Of a stretch of DNA of 64,000 nt, positions 1 to 64,000 are shown piece by piece. Under the pieces are notes generated by a model. It worked only from the letters and a program-made list of their open reading frames with translations, was not told the DNA's origin and made no database searches. Origin of the DNA: Dicyema japonicum (Eukaryota > Animalia > Dicyemida); assembly GCA_011109175.1 (NCBI GenBank), contig RDEW01000031.1, positions 62,001-126,000 of the forward strand, written 5' to 3'. The translations under genes were made by a program, and so were the position numbers. Position 1 is the first letter of the stretch. Each line of letters begins with the position of its first letter.

Positions 1-103
1 ATTTTTCATAGTTTTTGTTGGTGGCCTGCGCTTTCCACAGCCAGGTCCGCCAAATTCCGTAAATCCACTTTCAGCAGTGTATATAGGTTGTTCAGACGTG
101 CGA

Positions 104-1071
104 TTATTTACTTAGCTCCCGAGATACCGTCTCGGAAACTCCTGGCTTGCTCTGCTTAAGTTTCCGTGTAGCACTCCACTCCACCGACCCATCCTGAATA
201 TGTGATGTGTTGGTCCACTTCATCTCTTGTGTTGGCTTGATTGCTTCCTTTCTAGACTCTGTCTGCATGGGAATCATTTTCTTGAATGCCTCTTTCATAG
301 CAGGACATCCTTTGTAACGGGCATTATGTCTTTTTATTCCTCCACAATTAATACAATTTGTCTCCACGTTTGGAGAAAATTCACACACTACAAGGTCGTG
401 TTCCCCTCCACACTTGAGGCACCTCTTCTTCATGCAATGTGCGGCGATGTGACCTGTGGCCTCCGAATTACTACTAACCGAGGCCTTCGCCATTGGCATA
501 GGCTGCGATCCTCTTGACATTCGGGTTACCTACGAAGTTGAGGGAGCCATTTCCTGAAGGTAACCCAAGAGGTCGTCCTCACTTACCCAGAAAGGGATGT
601 TCCTGAGGACAATCTCACACGGTCTTGTAAAGGAATGTTCTAAATTGGTGGTTGTCAGTTCCAAAAAGACAGGTCTCATTTATGGCCTCCATATAAATGG
701 CCATGTGGAAACTGTCCCGGAAATCTACTCGGAAGGAGCCCGTCCTCTAGGCTCATCTTCAAAGATCCGTATTGGTCATAATATTGTAGAATATTCGCAA
801 TTTTTATCGCACTCATAGTAGAATGAACTGTGATCAATAGAGTCCTGTTGTCTATAGGATCAGCTTTCATTGGTTCGTCCGTAGGTTTGGACACTTCCGT
901 GGGGTCGTGTTTCGTAGGATCATTCGCAGGTTTAGCAGGTTCTGCATTATTCGGCGTCTTGTTATCCAAAACGAATGACTCAGCTGTAGCACTTCCCGGA
1001 GGACGAGAAGAGCTGCTGGCTTTCAATGTTGTGGCTTTCGTGGTCGTTCTTTTTCCTCTAGCAATAACCAT
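104..1071 (-). mobile_element. Decayed ORF1 (gag-like, CCHC zinc knuckles) of a non-LTR retrotransposon, frameshifted
   Basis: ORF 104..520 has CLKCGGEHDLVVC followed by CINCGGIKRHNARYKGCP, the paired knuckles typical of I/Jockey-group ORF1; upstream ORF 676..1071 on the same strand is the likely N-terminal part. Confidence 0.75.
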
Positions 1072-2622
1072 TAAAATTTTTTATTTTTTATTTTTATTTA
1101 TTTCTTTTTTTATTAAATAATTATGCGAATGATCCTACGAAACACGAATTTTAAGGAAAACGTAGGACGTATGTCCGAAGGCTACAGATATTACAAGGCG
1201 GGATGAACAAACATCACAGAGAGGTTAAGCATGCCTGACACTTATTTTTTAGCTTCTAGCACCTGAACAGCAAAAAGGCTGTTCGGATCGAATGTGTCCG
1301 TACACATAACATCCCAGACTAGAGTTCTCTTAGCTAAATCGCATGGATGGCCGTTCAAGACTAGTTTGTTAATACTTAACTTGAGATGTTGAGTCAGTCG
1401 CCATTTTCAAAAATTCAAAATTAGAAATTTCACATTTGCTCCTGTTCAATTCACGACCAATTTTAGACAAAGCGGAAATCATGTTTTTCTGAATCTAAAA
1501 GGCGGTATTTTGGGACCTCCAAGGATCGTATCGTTAGATACCAAAATTCAACAGCGAATAAAGAACATAGGTAATTTTAAAGAACATAGATGAAAGAAGA
1601 GGTCCTAACGGGTCTTTTATCTGGACTTTGGAGGACGAGGAAATTGTCGAGGAAATTGTCAATTAACAAAGGTGGACTAGACTCTATAGAATTAGGTGAT
1701 CCAACAGAAAATATCGGGCCTTCTGTCTATACAAGGCTCCAAAATATTATTCTTTCTTATATTGTTGAATGCGTTCTTGGAGTCTTACTTTAAGAGAAAA
1801 TTTTCGCGAGAATTTTGCGAGCAACTATTTTTGAGTTTTACAACCGAACTGTACTCTAACTCCGGCTTAAAAATGGCTTTGGGAATACACAGTCAGGAAA
1901 ATAGAAATTGTGCAGGCGATCATGCAGCCAATATTCTGAAGACAAGGGCGACTGCAGTTGGAAGACTTTGCCTCGCTTATTATCCATGGTGGACAGAATT
2001 TGTTGCATCAGACTTCCGGATAAATCTGTTTTCTAAACAAAGTAAAGGATTAGATGTTGTTTTTCATGTTACTACAGAAAGACTCCTTTAAATCTCAAAC
2101 ACGTTCCCTGATATACCGAGAGTAAAAGGAACAAAACTGAATAACCTTACTCAATCGGATAAAGAGTTAGGGCAGATAATGTCTTCAATTGTTAGAAAGG
2201 CATCAGCAACAAAGAGGCGCTTAGACATTGGAATCCTTACCGGAATAGTTAGGGAATTCTGTAATTAAACTGAGAATTGACTCTGGGTCTAAGGTGCGAA
2301 TATATCATCCTTCATTTTATCATGAGGAATCTCTCTGTCGAGACATGAAGGAAAAAGGAATGACAGAGTTACATGCGAACACAATCGAAATGAAAGAAGT
2401 TTCCACAGTTTGTAAAAAACATACCTCTTTTTCGCATGTCGGTCTGGCTGCAGAATGAGCACTTAACAAGTACTGTTGCAAACACGACTATACACGTTTT
2501 TATGTCTTCTTTTCTACTTTTCTTTTCACCCAATATATTGTGCGTGATTATTTTTAATTTTCATTATTTGATTATTTCATATGACATTAATTTTTCTTCA
2601 ATATACTGAAAACTATTTTTAA

Positions 2623-2900
2623 GATGAGCCTTAAGTATCAATAGTCGCGGATCCGGATTCCTTAGGGTCTGTAAGGAAGATGGAAACCCGCTTGATCTGT
2701 CCTTCTCTAAGGCAAAAGAAAGTCGATTGGTTAGGAAATCCCCTCCCCAATCTGATTCCTCTGCAGGGATGAGAGAAGGCTCTTTTACTATGTAGTGAGA
2801 ACAAGGGGAGACCACAGACGTTGATGACTCGTTTGATTGCGGGAACTTGGATTACCTAACTGTTTGACGTTTTTTTCTGTCTTTCTCGGTGATCCCGGAG
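2623..2900 (+). mobile_element. 3' half of short non-autonomous retroelement family 2
   Basis: Homologous in reverse orientation to 60168-60330 and 26470-26730; ends in CTCGG-TGATC-CCGGA stem-loop followed by AT-rich sequence. Confidence 0.65.
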
Positions 2901-3979
2901 ATCTAAATTACTACTACATAGAATGTCGTCACTATAGATATGGATCATAAAACTGTAAAAATTGGGAATGAAAATATAGTTAATTTTCTATGGTAAATCT
3001 TGAAACGGCTATTCTTAGCATCATTTTAGTTGTCACTGTGACGAAAATAAATGTATCAGATCCATGAACTTTTTTCTATTTATTCATAAAAAACAATCTG
3101 ATCTCAAGGTTCCAAGTTATTTTAAATTAAAATTCATAAAATGGAAGAAAAATCAAGTTTTTAAGAGAGCTAAACGTTGCCGCAGCTTTAGAATGGTGGG
3201 TGTTATTTAAAAGCCATCAGAATTACTTCTAATGAACTTACCTTAATGGATTGAAAATGACAACCTATTAGATTTCACCATCATTTAATACACATAATCT
3301 CTTAAAGAAAACTCCCTATACAAGAAATGACTCAAAATTCGAAGGCATTGTCAACATTTTTGTGCTTCATAATAGGACAAGAAGCTATCCAATTAGAATA
3401 AGGCATTATCCATTCTCCTAAATGCTTTAACTGAAACAACTATAGACCCCTAGTCAGGTTCCCCAAAGCCAAATGTTCTAAAATCCTTAGTCGTACTCGC
3501 TTCATCTTCAAAAACTGATATTTGAACTGTAAATTCGAAGGAAGTGCATCAAGTTACGTAAAACAAAATTTTATGTGTAAAAAATTTCGGTCTATCACTG
3601 GTGGGACATTTGTAGTCATTGGTTCAACAAATAGGATTTTGTAAAAAAATTGAATGGTTTGATAGCAATGAAGTTGAGAAAATTGCAATCCAAATGGACT
3701 CCTTTATTTAAAGAAAAAATACCTGCTGCTAGGCTGCTATTTCCAAAGAGAACCTTTATGAAAAATGAAAAAGTTCGAATAAGAACAAATTCCGTGATTT
3801 TCATATCAATTGTCTAAAAAACTAACGTACGCTACTGGATGTTTCAATAAATTCCGTGGAAAAGCCAATTTAGATATATTAGAGGTAGTATATCTGATTC
3901 TGAGAGGTCCAGTCTTTCAGAAAATTAACCCCAATACTAAAATTCTTGCTATCTAATATATATTCTGTTAGGTAGAGGA

Positions 3980-4600
3980 TAATGAGGTAGCTGTATAGAT
4001 AAAAGCCGAAAAGGCAGACATCGTTGGCATAAATAAATCGAAAATCAAACGTAGAGAAGCTCTAAACTGTAGCAAGGTGGATAAAATACATGTCGCTTTT
4101 CTATTGTAAAAAATCTGAGAACTCGAAACCCGAATTTCGCTGATTCAATGCAATACGAATTCATGTAAATTAAAGTATGCTGTGCCTCTACGTGGATCAA
4201 AATTGAGAGCCTCTACTCAAAGTCTCTTAATTGTCGTTTCGTTTTGATTGAAAAATTCTTTTCTTCAAACAGAGATATCATCATTTTTGGAGATTTAAAG
4301 AATACAAACTTCGGGTGTGTAAAGTTCAATTATGATGGACGTTTGTTAAAGAATCTATTGGACATCTCGGATTTGAAGTTAATCATAACTATCCTAGTGG
4401 CAAAGATAAACTTGGTTATAACTTATGTGGAATACCCGACTATTTTAAAAGATAAGGGGAGGGACCAAATACAGCAAAAGATGAATATTACTATAAAAAT
4501 TGGAAAACTGCTAATGTTTTCCTCAGATATAAAATTGGAAGAATTGACTGGGAGACGTTTATCTCACTTGGTTTATATGAGGACTTAAGGAAAATAACTA
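3980..4600 (+). mobile_element. Decayed APE-type endonuclease region of a LINE
   Basis: ADIVGINKSK (DIVAIQETK-like) and IIIFGDLKNTNFG...GRLLKNLLDISDL (GDFNA...G..L motif) in ORF 4244..4588. Confidence 0.6.
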
Positions 4601-5309
4601 CGATTAACAATTTTGATGTCACTAACCTCTTAAAGAACTATCTCCCTAGTCTTTACTTCCCTCGTTTAGAATATCAATCCATAGTGAGCATTCTAAATGG
4701 TGATCCCGTACAGACATCTTCAAGACAAACGAAATACAAATTAATGAAAAATCCGAGAAATTTATTGTAATTGATGGTCGATTATACCTCAAAGACGGAA
4801 AATATGAAAACCTGATAGACACTAAATCCCTATGCGGACTTCATCCGCTGTTCTTCAGATAGACACAACGTTTATCAAACAAAGTATGATTTTTCTATTG
4901 GAAAAGAGGTACTTTTAGTGAATAAATTTAGATACGAGTTTTAAAGGATTATGGGACAAATCCATCGCTAAGGTTAAGCAGATTTGAGTCTCCAAATGAA
5001 GAGCTAAGTAAAATTACTCAAATTTTGTCTAACAACCGAATAGAGTTTTATTTAATTTTTATCACAGATTAAGGCAGGATCAGGAAATTGAAAATAGTCA
5101 ACATGAATCGAGTCAAGAAAATATAGACTTTAAAAAAATTCTTGATTTTTGATTAGAAACCAATTAATGTTGATTTAATGACAGGTGACATGTCGTAAAA
5201 TCTTTGATTTTTGATTAGAAACGACAGGTGACATGTCGATTGACAGGTGAAATATAACAAGCACTGGATGGGTAGCGGGACGCGACATATTATATCATTT
5301 TTCGTCTAA

Positions 5310-5420
5310 GAAATCGGATTTCTACACCAACAGGAGATCCACACGAACGCTACAAGCTATCTCGTTCGCCATCCTGAGAGGGAATAGACACGCAGGGTGG
5401 CCGCTGTATGATCATTCTGG
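5310..5420 (+). mobile_element. CRE-clade retrotransposon 3' end fragment
   Basis: Encodes ISFAILRGNRHA; nucleotide similarity to 9895-10015 and to the reverse complement of 38480-38600. Confidence 0.7.
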
Positions 5421-5639
5421 ATAGTTAAGCTGGATTATTTTGATTGTTAAAAAAATTATATAATTTTGTCCATTATCCAATCATTAATACGAATATTACC
5501 AAAATATTTTATAATTTCACCAATTCTTGACTATAAAACCAGTAATTCGTAATAAATTTTTACATTAACGAGTATAATTAAAAGATACCAAGGGCAAATG
5601 AAAATTTAACATAAAAAACGAAAACCAAAATTAATTAAA

Positions 5640-7434
5640 TTAACGTCCCAATTCATTCAGGTACGAGGCGAAAGTCTTCATCTAAAATTTAATTAAAGAA
5701 ACATATCAAACCCCATTCATGTAATTTGATAAATCAAGCTTTTCATTTTGTGAGTGTGCCCCGTCATCGCCACGACCACAAGGAATCAATACCACACTAG
5801 TTTCTGTGGCACGTTCAACGTCAAAAACAATTGGAATACTCCCACCTTCACGAATAAAGTCAGGCTCAATTCCATAAACTAAAATTTTCACTACACTCTT
5901 TAACCTTCAAGAATCGCCTTCCGGGCAGCCTCAAAATTTTTATCTCCAATTTTTCCTAACCAATATCCCCCATGATGAAGAGGATATACACTAAATTATT
6001 AATTTATGAAAAAATCACCTCATTTCAGTGGATGAATTGAGCGTAGAATGAACTTCAGCACAAAAGTTCTGCACTTTTTCGATTATATCTTCATTCTGCA
6101 TATGGGGAACAGTTCTGATGGAGAATTTACCTTTGACACAAGCCGGAATCACAGTTTTGCATCCGGGTTCAGAAAAGGCTCCCTCAATTCCTAGAAATAA
6201 TCACAAAACAAACCGTGAATTGAAAGAGACGGATATCTCATCCGATTCATCAAAGTTTGGGTTTTTCCATTAATAATTTTTGAGCATCCAATTTCACTTC
6301 TGTATTCTTCCTAGTATGAATCAATATATAAATTTAAACCATGTCGAAATCAATGTTTTCATATTGAGAAGATTCCTCCTCAGTTAAAGGGTCGACATTA
6401 TCATAAATATTTGGAATATTGATTTTCCCGTCGGATGAGACAAGAGCCGACATGATGTGCATTAAATCAATACAAGCTTCATTTCTAAAATTGCTAAATT
6501 ATTAAGCATACACAGTCCCTCCAAAACTGCCGGAATGAAGATCCTTACGAGCACAGTTAACTTTAATTTCAAAATATATGCATCCCCTAATATTAAGTTG
6601 CTATGACTACCTCAATCCATATGTAATACATGGCTTCTTGGTTCCGAGCCAATAGTTGTCAGAAATGCAAGCATAATCAACACCCTAAAAGAATCATAGA
6701 AAGGCATACGCTGAAAAAATCATTTTTGCGGTCACTGATAATTTTGCTTAATCCAAGTGATCCACTTTCCTCCATTCCCTCAAAGCAAAACTATAAATGA
6801 ATAAATTTAAAAACTTTTATGTTCACAGGGAGCTCATTTCCAGTATTTTGAAAGGCCTCAATAACGTTGAGCCAGCACAGAACAGGACCCTAAATGATTA
6901 GAATAAAGTTTCACTTTGTCGTCGGAAGATCCCCTTCCCAATAACTTTCCATCAACATTTGTCAGCACAAATGGATCAGTATTCCACCCATCCTCCTAAA
7001 AGAGTAAATAAAAACAGTAAAAAAAAAATATATACTGAAATTGCTTTACATACCAATTTGGCTGGCTGAACGTCAAGATGGCCATAAATCAAAACAGTTT
7101 TTGCATTCGGCTTTTTGCTTAGCAAAGTAGCCAGAATTACTGGAGGCAAATCTTGTTTTCGTCCATCAGGATACGCTTGCTGTTCCTCGTGTCTCACTAG
7201 CTCCACACTGGCTCCCAAATCTTGTAGCATCTAAATATACTTAGAATGAGCAAATACATTGCTACAAATCTCCATCATTTTCATCACTTCTCCTCGTGTT
7301 TCGTACCATGCGGAGACACTTTTGACTGCCACAGCATCTGCAAGTTTTCTTACAAACTTCTTTTCATTTTTATCAATATATCTGAAACAAATTAATACAA
7401 CAAACAACTTGTAGACACTACTCAATTCAGACAT
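5640..7434 (-). CDS. CNDP2: Cytosolic non-specific dipeptidase (M20A family), multi-exon with micro-introns
   Basis: Spliced translation has YGHLDVQPA, GRGSSDDK, FEGMEESGS, ISDNYWLG, GIEPDFIREGGSIP and GAHSQNEKL, and ends MKTFASYLNELGR*; the metal-ligand motifs read are intact. Confidence 0.95.
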
Positions 7435-8549
7435 GTGTGCTTATGAAGTTTACTAATCTATTTATCTTTTTTAATTAAAATATAATAAAAATGATTTGTA
7501 AAATTAATTTTATTTAATAAAAATTATTCAAAAGTACTATTTTGACTTTTTGATAAATTTTATTAAATTACATCATTGTGAGTGTGCTTCTTCATCTCCA
7601 TTACCAAGATAACATCTGTCCAAGGATTTTTTGTTTGTTCCACTCGCCGTTGAGACGTCTGGTTCCCTTGCGAAGGAATGCAGACAGATGCTTTAATGGT
7701 ACTTAAAATTAGTCAACATATTTAATTGGATTTTAATACATAAAATCTTAAGATTATTGATTTAAATTTGAATAAGATATTTATGATTTCAATAATTTAG
7801 GAGATCTACATATTATATAACTTTATCATTAGTCTTCCCCACTCCACTGGAGAGGTTTCCACAACTGCATGTAATGGACGTCTTACCTTTTATACTGATT
7901 CCGGATGGACTCTGTTAATTATCCGGGGTTAATAACTTTATGATAGAATTTAATCTAATTTATTTGATAACTCGAGATATAGTGGAAAGAGGATTATAGT
8001 AAATTAATTTCTACTAAAGGTATGTCCAATTCCTACGATCTGAGTTAGATACATCGTGTTCAAACATCACGGCCATCCATTGTGGGAACCCCTCTACTAT
8101 AGTAGTGAAGAGGTAGATCTTTTTTGAATACCTTCCATGGATTATGTGTCCCCTGAGTCAGATAAATAATCTCAATATTCGAATTTTAATTGTCATTAAA
8201 TCATTTTATTATTTAAATTTTGATAGAGCTGTTTAATCCGCTAATGCTATAAAGTGGATTTAATAATTATGAAAATACTCATTTCTTAACTATTAAAGAA
8301 ATTCATTTGAAAAATCAAGGATGATGATTAAAGAGGTATCGGATAGCTTAGGTAAATCTCTCTTAGGCCTTTTCAAATTTGGGCAAGTCGAAAAATCTTG
8401 TTAATTCGAATGGTCGTAAAACCTGATAAAAAAGCCTTTAAGTTATTGTTTAATGTCATTACGGTTACACTAAAATAAACGTTACAATAATTGACTTTTT
8501 TTTCTTTTTAATTTATTAAGCCAATTATTTGTTGAGGTGGTGACAACGC

Positions 8550-8990
8550 CTCTATTGCACTATGTCTTATTCGTATTCCTTACCGACTTCTCCGTTCACT
8601 CTGGGATCTTTTAATTACAAAGGACTTAAACAACCTTACAAGAAACACCAACTGGCATGCGATCTAACAAAATACGACGTCTCTGTCTGCTGTCTACAAG
8701 AGACAAAAACGACCGTACAATTTACAGAACTGTTTAGAAAATTCCACCTTTTTACCCTCTCATCAGCCTGCCGACATTATGATCTCGGATTTGAAGTCCG
8801 TCAGGACCTGATTCACGGTGTTACAAGAGTGTGGGCAGCATCTAACATTATAATGAAAATGGCGAACGACTTAGAATATCTAAGAGAACTAGCGCGCAAC
8901 AAAGGATCATGGTCGGGGCTGACGGGGAGGATGATTAGGAATACGGCACAAGGGAAACTTAACTAATTTTATGTTTTCTCGGAAGTATTA
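8550..8990 (+). mobile_element. Internally deleted RTE-clade LINE (endonuclease N-terminus fused to the extreme C-terminus)
   Basis: LGSFNYKGL...DVSVCCLQETK (RTE endonuclease start) runs directly into LEYLRELARNKGSWSGLTGRM (RTE C-terminal end) with no RT. Confidence 0.75.
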
Positions 8991-9060
8991 GCAATTAGCA
9001 ATTTAATGACTAATCAAAAAAAAAGACAAGAATTAGCAATTAGCAATTTAATGACTAATC
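8987..9060. repeat. 29-bp perfect direct repeat flanking a 16-bp A-rich filler
   Basis: ATTAGCAATTAGCAATTTAATGACTAATC at 8987-9015 and 9032-9060. Confidence 0.9.
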
Positions 9061-9894
9061 TCAGAATCGAGATGCATTTCTCTTGACAATTTGCAAGGAA
9101 ATGCGCTCAATTAGCTAGCTCCTTTCTCTTTTATTATATTTCATAATCACGATGAGCGGTCCTATTCTGTTTAACAGGGTCAGTGATCTTTATTATCTTT
9201 ATTATTAATACAAAATAAAATAAAAAGTTAATACAGCAGCCCTGACTGACTTTATTTAACATGTAACCGTAGCGGCATGCGACATTTAATTAGCCTAGTC
9301 TGCTTCAACAAAAATAACATAAAAGGATCGCTTAGAAAAAGAACTGTTCAATCCGATTAATCTATGGAGTCTTAAAAAGAACGTATGCAAATCAGTTAAT
9401 TGTTTCTGGCTGCTTACATTGAAAACAGCATGTGCTAGTTTGGTTCCCTAGACATATTGCCTCAAAAAAATCGTCTGGAATATAAAATTGAAAAAATTTA
9501 GGAACAAATAAAGTTTTTTAATGTATTTGGAACGAGTTCACTTTACGCATTTCGATAGCTATGTTACGTCCTATGAGATGAATTTTTTTAGATTTGCCTT
9601 TTCTAAATAAGTACACTCTCAATTGTTATTCAATTAATCGATAAAACCTTCATGTGTTTTTTGAGAATCACATTATACAATCGAGAAGATTTTCAGTTGA
9701 ACGCCGTAAAATAGCTTAGCTTTTTACAAAAAAAACATTTTGTTCTTGTGATTTCTCTATTTCGGCGGTTTAAAAAATTTTAAAGTTAAATCTAATGATC
9801 ATATAATTTTAATTAACTTGAATTTTTGTAAATGATAAAATAATGTTAACATTCAATAATTATATAAATCATAGCTGGCATATTTAATCTTGAA

Positions 9895-10015
9895 TCGTCC
9901 AGGGAATCGGATCGCTACACGAACAGGAGACCCTCGTGAGCGCTGCTGGTTATTTGAACGAATCTCGCTCGCTATCCTGAGAGGGAATAGCCACGCAGTC
10001 AGCCGCTATATAACC
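9895..10015 (+). mobile_element. CRE-clade 3' end fragment
   Basis: TGDPRERCWLFERISLAILRGNSHA. Confidence 0.75.
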
Positions 10016-10067
10016 GTTTACTCTCTTTTTTGAATATAAAGATTTATTTTAATTTAATAAGATCATC

Positions 10068-10260
10068 GGGAGCCGTTGGTCCAATGACGGCTGAATTCTT
10101 GCAAGAACTCGGAGGATTGCTTGCCAGAAAGAAAAGGGATCAACGAGAAGGGTTATGGCTAAGACAAAAGATTGGAATAGCCATACTCCGAAGGAACTCG
10201 TTCGCAATCCACGCAGCAGGCTTCCTCAACTGACATTTGTTTAATTGTTAAAAAAAAAAT
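10068..10260 (+). mobile_element. CRE-clade 3' end with A-rich tail (left arm of an inverted pair)
   Basis: GAVGPMTAEFLQELGGLL...REGLWLRQKIGIAILRRNSFAI; about 96% identical to the reverse complement of 12088-12274. Confidence 0.85.
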
Positions 10261-10520
10261 TTAATAAGATTAAAATTATAATAAAATATCTGAAATATAT
10301 TCGATTTGTCTAAACATTATCAAATCATGTTTTAGTTTCAATAGAAACAGTTGCCTTGCAATTAGATTATTGTGCGTTTCAACATTTTAATGTAAATTTT
10401 GATCTTTATTTCGAGCCAGATTATTTTACAATTTTTTAAACAAATTCAATAACTTTTTAAAGAAAAGTCAGATATAAATTTGAGGAAGAGACTCATAAAA
10501 ATTAGAATTTTTAACAGTTG

Positions 10521-11915
10521 ATGGAAATAAACGTATCTTTAACCAGAAGTTCAAATCGAAAAAGTTCAAAGATAAACTCAGGTAGAAAATCATCAATAAT
10601 TTGGAATCAACCAAATACATTTTACATCAATGCAAAAAACGGAGAAAATATGTAAAATATTTTTAATATAATTTGACAGGGTTGAAGAATTTTTATCCTC
10701 CTTAGGATGGACAAAAACCGACAACAAATATGACCGTCATCTCAAAATGGTTTGGGTTGAATGTAAATCTTATTATAATTACAAGATAAAAGGTTTAATT
10801 GGTTTTTGATATAATTAGGAAATTATTTAATCAATCATATTGAGAATTGTGAATTACTATGTAATAAAATCAACTTATTTATCAATTTATCGGAATATGA
10901 AAGGTGCTTACTTTCTGCAGGAAGAACGCCAATTATCAGAATAAATCAATTTTTTCCAGAAACATATAAAATTGGGAATTTAAAAGAATTTGAAGATTTT
11001 TGTGATAAAAAATATAATGGTTCGTATTTGATTAAAGCACAACTCATTAGGAGAGATTTGGATTTGTAAACCAGAAAATTTAAATCAAGGAATTGGAATT
11101 TCCTTGATAAGAACAAGAGAAGAATTAATTGAAAAATTCAATTTTTTAAAAAATCACAATAATTCATATAAAAAATGCAAGCTATTACAAAGGTTTATAT
11201 TTTAATTTTTTTAAAAGATATATTAAAAGTCCTTTACTTCTTGAAGGCAAAAAATTTGATATTCGAAGTTACATGATAATTGCATGCACTAAACCTTTTA
11301 TTGTTTTATACAGTGGAGGTTATGTAAGGTTGAGCTGTAAAAAATATGATATTAATGACAATAATCTTGAAACTCATTTAACAAATCAGGTATTAAGAAA
11401 TATCTATGTTAAGTACATGCAAAAAAATCCTATGTATAATGAAATTAAAGAAGACACTGTTTGGTCAATGAATAAGTTTAATGAATATATTAACATTAAT
11501 TTTGAAACAAATTCTCTCATTGAAAATGACTGGGTTTTCAAGAAATTAGAAGTTTTAATTTTTTTAATTATTTTAAAGAAAAGAATGAAAAAAATTTGTC
11601 TTCACTGCTTCAATTCTGTTCAAAGCCGTCTTAAATCTGACTATGGATTTTTCGAAATTTTTGGATTAGATTTTATTATTGATGAAGATTTTAAAATTTA
11701 TTTATTGGAAATTAATACTAACCCATCTTTCGCAGTAAATTGTCAATCGCTTTCAGATGTAATTCCGAATCTCATTAAGGAAGCTATCGGTAAATAATTT
11801 TTTTATTCAAGATATTTCCGTCGAATGCTTTGATAAAACAAAAAGAAACAAAAATGTTTTCCCAATTAAATCAATTAAAAAGTTTCAAGTTTTATATCAC
11901 GAGAAATCTTCTTAA
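10521..11915 (+). CDS. TTLL10: Tubulin-tyrosine-ligase-like polyglycylase, TTLL10-like, multi-exon
   Basis: WICKPENLNQGIG, RYIKSPLLLEGKKFDIRSYMIIAC, HLTNQ/YMQK..P.Y..IKEDTVWSM, DWVFKKLEKRM and FGLDFIIDEDFKIYLLEINTNP match the recalled TTLL10 sequence. Confidence 0.88.
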
Positions 11916-12087
11916 ACAGTGGGCCCAAAAAGTCATGGCACCACTTTAATAAATTTTAATATTTTACATTTTTACCAATAAAATATAAAGTATTTTTACT
12001 TTTAATCATTTTTTACAAAATTAAAAAGCATTAGAATATAGAAAATAATTTTAAATCATTAAAATTTAGATAATTTTTTTTATATAA

Positions 12088-12274
12088 TTTTTTAACAATT
12101 AAACAAATTTCAGTTGAGGAAGCTGCTGCGTGGATTGCGAACGAGTTCCCTCGGAGTATGGTTATTACAATCTTTTGTCTTAGCCATAACCCTTCTCGTT
12201 GATCTCTTTTCTTTCTGGCAAGCAATCCTCCGAGTTCTCGCAAGAACTCAGCCGTCATTGGACCAACGGCTCCC
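12088..12274 (-). mobile_element. CRE-clade 3' end (right arm of the inverted pair)
   Basis: Reverse complement of 10068-10255 with 8 differences; same 5' breakpoint GGGAGCCG. Confidence 0.85.
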
Positions 12275-12510
12275 ATAATAGGCTTATTTATTTCTTGCTT
12301 CAATGCCTTCCATAAAGTCTCCATTTTTTCTTAATATTGGGATGACATGGAGAGTACTGGTACCATTACTATATCTGGAGAATACAAATAGTTCATGATT
12401 TCTCGTTTTGTGGATTAAAACCTATAATTGGATAATTGATTAACAAAAAACAATTTTAAACATTTTAGTATCATTTTAGGGTCAAAAAGTGTTGGCACTC
12501 TTTATGACTA

Positions 12511-13816
12511 CAGTGAACTCTCATTAATCTGAACTTCAATAATCCGAAAACTTCAATAATCCAAATTTTTTGATGAGTTAGCAAAATTTTACAAAGTTTC
12601 CTTACAAACAGGCTTCAATAAACCGAAACTTCATAATCCGCAATCCGAAAGACATTTATTAAAAATTTCGGATTAATTTATTTTGTTTTTGTCATACATT
12701 CAGATAAATTTACATTTAAATTTAAAATCTAACAGTACCATATTGTTAGAATAAAGTAATATCTGTGAAATAAAATACATAAAAAATGACTCTCTGAGAA
12801 TTATCCCATATCTGTGAAATAAAAATGAACTCTTATTTTGGAATTTCTACACATTCAGAAATTCTAAAAAACCATGAAAGTTGGAAAACTGTGAAACTAC
12901 GATTAACAAGTCAAGAGCCAAGTGGTAAACGTCATCAGCTTGATAATTCACTTGTTGAATGGATGAAATTAATGGTTTTATTACTGAAGATATAATTTCA
13001 TAAGCTAAAGTATTTGATGAAAAGCTTAGAATCAATGATTTCGAAATTAGTAAAGGCTACACAGATTTAAAGGAAGATGAAAGTTTTTAGACAAAGATTT
13101 TTAAAAGATTTTGACTTTGAAAATTATTATGTACTATGTAAATAATTGGTTTGAATTACAAAAAAATTTTAATGTTTTCATCAGTCATCATAGTGGATGA
13201 ATTAAATTGTTACAGAAAAAAGTTCATTTTACTGATTGATAATGCTACACGTTTTAACGAAATTTTTTGTAATTGAAATTTTATTCCTTCCAAAAAACAC
13301 AACTGCACATCTTCAACAATGTATGTAGGCATACTTAAGAACTTTAAGCATTATTATAGAAAAATGCTTATTTTGAATTATATACCCTTGATTTGGAAAA
13401 AATCTTTTTGTGAATTTACAGAAAACCGTAATGGTATCTGACACACGAAGTAAAAGAAGACCATAAAAATTGTTTTAAAAAGACTGAGGCAATTAAATGT
13501 CTTGATTAATTTGCTAATAAAGACATAATGCAAGATCCTGTTTTGAATAAGTACCGAAAAGAACTGGAAGAACTTGCTAATGAATAAGAAATTTTTAATC
13601 AGAAGTGCTCGACGAGAACGAAATAGTCATTCTTTGTAAAGATTATAATGTCGACGAGGAAATTATTGTTGCTAAAGTGGAGAGATTATTATTATATGTG
13701 AAAACATAAATATTAACTACAATGAAATTAATAGATTTATTCCCTTCACAATCCGAAAACCCTCACAATTTGAAAAGCATTCAAATTTGTTTAGTTCGAA
13801 TTAATAGGGTTTACTG
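12511..13816 (+). mobile_element. Tigger/pogo (Tc1-mariner superfamily) DNA transposon, decayed
   Basis: TA dinucleotides on both sides (12509-10, 13817-18); imperfect TIRs CAGTGAACTCTCATTAATCTGAACT / CAGTAAACCCTATTAATTCGAACT; internal LLIDNA...FLPKNTTAHLQ...GILKNFKHYYRK (DDE_1). Confidence 0.9.
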
Positions 13817-15595
13817 TATTTAAGACAATATATGAGGAGGCTTTGACTGGTTAATTAAATATTAGTCTTGCTATGAGGCATTGACTCTTCTCATTTTATT
13901 TCTCCTATTTCAAAAATGTATCTTCTATATTAATGCAAAAATCGAGGATTTGCGGTTTCTTTAGAATCCTGTGATCTACCTTCTATAGATTTAGTTATAA
14001 GCTTCATTTTGGCTATTTCTTCACATAGATTTTCAGGAAACTTGTCGTATTTTTGAAGTTACTCTTCTGGTCTTTTTCAGGAAAGAAACTATATTCTCCA
14101 TTTTCTTAGTTTAGAACAATCTTTAACATCCATAAATGAGAAAGGAAAGATAATTTTGCAAAAATATATCTAGCAAAGTGTCTATCTTAAGTGCACTTTT
14201 TTGACAAAAAGCCATAAAAGGCTTATTTCCTTCTTGCTTCAATGCCTTCCACAAAGTCTCCATTTTATTATTATTGGGATGACATGGAGAATACTGGTAC
14301 CATTACTATATCTGGAAATACAAATAGTTGATGATTTCTCGTTAAAACCTCACGAATTTATTATCAATCAATTTCGTAAAAATAATCATTTATCTTGCTT
14401 TCCTAAAGCTCTGGAACTCTTAATTATACGCTAGTAAGACGTCATGCTCGCAAATTATGACCCACATACTAAGGGCTTGGAACTAAAAGTCTACCATGAA
14501 AATATTGATGAGAATCGGTTTAAGGATAAAACCATGTGTACCTTTTTTCGATACATTTGAGTCTAAGATATATTTTCCATGCATTACAAGCGATCCTCTG
14601 CCATACAGGAAGTTATTCAATCAAGTGGCTAAGTACTTCAAAATTCCACGGATATTACTTGAACTAGTAGAGTTTCATGTCAGCACAATCGCAAGCTTTC
14701 GATATGTACATTATTACAACCCCTTCCCACTCTCTTTTCAGAATAGTTAACGAGGAACCATGGACGTGGATTCCTGTGTTGTTGCAAAGAACCAGGAAAC
14801 TTATTGGCGATGCGATTGCTCGAGCAGACAAACATCGATTGGTTTTAAATTAGTGTTTTTAACATCTATCTTGGTGATTCTAGAGTTATCAGAAAAATAA
14901 ATAAATCGAGTAAAAAAAACTGGTAACTGACAAAAACGTAACAGCGAAAATAAATGCTCTTAAAGATGATTCAGATGGGCTTTGTGTGACGGGTTTATGT
15001 CTGTGTTAATCTAAGCCTAATGCTATGTTTCAAAATAATTTTTATACAAGAATAAGTTAGATTTATTATATCTGAACTTATAGTATGTTTTAATGCAAAT
15101 GCTACTCGAATTTTATCTACTCATCCCATATAACTTTTTGATCCGAACTCTCAAGTTTTTCATCTTTAATTTACTTATTTACCGAAAATTCAAATACAGG
15201 GAGCTTAAAGTAAACTATGCTGCTTTATATAACCAAAAATCATCTATTTGCTATTTGGAAGTAATTTTTCATGAATTATGAATCAAGCAATTTCAGATTA
15301 AAATCCAATATCTATAATATATTTGCCAAGCCGATAATTTATTGATTAGGAGTGCTATTAATAAATAACGATTTGATTTTTAAATTCCTTATTTATAAAC
15401 CTCAAAGTAGAAAAACGCAGTGAAATATGTTAATCATTTTTCAATATCTCCCGTTTTTATCCAAAAATATCCAATTTTAATTATTTTTTATTAAAACTTA
15501 CTAATTCATATATTATTAGTAAAATAAAAATATTTTTTTATTTATAACTTCAACTTATAAATAAATTCTGATAATACAATTAACTCTCTTGCCTA

Positions 15596-16078
15596 ATGTA
15601 AATGAATTAATTATTTGTTATATTTTTGTAAAATAACAGTAAATGTACCTAAATTTAGGAATGCATCACCACAACAGCCCAATAAAAAATTGCAGATGGC
15701 TCAAGCTCAAGTAGATGAGGTAAAATATAAATATAATACAAGATTGTTGAAATAATGAAAACAAATGTTGAAAAAGTGTTAGAACGAGATGTTCAACTTT
15801 CTGAATTGGGTGGAAGGGCTGATGCACTGCAAGAAGGAGCTTCAAATTTCAATGCTTCTGCTGGGCGTCTTAAGCGAAAGTTTTGGTGGAAAAACATTAA
15901 GGTCTTTTCATAGGATCACAAATAGATGATGATTTGCTTAGGCATATTTGTCGTCATTCTAATTATTATTGGCTCTGGTTTAATATTCGATTAAGTTGTA
16001 GTTTGGATTGCAAATAAATATGGTTCAAAAGATCCAGGGAAAGCGATTGAGCCTACAACACAAACAAATATAAAATGA
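15596..16078 (+). CDS. VAMP: R-SNARE synaptobrevin (VAMP2/3-like)
   Basis: [38 protein letters not shown]...[13 protein letters not shown] plus TM helix; introns 15720-15742 (23 nt), 15902-15925 (24), 15978-16001 (24); start probably split AT|G (exact first exon uncertain). Confidence 0.93.
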
Positions 16079-16946
16079 TTTCTTTAATCATTCTATGTTG
16101 TCTATTTGTACCAGCAAGTAATTTATAATCTTTTTATCAAAGTTTGTTTGCCTAGTTAATTAAGGCAGTTTATTATAAAAAATTGATTTAACGTAATTAA
16201 TATTTGTATTTGTGACGTGACTAGTTAGGCGATGTGAAATGACGCTGTACCTCTATCGCACGAAATGTCTATTTAGGTTCACATGATGGATAAAAACCAT
16301 TGACTTTCTTTTCTTTAGCATGTACGAGGTAACGAACAGGTAGATATCGAGAATCCGATATTCTGAACAAAGAAAAGAAAAGGGGTTCGAATACTTGAAA
16401 GAATTTGGAGGATCATTTTCACGTATAGTATGATAGTTTTTTTGTAAATAATATTTGCAGCATTTGACGTGACTAATTATTTATTCTGCCTGATTAAGTC
16501 CAATGGTGAAGATTGCCATTATGAGAACGTTTTCGCCTAAGAATGAAGTGATGTCCGCGACAGTAGGACGTGTGATGAAAATGGAAAAGGGCGAACCTAC
16601 TTTTCCACCTCTCATCTGAAACGGAAGCCTGTAATGGACTATTGGAGAATGGGTTTGATCGTCAAAAGCGTACGTTCTTCCTTGGGTTCCTTCCTTGGAT
16701 TAATTAGTTGTGACTGTTTGTGCTGGGCTTACCAAAGACTAATTAATATAATGCCAATTAACTTTTAATATTAAATATGGCCTATTGTTTGCCAAATAAT
16801 TAAAATCTTAGATGTTGACTTATTAATTAATATTAAATATTTTTTATTTTTATTACACGTGAAAAATCTAATTAAGTGCCATAAACATTTAATTTTTTTG
16901 AAATCGAAATAATTAACAGTTAAATTGCTTTTTTTAAGTCTTACAG

Positions 16947-18964
16947 ATGAGGCGACAATCCATTAAAGACAGATTGGACAGCGCTAAGCAGATCATTATG
17001 CGAGATAATATCTCCAAAACGGTCGTAAAGGCGACGACTGAAGAAGAAATCCCCCCAAAAGAAAAGCATTTAACTGGTTAGATAAAATTGTTTTATCATA
17101 GTTTTGGAACAGTTTACTCGGGATACATTCACTCCAATGCCGGATATGGTTGTTGCTTTGAAAAATAGAATTATCAGCAATAATTGGCTCGTGACTGCAA
17201 AAACCATAATGACGATTCATCATTTGCTAATTAATGGCGAAGAAGTATTTGATTATGTGAAATTACAATTTAGAGATTTGCACTTTATCTTTCATCGAAC
17301 CTGTCAATCTTTTCCAATTTATTCAACTTCCCTGAATCTTTAATGATGCAAAGTATAGACCATGTCTTTAAAAAATTTTAAAATAGATAAAGATATCATA
17401 AATTTCCTGAAAAATTATTCTGTTTACCTGAAATGCAAACTCGAAATTTATTACAAGATTGGAATAGACATGACTAGATCTGCTAGCACGTGAGTATATT
17501 GTTATAAATAATTTTGATCATAAATGATATTGTTTAGATTGAATTTCGAAGAACGCCCAGCCAAAGATGTAATTGCATTTTTTTCATTTTTTCATTTTAA
17601 TATGCGGTTTTATTTTTAGCTTCTTCAAATTTGCAATAACATGAATGTATTGGCAAAATCCGTTTTTTACACGCAAGTATATTATTCAAATATATTTTAT
17701 TAGATTCATAAATATAGCATTTCGTCAAAAATGCTTGTATTCATCTTTGACTTGCTATATATTGATGTTTCTAGACTGTATTGCTGCTATAGTTCAGTCA
17801 TGTCATCTTTGTTGAGTAAGTTTATGATTTTGACAATAAAATAGAACAATTTTATAAAGTCAACAAAAAAATCGCAAAAAATATTTTTGACGAATTTGAA
17901 TGCTATATGAAATACCAGTATGAATTTGAACTTTTCTTTAATGCAGCTAAAGTGAGAGTATTTAATATTTTTCAAGGAACTTAAGAAAAATGATGTCCCG
18001 GAGGTTGAAATGATAAAATCAGATGTATTTGATAATATGAAGTCTTATATAAATTCTGAAGGGAGGTAAGATTATTAATCACTGCCATTTTAGTGGTCAG
18101 CAAAATTCTGCACCGTTTTTAACAATGGAAGAAGAGAAACCACAAGAAAAACCTCAACCAAGTGAACAAAATTTTCTTGAGGATCTTTTCTCAACGGGTT
18201 ACCTTTTTTAGTTTATTTTTAGATCATAATTTTAATCAACCTCTACGGTACAAAACGGTAATATTCAAATTTTTATTCTTTAAAAGATAATTTTGGATTA
18301 TTTACTTCCGACAATGTAGCACCAGCATCACAAGATATTTTTCAAGGGTAATTAGAAATCTCAATTTAGATCAAATTTTTCTTTTAATTCGAATAATCAA
18401 CCACAATCTACTCCTACTCCACAATTTTCACAGCAAGGCTTACCCCAACAAGTTTCTCAGCAAAGTCAACAGTGGTCAAATATTTTACAAAATTATCAAA
18501 CGCCACAACCAGTTGTGCTTATATTATTGTAACTATTAGTCTCAGCAACAATATTCACAAATTCAACAACAAACCTACAATATGGGAATGAATCCAAACA
18601 TGCAACCTCCACAATCACAATTTTCATATGGTCAGATGCCAGGAGCACAAATAAATCAATCATATAATCTACAGACTACACAATCCCAGTTTTCTTATGG
18701 TCAGAGTGCCATCACAAACGACGAATCAATCATATCAACAACAATTTCAAGTTCCACAATCTCAATTCTCTTACGGTCAAATGTATTCCCAACCAGCGAA
18801 CCAACCATACCAGTCAAATATTCAACAATCACAATTTTCTCAGAATCCAATGAACCCACAACCGACAAATCAAAGCTTTAATCAAGCTCTCAAGTTTTTA
18901 ATATACCAGAAAATTCAATTAAAGAGAAAGAAAAAACGATCCGTTCGATTTCTTTGGTTTTTAA
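16947..18964 (+). CDS. PICALM: ANTH-domain clathrin assembly protein PICALM/AP180 with Gln-rich repetitive tail
   Basis: SKTVVKATTEE..PPKEKHL and NNWLVTAKTIMTIHHLLINGEE (ANTH); tail with QSQFSYGQ x3 and terminal NDPFDFFGF* (DPF motif); frame break near 18706. Confidence 0.9.
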
Positions 18965-19049
18965 ATGATTTAATTATTATTTGGGATTATTTAATTTTAA
19001 CTATAAACTAAACTTCCTTGATTAACAATAAATATAAACAACTTCCATA

Positions 19050-20150
19050 TCCAGGGGGATTATCCCTCATATTCTCAACAAAAAACTATCGGAGATTAGT
19101 GGAGTCACCAATAAAGTGCATGAACTTGATCTACATACTGCTTTTTTTCTCTTGAGAAATTATCTTTTCCTTCCAAGATTAATGTTTTTGGGTCGTACTT
19201 CTTGCTATTTCTCCGGAAAGCCTGGAGAATTTCAACATTCTTATTTCCAAGTCTTTCCTTGCCATCCTTCCTGTCCTTATCAAGCAATGATTTCTCATCA
19301 GGACCATTCTTCCAGATTTCTGCAAATCCACCCGGAGATAAAGTTGCTGATGGGTTGAAGAGTTAGTCAGTGGCTTTTGAAGAGACCCTCTTGATACACA
19401 CCCACTAAGGGACTGGACCAACAGTTTGTACAAGAATACTCATTCGACCCTAGTGGAAACGTAAGAATTGCATCGTAGGGCTTGCATTCTGGCAGCCTCT
19501 TCCCTTCACAGCGGTGCTTGGCTGAACGCGCTCCCATCATCGTCAATTGGTTCCCTTCTAGAACAGGACGTCTTCCAGAATGGGATATCAATATGTCTCG
19601 GGATAGACCTGTGCCAGTTTCATCCATGCCGTTGTGGATCTGTTGTTTACTGCCAGAGACTTCACCCGCTCTCTTACTGACTCATCAGAGGCCGGTTTCC
19701 GAGGCATGCCGCCATCAGGGGTTGTGAAGTACTCTCTTAAGCGGCTGTATTCTCGTCATCTCTGGAACCAATGGGCCTGGATCGTGGAGATGGAAAGCTT
19801 CCAGATGAGAGTAACTGTCTTCCTTTTTTCTCGAGGAAAATGCTTGATTTGGAATGGGGTCTGTACCGACACCATTTCCCAGTCGAGAATTGCTGGTTCC
19901 GCGTTGAAAGTTGTGGAGGCTGCTCGGACTTAAATAATTTCAAGATAAAAAATACTACAGCCTCTCCACCAGATTCCATTTGCAGCCCGTTTTTGTAGAG
20001 ACGAGCGAAGTCTTCGGGCCCAAGACAGTCTCTTTTCTAAGATCGCTTAGGTAATTGATTTCCAAAGTGAGTAATGATCGTCGGAAAACCGAATGACTGT
20101 TCCATGGATTTTTCTGGCAGTTGTCAAAAGAAACAGTCATTCCATCCTAT
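19050..20150 (+). mobile_element. CRE-clade non-LTR retrotransposon, 5'-truncated and decayed (RLE endonuclease end)
   Basis: FFLLRNYLFLPRLMF, SGAWLNALPSSSIG, CRCGS...HPLS, GLDRGDGKLPDE, CLIWNGVCTDT, PVFVETSEVFGP. Confidence 0.88.
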
Positions 20151-20239
20151 CAATTTGATTATTTTGATTGTCTTGTTACTTAATAAATTATTTTTTATTA
20201 AAAAAATAATATAAATAAAAATAAGAATTTATCAGATTA

Positions 20240-20535
20240 CAGGTGTCGGGCCAGAGACGTGATTGTACCTAATTTAAATCCCGCTTCTGTACATTTCGGT
20301 TGAAAGTTCCACGCATCTATGATTCCTTGGCTTGACGATTGACGGCGTCATCAGTGAACATTTCACTGCGGAACCGGATCGTCTATAAAGGACATACATC
20401 CAACAAAAAAAATAAGAGCATTCCTTGATTCTCCCTTCACGATTAGTTACAATAACTGTTCTTTACTTAAAAATAAAGTGCATGTCCTGCCTGAGCGGAG
20501 CTATAACTAATATGGTTCTGCGTAAAATTGCAGTT
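20240..20535 (+). mobile_element. tRNA-derived SINE family 1, copy C (head degenerate)
   Basis: Colinear with 33024-33332 and 38025-38295 over the body (GTTCCACGCATC...CAGTGAACATTTCACTGCGGAAC...GGAGCTATAA). Confidence 0.85.
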
Positions 20536-21869
20536 TTTTAATATCACGTTATACTTTAAAAATAAACAAAGTCTATCGCAAAAATATTGAAGAGAATCGG
20601 TTTAATAATAGAACTTTGTATTACATATCTTCTCAATGTGAGAGTTATATTTTTTAAGGAACTGCAGCTAAAGTAAGAGTTTAACTGATATTTTAAGGAA
20701 CATTTAAAACTTCTTAAACGGTTCGGAAAATAAAAAGATACAATTGTAAAAAATTTAAAAAATTCTAAAAGTGTTTTGGTTTATTAATTTTAAAGAACTT
20801 TATAATTTCGATTAATATACTTGTAGCACACATGAAGTTTGTATTAGTTAGCACTCTTGATTTCTCCTTGATCTTTTTATGTTCATTTCACTCGTTCCCA
20901 AACCTGAGGCTAACTAATTTTAGGAAGAACCGAAAACTAATTAACAGTGTTTCGATATTCTCATGGGTTATTAAAATGAAAAACTTAATATTTCTTTTTT
21001 GAAAGACCTTACTTACATGTTACATCTCAGATCTGTATTTTTCCTTCTTCGTTAATATAGATCTCTAATTCAATCAACATGCCAATTTAATTTCGTATAA
21101 TCGGTTTTATCTAGTAGCTCAGCAAATTTATTTCTATTCTTTTATCCAATACCATCCTTGAAAGGGTTCAAAATAAATCCATCACTGCTAATTAGAATGC
21201 TGGTAAATTCATCGCATATTAAATTATTTACGAAATCACCAAATGAAGGATAGTTAATTTTTGTAGCGGCTGCAGTCGATCATTGGGAGTAGTTCACTAA
21301 CCCTGTTGAATTAGATCGGATAGAAATTGACTATTGACAGAGCAGCTGGCTATTGAACAAATTTTCTTACAAACGTGATGGGTAATGCATTTTCAATTTT
21401 TTGAGTAGAAGTTTTATTACGAGTCTCTCTAAAATTAGTAATTTTGTTCTTTATCGCCATTTTCATTAGATTTATAAGGCTGTTCTCTTCAGTGGTGAGC
21501 TCATTATTCATCTCCATCTTTAGCGCAACATTGAAGGCTGTTCTTGTCTTTTCTAATTGAGATATTATCTGGTTTTTCTTAGGGAAGTAGTAAGAACCAT
21601 CGCATCTGAGACAGAGATCTGTGAAGCGTTAGTTTTCTTCATGGGATGGTCAAAACTTTAAAGATTCACCATTGGCCGATGTTTATCTATTTGTTAACTG
21701 TTTTCCCTCAAAAATTATCATTAATGTGTAAATATGTTGCTGATAAGTTGGCTTATCATGTGGTGATAATTTCCTTGAATTTTGGAATTAATTTGATGGA
21801 ACCGAGAGAGTTGTCTCGCTTAAGATTCAAAGTGCACGGATAGTCTCTAACGCTAATCTTCTCAAGTCA

Positions 21870-22080
21870 TTGTTGCGTGCGGTTCCTCAGCGAGTACTAC
21901 TAAAGATTCAAAACAGAGGAAGTACCGTAGCATTAGGGATTGGTTCGCATTCCAGCCAATTTCCTTTGAGACGTCTGGTCTTCTTGGATCGAGCAGGTCA
22001 AGTTTATCAGGTTAATCGGACGGTTTTCAAGGGTGCGGAAGTTAGACCTCTTACAGAACATAGGGTTTGTGATCATGTGA
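21870..22080 (+). mobile_element. CRE-clade 3' fragment
   Basis: FQPISFETSGLLG motif in an alternative frame. Confidence 0.55.
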
Positions 22081-22269
22081 AGTAACTTCCATTTTGTGCT
22101 CAATGCATGCAAGCCATAATGGAGAGCTTTTCATAATAACTTACTTTATTGATTTTGTTTATTCAAATAATAAAGTATATTTTAATTTTAAAAAAAATTG
22201 ATAAAGTAAACTTTGATATGAGATTTATCGGCTACCCCTAGAAAAAACTTTAAAAATGCCTTTTTCATA

Positions 22270-22700
22270 ACATAAAGGAATGTCTGACCCCTTTATAACT
22301 TTCAGCAAACAGGTAAGCAACGTCATCTCCTCTTCCCAGCGAAAACTAAACTTTGTAAAACGCTACTTGCATACTACAAAAGTTGTTTCCATCAACATTA
22401 ATCATCTTTACACCCAATATATACTACTATCAATCGGCTACTGTTGTGCGGCATGGGGTACTAACCTATTCTATACTAGTCTAAAGAAAATAAACTCCTT
22501 CCAAGAAATAGTAACTAAGGTCCTACAAAGATTCTCCTCCTCGCCACTAAAGCTATCCCCGTTCGAGGAACTCGTGAGGAGAACGGGAGCCCCATTGAAA
22601 CCTCAAAATTTCCTAAAAGTGATTCACCATATAGGAAATGTGTCGGCTCTCGGGAGGAACACCGAAAAGTATGAAACTGATGTTTTAGGAGGCTGGGATC
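22270..22700 (+). mobile_element. LINE ORF2 post-RT region fragment
   Basis: TFSKQVSNVISSSQRKLNFVKR...LYTQYI...IGYCCAAWG, typical LINE post-RT domain. Confidence 0.75.
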
Positions 22701-24340
22701 ACCTGACGGCTCCACTCTTTTTTATTTTGTCTGTGATTCTGGTTTTAAATAAATATTAAGATATTGCAGCAACTGTACACTTGTCACGTTTCAAGCAATT
22801 TACTCATCACAGAATTAAAGACTTTTTGGAACTTCTCAGTATGATCTTCCATGATATAAGGTTTCTAACTCGTAAAAATGATTTCTTTCAGATGGAAATT
22901 TTTCTAGTCATAACGTTGTTTGTTCGATATTTTTTTACGAAAAGTAGCGAAAAGTCCAAGCTGCAAAACAGAATCAAAAACCTTGGATATATCCCGACAT
23001 GTAGCTAAATTTTTAATATTTTATTTTTACGTATTTTATCATATCTTTCTGACACCAGTAAAATTTGTGTCGCATTAACGTTTACAGAGATTTTTTAAAA
23101 ATATTTCCAGAGCACTCGAAACGTTAAACAATTATGTTTTTCAAAAATTTCATGGCAAAATAATTTTTCGGCTTTTTTGTTTCGAGCCATATTGATTAGT
23201 TTTTTAGAATTATTGCTGAAGAAGCCAACGTCGTTATTTGAATTAAGCGTCGATCACAAAAGAAAATTTTCAAATTCTCTTGATTTTAAAGTCGAGTTTA
23301 TGAACAATTTATCCGACCCACGATGACGTATGCAAGTCCTTAGTGAGCAATACAGATTTCACGCTCCTCGTCTTAGAAACTATCCACAATCCGGAAGGCT
23401 ACAATAAAGTTAATTGGACCTGGACATAAAATCTAGCTCAAAAAATTTCTCTATAGAATTACAACAGAAACTCTTAAAGGCGGCTAGTCTACCGAGCTGC
23501 CTTTTGTTCCATACACTATCAAAATATCTACAATTATACTGAAAGTTTGATCCGATGTCATGCCCGATTAGAAAAGCTGTATAGGATTCTCGACCCCGTC
23601 GGACTCGTCCTCTTTTTTTTCAGTCTGGGATCACTTAGTTAGTTGAGAACTTTTACTTCTTTCTCTTTGACCCAGTGATCCTGGGGTAACAAAAATGGTA
23701 GAATTCTAGAAATGGAGATTAAATATTCTTCTTGTTGTGTCCTTCTCGAAAATCCAATCCACCAATCTTCATTATGAGCTTCTGTTGTATGCTTTCTTAT
23801 GGAGAGTGATATAAGAGTTTCAACTCGATCCCGTATTTACATCACTGAAATTCGATCGTTAACTTTCCATATCGTGCTCACACTTTGTCGTATCTTCTTA
23901 TGGACGATGAAATTAAGTTCATAGTGAAGGAAATCAGATTCCAGTTACAGTAAGTCATATTCACTTGCATTTATATTTGACTTTGCTAGATTTTAGTATT
24001 ATGCAAGAAGCAGACGGAGACGCTGCATTTAATTAGATTATGGTATGACTGATGTGTCTTTGCATCTTCGCTAAGACCATGCACGTTGAATTAATCAAGA
24101 GTTATAGGCGTAGATCTTTGACATGAAGTACAATAGGATTTCATCACTTTATTTAAAAAAACTTAGAGAACTTGTGATGGTACAAACGACAACATTATTA
24201 TTATTAATAATAAGCCAAAAATCACTAGGTAAACACTAATTAATAGGAAAAGGCCATCAGGTGGTCCTAGTTTCTATCAGTTACATTCTCATCTCCTGTT
24301 GTTGCTCTCGGGAACCAACGACATTTATTTATTCATTAAC

Positions 24341-24647
24341 CCCGGATACACCGAGAAAAAAGTTAAAGTAAAAAACTGATTAAATGTATCCAGTTTCCAC
24401 TTCTACAGAAACAGAGGCCATCCATCCGACCGGAATCGACATAAAAGGAAAAAGACGTCCATACTTGCAGTTGTGGAAATCCCTCCAGTGGAGAGCAAAT
24501 GATCCTTTTTCGTGCCGGCTAGGCACTGGGCGCCACCTGGATAGGTGGTTCACATAAAGCTACTCTAATAGGAAGAGAGGAGAAACAGACAAACGAACAT
24601 AAAACTTAATCCAATTAGCCACGCAGCACCACATGGCGCCAAGCGGC
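24341..24647 (-). mobile_element. Short retroelement family 2, internally deleted copy with both termini
   Basis: 5' GCCGCTTGGCGCCATGTGGTGCTGCGTGGCTA leader, structured core at 24500-24552, 3' CTCGG-TGTAT-CCGGG stem-loop plus AATAAATAA tail. Confidence 0.7.
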
Positions 24648-24741
24648 GTAACATAAACAAATTTTAAATAATTTTTTATGGAATTAATAAAAAATTTAAT
24701 TATGTTTCTATGGAAATTTTAATTATAAAAATTCGAATTAG

Positions 24742-25789
24742 ATGGTTAAATCATCTAAAAAACAGAAAGTTCAAGTAAAGAATGATTTTCAATTACAGGA
24801 ATTAAATGATGACACCTTTGGGGATCGATCCGATTGGTCTTATATTGAAAAGTTAATTGAAACAAATGAAATTAGACAAATTCAACCGTTAAAATTATCA
24901 TATCAATCTTTAGGTTAATATGTGAAAATATGAACTTACAAATGTCAATTTATGCCTTAAAAATGCTTCACTTCTCGATATTTACACGTCTGCAGTAATA
25001 TTTCATAAAGAGAAATAAGTTTAACGTTGAAAAAAGTTATGCCTTTTTAAACTTATTTCAATTTTCCTTAAATGAAGTTATCGGTTTTAATTTTTTTGAA
25101 TTTTAAATAGATAAGAAACCGCTCATTGAGATTATAATTAGCATAAATGAAAAAATTGTAAATATTTAAACAAAAATGTTCCGCATGAGTTTGGATACAA
25201 TCTTTTAGTGGACGAAGACGTTAAAATAATAATGGAATACATTTATTCAACGTAATTTTTTGATTAAAAACAGAATTTTTCAACACAAGGAACTTTACCA
25301 ATGTTTATATCATGTTGAAGAACAACTAACAATCAACGAAATTTCAGTTTTTATTTTTAAACAAACTTTTAGTTGAACGTTAAAACATTAAGAAAACCAG
25401 AAAGTTCCTGGCCACCTCCATTAGTCGAAAGTGTCAGCGAAACTGTTTACAATAAGTACATAAAGTCTCCTGACGATAAAGTAAACTTCAAACTAATAAA
25501 AAGACAGCTGAAATCATGAAAGATGAAGAAACAACCAAAGAATCAAAGATAGACGATGAACACCTTCAAATAGAATTGGATATTTTGAATAATTTATCCC
25601 GCGAAGAAATTCTTCAGACTATATCGAATGACGTCTGTAAAACATTGAATCTGATTAAAGTTTTATTGGAATAATAATTAAACCAAATAGAACGATTTTG
25701 TTTCCAAACTTGACGAAAGAGAAAATGTGTTTATTCAAAGAGCTGAAAAACTACGAACTCAATCGACAAAGAAAAGTAAAGCTAAATAA
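24742..25789 (+). CDS. CABCOCO1: Ciliary-associated calcium-binding coiled-coil protein (CABCOCO1/C10orf107-like), multi-exon
   Basis: LLDIYTSAVIF, IFQHKELYQ, WPPPLVESVSETVYNKYI and LDERENVFIQRAEKLR align with recalled CABCOCO1 blocks; two 1-nt frame breaks (~25012, ~25165). Confidence 0.72.
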
Positions 25790-26469
25790 CATTAAAAAAT
25801 TCTCTAATAATATTATTCATCATTTTTCATTTTAGGTGCAATTCCTTCCAATAAATCAATTATATTATACAAACTGCCTACACACCAACTCGAATCCGCC
25901 GACAACCTGGAATCACTGAGAGCCCTAGCAAATAATAGAGAAGCTTGGAAAAGACTAACGTTTAAATTTCTTTCTTTTGCTGCATATGTGGGGCTATAAA
26001 TATTGTGGCTCTTGTGAAAGTACTGATAATCATAATAATAAACCAGCTACAAAACTACACCCCTCAATAAAATAGGAAAAAGTGGATTTTTTTACTTTTT
26101 TATATTTTATAATAATATGTCACAGTCCATTAATATAAATTCGAAATAAGGTTATCGTGAGATTTAAATCATAAATATATGTGAATCTCATAACAAAATC
26201 TAATCTAATTTTTTAACCAACTTGATTTTTCGCAAGTTTTGATTCTGTTGTTACTTTTATTCGAAATTTAGATGGAGCATTATTATAATCATATTAACTA
26301 TAATCTTAAACGTGCAAGTTCTGATTGGTGATCCTATATTAGAGTGTCTCCTGAATCCTTCATCTCGCTATGAAGGAAAACAATGGCTTTCATTAATCAT
26401 TAGCTAGGTAGTTAAATCACCACCTTGATTTTCCGAATATTTAACCAGTTTGCTCGAAAAATAAAAAAA

Positions 26470-26730
26470 ACAAAAATAACGTCAAACAGATAGATGATCC
26501 CAGTTCCTCAATTAACTGCACCATCCAACGTTTGTGCTCTGTCCACTACCGTACGAAAGAGTCTTCTCTTATTTTTGAAGAGGAGATGGGAACTTTTGGA
26601 CCAATCAGTTTTCTTTTGCCTTGGATATGGACAAACAAAGCGGGTTTCCATCTTCCTAACAGACGCAAAGGATCAACGATTACGGGTCATAGCTTCCGTG
26701 AGTAAGGGAGTGGCTGATGATCCAGTATGA
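26470..26730 (-). mobile_element. Family 2 body fragment
   Basis: Homologous to 2623-2860 and 60200-60330. Confidence 0.6.
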
Positions 26731-27039
26731 GGGCCCAACATACGAATGGTTGTTAGGTAAATTGCAAAAAAATTAAAGAGAAAATATGACTATTTTTTTC
26801 GATGTGATATAATATTTATTTTATTTATTTAATAACCCCAAGCCTACAATATTTTGTAAACTCACCATTAACAATCACAAATAATTAATTCAAAGAAGGA
26901 ACCCAAGAGAGAATATCTTCTTGTATCGACCGAATACATCATCCATTAATTCATAACAGGCTTCCGCTTCCAAAAAGAGGTTAAGAAGTAGGTTCGCCCT
27001 TTTTAATTTCTATCACAGGACCTACCATCTTAGAAATCA

Positions 27040-27236
27040 CTTCATTTTTAGACGAGTCTGTTCTGCCGCTGAGAAATTGAAACGGGTAAAGTACACAGTC
27101 CTACCCAATGATTTTTGTTCGTTCCACTCGTCGTTAAGACGTCTGGTTTCCTAGCGCCTGTGACGCTGGAATTTTTGAATCGTCAAAGGGAATCTGATTT
27201 CTACAAGATTAGGAGATTGCTGCTGATTATTTAAGC
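27040..27236 (+). mobile_element. CRE-clade 3' fragment, followed directly by a SINE
   Basis: AEKLKRVKY...FVPLVVKTSG (degenerate KY...F.P.AVET.G motif). Confidence 0.6.
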
Positions 27237-27535
27237 AAAGTGCTTAGGCTACGGGTTCGAATCTCGCTGCTGTTCACCTGGTGGAAGGTTCCACGCATCT
27301 ACGATGCAGAAATGGTTTGACGAGTGACGGCCGTCAATCAGTGAATACTCACTGCGGAACTGGATTTGTCTAGAAGGACACTCAAACAAGAAAAAGAAAA
27401 AAAAAAGAAGTGAAGATCATTCCTTGGTTCTACGATTAGTTAAAATTAACTGTTCTTTACTTAAATAAAGTGTGTGTTCTGCCTATGCGGAGCTATAAAT
27501 ACTATGGCTCTCGTGAAAAGGGTTTATTATTATTA
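27237..27535 (+). mobile_element. tRNA-derived SINE family 1, copy B (5' clipped, B box retained)
   Basis: GGTTCGAATC B box; near-identical to 33024-33332; (TTA)n tail. Confidence 0.9.
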
Positions 27536-27616
27536 ATTATTAATTAAATTTAGTAACATTCATTTTTTATCGGGCAACCATAAAAAGTAATAAAATAGAT
27601 AGATTTAAATTTCAGT

Positions 27617-28973
27617 ATGATTAAAGCGTTTAATATTATTGATTTGAAAGGGTAAATATAAATTAAAATATTAGCATAATTATTTACTCACATAAATTCG
27701 GTGAAACTGAAAATATTCAAAAAGCTTTTTTAGTTTTTATTAATAACTGATCGGTTTAGAATTTTAACGAAATTTATGGAATCCAATAATAAAATTTGGA
27801 AATGACTTTATTTTGTCCACCAAAATAAACAAGTTTTATTATTCGGTAGTTGTCGACAGAGAAGGTGAATTAAATTAACTAAATTCAGTAAATCCACTAG
27901 AAATTATTTCGATTATCGATAATTTTTATCAACACATCAATAATTTATTTGATAAGATTACTGATAAAATCATCGTTGAAAATGCTGATAAAATTCACTT
28001 GGTTTATTCAAAATATTACTATTAGGCTTTATCACAAATATGCAATAATGGAATTCCTCTAAACAGTAGTGCGGATTCATCTAAAGAAAAAAACATTTAC
28101 AAACTTCCAACATTTACGGTAACTGTTGAAGAAAATGTTAAAATGACGATTAACGACGTTGGACACACTTTGTCAAATTTAGTTTTTGGAGAGGTTGAAT
28201 TTTAAATTTTATATATTCCTTTAAAGTAAGATTCACTGCAAAAATAAATTATCTGGGAAACATGAAGTTAAACTAAAAATTCCGAAACTATCTGAATTAG
28301 CCGATGTTATTTTTAATCCAATCGTCGATTTGAATGATTTCAAGGTTATTATGATTATGCATGTTTAGACTCACAAGACATTATCTGTTAAGACTGAAAT
28401 CAAGAAATTCTCCCTGGTGAAGTATTTGATGAAAAGGGAAATGTATTTTTTGTGATAAATGAAGTTTGACCTATCCCCCATTTAAAATCAATTATGAAAG
28501 AAGAGATAAGTCCACTTTTTTTAAGTTGGAAATAATTTCGAGCATCGAATCTAAACGGGTAACAAAAATATTACTAATTAATTGTCAGATCAAGAAATTT
28601 TCTGTTGTTTTAAATTCAAAATATAATCAACTAAAATTCAGTGCTTGTTTTGTTGAAAATGGAACTATAAGTTACTCGGATTCTTGTGAGACAGTTGTCT
28701 TCCACATTCAGAAAAAGAAATTTCCTCTGATTTTAGAAGGAAATGTAATAAATTTAATAATATTAGTTGATTTTGGGAAAAGATGGGTACAAAGAAGAAA
28801 ATAAACCGTCAGTAGAAATAAACTCCGTCATTGAAGGTGCAACTTTTTCAAACATTAACATTGAAAAACTAGAAATTACAAATTCGGTAAAATTTTGAAT
28901 AAGTTCCATATAGAAATTACAGCAGTATACAACGGTAGAATATAAAACAAAGTCTAATTTATTTTATGTTTAA
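27617..28973 (+). CDS. AP3M: Highly divergent adaptor-complex medium (mu) subunit, most like AP-3 mu; multi-exon
   Basis: MIKAFNIIDLKG-IIIYSHKF longin start; VVVDRE-VNPLEIISIID...ALSQICNNGIPL matches VIQTEVPPLFVIEFL...EMLDNGFPL; LADVIFNP matches LDDVSFHP; C-terminal YTTVEYKTKS; several frame breaks. Confidence 0.72.
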
Positions 28974-29070
28974 AATTCCTTTATTTTCGTTTTATCACTA
29001 ACACTGTAACCTTTGTTTTTTTTAATACATAATTATTTTATTTTGAGGTTATGTTAACTCAAAAAATCAT

Positions 29071-29186
29071 AGCTCTAAAGTTTGGAGCAAGGATCAAGAT
29101 TTCCCTACACAAACGTCTCTGACATCTTAGCTCTTTAAAATTTGGAGCAGGGATCAAGATTGCCATACACAAACGGCTCGACGAGA
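29071..29186. repeat. Tandem duplication of a ~58-bp unit
   Basis: AGCTCT(TT)AAA(G/A)TTTGGAGCA(A/G)GGATCAAGATT..C.TACACAAACG occurs twice. Confidence 0.85.
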
Positions 29187-29399
29187 CTTTAGATGAGGAC
29201 GAAGTAACAGAGAAAAGGATAGAAAACTTCCTGAAATGAGATACTATCCTTGACTCGTATGCCGCAGCATGGATGAACCACATAGACAATTTATAATTAA
29301 ACTGAATTTAAAATTTGCCAAAAATGTTTAGACAGACAATCAACTAAAATTAACTAAAATGAATTAATGTAGTCTGTCTCAATTAATTCGTCTTCTCTT

Positions 29400-30260
29400 T
29401 TGGCCTAGCTCACTCAAACTTTCAGGCTCTTTGTAGTAAATTGTTGGGCAGTCATGGATTGAATTTTTCTATTAGATCATTCAGACTTTCAAGCAAGCAG
29501 CATTTTTCAACAGCACGTCCTTCGTCGATAATTCTAATATTGAATCAGTTTTCCCCAAACCTTCCGTTGTGATCAACCCATATTTATTTTCTACCCACAT
29601 AGTCTCAAGAGTCTTTCTGATCACGACAGTCAGAATATAGACCGTAGTGTCATTGACTTGGAGTGTGTTTATAACACTTGTTTACAATGCCATCCAGGTT
29701 ATTACTATTGGTACTATGTTTACTTTAGCATTAAATTAATGTCAATTCGCTGGCAAGAAGATCGTATTTATGTAGTTTTTTCTACTTAAACTTTTTTTAA
29801 CAGCTGTTAGGAGTGATTCATATATCGATCAGATTGATGTTGTTGCTCTTTTTATCAAGCGCATAAATATCCTGTTGAATATTCTGTACTGTCGTATCCG
29901 TGGCTAGTACTTAAATTTTAAATTTAAACAATATGTTTAAAAAGTTGTAAAAACTAGTGTCAACCTTTATCAGATGGCTGTTAAGGTTGAAACATTAAAG
30001 TGGTGAAAGTACGCTGATATCCCAATGAAATCAAATTTTTCTCTTTTCATGGAAATCTTCTGAACTCTTGGACAATTGTCCTATGCTTTTCTCGAACGAG
30101 TTGAAAATCTTATCTCAACCAGTTCAAGAAACCTTAGCGAACGCTGTTTGCTGTTCAAGTATATTTCATCGAGAGACACTTCGCTTCCTGGCGACATCCT
30201 CTGGATCACTTTGCTTTGGTGGGGTTCTGTTGGAACGCGTAAGGATCATGGAATTAGTTA
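29400..30260 (-). mobile_element. Heavily decayed LINE (RTE-like) fragment
   Basis: 30068-30150 is homologous to 58805-58880; only weak RT-proximal residues remain. Confidence 0.4.
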
Positions 30261-30379
30261 TTATCATCTAACCCCGAAAAAGGGAAAACCAAGAAAAAAG
30301 AGTTAAACCATCTGAGACCACAACAGGATTGAGAGCTTTTTGCTGGGGTTCTCCAGGGTACCTACAGCTTTTATGATTT

Positions 30380-31300
30380 CACGACGTTCTTTTTTCGAGA
30401 GGCGTTGGCTTTTTTCCTAATTTACGCGTAGCGGAGGCTTCTATCGCTGATTGGTAAAAGCGATACGACTCAGCCGCAGAGAGTGATGAACCGAGACCAT
30501 TATTCCGGATTGCCGTGTTGTCGAGTAATGGGAAAAATAATTGAGAAGAGAAATTAGTTATGTGGACCATTTTTCCTCTTGGGAATTTATCTTGTAGAAG
30601 TTTGAAATTAAGATTATGTAAGCCCAGGAGGCACAAGCATAGTCCACTGTCGGCTTCATGAACTGGCAGTATAAGACAGTTGAAGTCAGCCAATCCTCAG
30701 GTCGTTTAGGTGTGACTGAAGTCCTGATTTTGCCATATCCACGTATTTGTTTATGCCCGCAATAATTAGATCGTCAGCATATGTTAGAAGTATTGAGTCT
30801 GGATCTCAGGGCATGGCAAGTCGTTTAAGAATAAGTTAAAAAGCGCCGGAGAAAGGGGCGATTCCCGAGGGACACCATTCGGGAAGAGACGGGATCTCGA
30901 TCTTGAATGGCCTATACACACGTCCCCTTCGTCCTGTAATAAAATTGGCTATCCATCGTTTTAAAGTCAGATGAATGGAAGTGTTGAGGAAAGTAGGATT
31001 CTCGAGACTGAATCAGATGCCTTTTGGGTATCTAACAAGATTAATACTGTCCGTAGATGCCGTTTTGGTTCTTTAAAGCCTTCTGAGATAAATTGTGTCA
31101 GGAGATTAAGCATGTTGTAGACCGCTTCGATCTTAATTTATGTTGGTAGAGACAAATGGGCAAATGGGATTTAATTTTCCAAAGTACGAGTTATAACGCA
31201 CAGGTTGGAGATATGGGAAGTAAGATGGAGAGGCTTTCGGTTTTCCTAATTTTAATACAGGTATGATCCCGAAGATGGGTGACAAGGGGAGACAACAACG
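30380..31300 (-). mobile_element. Decayed LINE reverse transcriptase (same group as the 46.4-49 kb element)
   Basis: NGVPRESPLSPALFNLFLNDLP...LTYADDLIIAG read on the minus strand at 30760-30900. Confidence 0.85.
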
Positions 31301-31339
31301 TGGATAAAAATCAAAACTTGATTTTTTATATTGCTAATT

Positions 31340-31440
31340 TAAACACTCTTCTTCAGCCGTATAGGGAAAAGAAAAATGGTTCTTTTCGGTGTCTTTCCAT
31401 ACTGAGCGCCACTACATAAGGTGAACCAGCTGACGCCACG
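31340..31440 (-). mobile_element. Family 2 structured head directly upstream of the RT fragment
   Basis: GGCGTCA-GC-TGGTTC-ACC...TGGCGCT...GAACCA, homologous to 39936-40000. Confidence 0.6.
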
Positions 31441-31646
31441 CTAACAGATCCATCTGATACGTGGTTTAATGATCTTTTTACCTTTAGTATTTTGAATAAT
31501 TTAATTTAATAATTAAAAAATTTCAAGTAAGATATTGGATCATAAAATTAACTACAAAATAATTAATTAACAAATAAAATTAAAAAAATAAATTAAATTA
31601 AATAAAACATTGCGCGTAATTATTATTATTTCTTGTTGTTTAAGTT

Positions 31647-32490
31647 ATGTCTACAAACTGTAAAATGATCCAATTTATAGTTGAACTTCTTGAATATAGT
31701 AGTAATCAAAATACTCTCAATGAGTAAACATTTATAATGATAGCATTAGGTTTATTCCCTCATAAAGTCGGCGCTCGATGAGTATGGAGTATCTGTATTA
31801 AAATTATTGATATTTAGAAAGCTATTCTTGACTATGGTTTTTCAGTTTCAGATTCCGTCCGTTCTGTTTTATTCGGTGCGAATTTTTCAAATCAACATGG
31901 TTTTTGAAATAAAACATTAATTTAGTTGAAATTTTAAGGTCTGAAAGTACTGAGACTTTGATTAGCAGTGGTGAAGAATTGAATGAAGTTAAGTCAAAAG
32001 ATTCAGATAAAAAATCATTAAGATTGTCGACGTGAGACATGAAGAAATGAAATACGAGAACTTCGATAAAAATGATTCAATAATAAATTCTAATTCGTGT
32101 GAAGATTCAATTGAAATAATATCGACTGAACCCTACAAAGCACGGAAAAGTACATTTAATGAGTTCACACCTCTCCGACTTTTAAAGACAACATACAAAC
32201 CTGGTTTACCTACCGAAAATAAATTAATGAATGAATCTCATTCACCAAAAGTTTGTTTTCCGAATCCTAATTGTCCCCCTAAGCGTCAGAAATGGACTTT
32301 AGAAGAAGAGATTCAGTTTTATAAATTAGTCAAGAAATTTGGATTCGGTAATTGGAAAGTCATGAGTGATACTGGATTGCTTCCAAAAAGAACACCTGTT
32401 ATGCTGAAAGACAAATGGAGAACTATGCTTGAACAACAAAACAAAATTAGTAATCTGAGAAAGATTATTAAAAAGGCTGAGAAAAATTAA
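31647..32490 (+). CDS. Telobox-type Myb domain protein (TRF/telomere repeat-binding factor-like); 5' exons uncertain
   Basis: C-terminal KRQKWTLEEE.QFYKLVKKFGFGNWKVM...RTPVMLKDKWRTM is a telobox Myb; upstream spliceable exons with a frame break in the A6 run near 32010. Confidence 0.75.
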
Positions 32491-33023
32491 TCTTTGAATA
32501 TTTTGTTTTAAATGTTTTTTGACAAAAAGAATGTTTTAAAGAGAATCTCATATATCAAGCCAGATTTAAATTTTAAATTTAGTCTTTTAAAGTTAATGTA
32601 ATTAAATTAACACAGTCAACCATCCAAAGTGGACCCCGCCGACATTATCGACGTTGCGCTGCCTCTCACGAGATTACTCATATGATGTGAGTAATCTCTT
32701 TGAATTTCTCAATTTTATGCTAAAGTACGAAACTTGATGTCAAAATAGTACTAATTACTATGATCACATTAAGTTTATTCATAATCGTTAAGTTATTATG
32801 GGGAGGAACTAATAGGAACGGATTGACATTTCCCGTTTGTGACCGAATTCTATGCCAAAAGAAAATTCGGTACTTGTTTAGAATCTGACAGCCACTTTCC
32901 TGCAACAAAATCAATATATGATAATTTTTTTAGTTAAAAAATTACATATTAATTTTTATTCTTTACGAATAATTTTAAAATTTAATATAAATAATTAAAT
33001 TTTTATAAGTATTATTTAGTAGT

Positions 33024-33332
33024 CAGGTGGCATAGTGGTTAGGTGTCGGGCTTAAAGTGGCTTAGGTTAGGGGTTCGAATCTCGCTGCTGTTCACCTGGT
33101 GAAAGGTTCCACGCATCTACGATGCAGAAATGGTTTGACGAATGACGCCGTCAACAGTGGATACTCACTGCGGAACTGGATTGTCTAGAAAGGACATTCA
33201 CACAAGAAAAAAAAGTGAAGATTATTCCTTGGTTCTAAGATTAGTTAAAATTAACTGTTTTTTACTTAAATAAAGTGTGTGTCCTGCCTATGCGGAGCTA
33301 TAAATACTATGGCTCTCGTGAAAAGGCTTTAT
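33024..33332 (+). mobile_element. tRNA-derived SINE family 1, full-length copy A
   Basis: A box TGGCATAGTGG (33028-38), B box GGTTCGAATC (33072-81), (TTA)n tail, 14-bp TSD TATTATTTAGTAGT (33010-23 / 33333-46). Confidence 0.93.
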
Positions 33333-33509
33333 TATTATTTAGTAGTAATTTGCTGTCGGGGACCTAAAATTCTCTATTGCTACCAGTGCATCGAATTCGG
33401 TGTTTTTATATCTCTGTCTCCGCATGAATTAGCTGTTCAGATGGTGTTGTTTGGCCCCATCTCCCCTTTTGTTCCTCCGATTAATACAACCCAAATTTCT
33501 GCAATAATT

Positions 33510-33815
33510 TTAATGAGATTAAACCTTTCTATATGTTTTGTATAGACAACAGGGTTAATAAAGTTATAACGATGATCGACCATCACATGTATGAAACCTA
33601 CATCTTGAAGACTGTAGTCGAATAAGTGTTGAACCAACTGGCACATTTCCGATTATCGCTTTTGTCCGAGTTTCCATTGTTCGATCTTGAATTTCCATGA
33701 TGAAACATTCTTTAGTTTCCCTGCAAATTGCTCTAAAAATCCATTGCTGAGTGAATAATTGTCCAGAATTATTTTTCGCTCGGAAAATATGCTTTCGTTT
33801 ATTTCTAAGATCATT
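33510..33815 (-). mobile_element. Merlin (ISXO2/IS1595-like) transposase remnant
   Basis: EINESIFSERK, QWIFRAICRETKECF, GNVPVGSTLI, HVMVDHRYNFINP...TKHIERF. Confidence 0.88.
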
Positions 33816-34909
33816 CCTTCACTACTTTTTGTAGATAAAGAATCCCAAGGCCATTAAATCTGACAGGTACTGTGGTCTGTTTTTAAGAGGCATCCTCGGA
33901 GCGAAATTTACAAATGTTGAAAAGAAAACAGCTTGGGTGAAATCAATATCAGATAGTTCACACTCAATTTTTTGTTCAATTCAAGACCAACTAAGGACTA
34001 GGAAAGAACCAATAATTCTAAATTTCGAAAGACAATTTTCGGGGGTCCTTCGAGGACTGCATTGTTTAAGTATTAGATTTTAGGGGAGGAGCGGTAAAGC
34101 TCAGTGAATTTTTTTCGATAGTCAAAGAGAAGAGATCCAACCTGGTCCTCTTTTTGGATTCCGGAAAATGAGGGTATTTGATATCCACCAAAGAAGAGGG
34201 TCAACTGGAGCTCATAAGACTGGTTAAATAGACTTCATGAAAGATTCCAGAATGAAATCCCTCCTTATACTGTGAGACTATTTCAAATGCCCAAAAGCAT
34301 TTTCGGAGCTCCTTCTTTTGAAAATTAGTACAGAATTGGCTGAACTTTTCAACCGAGTCATACTTTGATCCTGGATTGAGATGGCCTTAGAGAATGTGCA
34401 ACCTAGAAAGTAGAGCTCTCCTAGACTAGTATTCTAAAGACAAAACTCATCAGAAGGACTCAGCCTCCTTTTTTATCAAAGCAATCAGGTTGTCAGAGAA
34501 CAGGATATGACGGATTGCTTCTTGTAAACCTCTTGATAGAATCTAGTTGGTAAGAGAAGTGATAGAAGATATAAAAGACGGACAGCGGATCCCCAACGGA
34601 TAGGACAGAAAGATCTTTCAAATTGCCTGGTCTTATTTCATCAAGCTCACCATTACTGTCTGGGACAAAATTCGGAAGATAGCTGATGATGATTTTTGTG
34701 GTCATTTAAAGAAGAGGCCACTATAAGAACAGCATGGGACCCTTCTTCGAATAATTCAATGCTAAATTCCTAATGATCCTCTTTCGAATCTCGAATCCGG
34801 GATTCTCACATTTAACTACAGGAAGCTAGGCGCTCTCAAGCGTTCTAGAAATTATTTTCTTAGGATATTTACGTTTTTTAATATAACATTAAATTTAATG
34901 AAAGCAAAC

Positions 34910-35340
34910 GAGAAAAAATACGAAACGCTGCTCGATCTGTTCACGTTCCTCCCCATAATAGTTGAGACAACTGGAGGAATAAACTGGAAATCGCTTAATT
35001 TTCTAAAAAAAGTTGGGACGCCTAGCTATACTAAAAAGGCACGAGGCATGTGAGACTCAGTGGCTCTTCCAGTTGATCTCTGTTGCAATTATGTTGTTGG
35101 GATTATTTTTGATTGATTTTTGTGTTTTTAATGAAATGTGACATCAAGACACTTAGCATCCCAAACAAGGTTCCACCATTAGCAAAAAGGAATATTGTCT
35201 TCCCGTTAGGCCATTTGCCATCGTCTCGAGTGAGACCACTAGGCCCCAAAATGTAGTGGTGGCCAGCAGAGGAAAGTGGGTTTTTCAAAGTCACATTGAG
35301 ACTGCATGCTTTGGAAAACGATTCACGCTCAACCTGCATC
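34910..35340. mobile_element. Two CRE fragments in opposite orientations (34910-35100 +, 35110-35340 -)
   Basis: EKYETL...FLPIIVETTGG on +; GPSGLTRDDGKWPNGKTIF on -. Confidence 0.7.
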
Positions 35341-36045
35341 ACAGTTGATGGTAGCAGGAATCTGCTGAATGGCAACTAGCCGATTTGAGGCATGCAAGTC
35401 TTCTCGCATCCTCAATACTCTCAATGTGCTTCCTCTCTTTTTTAAAAACATATAGAATACTGGAAAAAAGTACTATCGACGGTCGCACTGAACAGGATGA
35501 AGACGGATTGGTTGGCGATTGCTCTTCGTTTGCCCCTCTATAATGCTTTCGTGAAGCCGGTCCTGCTATATAACTCTTCCTGCTGGGGACCTCGGTCTCA
35601 GAAACCAAAAATCTTAACTCTTTCCATCGAAGGCAATTACGAATAATGTGTACAATGGCCGACACGGATCAACAATGAAGCACTGTACCGAAATTGCTCA
35701 ACGCGACCTGTAACTTGGGATGTAGTGGAGTCCCGATGGAGACTGTTTGGACACGTCCTACGGATAGACATCACATCACATGCAAATTTGGCAATGAAGG
35801 AATATTTCGCTGCAAGAGGAAAGAAATATCGGAGGCGCATGCGTACTACGCTACCGGGGATGCTGGATGAGGATCTCAAAGCAATCGACCGGAGGCTCGT
35901 AAATGGGAAGGATCTGGATGCTATAAAAAGTTTTGCATGTAACAGGGGAGGATGACGAGATTGATCCGAAAAATCGCTTTAAGCCGCACGTGTGGAAATA
36001 TAACAATTATGTTTTTATGATAGTTGCCTATAGTAATAATAATAT
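35340..36045 (+). mobile_element. RTE-clade LINE 3' portion with (TAA)n tail
   Basis: YNAFVKPVLLYNSSCWG, RWRLFGHVLR, RTTLPGMLDEDL; ends TAGTAATAATAAT. Confidence 0.85.
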
Positions 36046-36711
36046 AGAATACGGTTGTTAATTAGCGCCGCCCTCCAGAAAAATTAAGGTATAGCTCCTT
36101 CCACAATTCTCTACTTCCGATGGCGTCATAGATACATTCAATCCAGAATAGGAGTTGAGGACCGTATCTATCAAATTCTTCGAGTAGCTATAAGAGGACA
36201 AATATGTACTTAATGCGACATAATGCGACATCCGAAGGTAAGGTAATTCCCAATCTTCCAAAACAAACATTAGATTTAGATTTATTTTTAATCTCATCCA
36301 TGTTCATGAAAAAAATCGAGATGTGGATTTTCATCCATTATGAAGCGAAGTAGACATTTCGTGCAATAGAGCTCCACCACTGCATCAACTCTCTCAACTA
36401 ACTTTTCCAATATAAAATGAGAAAGTGTCTGATTTACAAAATATCATGATTCAAACCTCGTCCGGCCCCAATTGAAAGAAACTGTAGTCTATATGTCTGA
36501 ACTTCACGTATAGGTGATGGTTAACACGATTCTATGTATGCTCATTAATAAACTTGAAGTGGAAAACTTAAAAAAATTTCACACACTTGAATGAATTTCC
36601 AAGATTAATAATATTAATTGTCTGCATGAATTACAATTCATAATGTATTAATAGATTATTCAAATTATAAGTAACCATTCTAAATCTAATAGAATGTTTT
36701 GAATGTTTCTA

Positions 36712-36835
36712 CACATCGACGATGCTTCTGGGTTGATGAGTGACGCCTTCATCAATGTTTCATCACTGCGGAACGGGATTGTCTTCTGGGACTCACAGAC
36801 AAGAAAAATAAAATAACAATAAGTCACACACAAGT
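36712..36835 (+). mobile_element. SINE family 1 internal fragment (copy E)
   Basis: CATCGACGATGC...TTGATGAGTGACGCCTTCATCAA...TCACTGCGGAAC. Confidence 0.75.
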
Positions 36836-37250
36836 AGAATAAAACTATGAACATCTTCAATGCCTTGGATTACTTTGCATGACTGTTTTTACGTCATAAA
36901 TAAAGTGTAAGTTCTGCCTAAGCCGAGGTTTAACCAATGGAAGCATGACTACTCCTTGGCAGTAGGGCTGTTGTATATTCTTCAGCGAGGTTTCCCTAAT
37001 AGATGCAGAAAGTACTACAAGAGATGCTTGCCATAACGTTACTTTATGTATTATAATTACTCGTATAGTGTTGTTTAAGTCTATAGCAGAGTGTATCTCG
37101 AAGTGAGTACTTGAAAATAGACTAGACAATATTCCAATAAGATAAATTTTTATAACTAATTAAGTCAAAAAAATGTAAATTGAAACAGTGACAAAAAATT
37201 TAAAGTATATTATTTAAACTATTGCCTTTAAAACGAAAAGACAAAATCAT

Positions 37251-37886
37251 TCAAGGATAACTCAACTGCTTTTTTCTTTTAGGACCATTTGTTTGAGAAG
37301 TAAATAACTCTGAACCCGATGAAAATAAACTACCCACACCTGATGATGACTTTTTTTTGTAATGTGGGTTCATAAAGCCGTTAGTCGGGTAGTTAATGTG
37401 AGAATTATAGCCTGGTATGTATTTCCGCTTGAAACTTTCATCAATTGTAAAATTAATTGGATATTTTGCATTTGAGTCACTTCTACTTGCAAACAATCTT
37501 GAATTAACGACGTTTTTGAGGGAAACAAAACCAGAATCATCAGAACTCGAGTTAAAAATAAATTGGTCCGTTGTATTTTGATAATTTTGATGAATTGGAC
37601 AAATACTGGAGTTACATGAGCTTTCTTCAGAGCTTTCTTGTACCTTTGATATTTTATGAAGTATTCTCATACTTTCAAGCCCTATTTCTGACCGACGTAT
37701 TGGCTTATTACGAATTTTCCATCCCAAAGTTGAAACTACATGGCTTCCAAAAGAGGATGAATGGTTGCAAACATTTTTGAATTGATTTCTCTCATAATTT
37801 GACGACGTAAAACCGAAAAACGGACTGAACATTATGTTTAGAAAAGCGAAATCGAATTTATAAAACAACGCGAAGTGGCGTTTCAT
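37251..37886 (-). CDS. Intronless orphan Ser-rich protein, 211 aa
   Basis: Long uninterrupted ORF in AT-rich DNA; contains DSGFVS and C-terminal PKRKK; no family recognised. Confidence 0.55.
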   Translation of the reverse strand: MKRHFALFYKFDFAFLNIMFSPFFGFTSSNYERNQFKNVCNHSSSFGSHVVSTLGWKIRNKPIRRSEIGLESMRILHKISKVQESSEESSCNSSICPIHQNYQNTTDQFIFNSSSDDSGFVSLKNVVNSRLFASRSDSNAKYPINFTIDESFKRKYIPGYNSHINYPTNGFMNPHYKKKSSSGVGSLFSSGSELFTSQTNGPKRKKQLSYP

Positions 37887-38024
37887 CCGTTAAAGTTGAT
37901 TGTTAGACATGAATGTGTTATGTTAATGACTTTGATCTTTATGAAAATATGACTCTTAAAATTGAACTGAATTAATTTGGAATGATTAACTATCTTCTTC
38001 TATAATAACAGTTATCGATTATGA

Positions 38025-38295
38025 TGGTGGTGCAGTGTAATGGGTGCCAGGCCTGATGACCTGAATCCCGCTGCTGTAATTTTTGGCTGAAGGTTTTACG
38101 CATTTAATGCTTTGGCTTGACAAGTGACGCCGTCATCAGTGAACATTTCACTGCGGAACCGGATCCTCTACATAGAAGTAAAGACTTGGTTCTCCTCAAT
38201 GATTAGTTATGATAACTATTCTTCACTTAAATAAAGTGTGTGTCTTAACTTGTAGGAGCTATAGCTAATATGGCTCTTCGTAAAGTGCATTATTA
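38025..38295 (+). mobile_element. tRNA-derived SINE family 1, copy D (second subfamily)
   Basis: Body homology to copies A-C; 13-bp TSD TTATCGATTATGA (38012-24 / 38296-308). Confidence 0.9.
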
Positions 38296-38479
38296 TTATC
38301 GATTATGAATAACCTTAACGTGCGAGGATCAAAGTAATTATTAATATCTGACATCAAGGTTTAGTAGTTTAGCACAAAAATTATTAAATCAAAGTGATTA
38401 TTCAATCTAGAGACATTGTGGTTTATGACTAAATTTATTTATTGTTGAAACAGAATAAACTAAACAAAAAAATCATACA

Positions 38480-39040
38480 GCGTCCACCCTGACAGCGTGG
38501 CTATTCCCTCTCAGGATGGCGAGCGAGATTCGCTTAAATAGCCAGTAGCACTCACGGGGATCGCCTGTTCATGCAGAAATCCGATTCCCTAGACGACTAA
38601 AAAGTCCAGCGTCGCAGGCGCAAGGAAATCAGAGTGGAACAAAAAAAGTCATTGGTAGGACCGTGTACTTTGCCTGTTTCAACCTCTCGGCCTTCTCAGC
38701 GGCAGAACAGACTCCAGAGGCACTCTGGACAGTCACGCCTGCAAAGACTGACTGGTTCGAGCATAGAAGGGTGCTCGGTGTCGTCCAAAGCTCCCCTAAC
38801 GACTTAGTTCAAGGTCATGTGTCTGGGAGATCTGCTCGCACTCCTCTTGCAGGAGAGAGGGTGTAGGTCAAAACAGTCAATCTGGTCTCCGCATCGGTAT
38901 GAATGCGACACACAGACTTTTAATCCGAGTCATATAATACGGATACATTCATTGTCCAGAAAGTTACCAAAAATTCCATTAGGAATGGCGTTGAGCAAGG
39001 CACTGCTTCTCGGAAGACACCCCTGACAATAAACAAGCAC
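38480..39040 (-). mobile_element. CRE-clade 3' portion
   Basis: SALLNAIPNGIFGNFLDNECIRI, RCGDQID...HPLSCKRSASRSPRH, TGDPRECYWLFKRISLAILRGNSHA. Confidence 0.85.
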
Positions 39041-39520
39041 GACGATGTTGGTTAGATGATACCAGAAGATCTTCAAATGACTTCCGGAATCGTCCAGACC
39101 CCTTTGAGAGATCATGGAAGGTTGGGAATACTTATTGGTACGGCTCCAGACCTCACGAGCATGATCCAAGTCCTAGATGTAAATAATTCAGGGAGTGTAG
39201 AATCCTCTTGACAAGGTGTTACAAACCATTAGCGACTAGAGATATGCAGGGAGAGAAATGTCTACAGAGATCCGGATTCCAAGCCCTCAAGTCTGACAGG
39301 AAATGTGGCCTGCTTCAATGAGTATTCCTCAAACTGGACGATGAAGATACTCTCCGCTGTTGAACGTGAGATCCCGTCAATGTGTGCAATTTGGTCGCAT
39401 TGATTGAAATGAGGATCAGTCCTCTGGACATATGCAAGCCTCTGTACGTTGAGGCTGTTTTTTAGGAGGAATAATGATGTATACAAAAGTGGTGATTAGT
39501 CTCCTTGAGTAACAGCCGTT
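39040..39520 (-). mobile_element. LINE RT fragment
   Basis: VKTAVTQGD*SPLLY...LAY (RT domains 4-5). Confidence 0.6.
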
Positions 39521-40064
39521 TTTACCTTATATTTCTCCCCATTACACGTATGGTGATTAAAAATCCGACACAAGTCCATCCAGCACCTGCTTAAAAAGTG
39601 GAAAACGTCCATTCCTCGCATTTGTGGGAACTCCTCCATGGATTGAGCGAGAGAAAATAATCTTTTTACGTACCACCCGGGCACTGAGCTCCACCTGAGA
39701 GAGATGGATCAGATGACGCCAGTCTATTCGAAAAGGGAAAATGATAAACAGAAGAGACAAACAAAAATCATCAATCAAGTAGCCAGTCACATAGCACCAC
39801 GCGGCTAATTCCCCAATATTAAATTAATTCCAAAGACCAATGGTAGCCAAACTAACTAGCACCTTGATCCTGACTAATTCCAGCATTTCCAGAGCTTGTC
39901 TCCAGGTAACGACATTGTCCCACGGAGAAGAATGCTTGGATCCTCTTGATGCCGGGCCAGGCATTGGGCGTATCCTCAGTAAGGTGGATCCAATGACGCC
40001 ATCAGAAGAAAGGAAAATCATTTACGGGCAACTAGCCACATAGCACCACATGGCACCACGCGGC
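39520..40064 (-). mobile_element. Two head-to-tail copies of family 2 (39520-39805 and 39825-40064)
   Basis: Both start GCCGCGTGG on the minus strand and share the GGCGTCA...GATCC...TGCC..GG(C/T)A core. Confidence 0.75.
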
Positions 40065-40849
40065 ATAATCGCGAAAATATTTAATCCAATTAAACGGTTT
40101 GTAAATAGTTTTTTTCTATATTTTTAAAAAATTTTTATTTCATGAATAATCATATAATTAAAAAAAACTTGTTAAGTTGAGTTAACCGGATCACATAATT
40201 AAATTGTTATTCCTTCTTTCTTGATGTTCCCTTTTCGGGGTTAGATAAAATAATAATAAGTTGAGTTAACAGTTAAATGTTTGTCCTGTCTGTGCGGAGC
40301 TATATGTAATGCTGTTAAAAAATTAAGTTAGTGAACCGCCCTTGAGTCTCTGAATAAAAATACTGAAACTTACTGACACTACACATAAAGTGGACACAAG
40401 AGACCATACGTCCTGTATTTCTCTTCCCTATCTAATCTGTGACAAAACAAAATTACCTTATATAAGACAAGATTTTATAAGTTATTAATATTTGCAGGCG
40501 TACACAACAGATTGAGAGCTACCCCTCTGATCACCAGTCCAATTTCTAGTTTCTGGAAATGGCAACGTGGCGTCAAATAATTCTTCTAATGTGACCAGTG
40601 CCAATGGGCATGAAAAAAAACCAAGTTATTTCTTATTTCGTCATATCATGGGGTAACTCCTTTCTTACCTGATCTGTTGGCTGTGTCTGACATTTTGCAA
40701 TTGAATGTAAATCAAAAGCAAAGTATTAGGGTTGCCCGTCCTAATGACTTTTCATAGACTGGACATGGCAGTAATTTATGAAATAAAACTCTCCAATTTA
40801 ACATCCGCACTTTCCTAGGTAAGTAATAGTTTGAAAAAATTCGTGACAA

Positions 40850-41800
40850 GGAGCTCTGGTTTGTTTGGTTTTTTCGGTAAAACCTTTAGAATCTGCCAAA
40901 AAGGGGCCTGGGAAATTCTGTCGGATTCGTGAGGCAAATTAAATGGTTCAAAATTAATGTTATTAAAAGTCCTGGTTTTATTCAGGCTAGTTTCTCTTTT
41001 GTGCTTAATGTAAAAAAATTTTGGAGAAGCTCATTTTTCTGAATGTCAAGCATGGATTCCAAAATAATCATCTGGGTGACTTCTTTCGGGCGACTTCTTC
41101 GCTACTAGTCATCTCATCACTATGGTGACTTTTTTCGCTCTGGCTTCTCCCACATGCCCGGACATCAGAAAACCATATTATACTTAGTTGTCATCTGCAA
41201 AGCCTTAGATTCCAATCCAAAAAAAATCTTACTTGGATAATTTTTCATACAGGTATTTCTGGGAATTTAAAACTCTAGTTAGTTAATTTTCTTAGCGGCC
41301 GGAGGAAACATTCGATTAGTCTCCGGCCATTTCTCAATGGGGTACCTCAAAGTTATCCCTACTGCTTTTCAGTTTATTCGTGGCTGAAATTCCGATTCGG
41401 AGAGAAAATCGATCTTCTCTTGGCTTATACAGATGAAATCGTTTAAGCATCACGGGAACAGATAACCAGACTGACATTGAGAGAATAAAAAACCTTTCAT
41501 TTCCTATGCATGCGCTTCATTTTGGTCTTGATCTCTTAGACTAGTGCTCAGATAACACAAAAAATGACTTTTGGATGAAAGAGAAGTGGTCTACAGACAA
41601 AAAGAACATGATACCGACACCTTTGGATATCCTAATCTGAAGGAATAACAGAGGGAGTCTGATTCAATGTGATCAAAAGACAACCCGACCCCAATGAACT
41701 TGTGTGGAATCAAAAAAGGAGCATCGAACCAAGCTGTAAGCCTGGATCAAATTCGTCCGAGTCACTTAGTTTGTTTTTTTTGAATTAGCGGTAGTCTTGG
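40850..41800 (+). mobile_element. Heavily decayed LINE RT
   Basis: ICKALDS, NGVPQS, LAYTDE remnants. Confidence 0.55.
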
Positions 41801-42330
41801 AATAATAAATTTAGAAATTCTGAAATCATTTAAATCTTAATTTCGCTGCTTAAATTTCCTGATTTCTAACTTTTCGAAATTTTTTCAATTTTCTAAAATT
41901 CCGTTTCATTACAAACAACAATATAAATAAATGACATTCTTAATCAGATTGAGAATAAAAATATTAAATTATTTTGAAAATTAAAAAAAATCCGGCTGAA
42001 AATTGTGGTGGATTCGAAATTTTACTAAGGAAAATTTACTTTTCAGTAAGAAAGTGGATGTAGATTGTCATTCCCAAATATTTTCTATTGTATCTTATGA
42101 CTGTGTGAGGAAAACGGAACATTGGAGGAATTCTCTACAAGTTCTCTCTTACATGCAATACGGCCTACCTTTATGAATGTCTACATTCTACCCAAAGGGC
42201 CATGACTCCCTTCATATATTACCAAAATATCGAGGCTATGTGAAATAAAGAACATTGTCATATGAGGAGATCCGAACGGTAAACATCCACAATTTCTCAG
42301 AACCAAATATATGAATAGCTGATGGGATTT

Positions 42331-42471
42331 CATCCTCAGCTCTCTCAATGACCTAATCATCTTATTTCATCCTCAAATCTCTCGATGACCTTATCATCTT
42401 TTTTCATCATCAAATCTCTCGATGACCTTATCATCTTTTTTCATCCTCAAATCTCTCGATGACCTTATCTT
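42331..42471. repeat. 37-bp minisatellite, about 3.8 copies
   Basis: Unit CATCCTCAAATCTCTCGATGACCTTATCATCTTTTTT. Confidence 0.9.
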
Positions 42472-43606
42472 CAATAACCCACACTATTATACAACGACTC
42501 CTTAGCGAATTGCTGATACACTCTCATCCTCTGATATTACGTTCTGTTCTCCCTCATTGATGAGACTTAATGTCAGGCTTGGCTTCTCAAGTGATAAGCA
42601 AACTTGGCGGGCTTCACTAAAATATGTGGATTCCCAATTTTCTAGGATGCGGGTGACAATATCACAGTTGATAAAGCAGCAAATATTCTTATCAATACCA
42701 TCCTCCAGCGGATAAACTATTCATCCCCTATCATTGTACATGGAATTCATTCTCAGACTATGCTTACACACGCTGCCCTCATATAAACACACGCCTCCTT
42801 TATATGGAAACTTTTAATTTGATGCTTCAACCACAAGAGTTGATGCAATTAGTTTTGGAAAATTCTGAAACGCATCAAAACGCACTACAAGTTGAGGATC
42901 ATCAACAGTGCATGTGACACATAATGTTTTAGATAATTTAAGTGATGAGTTTGTGATTTCAGAGCAAATGGAGGATACAGTTTATTGTTTGACTCAAGAA
43001 TCTATTGAAAATTCACGTAATTCGATTTAAAATCTAATTCCCAATCAGACAATTTGTTACCGAATGCGACAAGAATCGCGTTGAGGTAGTTTTAAATATT
43101 TTAATTTAATAGATAAAAAACTCGAAAAGAAAAATATCGACTGTAGGAATGGCTAGACTAAAAAAATAGTTACTTAAATTAATTATTCTTTGTGGTTAAT
43201 AAATCAATAATGAAATTAATCGAAGTTAATCTTAGTTCAAGGTTAAGTAACGACCATAGGTATCGCGTGACCCATGTGACATCTACCACAACATACATGT
43301 CAACTCTATCCCAATTTATTATCGACGATTTTAATTCTCCAAGACTCCGTATGTGAAATTTTCGGTTCTTTTATATTCACTTGAATCAATGCTCAATAAT
43401 CACTAGATCGGAAGCGTTGAGACCTACCTTAATGACGATGCTGTCCGCATTGGTATCTCCATCATACTTGGACTGGAGATACTCCAGACTCACAAGTGCC
43501 GATGCGTTGGTATCGTTAACTGTTATGGACATCATGCCATTTCTTGCCAAAGATGCACAGGAAGATTCGCAAAACATAGGGCGATAAACGGAATTACACT
43601 CAATTT

Positions 43607-43667
43607 CATAAATGTTGACCCAATTCCCATAAATGTTGTCCCAATTCCCATAAATGATGTCCAAGTT
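43607..43667. repeat. 21-bp tandem repeat x3
   Basis: CATAAATGTTG(A/T)CCCAATTCC. Confidence 0.85.
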
Positions 43668-43759
43668 ATATATATAAATAATACACAAGTAAATCTATAT
43701 TTTAAAATTTTAATTTTTTAGATTTGTTAATCAACTAATACAGATATGAGAAGTCGCAA

Positions 43760-44070
43760 GGTTTTTATGAACGAAAGTCTATTTATCACTTCGATCAGTA
43801 AAAAGAGTTTGAATAGGTGTATACAAAAGTGTTACAACATTTTATTTACCCCCTTATTCAACTGACTTGAACCCAATTGAAAACTTTTTTTCTTGTGTGA
43901 AATCTCGCCTAAATGTAATTAGACCAAGAGTAACTGTAAGAGGAGAATTGCTAACAACTATCGGATTTGTTATGAGTGGTGTCGAAACCGAGAATTTGTC
44001 CTCATATTACAGTTTTTGGGAAAGGGTAAATGGAATACAACAGTTTTTGGGAAAGGGTAAATGGAATTAA
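43760..44070 (+). mobile_element. Tc1/IS630-type DDE transposase C-terminal remnant
   Basis: YLPPYSTDLNPIENFFSCVKSRL; 31-bp tandem duplication at the end. Confidence 0.82.
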
Positions 44071-44124
44071 TAACAGATTAATTGAATAAAATACTTTTTT
44101 CCTAAATTATTTATTAGTATAATA

Positions 44125-44520
44125 TATGTAATCTGTTGTCTGCTGGATACTCCTCCATACTAGAACCGGTCGTCCTGGACAGAAGAGACGGAAATTGGCC
44201 GGACGGAATTACAATTTTCGTTTGCGGTGAGAAAACCAGTGGTATGAGATGTGCATCGACCCCATTTTTTTCTCGATATCGTCGAGAGTGCGGTAGAAGG
44301 GTTGTACGCCATGGAAAAAGCTGAGAAGGCCAAGGGAAAGAAATACGAAGGGCTTATAGAGTTCACACTCTGAGCTGCCGATGTTGAGATAACTGGAGAA
44401 ATTAGCGGGAAATTGGTTCATTTCTTCAAGAAAATTGGACTTTAAATATTTGAGAACGTCTCTGTTAACAAACCAGCCACACCCGAAGTCTCAAATTCAA
44501 TTGGGACGAAGCAGAAACGA
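44125..44520 (+). mobile_element. CRE-clade 3' fragment
   Basis: LEPVVLDRRDGNWPDGITIF, AEKAKGKKYEGL. Confidence 0.8.
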
Positions 44521-44891
44521 TTCCTAAGTGAGAGATGTACTGGGTATCATATTTGTCAGGAAAAAGTAATAATACAAGTGACATCATATAACGAGAGAAC
44601 GTTCTTATGTAAATGAGAAGATCATAATCGTCAGTTTTCCAAGTCGAAACTTGATAAAGTCACGCTATCGAGAAGTCCTCCGTATGTTGAATTCCCAGAA
44701 GGAATATCCATCAAACCCCTACTTACGTAAGGATCGATCTGAAACGTGGAACCTGTTTTCTTCGTGATTGGGAAGAGTGTGGAAATCCGCTAAAAGGTCA
44801 CTCGAAATTAATAATCGTTACAATAATTGAATTTTCAGAAAAAAATAATAAATTGAAAATAACCAATGGAATTTTGCGGTTAAAATTTAAA

Positions 44892-45566
44892 TTAGCTAAT
44901 TTTGAGTTTATTTGAATAAAATTTCTTAACTGATTCTGAGATAATTAGTAAGGGAAGAAAAAGCCAAAGTGAGTTTGCAAAGACGAAATCATTCCAAAAA
45001 TGATTAGGATCCTCCATGTTAAGACAATATTTAAAATTGGCCAAATAATGGGAAAATACGTTAATAAAAGTTGTCATGAATTGAATCAACGTTGTCACAA
45101 ATTGTACCGCATAAATTTTAGAGTTTCCAAAAATCAAAAGAGTCAAACAAATTAAAGTTAATGGACCAGCAAAAAGAAATAAGAGTGTCTCTAGAAAATA
45201 TATGACAGGATCATATCTAAGTAGTTTTAGAATAATTAAACATTAGATAGCGAGAATCAGCGATCGCAAATTCCTTCCCTAAAATTATAAATAATTACTA
45301 CATATTTGTGCGATTATTGTGGAATGACCTTTTAAACTTGAATGATAAATAACATAATAGCTTTGGAGAAGGAAATGAGTACATCCTGAAAGCAAAAACC
45401 AAATTGTTTTATATTTTTTGAAGCCCTTAAGTTTATAATAGTCCGCTAAAATCCAGCCGAAAATGATAATTATTACATAGGAAGTAACTAAATACAAATT
45501 TAACTGATCCCGAGATAATGTATTTTGAACAAAGCCTTCCAAGTTTTCAAAATAATTTTTTTTCAT
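44892..45566 (-). CDS. EBP: Emopamil-binding protein family (sterol delta8-delta7 isomerase-like), 3 coding exons
   Basis: WFLLSGCTHFLLQ, IWKEFAIADSRYL (23-nt intron splits the W codon), FLETL..FAGPL, FWNDFVFANSLWLFLP; could be EBP or EBPL. Confidence 0.85.
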
Positions 45567-45699
45567 TTGTGTGTATTCTGAACGTATGTTATAGTTTTTA
45601 CAATCAAAAATATAGCAAATTAAATTAATAAATTAAATTTTTATTTATTTAAAATTATTTTTTTTATTTTTTATATGAATTAATAATTATTCAACGAAT

Positions 45700-46395
45700 A
45701 CACAGCTCGGCTACTGCTACAACTTAATCCTGTTACAACTTTCATCAGGACTACACTCAACTACGATTCACCAAGTTGGGCCCCCTCAATCTCCTTGTCC
45801 CTTTCTCAAACTGCAGAAAGTGCAAAACTCGGCGCTGAGAATAATAACTGGCTGCTTAAAGTCAACCCCACCGACCATTTACATTGGAGTCGAAAATCCT
45901 CCTGCTCTATGACCACCTGGAAATGCGTAATTACAATTCCTACGGCAGTCGTTCGACCCGAATCACCCAGTTCACGCTCTGCTAAGTAACAATAACTGCA
46001 GATACATACGCAGGACCCTCTTTGACCTACAAAGAGCCTTGTCGAAGATCACCCCCCTCAAGAAGACTCAACTTGGACCCGCCGAATCCATGATTTCATC
46101 TCAACACGGGCCATTAGGACACTTCAATATAACAAAGTCTTGGAGCGCTTCCCCCTGATATCAGTCCAACGGAAACAATCGCTCCCGAAGAAGATCAGAA
46201 TCGGACTGGCTCGCCTACGATGTGAACACCACCCTTTTCTGGCTGGCAAAGTAGTTCGGGACCTTTTTCCCTGCCCTGGACCACCGGATGCAAAAGTCGA
46301 GGATCTCTGGGAGCGGCCTGTCCGGACTGCACGCTCTCTGATGGTCGCCGGCTTCCCACTTGCTGGCGAAGCCGGGGTTAATAATTTAATTTAAT
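45700..46395 (+). mobile_element. 3' end of an Ingi/I-group LINE
   Basis: LARLRCEHHPFL...CPGPP...DLWERPVRTARSL then an (AATTT)-rich tail. Confidence 0.65.
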
Positions 46396-46399
46396 TTAC

Positions 46400-49060
46400 A
46401 ACTTAATCCCCCTTGGCTGAATGGGTTGCTGATAATTCTCGCCGGTGACATTGAACTTAATCCAGGCCCTCCACTCTCAATTCTGCAGATAAACATCAAC
46501 GAAATCAAAAGCAAAATTCTCGAACTACGGTCTTTCATTAAATAACAGAACATTGACCTGATTTTACTTCAAGAAAGCAGACTTACTCCATCATCACCTA
46601 CCTCGCATTTCCAGGATACCATTGCATCCGTCTGGACCGCTCAAACCGTCGTGGTGGGGGTCTCCTCGTCCCTATAAGAAATAGCATTCGATTTACGGAC
46701 ATATCAGCAAAACTAAATTCATTAACTAACGATGGACCACGGAAATATCTGGAATATCCATTACAAGCGCATTCGGGACTCTCAAATTTACAAACATCTA
46801 CGTCTCCCCTCCATCTTCTTGCCCAAAAGGATTCTCTCTAAACCTAACCAAGTTAAACAAGCTCGGAAACCTGATACAGTGTGGAGATTTCAATGCTAAA
46901 CATCCTGCCTGGTTAAAATCACATCCAGCAGACTCAAGAGGATTATCCTTATTAAACAAACTCACCTATCTGACTATCCTCAACAACTCCAGGAAGCACA
47001 CTAGGACTCCTTACAAGGAAAACGAAGCTTCAACGTCCCCAGACATTACCTTCTGTTCCCCAAACCTTGTACCGGACACATCTTGGACATGCATTATGGA
47101 TTATTTTCCTCCCACAATCCAATCATTATTCGAATCAAAAAAGTTCTTTACCACAGAAAAGAGACTGTTTTATTTTTCAACTATAAAAAAGCAAACTGGA
47201 ATGACTATTCAAAATTATCGATCAAGCTTTAGTAAACTTTGATATGATATTCCTTTCAATAGATATAGCTATTGACTTTCTAAACAAAATTATTCTCATG
47301 GCGCGGAGAACATTCATTCCGCGTAGATCATTTAAATTCTACAATGAAAAACTTGATCAGAACACCAAATCATTAATTAAAGAAAAGAATCGCCTGAAAA
47401 GACATGTACCTTCCTTTTCCGGACAGAAAAATCAAACAAAAACTCTCAATGACGAAATATCTAAAAGGATTAAAAAACTGAAGCCAACAGATGGGACAAA
47501 CTAATATCTTCCCTTCCATTTCAGAAATCTGGTCAGACAATATGGAGAGAAATTAAACAATTTGGTCCAAAGGGAAATTTTAAAAGACAACAGACGGATC
47601 AGCACAGTCTTAACAAGCTCATGAAATATTACGCCAGTCCTCAGGACATATGCAAGCCTCTGTACGTTGAGGCTGTTCTTTAGGAGGAATAATGATGTAT
47701 CCTTGGTATTTTACTAAAACACCTTGGACCTATTGCGATTGATACAATCACAGTGATTTTCAACTATTCAATAACATGAATACAATTCCAACTATCTGAA
47801 AAATGTCCTATATACGCCCAATCCTTAAGCCTGGCAAGCCTAAAAACAATCCTGCATCATTTTGAACAGTCTCTTTACTATGCACCTTATCAAAGTTATT
47901 GTAAAAATTGATTCTTAACCTAATAACTTCGTCCCTTCCTTTTTCGTTCTCACAACATGGATTTAGAAGGGGTCATTCAACTTCTACCCACCTAACTTCC
48001 CTTAACCAATTTATCATTGAAGGCTTTAACAAAAATCCTCGTCACCTCAAAACAGTCGTTTGCTCGATCGATTTACAAAAGACCTTCGACTCTGTCTCAC
48101 GGAAAATCCTAACTTGGAAATTGTTTGTTCTCCTTGTCAACTCCAATATAAAACTTTGGCTTGCTAACTTCATAAATGGAAGAAGGGCCCGGGTATACAT
48201 GGATGGGATCAAATCAATTTCAAGATTACTACCCAATAATATCCCACAAGGTTCCCCTTTATCACCCGCCTTATTTAACTTATACATGTCCGATTTACCA
48301 CAACCCAATAATAAAGACGATTTCATCCTATCATATGCTGATGACTTATTAATCGGATCCTGCGATCAAGATATCCCATGGGCATCAGAAAGACTACAAG
48401 AATACCTTCACAGGATTCAAATTTTGATAAATTATAACCGGCTTGATATATCTACTGAAAAATCTTCTTCGTCTTTATTTACCTCAGACAAACGACTTGG
48501 ACAAATGACAGTGGATATATTTATCAACCAGACAAAAATACCTTTCACTAAGAAACTAAAAATCTTGGGATCACCTTCGACACACCCTTTTCATCTCATG
48601 TCGACGCTGTCTCTGGAAGCTGCTCAAGAAAGCTAGGGATAATCAAAACTATTTTCGGTGGCATTAAAACCCCTTTCCCAGCTTTGAAATTGTTGTACAA
48701 ACAATACATTGAGTCATCTGTCAGCTATGCTTGTACGTCATGGGGAATCAATTTTTCCTGGACGAACAAACAAAGAATCCGGGACATTCAGGCCTTAACA
48801 GCCACTACTATTAGTAATCTCGAGAAACTAGTAAAACTAATACCCTCATCACTTGAAGTGGAAAGAAATTTGCTACCCTGTGCAAGCAGTGCAACTCTCA
48901 ACAATACACAGTCACGACGTGTCTTATGAGAAGGGTATACATCACCCCTCTCCAATTCCTATTCCCGTAACCACCCCGCCCACAGAGAAGTTGTGTTGGA
49001 TCCCAGAAGCGCACGAGGAGAAAATGAGAATTCTGATTGAGGCCTTCGAGATCACTTAAT
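46400..49060 (+). mobile_element. Near-complete decayed APE-RT LINE ORF (Ingi/I-group) with an N-terminal 2A-like motif
   Basis: LLIILAGDIELNPGP (46426-46470), ILQININ, DLILLQES, GDFNAKHPAW, IDLQKTFDSV, PQGSPLSPALFNLY, SYADD. Confidence 0.9.
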
Positions 49061-49104
49061 TAATTTATAATTAAATTAACTATTGGTGTTCTTGGGTTAA
49101 TAAT

Positions 49105-51210
49105 AATTATAATAATTTAGACAATAATTAGGACGACAGAATGGCGAAGGCGTTACCTCTGATAATCGCCATTTCGAGTCTCTGCCTCAACCAGAGTCCC
49201 TCCCGTGGCTCGCACCTTTTTGAGGCGAGTTTGCTTCCAATGCTGTGGAGAAAGGCGTCCGTCTTCGCGCCTACAGTTCCAGTTGTCTCCACAGCGATGG
49301 GGGCGAAATGGTAATGGTCTCCGAGGGATTAGTACTTATGGATCTTCTTGACTTCCGTCTGGTCGGCTGCGTCTCCAGGAGAGTGCGTCGCCGTCAGCAA
49401 TCTGGCTCCTGAGAAGGTGTCCACACACGTTGCGTCCCAGACAAGTGATTTTCCGTGGGAGTATGGGAACAACGTCATTCCATCCGGCCTCTTCCCGTCG
49501 CCTCTGTCTAAGCCCAATGCCAATTGGGCCGGAAATCCCGCAGCCTTGAGGGCTCGAAAAATGATGTCATTGAAGGATGCGTGACGCGGGGCTCGACCAG
49601 CACTTCGTCGGCAAGAGAGTGGATGTAAGCCTTTCGTATCAACGTCATCGCCGCAACGGCATTTGTGTCTCTGGCATATGTCCAGTCCTAGGCGCAGTGC
49701 CACCCCGATCCTTAGGCCGTTTTCGTCAAGGAGGGTCCAAATGTGGGCACGGTAGGGCCTCGAGCCAGACTCCAATTTCCCGACTTAATGCTTGCTAGAC
49801 GATGTTAGTTGGCGCTTTTCTTCGCGGCCTCCGGAGTGCTCATACATGCAATTGAGTCCCAACTCTTCTGGCAAGCAAAGTTCGACAAGAATTCCAAGTC
49901 AAACTCACCCCACAACTGGCAAACTCTGTCAAGCTCCAAGTCCAAGGTATGTTCGGTTGCGTTACGTAGGACTGCTTGGGCCAAGCGACTGCAGCTTGCA
50001 AGGGATGAAAAGTAGGCAGGCAGGACGGCTTCAAGGGGGGATCTCAACCCAATGCCCCCATTTCTCGCAGGTTGTTTGAACATAGTCCAGCCCAGATCAT
50101 CGAATTTGACATTCAGTATTGACTCCGCCGATCGTCTCAGAGTTCCATCAGCCGACAATAGTGCATTCCGGTGTTCAAAACATGGTGAACATCTCAAAAT
50201 GTACATCATCTTCGACATGGAAATACATTTCTTGAGCAAGAAGAAAGACACGTGGATCCAAAGATGATACTCTCTTTGTAAAGGCTTCACTTCATTATCC
50301 TTACTGGTTAGGCAGTTTTCCAGCTCGTCGTTTACGAGAGGGCAGCCAAGGAAGTGTACTTTGTCCAAGGAAGATATGCTGAAACCTGGAGTAGGGATCT
50401 GAATTCTTGGCAGGCAGTAGAAAAGCTTGGAGATGAGCAGGAAATATTGATCAGTTCCGATTTCATAACGTTGACATTTAAACCCAATTCGTTTAGAGTT
50501 GGAATGGTTGAAGAAATATCCTGATATACTTTCTCCTATGGGCCAGCTATTGTGGCGTCGTCCAAGTACCACAGGTTGAGTTCACAGTTTATGCTTCGTG
50601 TCACTGTGTCAATTGTCATTGCAAAAAGCAAAGGCCCTAGAGGGTCTCCCTGCTGAACGCCTGTGCGTGAATAAACGATATCGTTTCCGTAAACTAAGGC
50701 TGAGTCCGTCCCATCAATGTACAAGTCAGCCAATCTCTGGAGCTCTCTTCCAACAGGTTTCCAAAATACAGTCTCTCTTCAGCGTGTTGAAGCATTTGAT
50801 ATATCAAGCTTCAGGCCTAGCCTTTGGGTCTGGAAATTATTGTTGTTGAAGTAACTCCTCGCAGCGTGGACTGCTGCCTCGCAACCACCAGTCACCCACC
50901 CCAAGTTGAGTCGGGAACAGCTCTTCAGCAACATTGTGGGAGACTCTTCTGGCAGCGATTTTAGCAGCAAGCTTTTGGAAGTATGTACAGATCGCAATTG
51001 GGCGGACACCTCCATCTCCTTTTCGGAATGCCAATAGATGTCCACAAAAAGAAGATCTCTAGCAAATTTTGGAATATCACCATTAACCATTCGAGTGAGC
51101 AGCAAGTGATAGACGCTAACAAGGCACGGCCGGCTTCAGCAGTAGCTTCAGAGGTTAAGTCCTTTATATGGCTTGGGCGCAGTCCGTTTTTTTATAAACT
51201 TTAAAAAAAT
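49105..51210 (-). mobile_element. Longest CRE-clade element in the window (RT plus C-terminal CCHC and RLE endonuclease), frameshifted
   Basis: GGVRPIAI, LKLDISNA, TGVQQGDPLGPLLF, WYLDD, PARNGGIGL, CRCG...HPLSC, DGKRPDG, LVWDATCVDT, FAPIAVETTG. Confidence 0.93.
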
Positions 51211-51392
51211 TATGGAAAATTTCGGAATTGGCAAATTTCCACTAAAGTTAGAATATTTCTTAAAAATGGCAAATGAGGCAAATTTAAGAGAGTTTACTGT
51301 AGTTTAATTCTGACTTTTGGTTTATTAAAATTCCGTTGCTAATAATACAAAAAAAAACTTAACATATGACAATCAAATAGTCGTATTAAAAA

Positions 51393-52397
51393 TTAAAGTT
51401 TCATCAGCTCTGACCTCTTCGAAGTGGAAAATTTGTCTAGAAATTGAACAAATTCCATAAAAGATTTTGGTTTACTTTCGATCCATGATCCAGAAACCTC
51501 CCAAAATGATAGGGCTATATATACATGATAAAAAATACAGCAATTATCAAAGAACGAATTTAAATCCAATTCATCCATTTTTGAGAGATAAAATCCTTTA
51601 AAAACTCCGTCAACGTAAAATTTATAATTCATATTTAAAACGTTTATCACAAAAATAGCCAACGATAGGCTAAAATAGAAATAAAATATAAACCCGATAA
51701 TTTCGTCATTTGAACGGTTCAACAGATCCATAGCTTTACCTTGATGGTTCGTTACAAAATAACTGAAATGTTAATTCACACATAAAAACCTCAAACATTC
51801 CAATCCAAGCCTGCCCATTCCTCGAAAATCAGTCATTGGATTCCTTCCTTGAAAACCTATTAGCTCCCAGTCTGAAGAATCAGCCCCACTTGGAGGCCGT
51901 TTAATCAAAATTTCAAAAATCTACAAATTTAAAAAATTAAAACTTTTGACAAAATCGTAAAATCGTCATTGTCATATGAATTTACTGAAATCTTTGTTTT
52001 TTCAGTCAGTAGATTTTTCAGTTTATTATATTTGTAAATATATTCGATATAAAACAAAAGCGTATCCAAATTACTAAATTCTACACAATTATGACCTTTC
52101 TTTCTTGTTTAAATCATTTTTCTCATCAGCGATTAAATTGCTTATAAAAGACTTAATTTTCGTTTCGGAGTAATCCCTCTTAAAATTTCCTTTAACTCAG
52201 AATTATAGTTTTGCTCATTTTCTATTTTATTTTAAATAAATAGTACCAATTAAAAATAGATTTTTAGCATTTATCGGGTTGGAACAGATTTCGAGAATGG
52301 AAGGTGCAGTTAAATATCGCCAAGTTGTATGCAATAAAGAAAAAATAAAGTTTATTAGTTCTTCGAAGTAGTTCCATATATAGCCAACCAAACTCAT
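51393..52397 (-). CDS. ELMOD: ELMO domain-containing ARF-GAP (ELMOD1/2-like), multi-exon
   Basis: DWELIGFQGRNPMTDFRGMGRLGL, YFVTNH...LNRSND, SLAIFVIN, W.ESKPKSFMEF. Confidence 0.9.
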
Positions 52398-52704
52398 ACA
52401 ATTAACTTTAATTTTTTTAAATAATAATTTAAATTTTTAAATTCTTTGTTAATTTTTTTAATTTAAAATCATGATTTCAGAGGAATTTACATGCAGCTTT
52501 CAGATCTACAATTTACAGGGAATTTTGAATTATATCTAAATACTGCATTTTTTCATTCTATGTTGATCAGAGAATATTAGAAATCACGATTTAAGAAAAC
52601 GTGCTATACGTCCAAATTCTGGATCAGGGTATTATGGAAAATCAATTCACATTAGGTATTCTAATGGCGAACTTGTACAGACACCTTCAAAAAATAAAAA
52701 ATAA

Positions 52705-52930
52705 TTCCAAAGACCAAGGGGAAAACCAAACTAACTAAATCTTTGATCCAGCAATTCCAGAACTTGTCTCCAGGTAACGAAATTGCTTCGTGGAAAGAAT
52801 AGTTGGATTCTTTTGATGGCGGCCAGGAATAGGGAGTCTCCTTAGTAAGGTGAATCCAATGACGCCATCAGAGGAAAAGGATATAATTATTTAACCATTA
52901 GACACATAGCACCACATGGTTCCACGCGGC
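52705..52930 (-). mobile_element. Family 2 short subfamily copy
   Basis: Colinear with 39825-40064 including both ends. Confidence 0.8.
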
Positions 52931-52999
52931 TATCCGAATCGAATGCGAAATACAACTTAATCAAGACAGGCAAAATACAAATTAATGAAAAAATTCGAG

Positions 53000-53930
53000 A
53001 AATTTATTGTCATTAGGGGTTGATTAGGAATGGTGGGCGGTCCAGGAGTTTTTTGTCTTTTAGCCTTCTGATTGCACGTGTTGATACGAAATTGTGTATT
53101 TTGTTTGTCCACGTCTACCCAACTGTGAGTTAGGGGATCCTCAATAGAGCTTTTTGTAGGTCGAAAACAGTTCTTTGGATATTCCTACGATTTCAAGACT
53201 TAAGGAGCGAAACAGTCTGGTGGTCAAATTCCGAAAACTGAGCAGAAACGTGAACTTCGCATCTCCAAATGACCGACAACAAAAAGTATCCTCGTTTCCA
53301 ATTACAGATGGTCGGCCCTGTAATGGTTTGCAGAGCTTGGGGCTTATGAATTAGACTATTACAGTAAAAAACTAATTGATCGAGGTCATGACGAACTTTT
53401 TGTAGATATTCGTCAAGGATTCTTTGGATTGGATGTGAGAAATACTTGCTACCGCAAGGAGAATATTTAATTTCCTCTTCAGTTTGATGGTAAAAATTGA
53501 ATATGCTGGCTGAAAGAGAAATTTTTGTCAAAAGTAACACCCAGTAATTTTGGATGTTTAATGACAGGGAGGGGGCAATTGTGCAGTGACAGAGTTGATG
53601 AGATGTTAAACAGTTTCTTGTCAGAAGTGAAAAGAGTGACAAATGATTTCGTTTGGAAAGGGGACGTCTAGTTGGAGTCAATCCATTCACTCATAAGGTC
53701 CAGGTGATGCTGCAAATGTTTCGTGATTCTCTGAATGTCTGTGTCTTTGGCAGCGATGACAATGTTATCGGCATATGTAAGGCCAATTGAGTTTGGAGAA
53801 ATCTGAATGCTACTCAGATGGAGGATAAAAAGGCTCGGGGAAAAAACTGAACTTTGTGGAATTTTTAAAACAAGGTAATTTTTAACTCCTCTCTTTAACC
53901 CATATCGGAACATTTTAAAAATTAACGGCT
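53000..53930 (-). mobile_element. Decayed LINE RT and post-RT region
   Basis: IPQSSVFSPSLF...LTYADNIVI. Confidence 0.75.
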
Positions 53931-54382
53931 ACATGAAGCAGCTCTAATAATAACATCCCCTTCACGAGAGCCTTTATACTTATGGCTCCGTATGGGAAGG
54001 TACAGCACTTAATTTAAAATAAACAACAATGCTAACTGATCGTTGAAAAGGAGGCAGCTCTGTTATTCAAATTAAGTTCCAGTCGAACCTCAAGGATTCA
54101 TAATTTCTATTGTTTTTAAAAAGCTTTTCAAATCCTCTTGATTTTTAAAGTGGAGTATAACTTACACAGTATTACTTACTATTATCATTTTCCTAATTAA
54201 TTCTATATACGAGAAAATATTAGGTTAGTTATATATTTCCAAACAAATGGCTGAACATAGACAGCTTTAATGAAATTGACATAAAACTAGAGCAACAGCA
54301 TGATCTTGAGTAGTACTAAATAAAATCTGTTTCTTATTTCAATATAAAACATTACCTCCAATCATTTTAAATAGTCTTAGAA

Positions 54383-55153
54383 ATGAAATTTCAAGGAATA
54401 ATTTTGACATTTTCATTATTTTCAGTAATATAATTTTAGATATTTATTTTAAAGTTCTTGTGCTGCGGACCGCCTTCTGTCGGTATTGAAGATTTAAATT
54501 TATTTTAGCTGTTGATTACCGACTAAGTAAAGCATGATTTTATTAATTAGCCAGTACAAATCCAGATGACGAAACTCAAATTCGTAATGGTGGAGAAACT
54601 CTTTTGGTGGTAATTAATTCTAAAAAATACACAGTTTGCTGATCAAAATGAGACAGACCGGAGTGGGACACAAACCAATCGAAATGAAAAATACGTCAAA
54701 CAGAACAGGAGACATAAAAATCAAACTAAAAAATTCAATGACCTAAATGGGAGGCATACTAATCAAAATAAGACTGACATCGACCTCAAAGTGACACACG
54801 CGACTCAAAATATGACATACATAGGGCGAAATGTGACATATTCCAATCAAAATAAGACAGATGTCAACGAAAAGTGACATTTACCAATCAAAATAAGACT
54901 GACGCCGACCTCAAAGTGAAACTCGTGACTCAAAATATGACATACATAAGGCGAAATGTGACATATTCCAATCAAAATAAGACATGTCAAACGAAAAGTG
55001 ACATCTACCAATCAAAATAAGACTGACGCCGACCTTAAACTGACTTATCTAAATCAAAATAAAACAGACGTAGACCGAAAAGTGACATATGTAAATCAAA
55101 ATAAGACATACATTGGGCGAAATGTAACGTACACCAATCAAAAGAAGAATTAA
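54383..55153 (+). CDS. Orphan secreted protein with nine 14-aa tandem repeats (5 exons)
   Basis: Four GT-AG micro-introns (54425-54, 54483-508, 54527-50, 54610-34) join in frame; hydrophobic N-terminus MKFQGIILTFSLFSFLCCG; 42-nt repeat from 54761; two indels in the repeat. Confidence 0.75.
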
Positions 55154-55299
55154 TTAATAACTTCTGATTTCTTTTAACTGCTCTAGCTATAATAAAAATA
55201 TTAATTTAGAAGATTTGACATTAAAAAATTAATAAGCATTATTGTTAATTTATTTTCCTACGATCACTAATGTTAAAAGAGAAAAAAATGTTCTCAGCT

Positions 55300-56420
55300 A
55301 AATATGTGATCCCAAACTGACAAGGAGGAGGTCAAAACTGAGGGGGAAATGGGCATCTGGACTCGCTCTCCATAACAGATTTAAAGTTATCTCGTATGGC
55401 TATTTTACACTCCTAGGGTTCAGAAATTTTCACACTATTACGTTATTCGCTCAATGTGAAAAAACGAAACACGAGGAGGAGACCTGTTAACCATCGTTCA
55501 TAAAGCGTTCTGTTCCGTGGCTGTCTTGATTTTGTCCGCAATGATGCCCTTCCGAACAACCACATAGAACTCATTGCGATCGTTATCAACATTAACTTGA
55601 TTACATATATCATTATCTGAGATCTCACATTTTGTTCCCCAAATTTGTCCACGTCCGTATCCTGGAAAGTCTATTATGATCTTCTTTCTGACCATAACCT
55701 TATTATTGTGACTATAGACCTTTTATCCCCCGCGACTCATACAGATGTACTTACGTTAACTATAAGAACGTATGTTGAGAGGAATTCAAGTCCGCAGCTG
55801 GACGATTTCTTGAAGAGTTCTGTTGAAAAGTTTCATTACTTTGAAGAAGTTTTTGGCTAATTCAACTCGGCGATTTTAACTACCAATAATAAGTTCATAT
55901 CGAGGGGTTTCATTCGCAACTTCAATATGTACTTGACCAGGAAATTATTTCCTTGATCGAAGAGATCACATCCCTCAAATAGCAGTCTGTTGCATTCAGA
56001 GTTGTTCGACTGAATAAAAACTATCAGTAAGCTTTTTGCAAAGCAAAAATGAGGGGAATTCATAGAAAATATCGTCCACATAACTAACCCAAGAAGATTA
56101 TAGGAAACGATTAAAGTCATCAATACCTGCCAAATTGATTCCAATCTCCCCATGGTACCAGTCAAAAAGATACAAAACTGAAAGAATTTTCAATTAGGCC
56201 TTGATGAATGACTTGATGAAGTTTTACTTTTCTATTAGTCACCTAAGATTACCTCCCTCTCCTGCATTGTCCAAAAATTTGACAGTCATGGAGTTCTCAT
56301 TTTATCAAATCGATGAAACCCAACTCATGGGCCTTAAAAACACGCGAAACTCCCTTGTGAAAAAACTTGATGGCCTTAGTATCTTCCACTTGAAGAACTT
56401 CAGTTCAAACAAAAAACCTT
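55300..56420 (+). mobile_element. Decayed LINE endonuclease/linker region
   Basis: DLLSDHNLIIVTID (SDH motif) and downstream remnants. Confidence 0.55.
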
Positions 56421-56789
56421 AATAAAATATCGGATAAATTTATAACATATTCCAACTTTATGGAAAAAATCGGAGATTATCCTAATCCTAAGGTCTAAAA
56501 AAGTCCAGTAGATCCTTCATCGTTTAGGACCATCTTCTTTTGTCTGTGCTTTCCAAAATTTTGGAGAGAATCGTCATAAAAGAAATTTCAAATCACCCTG
56601 TGCTCCCCAATCTCAGCATGGCTTCTGCCTGGCTCGGATAAGTGTGCTTACACTCACGCAGTTCATGGTTCCAAACGAGATTCACAAAGTTCACCAACTC
56701 TCTCACTGCACCATTGTTCCCTCCTTGTCACTAAACATCCCAAAATACTGGGTGTTACTGCCAACAAAAATCTCTCCTTCAGCCAGCAT

Positions 56790-57310
56790 ATTAACTTTTT
56801 TAATTTTTACATGTGCTTTTCGATGTCAATCAATAAGTTCCGAGAGGAAAATGTGTGGATACTTTCTTTAACTATTGACGTAAGTGATTTTCTTTTTCCC
56901 CTCCTATGGAGTATGCATAGTGTGAATGGAGCGAAGAAAAATAATCCTACCCAATCCTCAGAGTCGTCCGAAGAGATTGCCCTTTTAATACACTCGCATA
57001 GGTAGTCTGCAACAAATACACGGGAAGCTTTGGGGATCTGATCAAGAATCTCCATATGTGTGTCAGGATTGAAATCAATTCAAGTACTTTCTGATGGAAC
57101 ATGTTCAGAAGGGTAGTTTAGAGCCGAGGATTTTGTATTTTCTGATAGGAGGCATGATGACAATGCCAATCGGAAATAACAGACAGGGCTCTTTTAGTCA
57201 TTCCGACACAGGACATGTGGAAATCACACAAACAGACCGTGCAGTGGATCATCCATTTCTTTTGTTTCTTATATCTCATTTTTTGACATAAATTAATAGC
57301 AATCAAAATT
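56790..57310 (-). mobile_element. 5' part of a CRE-clade element with a PHD finger
   Basis: WMIHCTVCLCDFHMSCVG...WHC (PHD) followed by IPKASRVFVA...DDSEDWVGLFFFA...SLTSIVKE, the pre-RT block as recalled for animal CRE elements. Confidence 0.7.
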
Positions 57311-57567
57311 TCCTTAGAATTTTTATTCCTTTATTATTATTATTTAAGCCAAAGAAACACCGTTTTTCAAATTGAGTAATAGTTTTAATTGCTGTTAAGT
57401 ATTTCAATCTTTAGAAACGGTTCTTAAAAATCGACAATTTTAAATTAATCGATTTATGGAAGTAAATAGGATTTTTTGTAAAATTTAATTTACTTTTTTT
57501 ATTAAAAAATTAATTATTTAAAAATTACATTACATTTACGTTGTGATCCAACTCTTATTTTGTCAAT

Positions 57568-58493
57568 ATGTCTGAAAACAATCAAATAGGAGGATATTGC
57601 TATAATTGTGGGATGAATGTGAATCTAGCGATGCCAGTATTTATACAATGATTAAATATTAGGAATATACTTGCTCTACTTGCAATAGTGGATTCGCTGA
57701 AGTTCAACAGGAGAGATCTAGGTCATCATTTATTTTTTATTCCATAGAGAAACAGAAAACGTTAACATTCATAATGAAGTATTTAACCTTTGGTTTTTGT
57801 TAGAATGAGCTAGCGCTCTGAATCTGTCAATTTAGATGTTGCGTATAACAAAATAATTGTAATTATTAGTGATAGAATTAACCCTGAAAATTCACTCAGA
57901 TTCGCATTTCATCTTTATCCATTAAGAAATATCGGCGGAAACTTCCTCACTCAGTAAATTTTTATATAAATTCATATTTCTTAAAGAATTTAATGTTTTA
58001 AGTTGTATTTTTATTCTTAATTTTTTGAAATATTTTAGATTGGCTGATAATTCATTGCCAAACATATTCTCTGATACGTTTTTTGGTATTCCTAGTGTAA
58101 TACCGTATTTTGACGCATCCGAGCTAAACTGGATCGAAATGGCACAGAGGATTTTAGAGGAACTTAGTGAAGATGGAGAAGGTCCTTGTCCTCAGCGAAT
58201 TATCGACCAATTAAAGGAGTTAAAAATTAATCAACGTTTCATTGGTTGTGTAAAATATTGAATTTTGTAGACAATCAGGAAAAATGCCCAATTTGCCTTG
58301 ATTCTTTTGTTCTGGATGAAACTGTGATGACTTTAACTTGTAATCACATTTTTCATCCTTATTGTATTAAAAAATGGCTCGAAAGGGTTTTTCAGTTTGT
58401 TATTTGTAGCGGTCTGCTTGTCCTGTTTGTAGACGAGTCCTTGTGGCGGAAGAACCTGCTCCTGATGTTCAGGATGCTGAAGATTTGCTTTAA
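57568..58493 (+). CDS. RNF126: RING-H2 E3 ubiquitin ligase RNF126/RNF115-like, multi-exon
   Basis: N-terminal zinc ribbon YCYNC...P-EYTCSTCNSGF; C-terminal CPICLDSF...LTCNHIFHPYCIKKWL...ACPVCR. Confidence 0.88.
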
Positions 58494-59159
58494 CATTTAT
58501 GATTTCTATTAAATTTTGAATTTATGTATTCATTAGCTTATCAATATAATATTTAGCGAATCGTCTATAAAATGCTGCAAATTGAAAAATCAGTCGGTTT
58601 TTGTAGCCGTGATAGAAACTGTAGGATGACTATCTTTCTGTTCGTGGATATCACGTGTACGGAAACCTCAAATAACTTCCTGCAAAGTGCTGCCAATTTC
58701 TGGTCAGCCACCTGGAAGGTCGAAATTTTAAAGTGTCAGAAGTATGCTGACCTCACCAGTGATGTTATAATTGATCCTCCTACTGTGGAATCCTATTGAA
58801 TTCACGGACAATTGTCCTATGCCTTTCTAGAAAACTCGAAAATTTTACCTCAGCCCGCTCTTGTGACCTCCGTGAACGCTAATGACTATTCGTGGGTATT
58901 TCTCTTCTAATTCAGGGGAAATGGAGTCAGACTTGTGCCTTTAATTCTATTTTTTGTTTTTCATGTAAATAAAAAGACGCATGTAAAAGTTTATGAAAAT
59001 TCTCAAGAAATTGGCGTATTTACAAATACGCCAATTTCTTGAATCCACCACTTATTCTAAAGTCATAAAAATGACAGATCAAGAGGTTTTACAGTGTTCG
59101 CTTATGATAATATATTTCCTAGTTTGATTCTAATTAATCTTTGTTTGTATTTTTGAAAC

Positions 59160-59490
59160 CAATTAAATATATTCAGATAGCACCACCTCATAGGAAGTGC
59201 CTCACCTGAGATACTATATAAGAAAATACCTTCTTGAACACATATGTGCCTAAAACTTAGGTGCATCTTGGACATTTAGAACCTAAGATATTAAGAAAAA
59301 ATACCAAACCTGACAAACAGATTTATTAGGACCGATTTTTGTAGAGACGATTGAATGTTTGGTCCCAGCACTCTAGAGTTCATTGAACAAGACTACAAAG
59401 AATTAACTCAAAACGACGCAATGGCTTTTTTCAAAACATTGACCTTGCGATCATGATAAAAAAACACAGCCCTCTCAACAAGGAGTAGGT
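59160..59490 (+). mobile_element. Decayed CRE 3' fragment
   Basis: Nucleotide similarity TTTTGTAGAGACGA...GG(T/G)CCCA to 19985-20025. Confidence 0.5.
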
Positions 59491-59879
59491 AATGTTTTTA
59501 TTACTTAAACCTATCTTAGGCAGAATTCACACTATTGAGAAGTAAGAACAGTAATGTTAATTAATCCAAGACGTGTGTTCTTGACCTTGTTTTTTTGTGC
59601 GTGAGTTTAACGACAAAGATAAGAGTAAAATTAGTTATTATGGCGAAGTTTCATTATGGCCTGTGTTCTGGAAAAGCCAGTCATTCTAGTCTCGCCTTTC
59701 TGCAGCCCCGCAAGCCATCCAATTAACATGATTAACTCATACGTGCTCGGGCCAATAACATCAGACATTTTGTTATTTATTTATTATACCAGAAATTCGT
59801 TAAGATGTTTGAATACAGGAAAATAAAGGATTTGAAGATTATTGACATAAACCATCTTTGAAGTTTAACAATCTTAAGT

Positions 59880-60330
59880 CATTTTATAAGAAAGACAGAG
59901 ATTAAACAGGTGTCCCCGAAGATTCTTTAGTGTCAAAATTTCGTTTATTGATGAGTAAATGATCCTTTTTCGTGGTACCCAGGCACTTGGCACAACTTGA
60001 GATTGGTGAATAGCATTAGAACAAGGGAAGAAAAGGAACTAATGCAAGGAAAAGAAATCTTGACCAAATAGTCAATAAAAGGAATCCAACCCACGGAGTA
60101 ATGTTAGTGGCATGACAACTACTAAGGTAACTTATTATATCTCGTTATTTATTTATTTCTTTAGAATCCCGGGATCACCGAGAAAGATAGAAAAAACACC
60201 AGACAGTTAAGTATTCCCAGTTCACGTAATCAACCGAGCCATCCAACTTCTGTGGTCTTCCATTGTTCTCACTACCGTGCGAAAGAGCTTTCTCTTATCC
60301 TTGTAGAGGAATCCGATTTTGGACCTCGTT
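59880..60330 (-). mobile_element. Two family 2 pieces (59880-60040 with the structured core; 60168-60330 with the 3' stem-loop)
   Basis: AAATGATCCTTTTTCGTG shared with 24498-24515; CTCGG-TGATC-CCGGG terminus. Confidence 0.7.
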
Positions 60331-60477
60331 CATTAAAAAATGTAAAACTACATTTTGAATGTTTTTTGAAAATCCAATTATTTTATTTTAATAAAAATCA
60401 ATTTATAAAAAATTAAAATTTAAATTAAATAATTCGTCTGTTGTAATAAATCTGTTACATTTGGGATTTGGATTTAT

Positions 60478-61564
60478 ATGAATGATCCAAATAATAATTC
60501 AACAAATTACAATTTAAACAATCGGTTCTCAATAAGATTTCCTGTCATAAACGATAACCAAAGGCGTGGAAATCCGAATGATCGCTACATTCAACAAAGT
60601 AGACAACCAGCAACGATAGAAGCAATTCAGATATATTGCGACTGAAACTGGGCCGTCAAGTTTTTCATATCAACATGATAGCACGTGTTTATATTTAATT
60701 AATTTCAGATTCTCCATTATCAAACCAAGATAAATCGTTTGACATCCAAAGACAAAATTATTTGTATGCAACAGAAAATAGATCTTTTAATCAAAATATT
60801 TTTCAGAATTGTTCGTTGGCCGTTCAACCAATGCAAAATACTGGTGTTCTCAATGCCTATTCGACTCCCGTTTCTGAAGGTGGAAAACTTTGACTTTTAT
60901 TTAGCTTACATAGAAAATAATAACAAGAACATCCCATTTCCAATTAACGGGAATATTATGTTACGACAGTTCTGGAAATGCTTGGATTGTTGTGTGCCAG
61001 CCTCCTCAAGAAACCCAAAACCTTGTAGATTCTCTTTTTTATTTTTTAGAGATCTGATTCTGTCACTGCTTCATCAAATGACGATTCCATTAAAAACAGA
61101 CTCACTCGTCTTTGAAGTACTTTTTTATATTTTTATTTTTTTATCAAATTATTTTATTTTGATTAATTTTTTATTTACAATTATTTTTAATTTTTTTCTT
61201 GTTTTAGTACGGGGTCCCATTAATTGAGCACGAACCCTTCCATTCTGTTGATGATGCTCTTGGTCGCCTTGGAGAAATAAAGAAAAACTTTGAAATCCAA
61301 AAGTCTGAAGGTGTTCATACCTTTAATTTAAAGTAGAGTCGTATTACCTCTATCCAACACATATAACAGATCTTGACAGAAAAGCGGTTGATCTCGAAAA
61401 TAAGTTAAGATCAATTTTGTGGCGCGTTTCTATGGTTTTGAATTAAACTTTATTTGTAGAGGGAACAAAATCCCGAAGATGAGGTTTTCCTTTATCGACA
61501 CTTTTTGGAAGATGAAACTGCATTTTTCAAGGAAGAATGTTTGAATATTTTAAAACTGTTTTAG
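60478..61564 (+). CDS. BICRA: GLTSCR1/BICRA-domain protein (ncBAF subunit-like), short and divergent
   Basis: PFHSVDDALGRL and DLENKLRSILWRVSMREQNPEDEVFLYRHFLEDE resemble the recalled GLTSCR1 domain (AFPSFEDALHRL...MLNKYRLLLLEESRR...MIDRMFIQEE); N/Q-rich N-terminus; exon structure partly uncertain. Confidence 0.65.
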
Positions 61565-62879
61565 GCCAATCTCTAACAAACGATGAATTGATTCCTATCA
61601 ATTGCATGAATTTCGTAAAACGCAAAAGTATTGAACCAGTCATAAATTAAATTTCATTTTTCGTGAATGTGGATAAAATGTAATTTTTGATATTTAAATT
61701 ATTATTTTTGAATCCAATGAATTTTATTGTGAAATTATGTTTATTTTAACTAACAATAGATTCTAAATTCAATAAACTATTTTTAAAGCTCCCCATTACC
61801 TTACTTTAACGAAAGAAATGAACAAAAGACTGCTGTTGCCAGGTAACATCTCTCATGAGCGCATTTCCTTTTATTATTTATATGGAAATGCGTTCAATCA
61901 GCCGTCCCCCTTAAGGTTGTCTTTCCTCCTTTTTCCTATCAACGATCCGAAGAAAGATTGCGATTTGGATAAGAGAATCCCGAGGTTTCATTTGCTAAAA
62001 CCTTATTTTGGATTTTTAGTAACTGAAAAAAATATGCTTATTATTTTTTGGTTAATATTCCGAGATAAGATGCTTATTATTATTAATCGTTTTAGTTGAT
62101 ATGCGTTAGTCGTTTGGAGGATTTTTTTATTAACCCAGGCTTACAATCTTTGGTAATCCCAGCACAAACACTCAATTAATTAATCCAAGGGAGGAACACA
62201 AGTAAGAATATCTGTTTGTGCCGAGCAAATCCATCCTCCATTAATCCATTATGGGCTTCCGTTTCAGAAGAGAGGTGGAAAAGTAGGTCAGCCCTCTTTT
62301 ATTTTAATAACACGTCCTGCAGTCGCTGACATCAATTCATTTTTGGACAAAGATTTTTTATAATGGAAATCTTCACCAGTTGATTGATCAGGGAGAAGGT
62401 ATGAAGATCCCTTTCAACAACTGGGTCGTGCCAGAAGGACTCGTTGCCTCATGGGTTGGATCTGTTCGACAAAAAGTGACCTTCGCTGAAAAGTCCATAC
62501 TTCGGATTCGAACCCACGACTCTCAGATACGATGTCATCAGATGTTACGTTCAAACAAAAAGGCCATGGAGGACTTAGAGTGCTGTTCAATAAGTGTCGC
62601 ATTGGACTTTTCAGACGGCTCCAATATACGATTTTGATCTTCAATAATCCTCATTGCTGATGGATTCTGCCATTTGGCAGTATTCATCATTTCACAATCG
62701 TGCTTGTTCACTAATTACTTCAGGAGTATGTATAGTGCATATGAGGTAAAGCAAAATAGTCAGATCTAATCCTTGTGTCATTAAAACTGCAGTATTATTA
62801 TTAACATATTGTCAAAATTGGAGTATTTTTGGCTAACTAATGAGCGGCTAAAGAAACGAGTGACCTGAATCACTTAAAA

Positions 62880-64000
62880 TCAATAAAAATGGACAAAAAA
62901 GAACAAATAACAGAGCTTACTGGACTTAAAGGAAACCAAAATATGAAGATGAAACGATGGATATACTTTGCTAATATGGATACCGGGAGAATCAGAGATT
63001 GTATCCAGGATAACATAAAGATTGTGAAGAAAAGACTTTGAATACATGCATCTAGAAAAAAATTCAGAAAACATAATTGGTGTTTTGAACTCAATCAAAG
63101 ATATTTTATAGTGGCTTAGACGAGGAGCAAGAGAATTCTCGATTTTTATTTTGGGAGAATATTTGGAACAAACAGGCGAGAAATGAGAACACATTTTTGA
63201 TGAACAAACAAGTGACTGGAGTAAAAGACACATTTGCAGACTTTAGCGAATAAAGCATCCTGGAAGTAATTGAACATCTCCCGAACTGGAGAGTTAGCAG
63301 ATGTGATGGAGTGTACAGCTTCTTCCTCAAAAAATTCACATTGATTCATGACCACCTTTGTGAGAAATCTCAAAGTTAATACACGGGAAGTTTAATCAGA
63401 TGAGTAGTTCTACGCTGGAATCACTTATCTTATCCAGAAAAAGACGTGTTCCATACCCTAAAGGACTTTAGACCAATTATGTGTATGCCAAATTTATACA
63501 AGTCGATTACGAAGTATATGAACCGAAAATTATCAGACTATATTGAGTCATACCATCTGATCAGTAACAATCAATTGGGAACACGAAGGATGTGCCAAGG
63601 ATCTGAAAAGCAGGCACTATTAAACCAATCCATCAACCAACAGAACGGGAAGAATTTGGCCACTGCGTGGATATACGTTAAAAATGCATTCGATTCAGTG
63701 GATCAAGACTTTTATTGTACTCGATAACTGGACTCCCTACTGGATTGTGACCTTTGTAAAGAACTTGGTCACGAGGTGGAAAATTAAATTGAATTTCAAC
63801 TGAAAACAAATTGGGGAATTCAGAATGAAAAAGTGAATTCTGCGGGGTGACTCGTTGTCACCCAAAATGATGAAAGAAGTGAATACTTTCTTCCAGCTGC
63901 TGGACTTGAAATAAATACGGAAAAATCAGCTACAAATGTGCAAAATCTCAGTTCTGAAGCAAAGTTGCTTGATTGAACGGATGGCTATCGATACCTCTGG
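62880..64000 (+). mobile_element. R4/Dong-like (RLE) non-LTR RT, decayed, runs off the window
   Basis: PNWRVSRCDGVYSFFLKK, DFRPIMCMPNLYK, NQLGT...QGSEKQALLN, TAWIYVKNAFDSV. Confidence 0.85.

Follow-up and report, generated by a model that had tools for sequence, protein, structure and literature searches.

A pseudoknot with the HDV-ribozyme helix order at LINE 5′ ends of Dicyema, probably captured by SINEs as a promoter and structural module

Introduction

HDV-like folds at the 5′ ends of LINEs are usually read as 5′-processing ribozymes. In HDV-like ribozymes, P1 starts with G1 at the cleavage site, usually as a G1·U pair, P1.1 typically joins GG with CC, and J4/2 has the form C-N-R-A; in those borne by retrotransposons, the 5′ end of the element or its RNA is the cleavage site. 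Such features of HDV, CPEB3 and drz, and of the 5′ ribozymes of R2, RTE and Baggins, are reportedly those set out by Webb et al. in 2009, Eickbush and Eickbush in 2010 and Ruminski et al. in 2011.

A 65-nt sequence from Dicyema japonicum, on the minus strand at 39936–40000 of the window (the whole 64,000-nt stretch analyzed here, AT-rich eukaryotic DNA that contains a reverse-transcriptase ORF), raises the question of whether an HDV-like fold at such a place also signifies HDV-like cleavage. The original prediction had read the sequence as part of a ribozyme-bearing non-autonomous element; we found that this is indeed a non-autonomous retroelement with an HDV-like domain, one that it has in common with LINE 5′ ends, but that the 5′-processing role is not supported. 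We consider it probable that a hallmark domain of LINE 5′ ends was captured by SINEs, in which it would serve both as a promoter and as a structural module, without setting the 5′ end through cleavage.

Anatomy of the Module and of Its SINE

In its family-A form (minus strand, 39936–40000), the module reads GGCGTC A TTGGATCC ACC TTACTGA GGA TACGCC CA ATGCC TGGCCC GGCAT CAAGA GGATCCAA and constitutes a double pseudoknot of the HDV topology, which is matched by a covariance model (CM) over 39930–40008 with 93.2 bits and for which nested folding gives P2, P3 and P4. The P1 5′ strand GGCGTC (39995–40000, with G1 at 40000) faces TACGCC at 39967–39972, with which it forms five of six pairs in this copy; most family-A copies have GACGCC as the 3′ strand. 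P2 comprises 8 bp between TTGGATCC (39986–39993) and GGATCCAA (39936–39943), and is also recovered by nested folding. The segment 39973–39985 contains P3 (ACC), L3 (TTACTGA) and P3′ (GGA); the P3 that had been described as ACC/GGT is found as such, or as GCC/GGT, in families other than A, but family A has only CC/GG together with an A·A mismatch. The earlier description also combined a P3′ GGT with a 7-nt P1′, which counts one T twice: the fold has either a P1 of 6 bp with a P3 of 3 bp, or 7 bp with 2 bp. P4 is a hairpin of ATGCC, a TGGCCC loop and GGCAT (39949–39964), evident in the sequence and in nested folding, and is followed by the J4/2 segment CAAGA (39944–39948), which holds the candidate “catalytic” C and takes the form C-N-A-A-A-A(A) in families other than A.

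The module is embedded in a family-A SINE copy (39824–40065, minus strand; E = 1.9e-76 in an nhmmer search whose profile comprised 30 copies from the genome) composed of a head, a pyrimidine-rich spacer, the module, a body and a tail, and the borders of this unit (~240 bp) are where homology among the 30 family-A copies ends. The head, GCCGCGTGG(T/C)GCCATGTGGTGCTATGTGGCTAGTTG at 40029–40064, is not tRNA-, 5S- or 7SL-like, with ARAGORN finding no tRNA in the window and Rfam giving no match. The alignment of copies places the spacer at 40001–40028, and its 3′ end is a diverged leader (..CTTCTGAT) directly 5′ of G1. Within 39573–40065 (minus strand), the family-A SINE and a family-B-like SINE stand head to tail with 13 nt between them, the B-like copy being downstream (39573–39810; BLAST with a family-B copy; module 39651–39728, G1 at 39720, CM 57.5 bits).

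Copies and Families

With a CM built from P1, P3 and P4 only, P2 being left out of the structure, we recovered all six of the minus-strand copies for which the HDV helix order had been claimed, at 24493–24569, 31370–31445, 39651–39728, 39930–40008, 52797–52874 and 59953–60030, with E-values from 7e-30 to 6e-10. They fall into family A (the copies at 39936 and 52803), family B (24500, 39659 and 59960) and the headless family C (31377). The second family-A SINE copy spans 52701–52932 (nhmmer and CM) and has a P2 of TTGGATTC/GAATCCAA in its module, the family-B SINE copy at 24324–24647 (BLAST and CM) has a decayed P1 5′ strand, and the family-C module (CM match) has a P2 of TGGTTC/GAACCA and a G1·U pair, with no SINE head. 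The copy at 59953–60030, a decayed family-B module on the minus strand, was found by the CM (E = 5.8e-10) though it is absent from the seed alignment; the earlier description of it as the more decayed copy is correct for its own P1 5′ strand, but that of the copy at 24500 is decayed as well. The form TGACGCC, which had been given for P1′ of the window copies, is absent from them; it is what most family-B copies outside the window have. All of these window copies are decayed insertions that individually need have no function.

Beyond the window, the CM gives ~50 more copies in 355 kb of genomic DNA searched, and further families emerged from pattern searches of the whole assembly in which the matched letters were compared. 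The SINE families A (~250 bp) and B (~330 bp) are present in hundreds of copies in the 67.5 Mb of assembly searched, with at least 752 candidate places for family A; assembly-wide, B-type and related modules with both P2 strands intact account for 652 pattern matches, and family H for at least 42 copies. Besides A, B and the LINEs, at least six further repeat families have the module; the carriers distinguished are the SINE families A, B, D and H, the headless families C and E (the latter young and abundant), LINE-1, LINE-2 and L2c, and also G. The single metagenome match that we obtained when looking for the module in other organisms was rejected as chance, as it has no CM score.

Two partial copies were also noted in the window. 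At 7825–7916 (plus strand) there is a 5′-truncated family-B copy, 94.6% identical to the copy L047, which begins inside P2′ (ATCATT...) and is an ordinary random 5′ truncation rather than a product cut at G1. At 36100–36131 (plus strand), an isolated fragment, CTTCCGATGGCGTCAT, runs from the last part of a family-A spacer through the 5′ strand of P1, without the remaining module.

The Fold Is Maintained by Compensating Changes between Families

Recurrence of the module alone amounts to common descent, because the copies are homologous repeats; since single copies decay neutrally, it is compensation between families that constitutes the relevant signal. P2 provides this most clearly: it is TGATCC/GGATCA in family B, TTGGATCC/GGATCCAA in A, TGGTCC/GGACCA in L2c, TGGTTC/GAACCA in C, D, E, G, LINE-1 and LINE-2, and TGGCTC/GAGCCA in H, with TGGTTC/GGACCA as a G·U intermediate. 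These states, taken assembly-wide, are all compensated, and three of the six core pairs are altered on both sides. In P4, almost all families have a hairpin of their own, with compensated stems (GTGCC/GGCAC, ATGCC/GGCAT, ATATAG/CTATAT, GATAC/GTATC, TGTGG/TCACA, AATGC/GCATT, TTCC/GGAA, GTGT/ACAC). The pairs quoted in the original prediction for P2 (TTGGATCC/GGATCCAA, TTGGATTC/GAATCCAA, TGGTTC/GAACCA) and for P4 (ATGCC/GGCAT, GTGCC/GGCAC, GTGCC/GGTAC) are present in the sequence. P1′ follows G-R-C-G-Y-Y across families, varying only where a wobble with the constant GGCGUC survives. The one family-level double change in P1 is that of family H, from C3:G to U3:A, which amounts to a pair of CpG-type transitions and is accompanied by a new U·U mismatch.

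Pairing was evaluated in 23 non-A sequences against slid partners and 500 shuffles. Across all four helices, 85.9% of cells are paired as against 28–50% with slid partners, none of the 500 shuffles reaches the observed value, and 14 of 19 pairs have changed on both sides, which bears out the earlier claim that covariation supports the fold. P2 is strongly supported on its own (89.9% paired, 17 doubly changed cells, 0/500 shuffles), and P1 alone only moderately, with 79.3% paired, a value reached by two of the 500 shuffles, and 69.6% still paired in the −3 register. G·U cells outnumber A·C cells by 55 to 23, which identifies the sense strand as the folded strand and agrees with the strand asymmetry of G-U-compatible variants noticed before. 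Nested minimum-free-energy (MFE) folding yields P1+P3+P4 or P2+P3+P4 according to the copy, as expected because P1 and P2 are crossing helices, and its z-scores are weak (−0.1 to −2.4), which is likewise expected for a pseudoknot. The HDV-topology domain, with the helix order P1-P2-P3-P3′-P1′-P4-P4′-P2′, is accordingly real and conserved.

Two observations concern the surroundings of the fold. In LINE-1 and family B, but not in families C and D, the leader could pair with nucleotides located 3′ of P2′. Furthermore, a second conserved hairpin lies ~15 nt 3′ of P2′ and is followed by (A)CGG in L039 (3505–3535, plus strand), L048, L049, L036, L029 and family E; its stems (TCCAAGA/TCTTGGA, TCCGAAGA/TCTTCGGA, TCCAGA/TCTGGA and CCAG/CTGG) show compensated differences, and the 5′ region shared by LINEs and SINEs therefore has more than one structured element.

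The Module Is the 5′ Terminus of LINEs, and Part of It Recurs as the SINE Head

The CM also matches at LINE 5′ ends (L039:3417, plus strand; L048:6509, minus strand; L049:7014, minus strand), where the preceding flank is unrelated and ORFs occur within ~200 nt downstream of the module. Downstream RVT_1 domains are found in L039 and L049 and an endonuclease-like ORF in L039 and L048, as judged from motifs read in the translations. A BLAST search with the 5′ region of L039, a LINE-1 element, gave 42 places, and most of the full-length ones align from query position 5–11. The module is hence the extreme 5′ end of autonomous LINE families that also occurs in short non-coding elements of the same genome. 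Three LINE-1 5′ ends with identical upstream flanks (G000:C124:1041112–1041216, plus strand; C124:1059532–1059636, minus strand; C57:703165–703269, minus strand) belong to segmental duplications, among them an inverted pair separated by 18 kb, and do not represent separate insertion events. In the window itself, an RVT_1 ORF of a LINE lies at 47908–48636 (plus strand), with no module at a plausible 5′ end upstream of it.

Directly before G1, families B, C, D, E and H and LINE-2 have the leader TTAGAGT, TTAGCGT or TTAACGT; the forms overall are TTAGCGT, TTAACGT, TTAGAGT and TTCTCGT. The conserved leader that had been noticed upstream is present, but what was seen as one leader is a short LINE leader that comes after a second, incomplete copy of the 5′ part of the module itself. 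This incomplete copy is the SINE head, whose general form is ATTAGCCGCGTGGCG(T/C)CATGTGGTG: in a family-B copy, the head has 19 positions identical to its own leader and module start, with one 3-nt gap, and 17 contiguous identities to a LINE 5′ end. By these alignments, the head is a shortened duplicate of the 5′ terminus of the LINEs, comprising the leader, the P1 5′ strand, J1/2 and the start of P2. Because the head duplicates the LINE terminus, the layout of SINEs A, B and D can be given as a fragment of the LINE 5′ terminus, a pyrimidine-rich spacer, a complete LINE 5′ domain, body and tail.

The part reused in the head is the 5′ strand GGCGTCATGTGG, which hardly varies. As it stands at the extreme LINE 5′ end and is duplicated as the SINE head, we predict this stretch to be an internal promoter; at the DNA level, the first ~25 nt (the leader TTAGCGT with GGCGTCATGTGG) would most likely set the transcription start.

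Does the Module Cleave Itself?

The strongest rival to this explanation is a working variant HDV-like ribozyme that cleaves some of the transcripts 5′ of G1, e.g., for uncapped translation templates, with only the uncut RNAs yielding progeny. It would accommodate the HDV helix order with its covariation, and there are LINEs, L1Tc for one (PMC3185411), that have an HDV-like ribozyme at the 5′ end. The nucleotides about the would-be cleavage site also conform to it in part: U(−1) and G1 are conserved, G1 being found in LINE-2 as well as in families A, B, C, D and H, and in family C and LINE-2 alone it forms a G1·U pair, as compared with G1:C in families A, B, E and H; J4/2 has C followed by purines in all families; and GG follows P1′ in family E. 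The U at −1, G1, the G1·U of LINE-2 and family C and the J4/2 C make up the pattern of an active HDV-like ribozyme and speak against a non-cleaving reading; because they persist, partial cleavage of some transcripts could occur.

The leader, which is kept in every family, speaks against the ribozyme. The flanks of families E and C, LINE-1, LINE-2 and L2c become unrelated only 2–10 nt upstream of G1. Among copies with an intact GGCGTCATGTGRTYC, 615 retain the leader beside G1 and four lack both G/A at −2 and T at −1; at most three of these four could start at G1, so that copies starting there make up ~1% or less. LINE-1 (at least 40 copies) has spread with AACGTC/GACGAA, i.e., without G1 and with the two outer P1 pairs missing (A1 and A2 are unpaired), and with P2, P3 and P4 kept.

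The interior of the fold also departs from the HDV-like form. P1′ is followed by CA in families A, B, C and H, by AG in D, by AA in LINE-1 and by GG only in E, and L3 offers no consistent P1.1 partner, since a complementary dinucleotide is absent from the L3 of family H (AGAAAC) and occurs at shifting positions elsewhere. J4/2 is 5–7 nt long as against 4 nt; its C always stands 4–6 nt before P2′ and is followed by A's (CAAGA in family A), and in family B this C can pair within P4. The original prediction had itself pointed to the lack of the canonical P1.1 GG, the long J4/2 and the upstream leader, and was right on all three. A match to the HDV-like models of Rfam, which it had suggested as a check, was not obtained: Rfam 15 gives no match in the window at the gathering score, and its ribozyme models (HDV, CPEB3, drz) give none even at E ≤ 10 in four regions of 250–900 nt covering family-A/B, LINE-2 and family-B copies. 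Since every element keeps the very bases that self-cutting would remove, 5′-processing self-cleavage at G1 is not supported by the sequences and is unlikely; we regard the partially cutting ribozyme, too, as an unlikely account.

Two further structural readings were tried and rejected. A hammerhead (GGCGUC... CUGAGGA... GACGCC, like the Schistosoma core) has neither a stem I nor a stem II hairpin where these are required and no Rfam match, and a P1.1 formed by covariation of CA with UG was discarded as the partner dinucleotide shifts and is missing in family H.

The Captured Domain as the Favored Reading over a Promoter-Only Sequence or a Relic

Still less probable than the ribozyme is that the module acts solely at the DNA level as an internal promoter, with the helices a by-product of sequence conservation and the RNA structure functionless. 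That GGCGTCATGTGG hardly varies and serves again as the SINE head would fit this, and heads of LP-SINEs have been proposed as promoters (PMC4758252). However, such an account does not provide for P2 double changes that are compensated across 40–60 nt, nor for the compensation in P4; P1′ varies only at wobble-tolerant positions, G·U exceeds A·C, and the controls with slid partners collapse.

A relic, i.e., a LINE ribozyme or structure that formerly had a function, has become neutral in SINEs and pairs there through recent descent, appears just as improbable: it is true that individual copies decay without restraint, that family B often shows single uncompensated changes, and that family A has a weakened P3 and a diverged leader, but the SINE families A, B, D and H differ by compensated P2 and P4 changes, which argues that their master copies were constrained after capture.

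We accordingly return to the captured LINE domain with promoter and structural roles. The 65 nt at 39936–40000 would be one copy of the 5′-terminal “hallmark” domain of a LINE lineage, taken over by SINEs that parasitize those LINEs. Apart from the predicted promoter in the DNA, the sense strand of the RNA would fold into the nested double pseudoknot with the HDV-ribozyme helix order, and selection on master copies would keep this fold. The domain is probably related to HDV-like LINE ribozymes or descended from them, with cutting no longer required of it, and the retained fold more likely functions in RNP assembly or recognition by LINE proteins, in RNA stability or in translation.

Comparison with Known Systems

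In comparison with the HDV-like ribozymes, the module has the same helix order, a P3′ that abuts P1′, a P1 of 6–7 bp starting from G outside LINE-1, a P3 of 3 bp, an L3 of 6–7 nt, a variable P4 and a J4/2 that begins with C and continues with purines. Unlike them, it has no two-pair P1.1 (CA in place of GG, with no fixed partner), its J4/2 of 5–7 nt is not C-N-R-A, G1 mostly pairs with C in the SINE families, the element does not begin where cleavage would occur, and there is no Rfam match.

A parallel in arrangement comes from trypanosomatids, where L1Tc/ingi and their SINE-like partners start with 77 nt that are both a promoter (Pr77) and an HDV-like ribozyme (PMC3185411, PMC3383444, PMC4035085). 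The Pr77/L1TcRz of L1Tc, ingi, NARTc, RIME and SIDER resembles the module in being a domain of ~70–77 nt at the extreme LINE 5′ end that is common to non-autonomous partners, and in combining an internal promoter with an HDV-like fold, the promoter of the Dicyema module being putative. Unlike L1TcRz, which cleaves at +1 of the element and keeps no leader, the Dicyema module always keeps a leader of 2–10 nt; and, in a comparison by description only, the domain of SINEs A, B and D differs from Pr77 in being internal, behind a duplicated head and spacer.

In the LP-SINEs of mollusks, the head corresponds to the first ~68–70 bp of a LINE 5′ UTR (Matetovici et al. 2016, PMC4758252). Their 5′ domain is common to Nimb-17_LMi, I-3_DR and RTE-9_CPB, and a promoter has been proposed for it, with no RNA fold; the LINE families share only this first domain, and in scallop MESC SINEs, a C/T-rich stretch comes after the LINE-derived part (PMC4758252). 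Compared by description rather than by sequence, the module is like the LP-SINE domain in its length, its position and the C/T-rich stretch that follows, and in both cases the SINE head comes from a LINE 5′ terminus. It is unlike it in that the Dicyema head is only a fragment of ~25–35 nt, followed by a full second copy of the domain. The central domains of SINEs (CORE, V, Deu, Ceph, Meta and MESC) provide another likeness, also by description only, as blocks of 45–150 bp conserved in the middle of otherwise different families; for the Dicyema block, unlike those, an origin (the LINE 5′ terminus) and a pseudoknot can be named. Our literature search returned no paper linking HDV-like folds to LP-SINE-type SINEs.

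A topology kept by compensation together with a leader that is always retained makes a “delta fold” separable from “delta cleavage”, and suggests a second selectable role for the fold in RNP recognition, stability or translation, linked to the internal promoter. It also implies a route for the birth of SINEs, in which the head is recruited from the terminus of a LINE 5′ end and the core from the entire 5′ domain, and offers a hypothesis on the structure of the 70-bp 5′ domain, so far without explanation, that LP-SINEs have in common with Nimb/RTE LINEs. As a more speculative extension, which we hold to be possible though rather doubtful, the module might belong to an uncatalogued, widespread RNA family, a non-cleaving or barely cleaving relative of the HDV-like ribozymes that marks the 5′ ends of several LINE lineages and may equal the ~70-nt domain of Matetovici et al. 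If it were the same as their domain of locust, zebrafish, turtle and mollusk, that domain would gain a fold, and the reuse of promoters would be tied to a delta-type pseudoknot.

Other Repeats in the Window

A different repeat family, with the tRNA B-box-like GGGTTCGAATC, is found at 27242–27545 and 33060–33350 (plus strand), with related pieces at 20322–20552 and 38107–38310; this family is probably a SINE of tRNA origin that has no relation to the module. The window also contains a tandem array at 54657–55151 (plus strand) with periods of 42 nt and ~125 nt.
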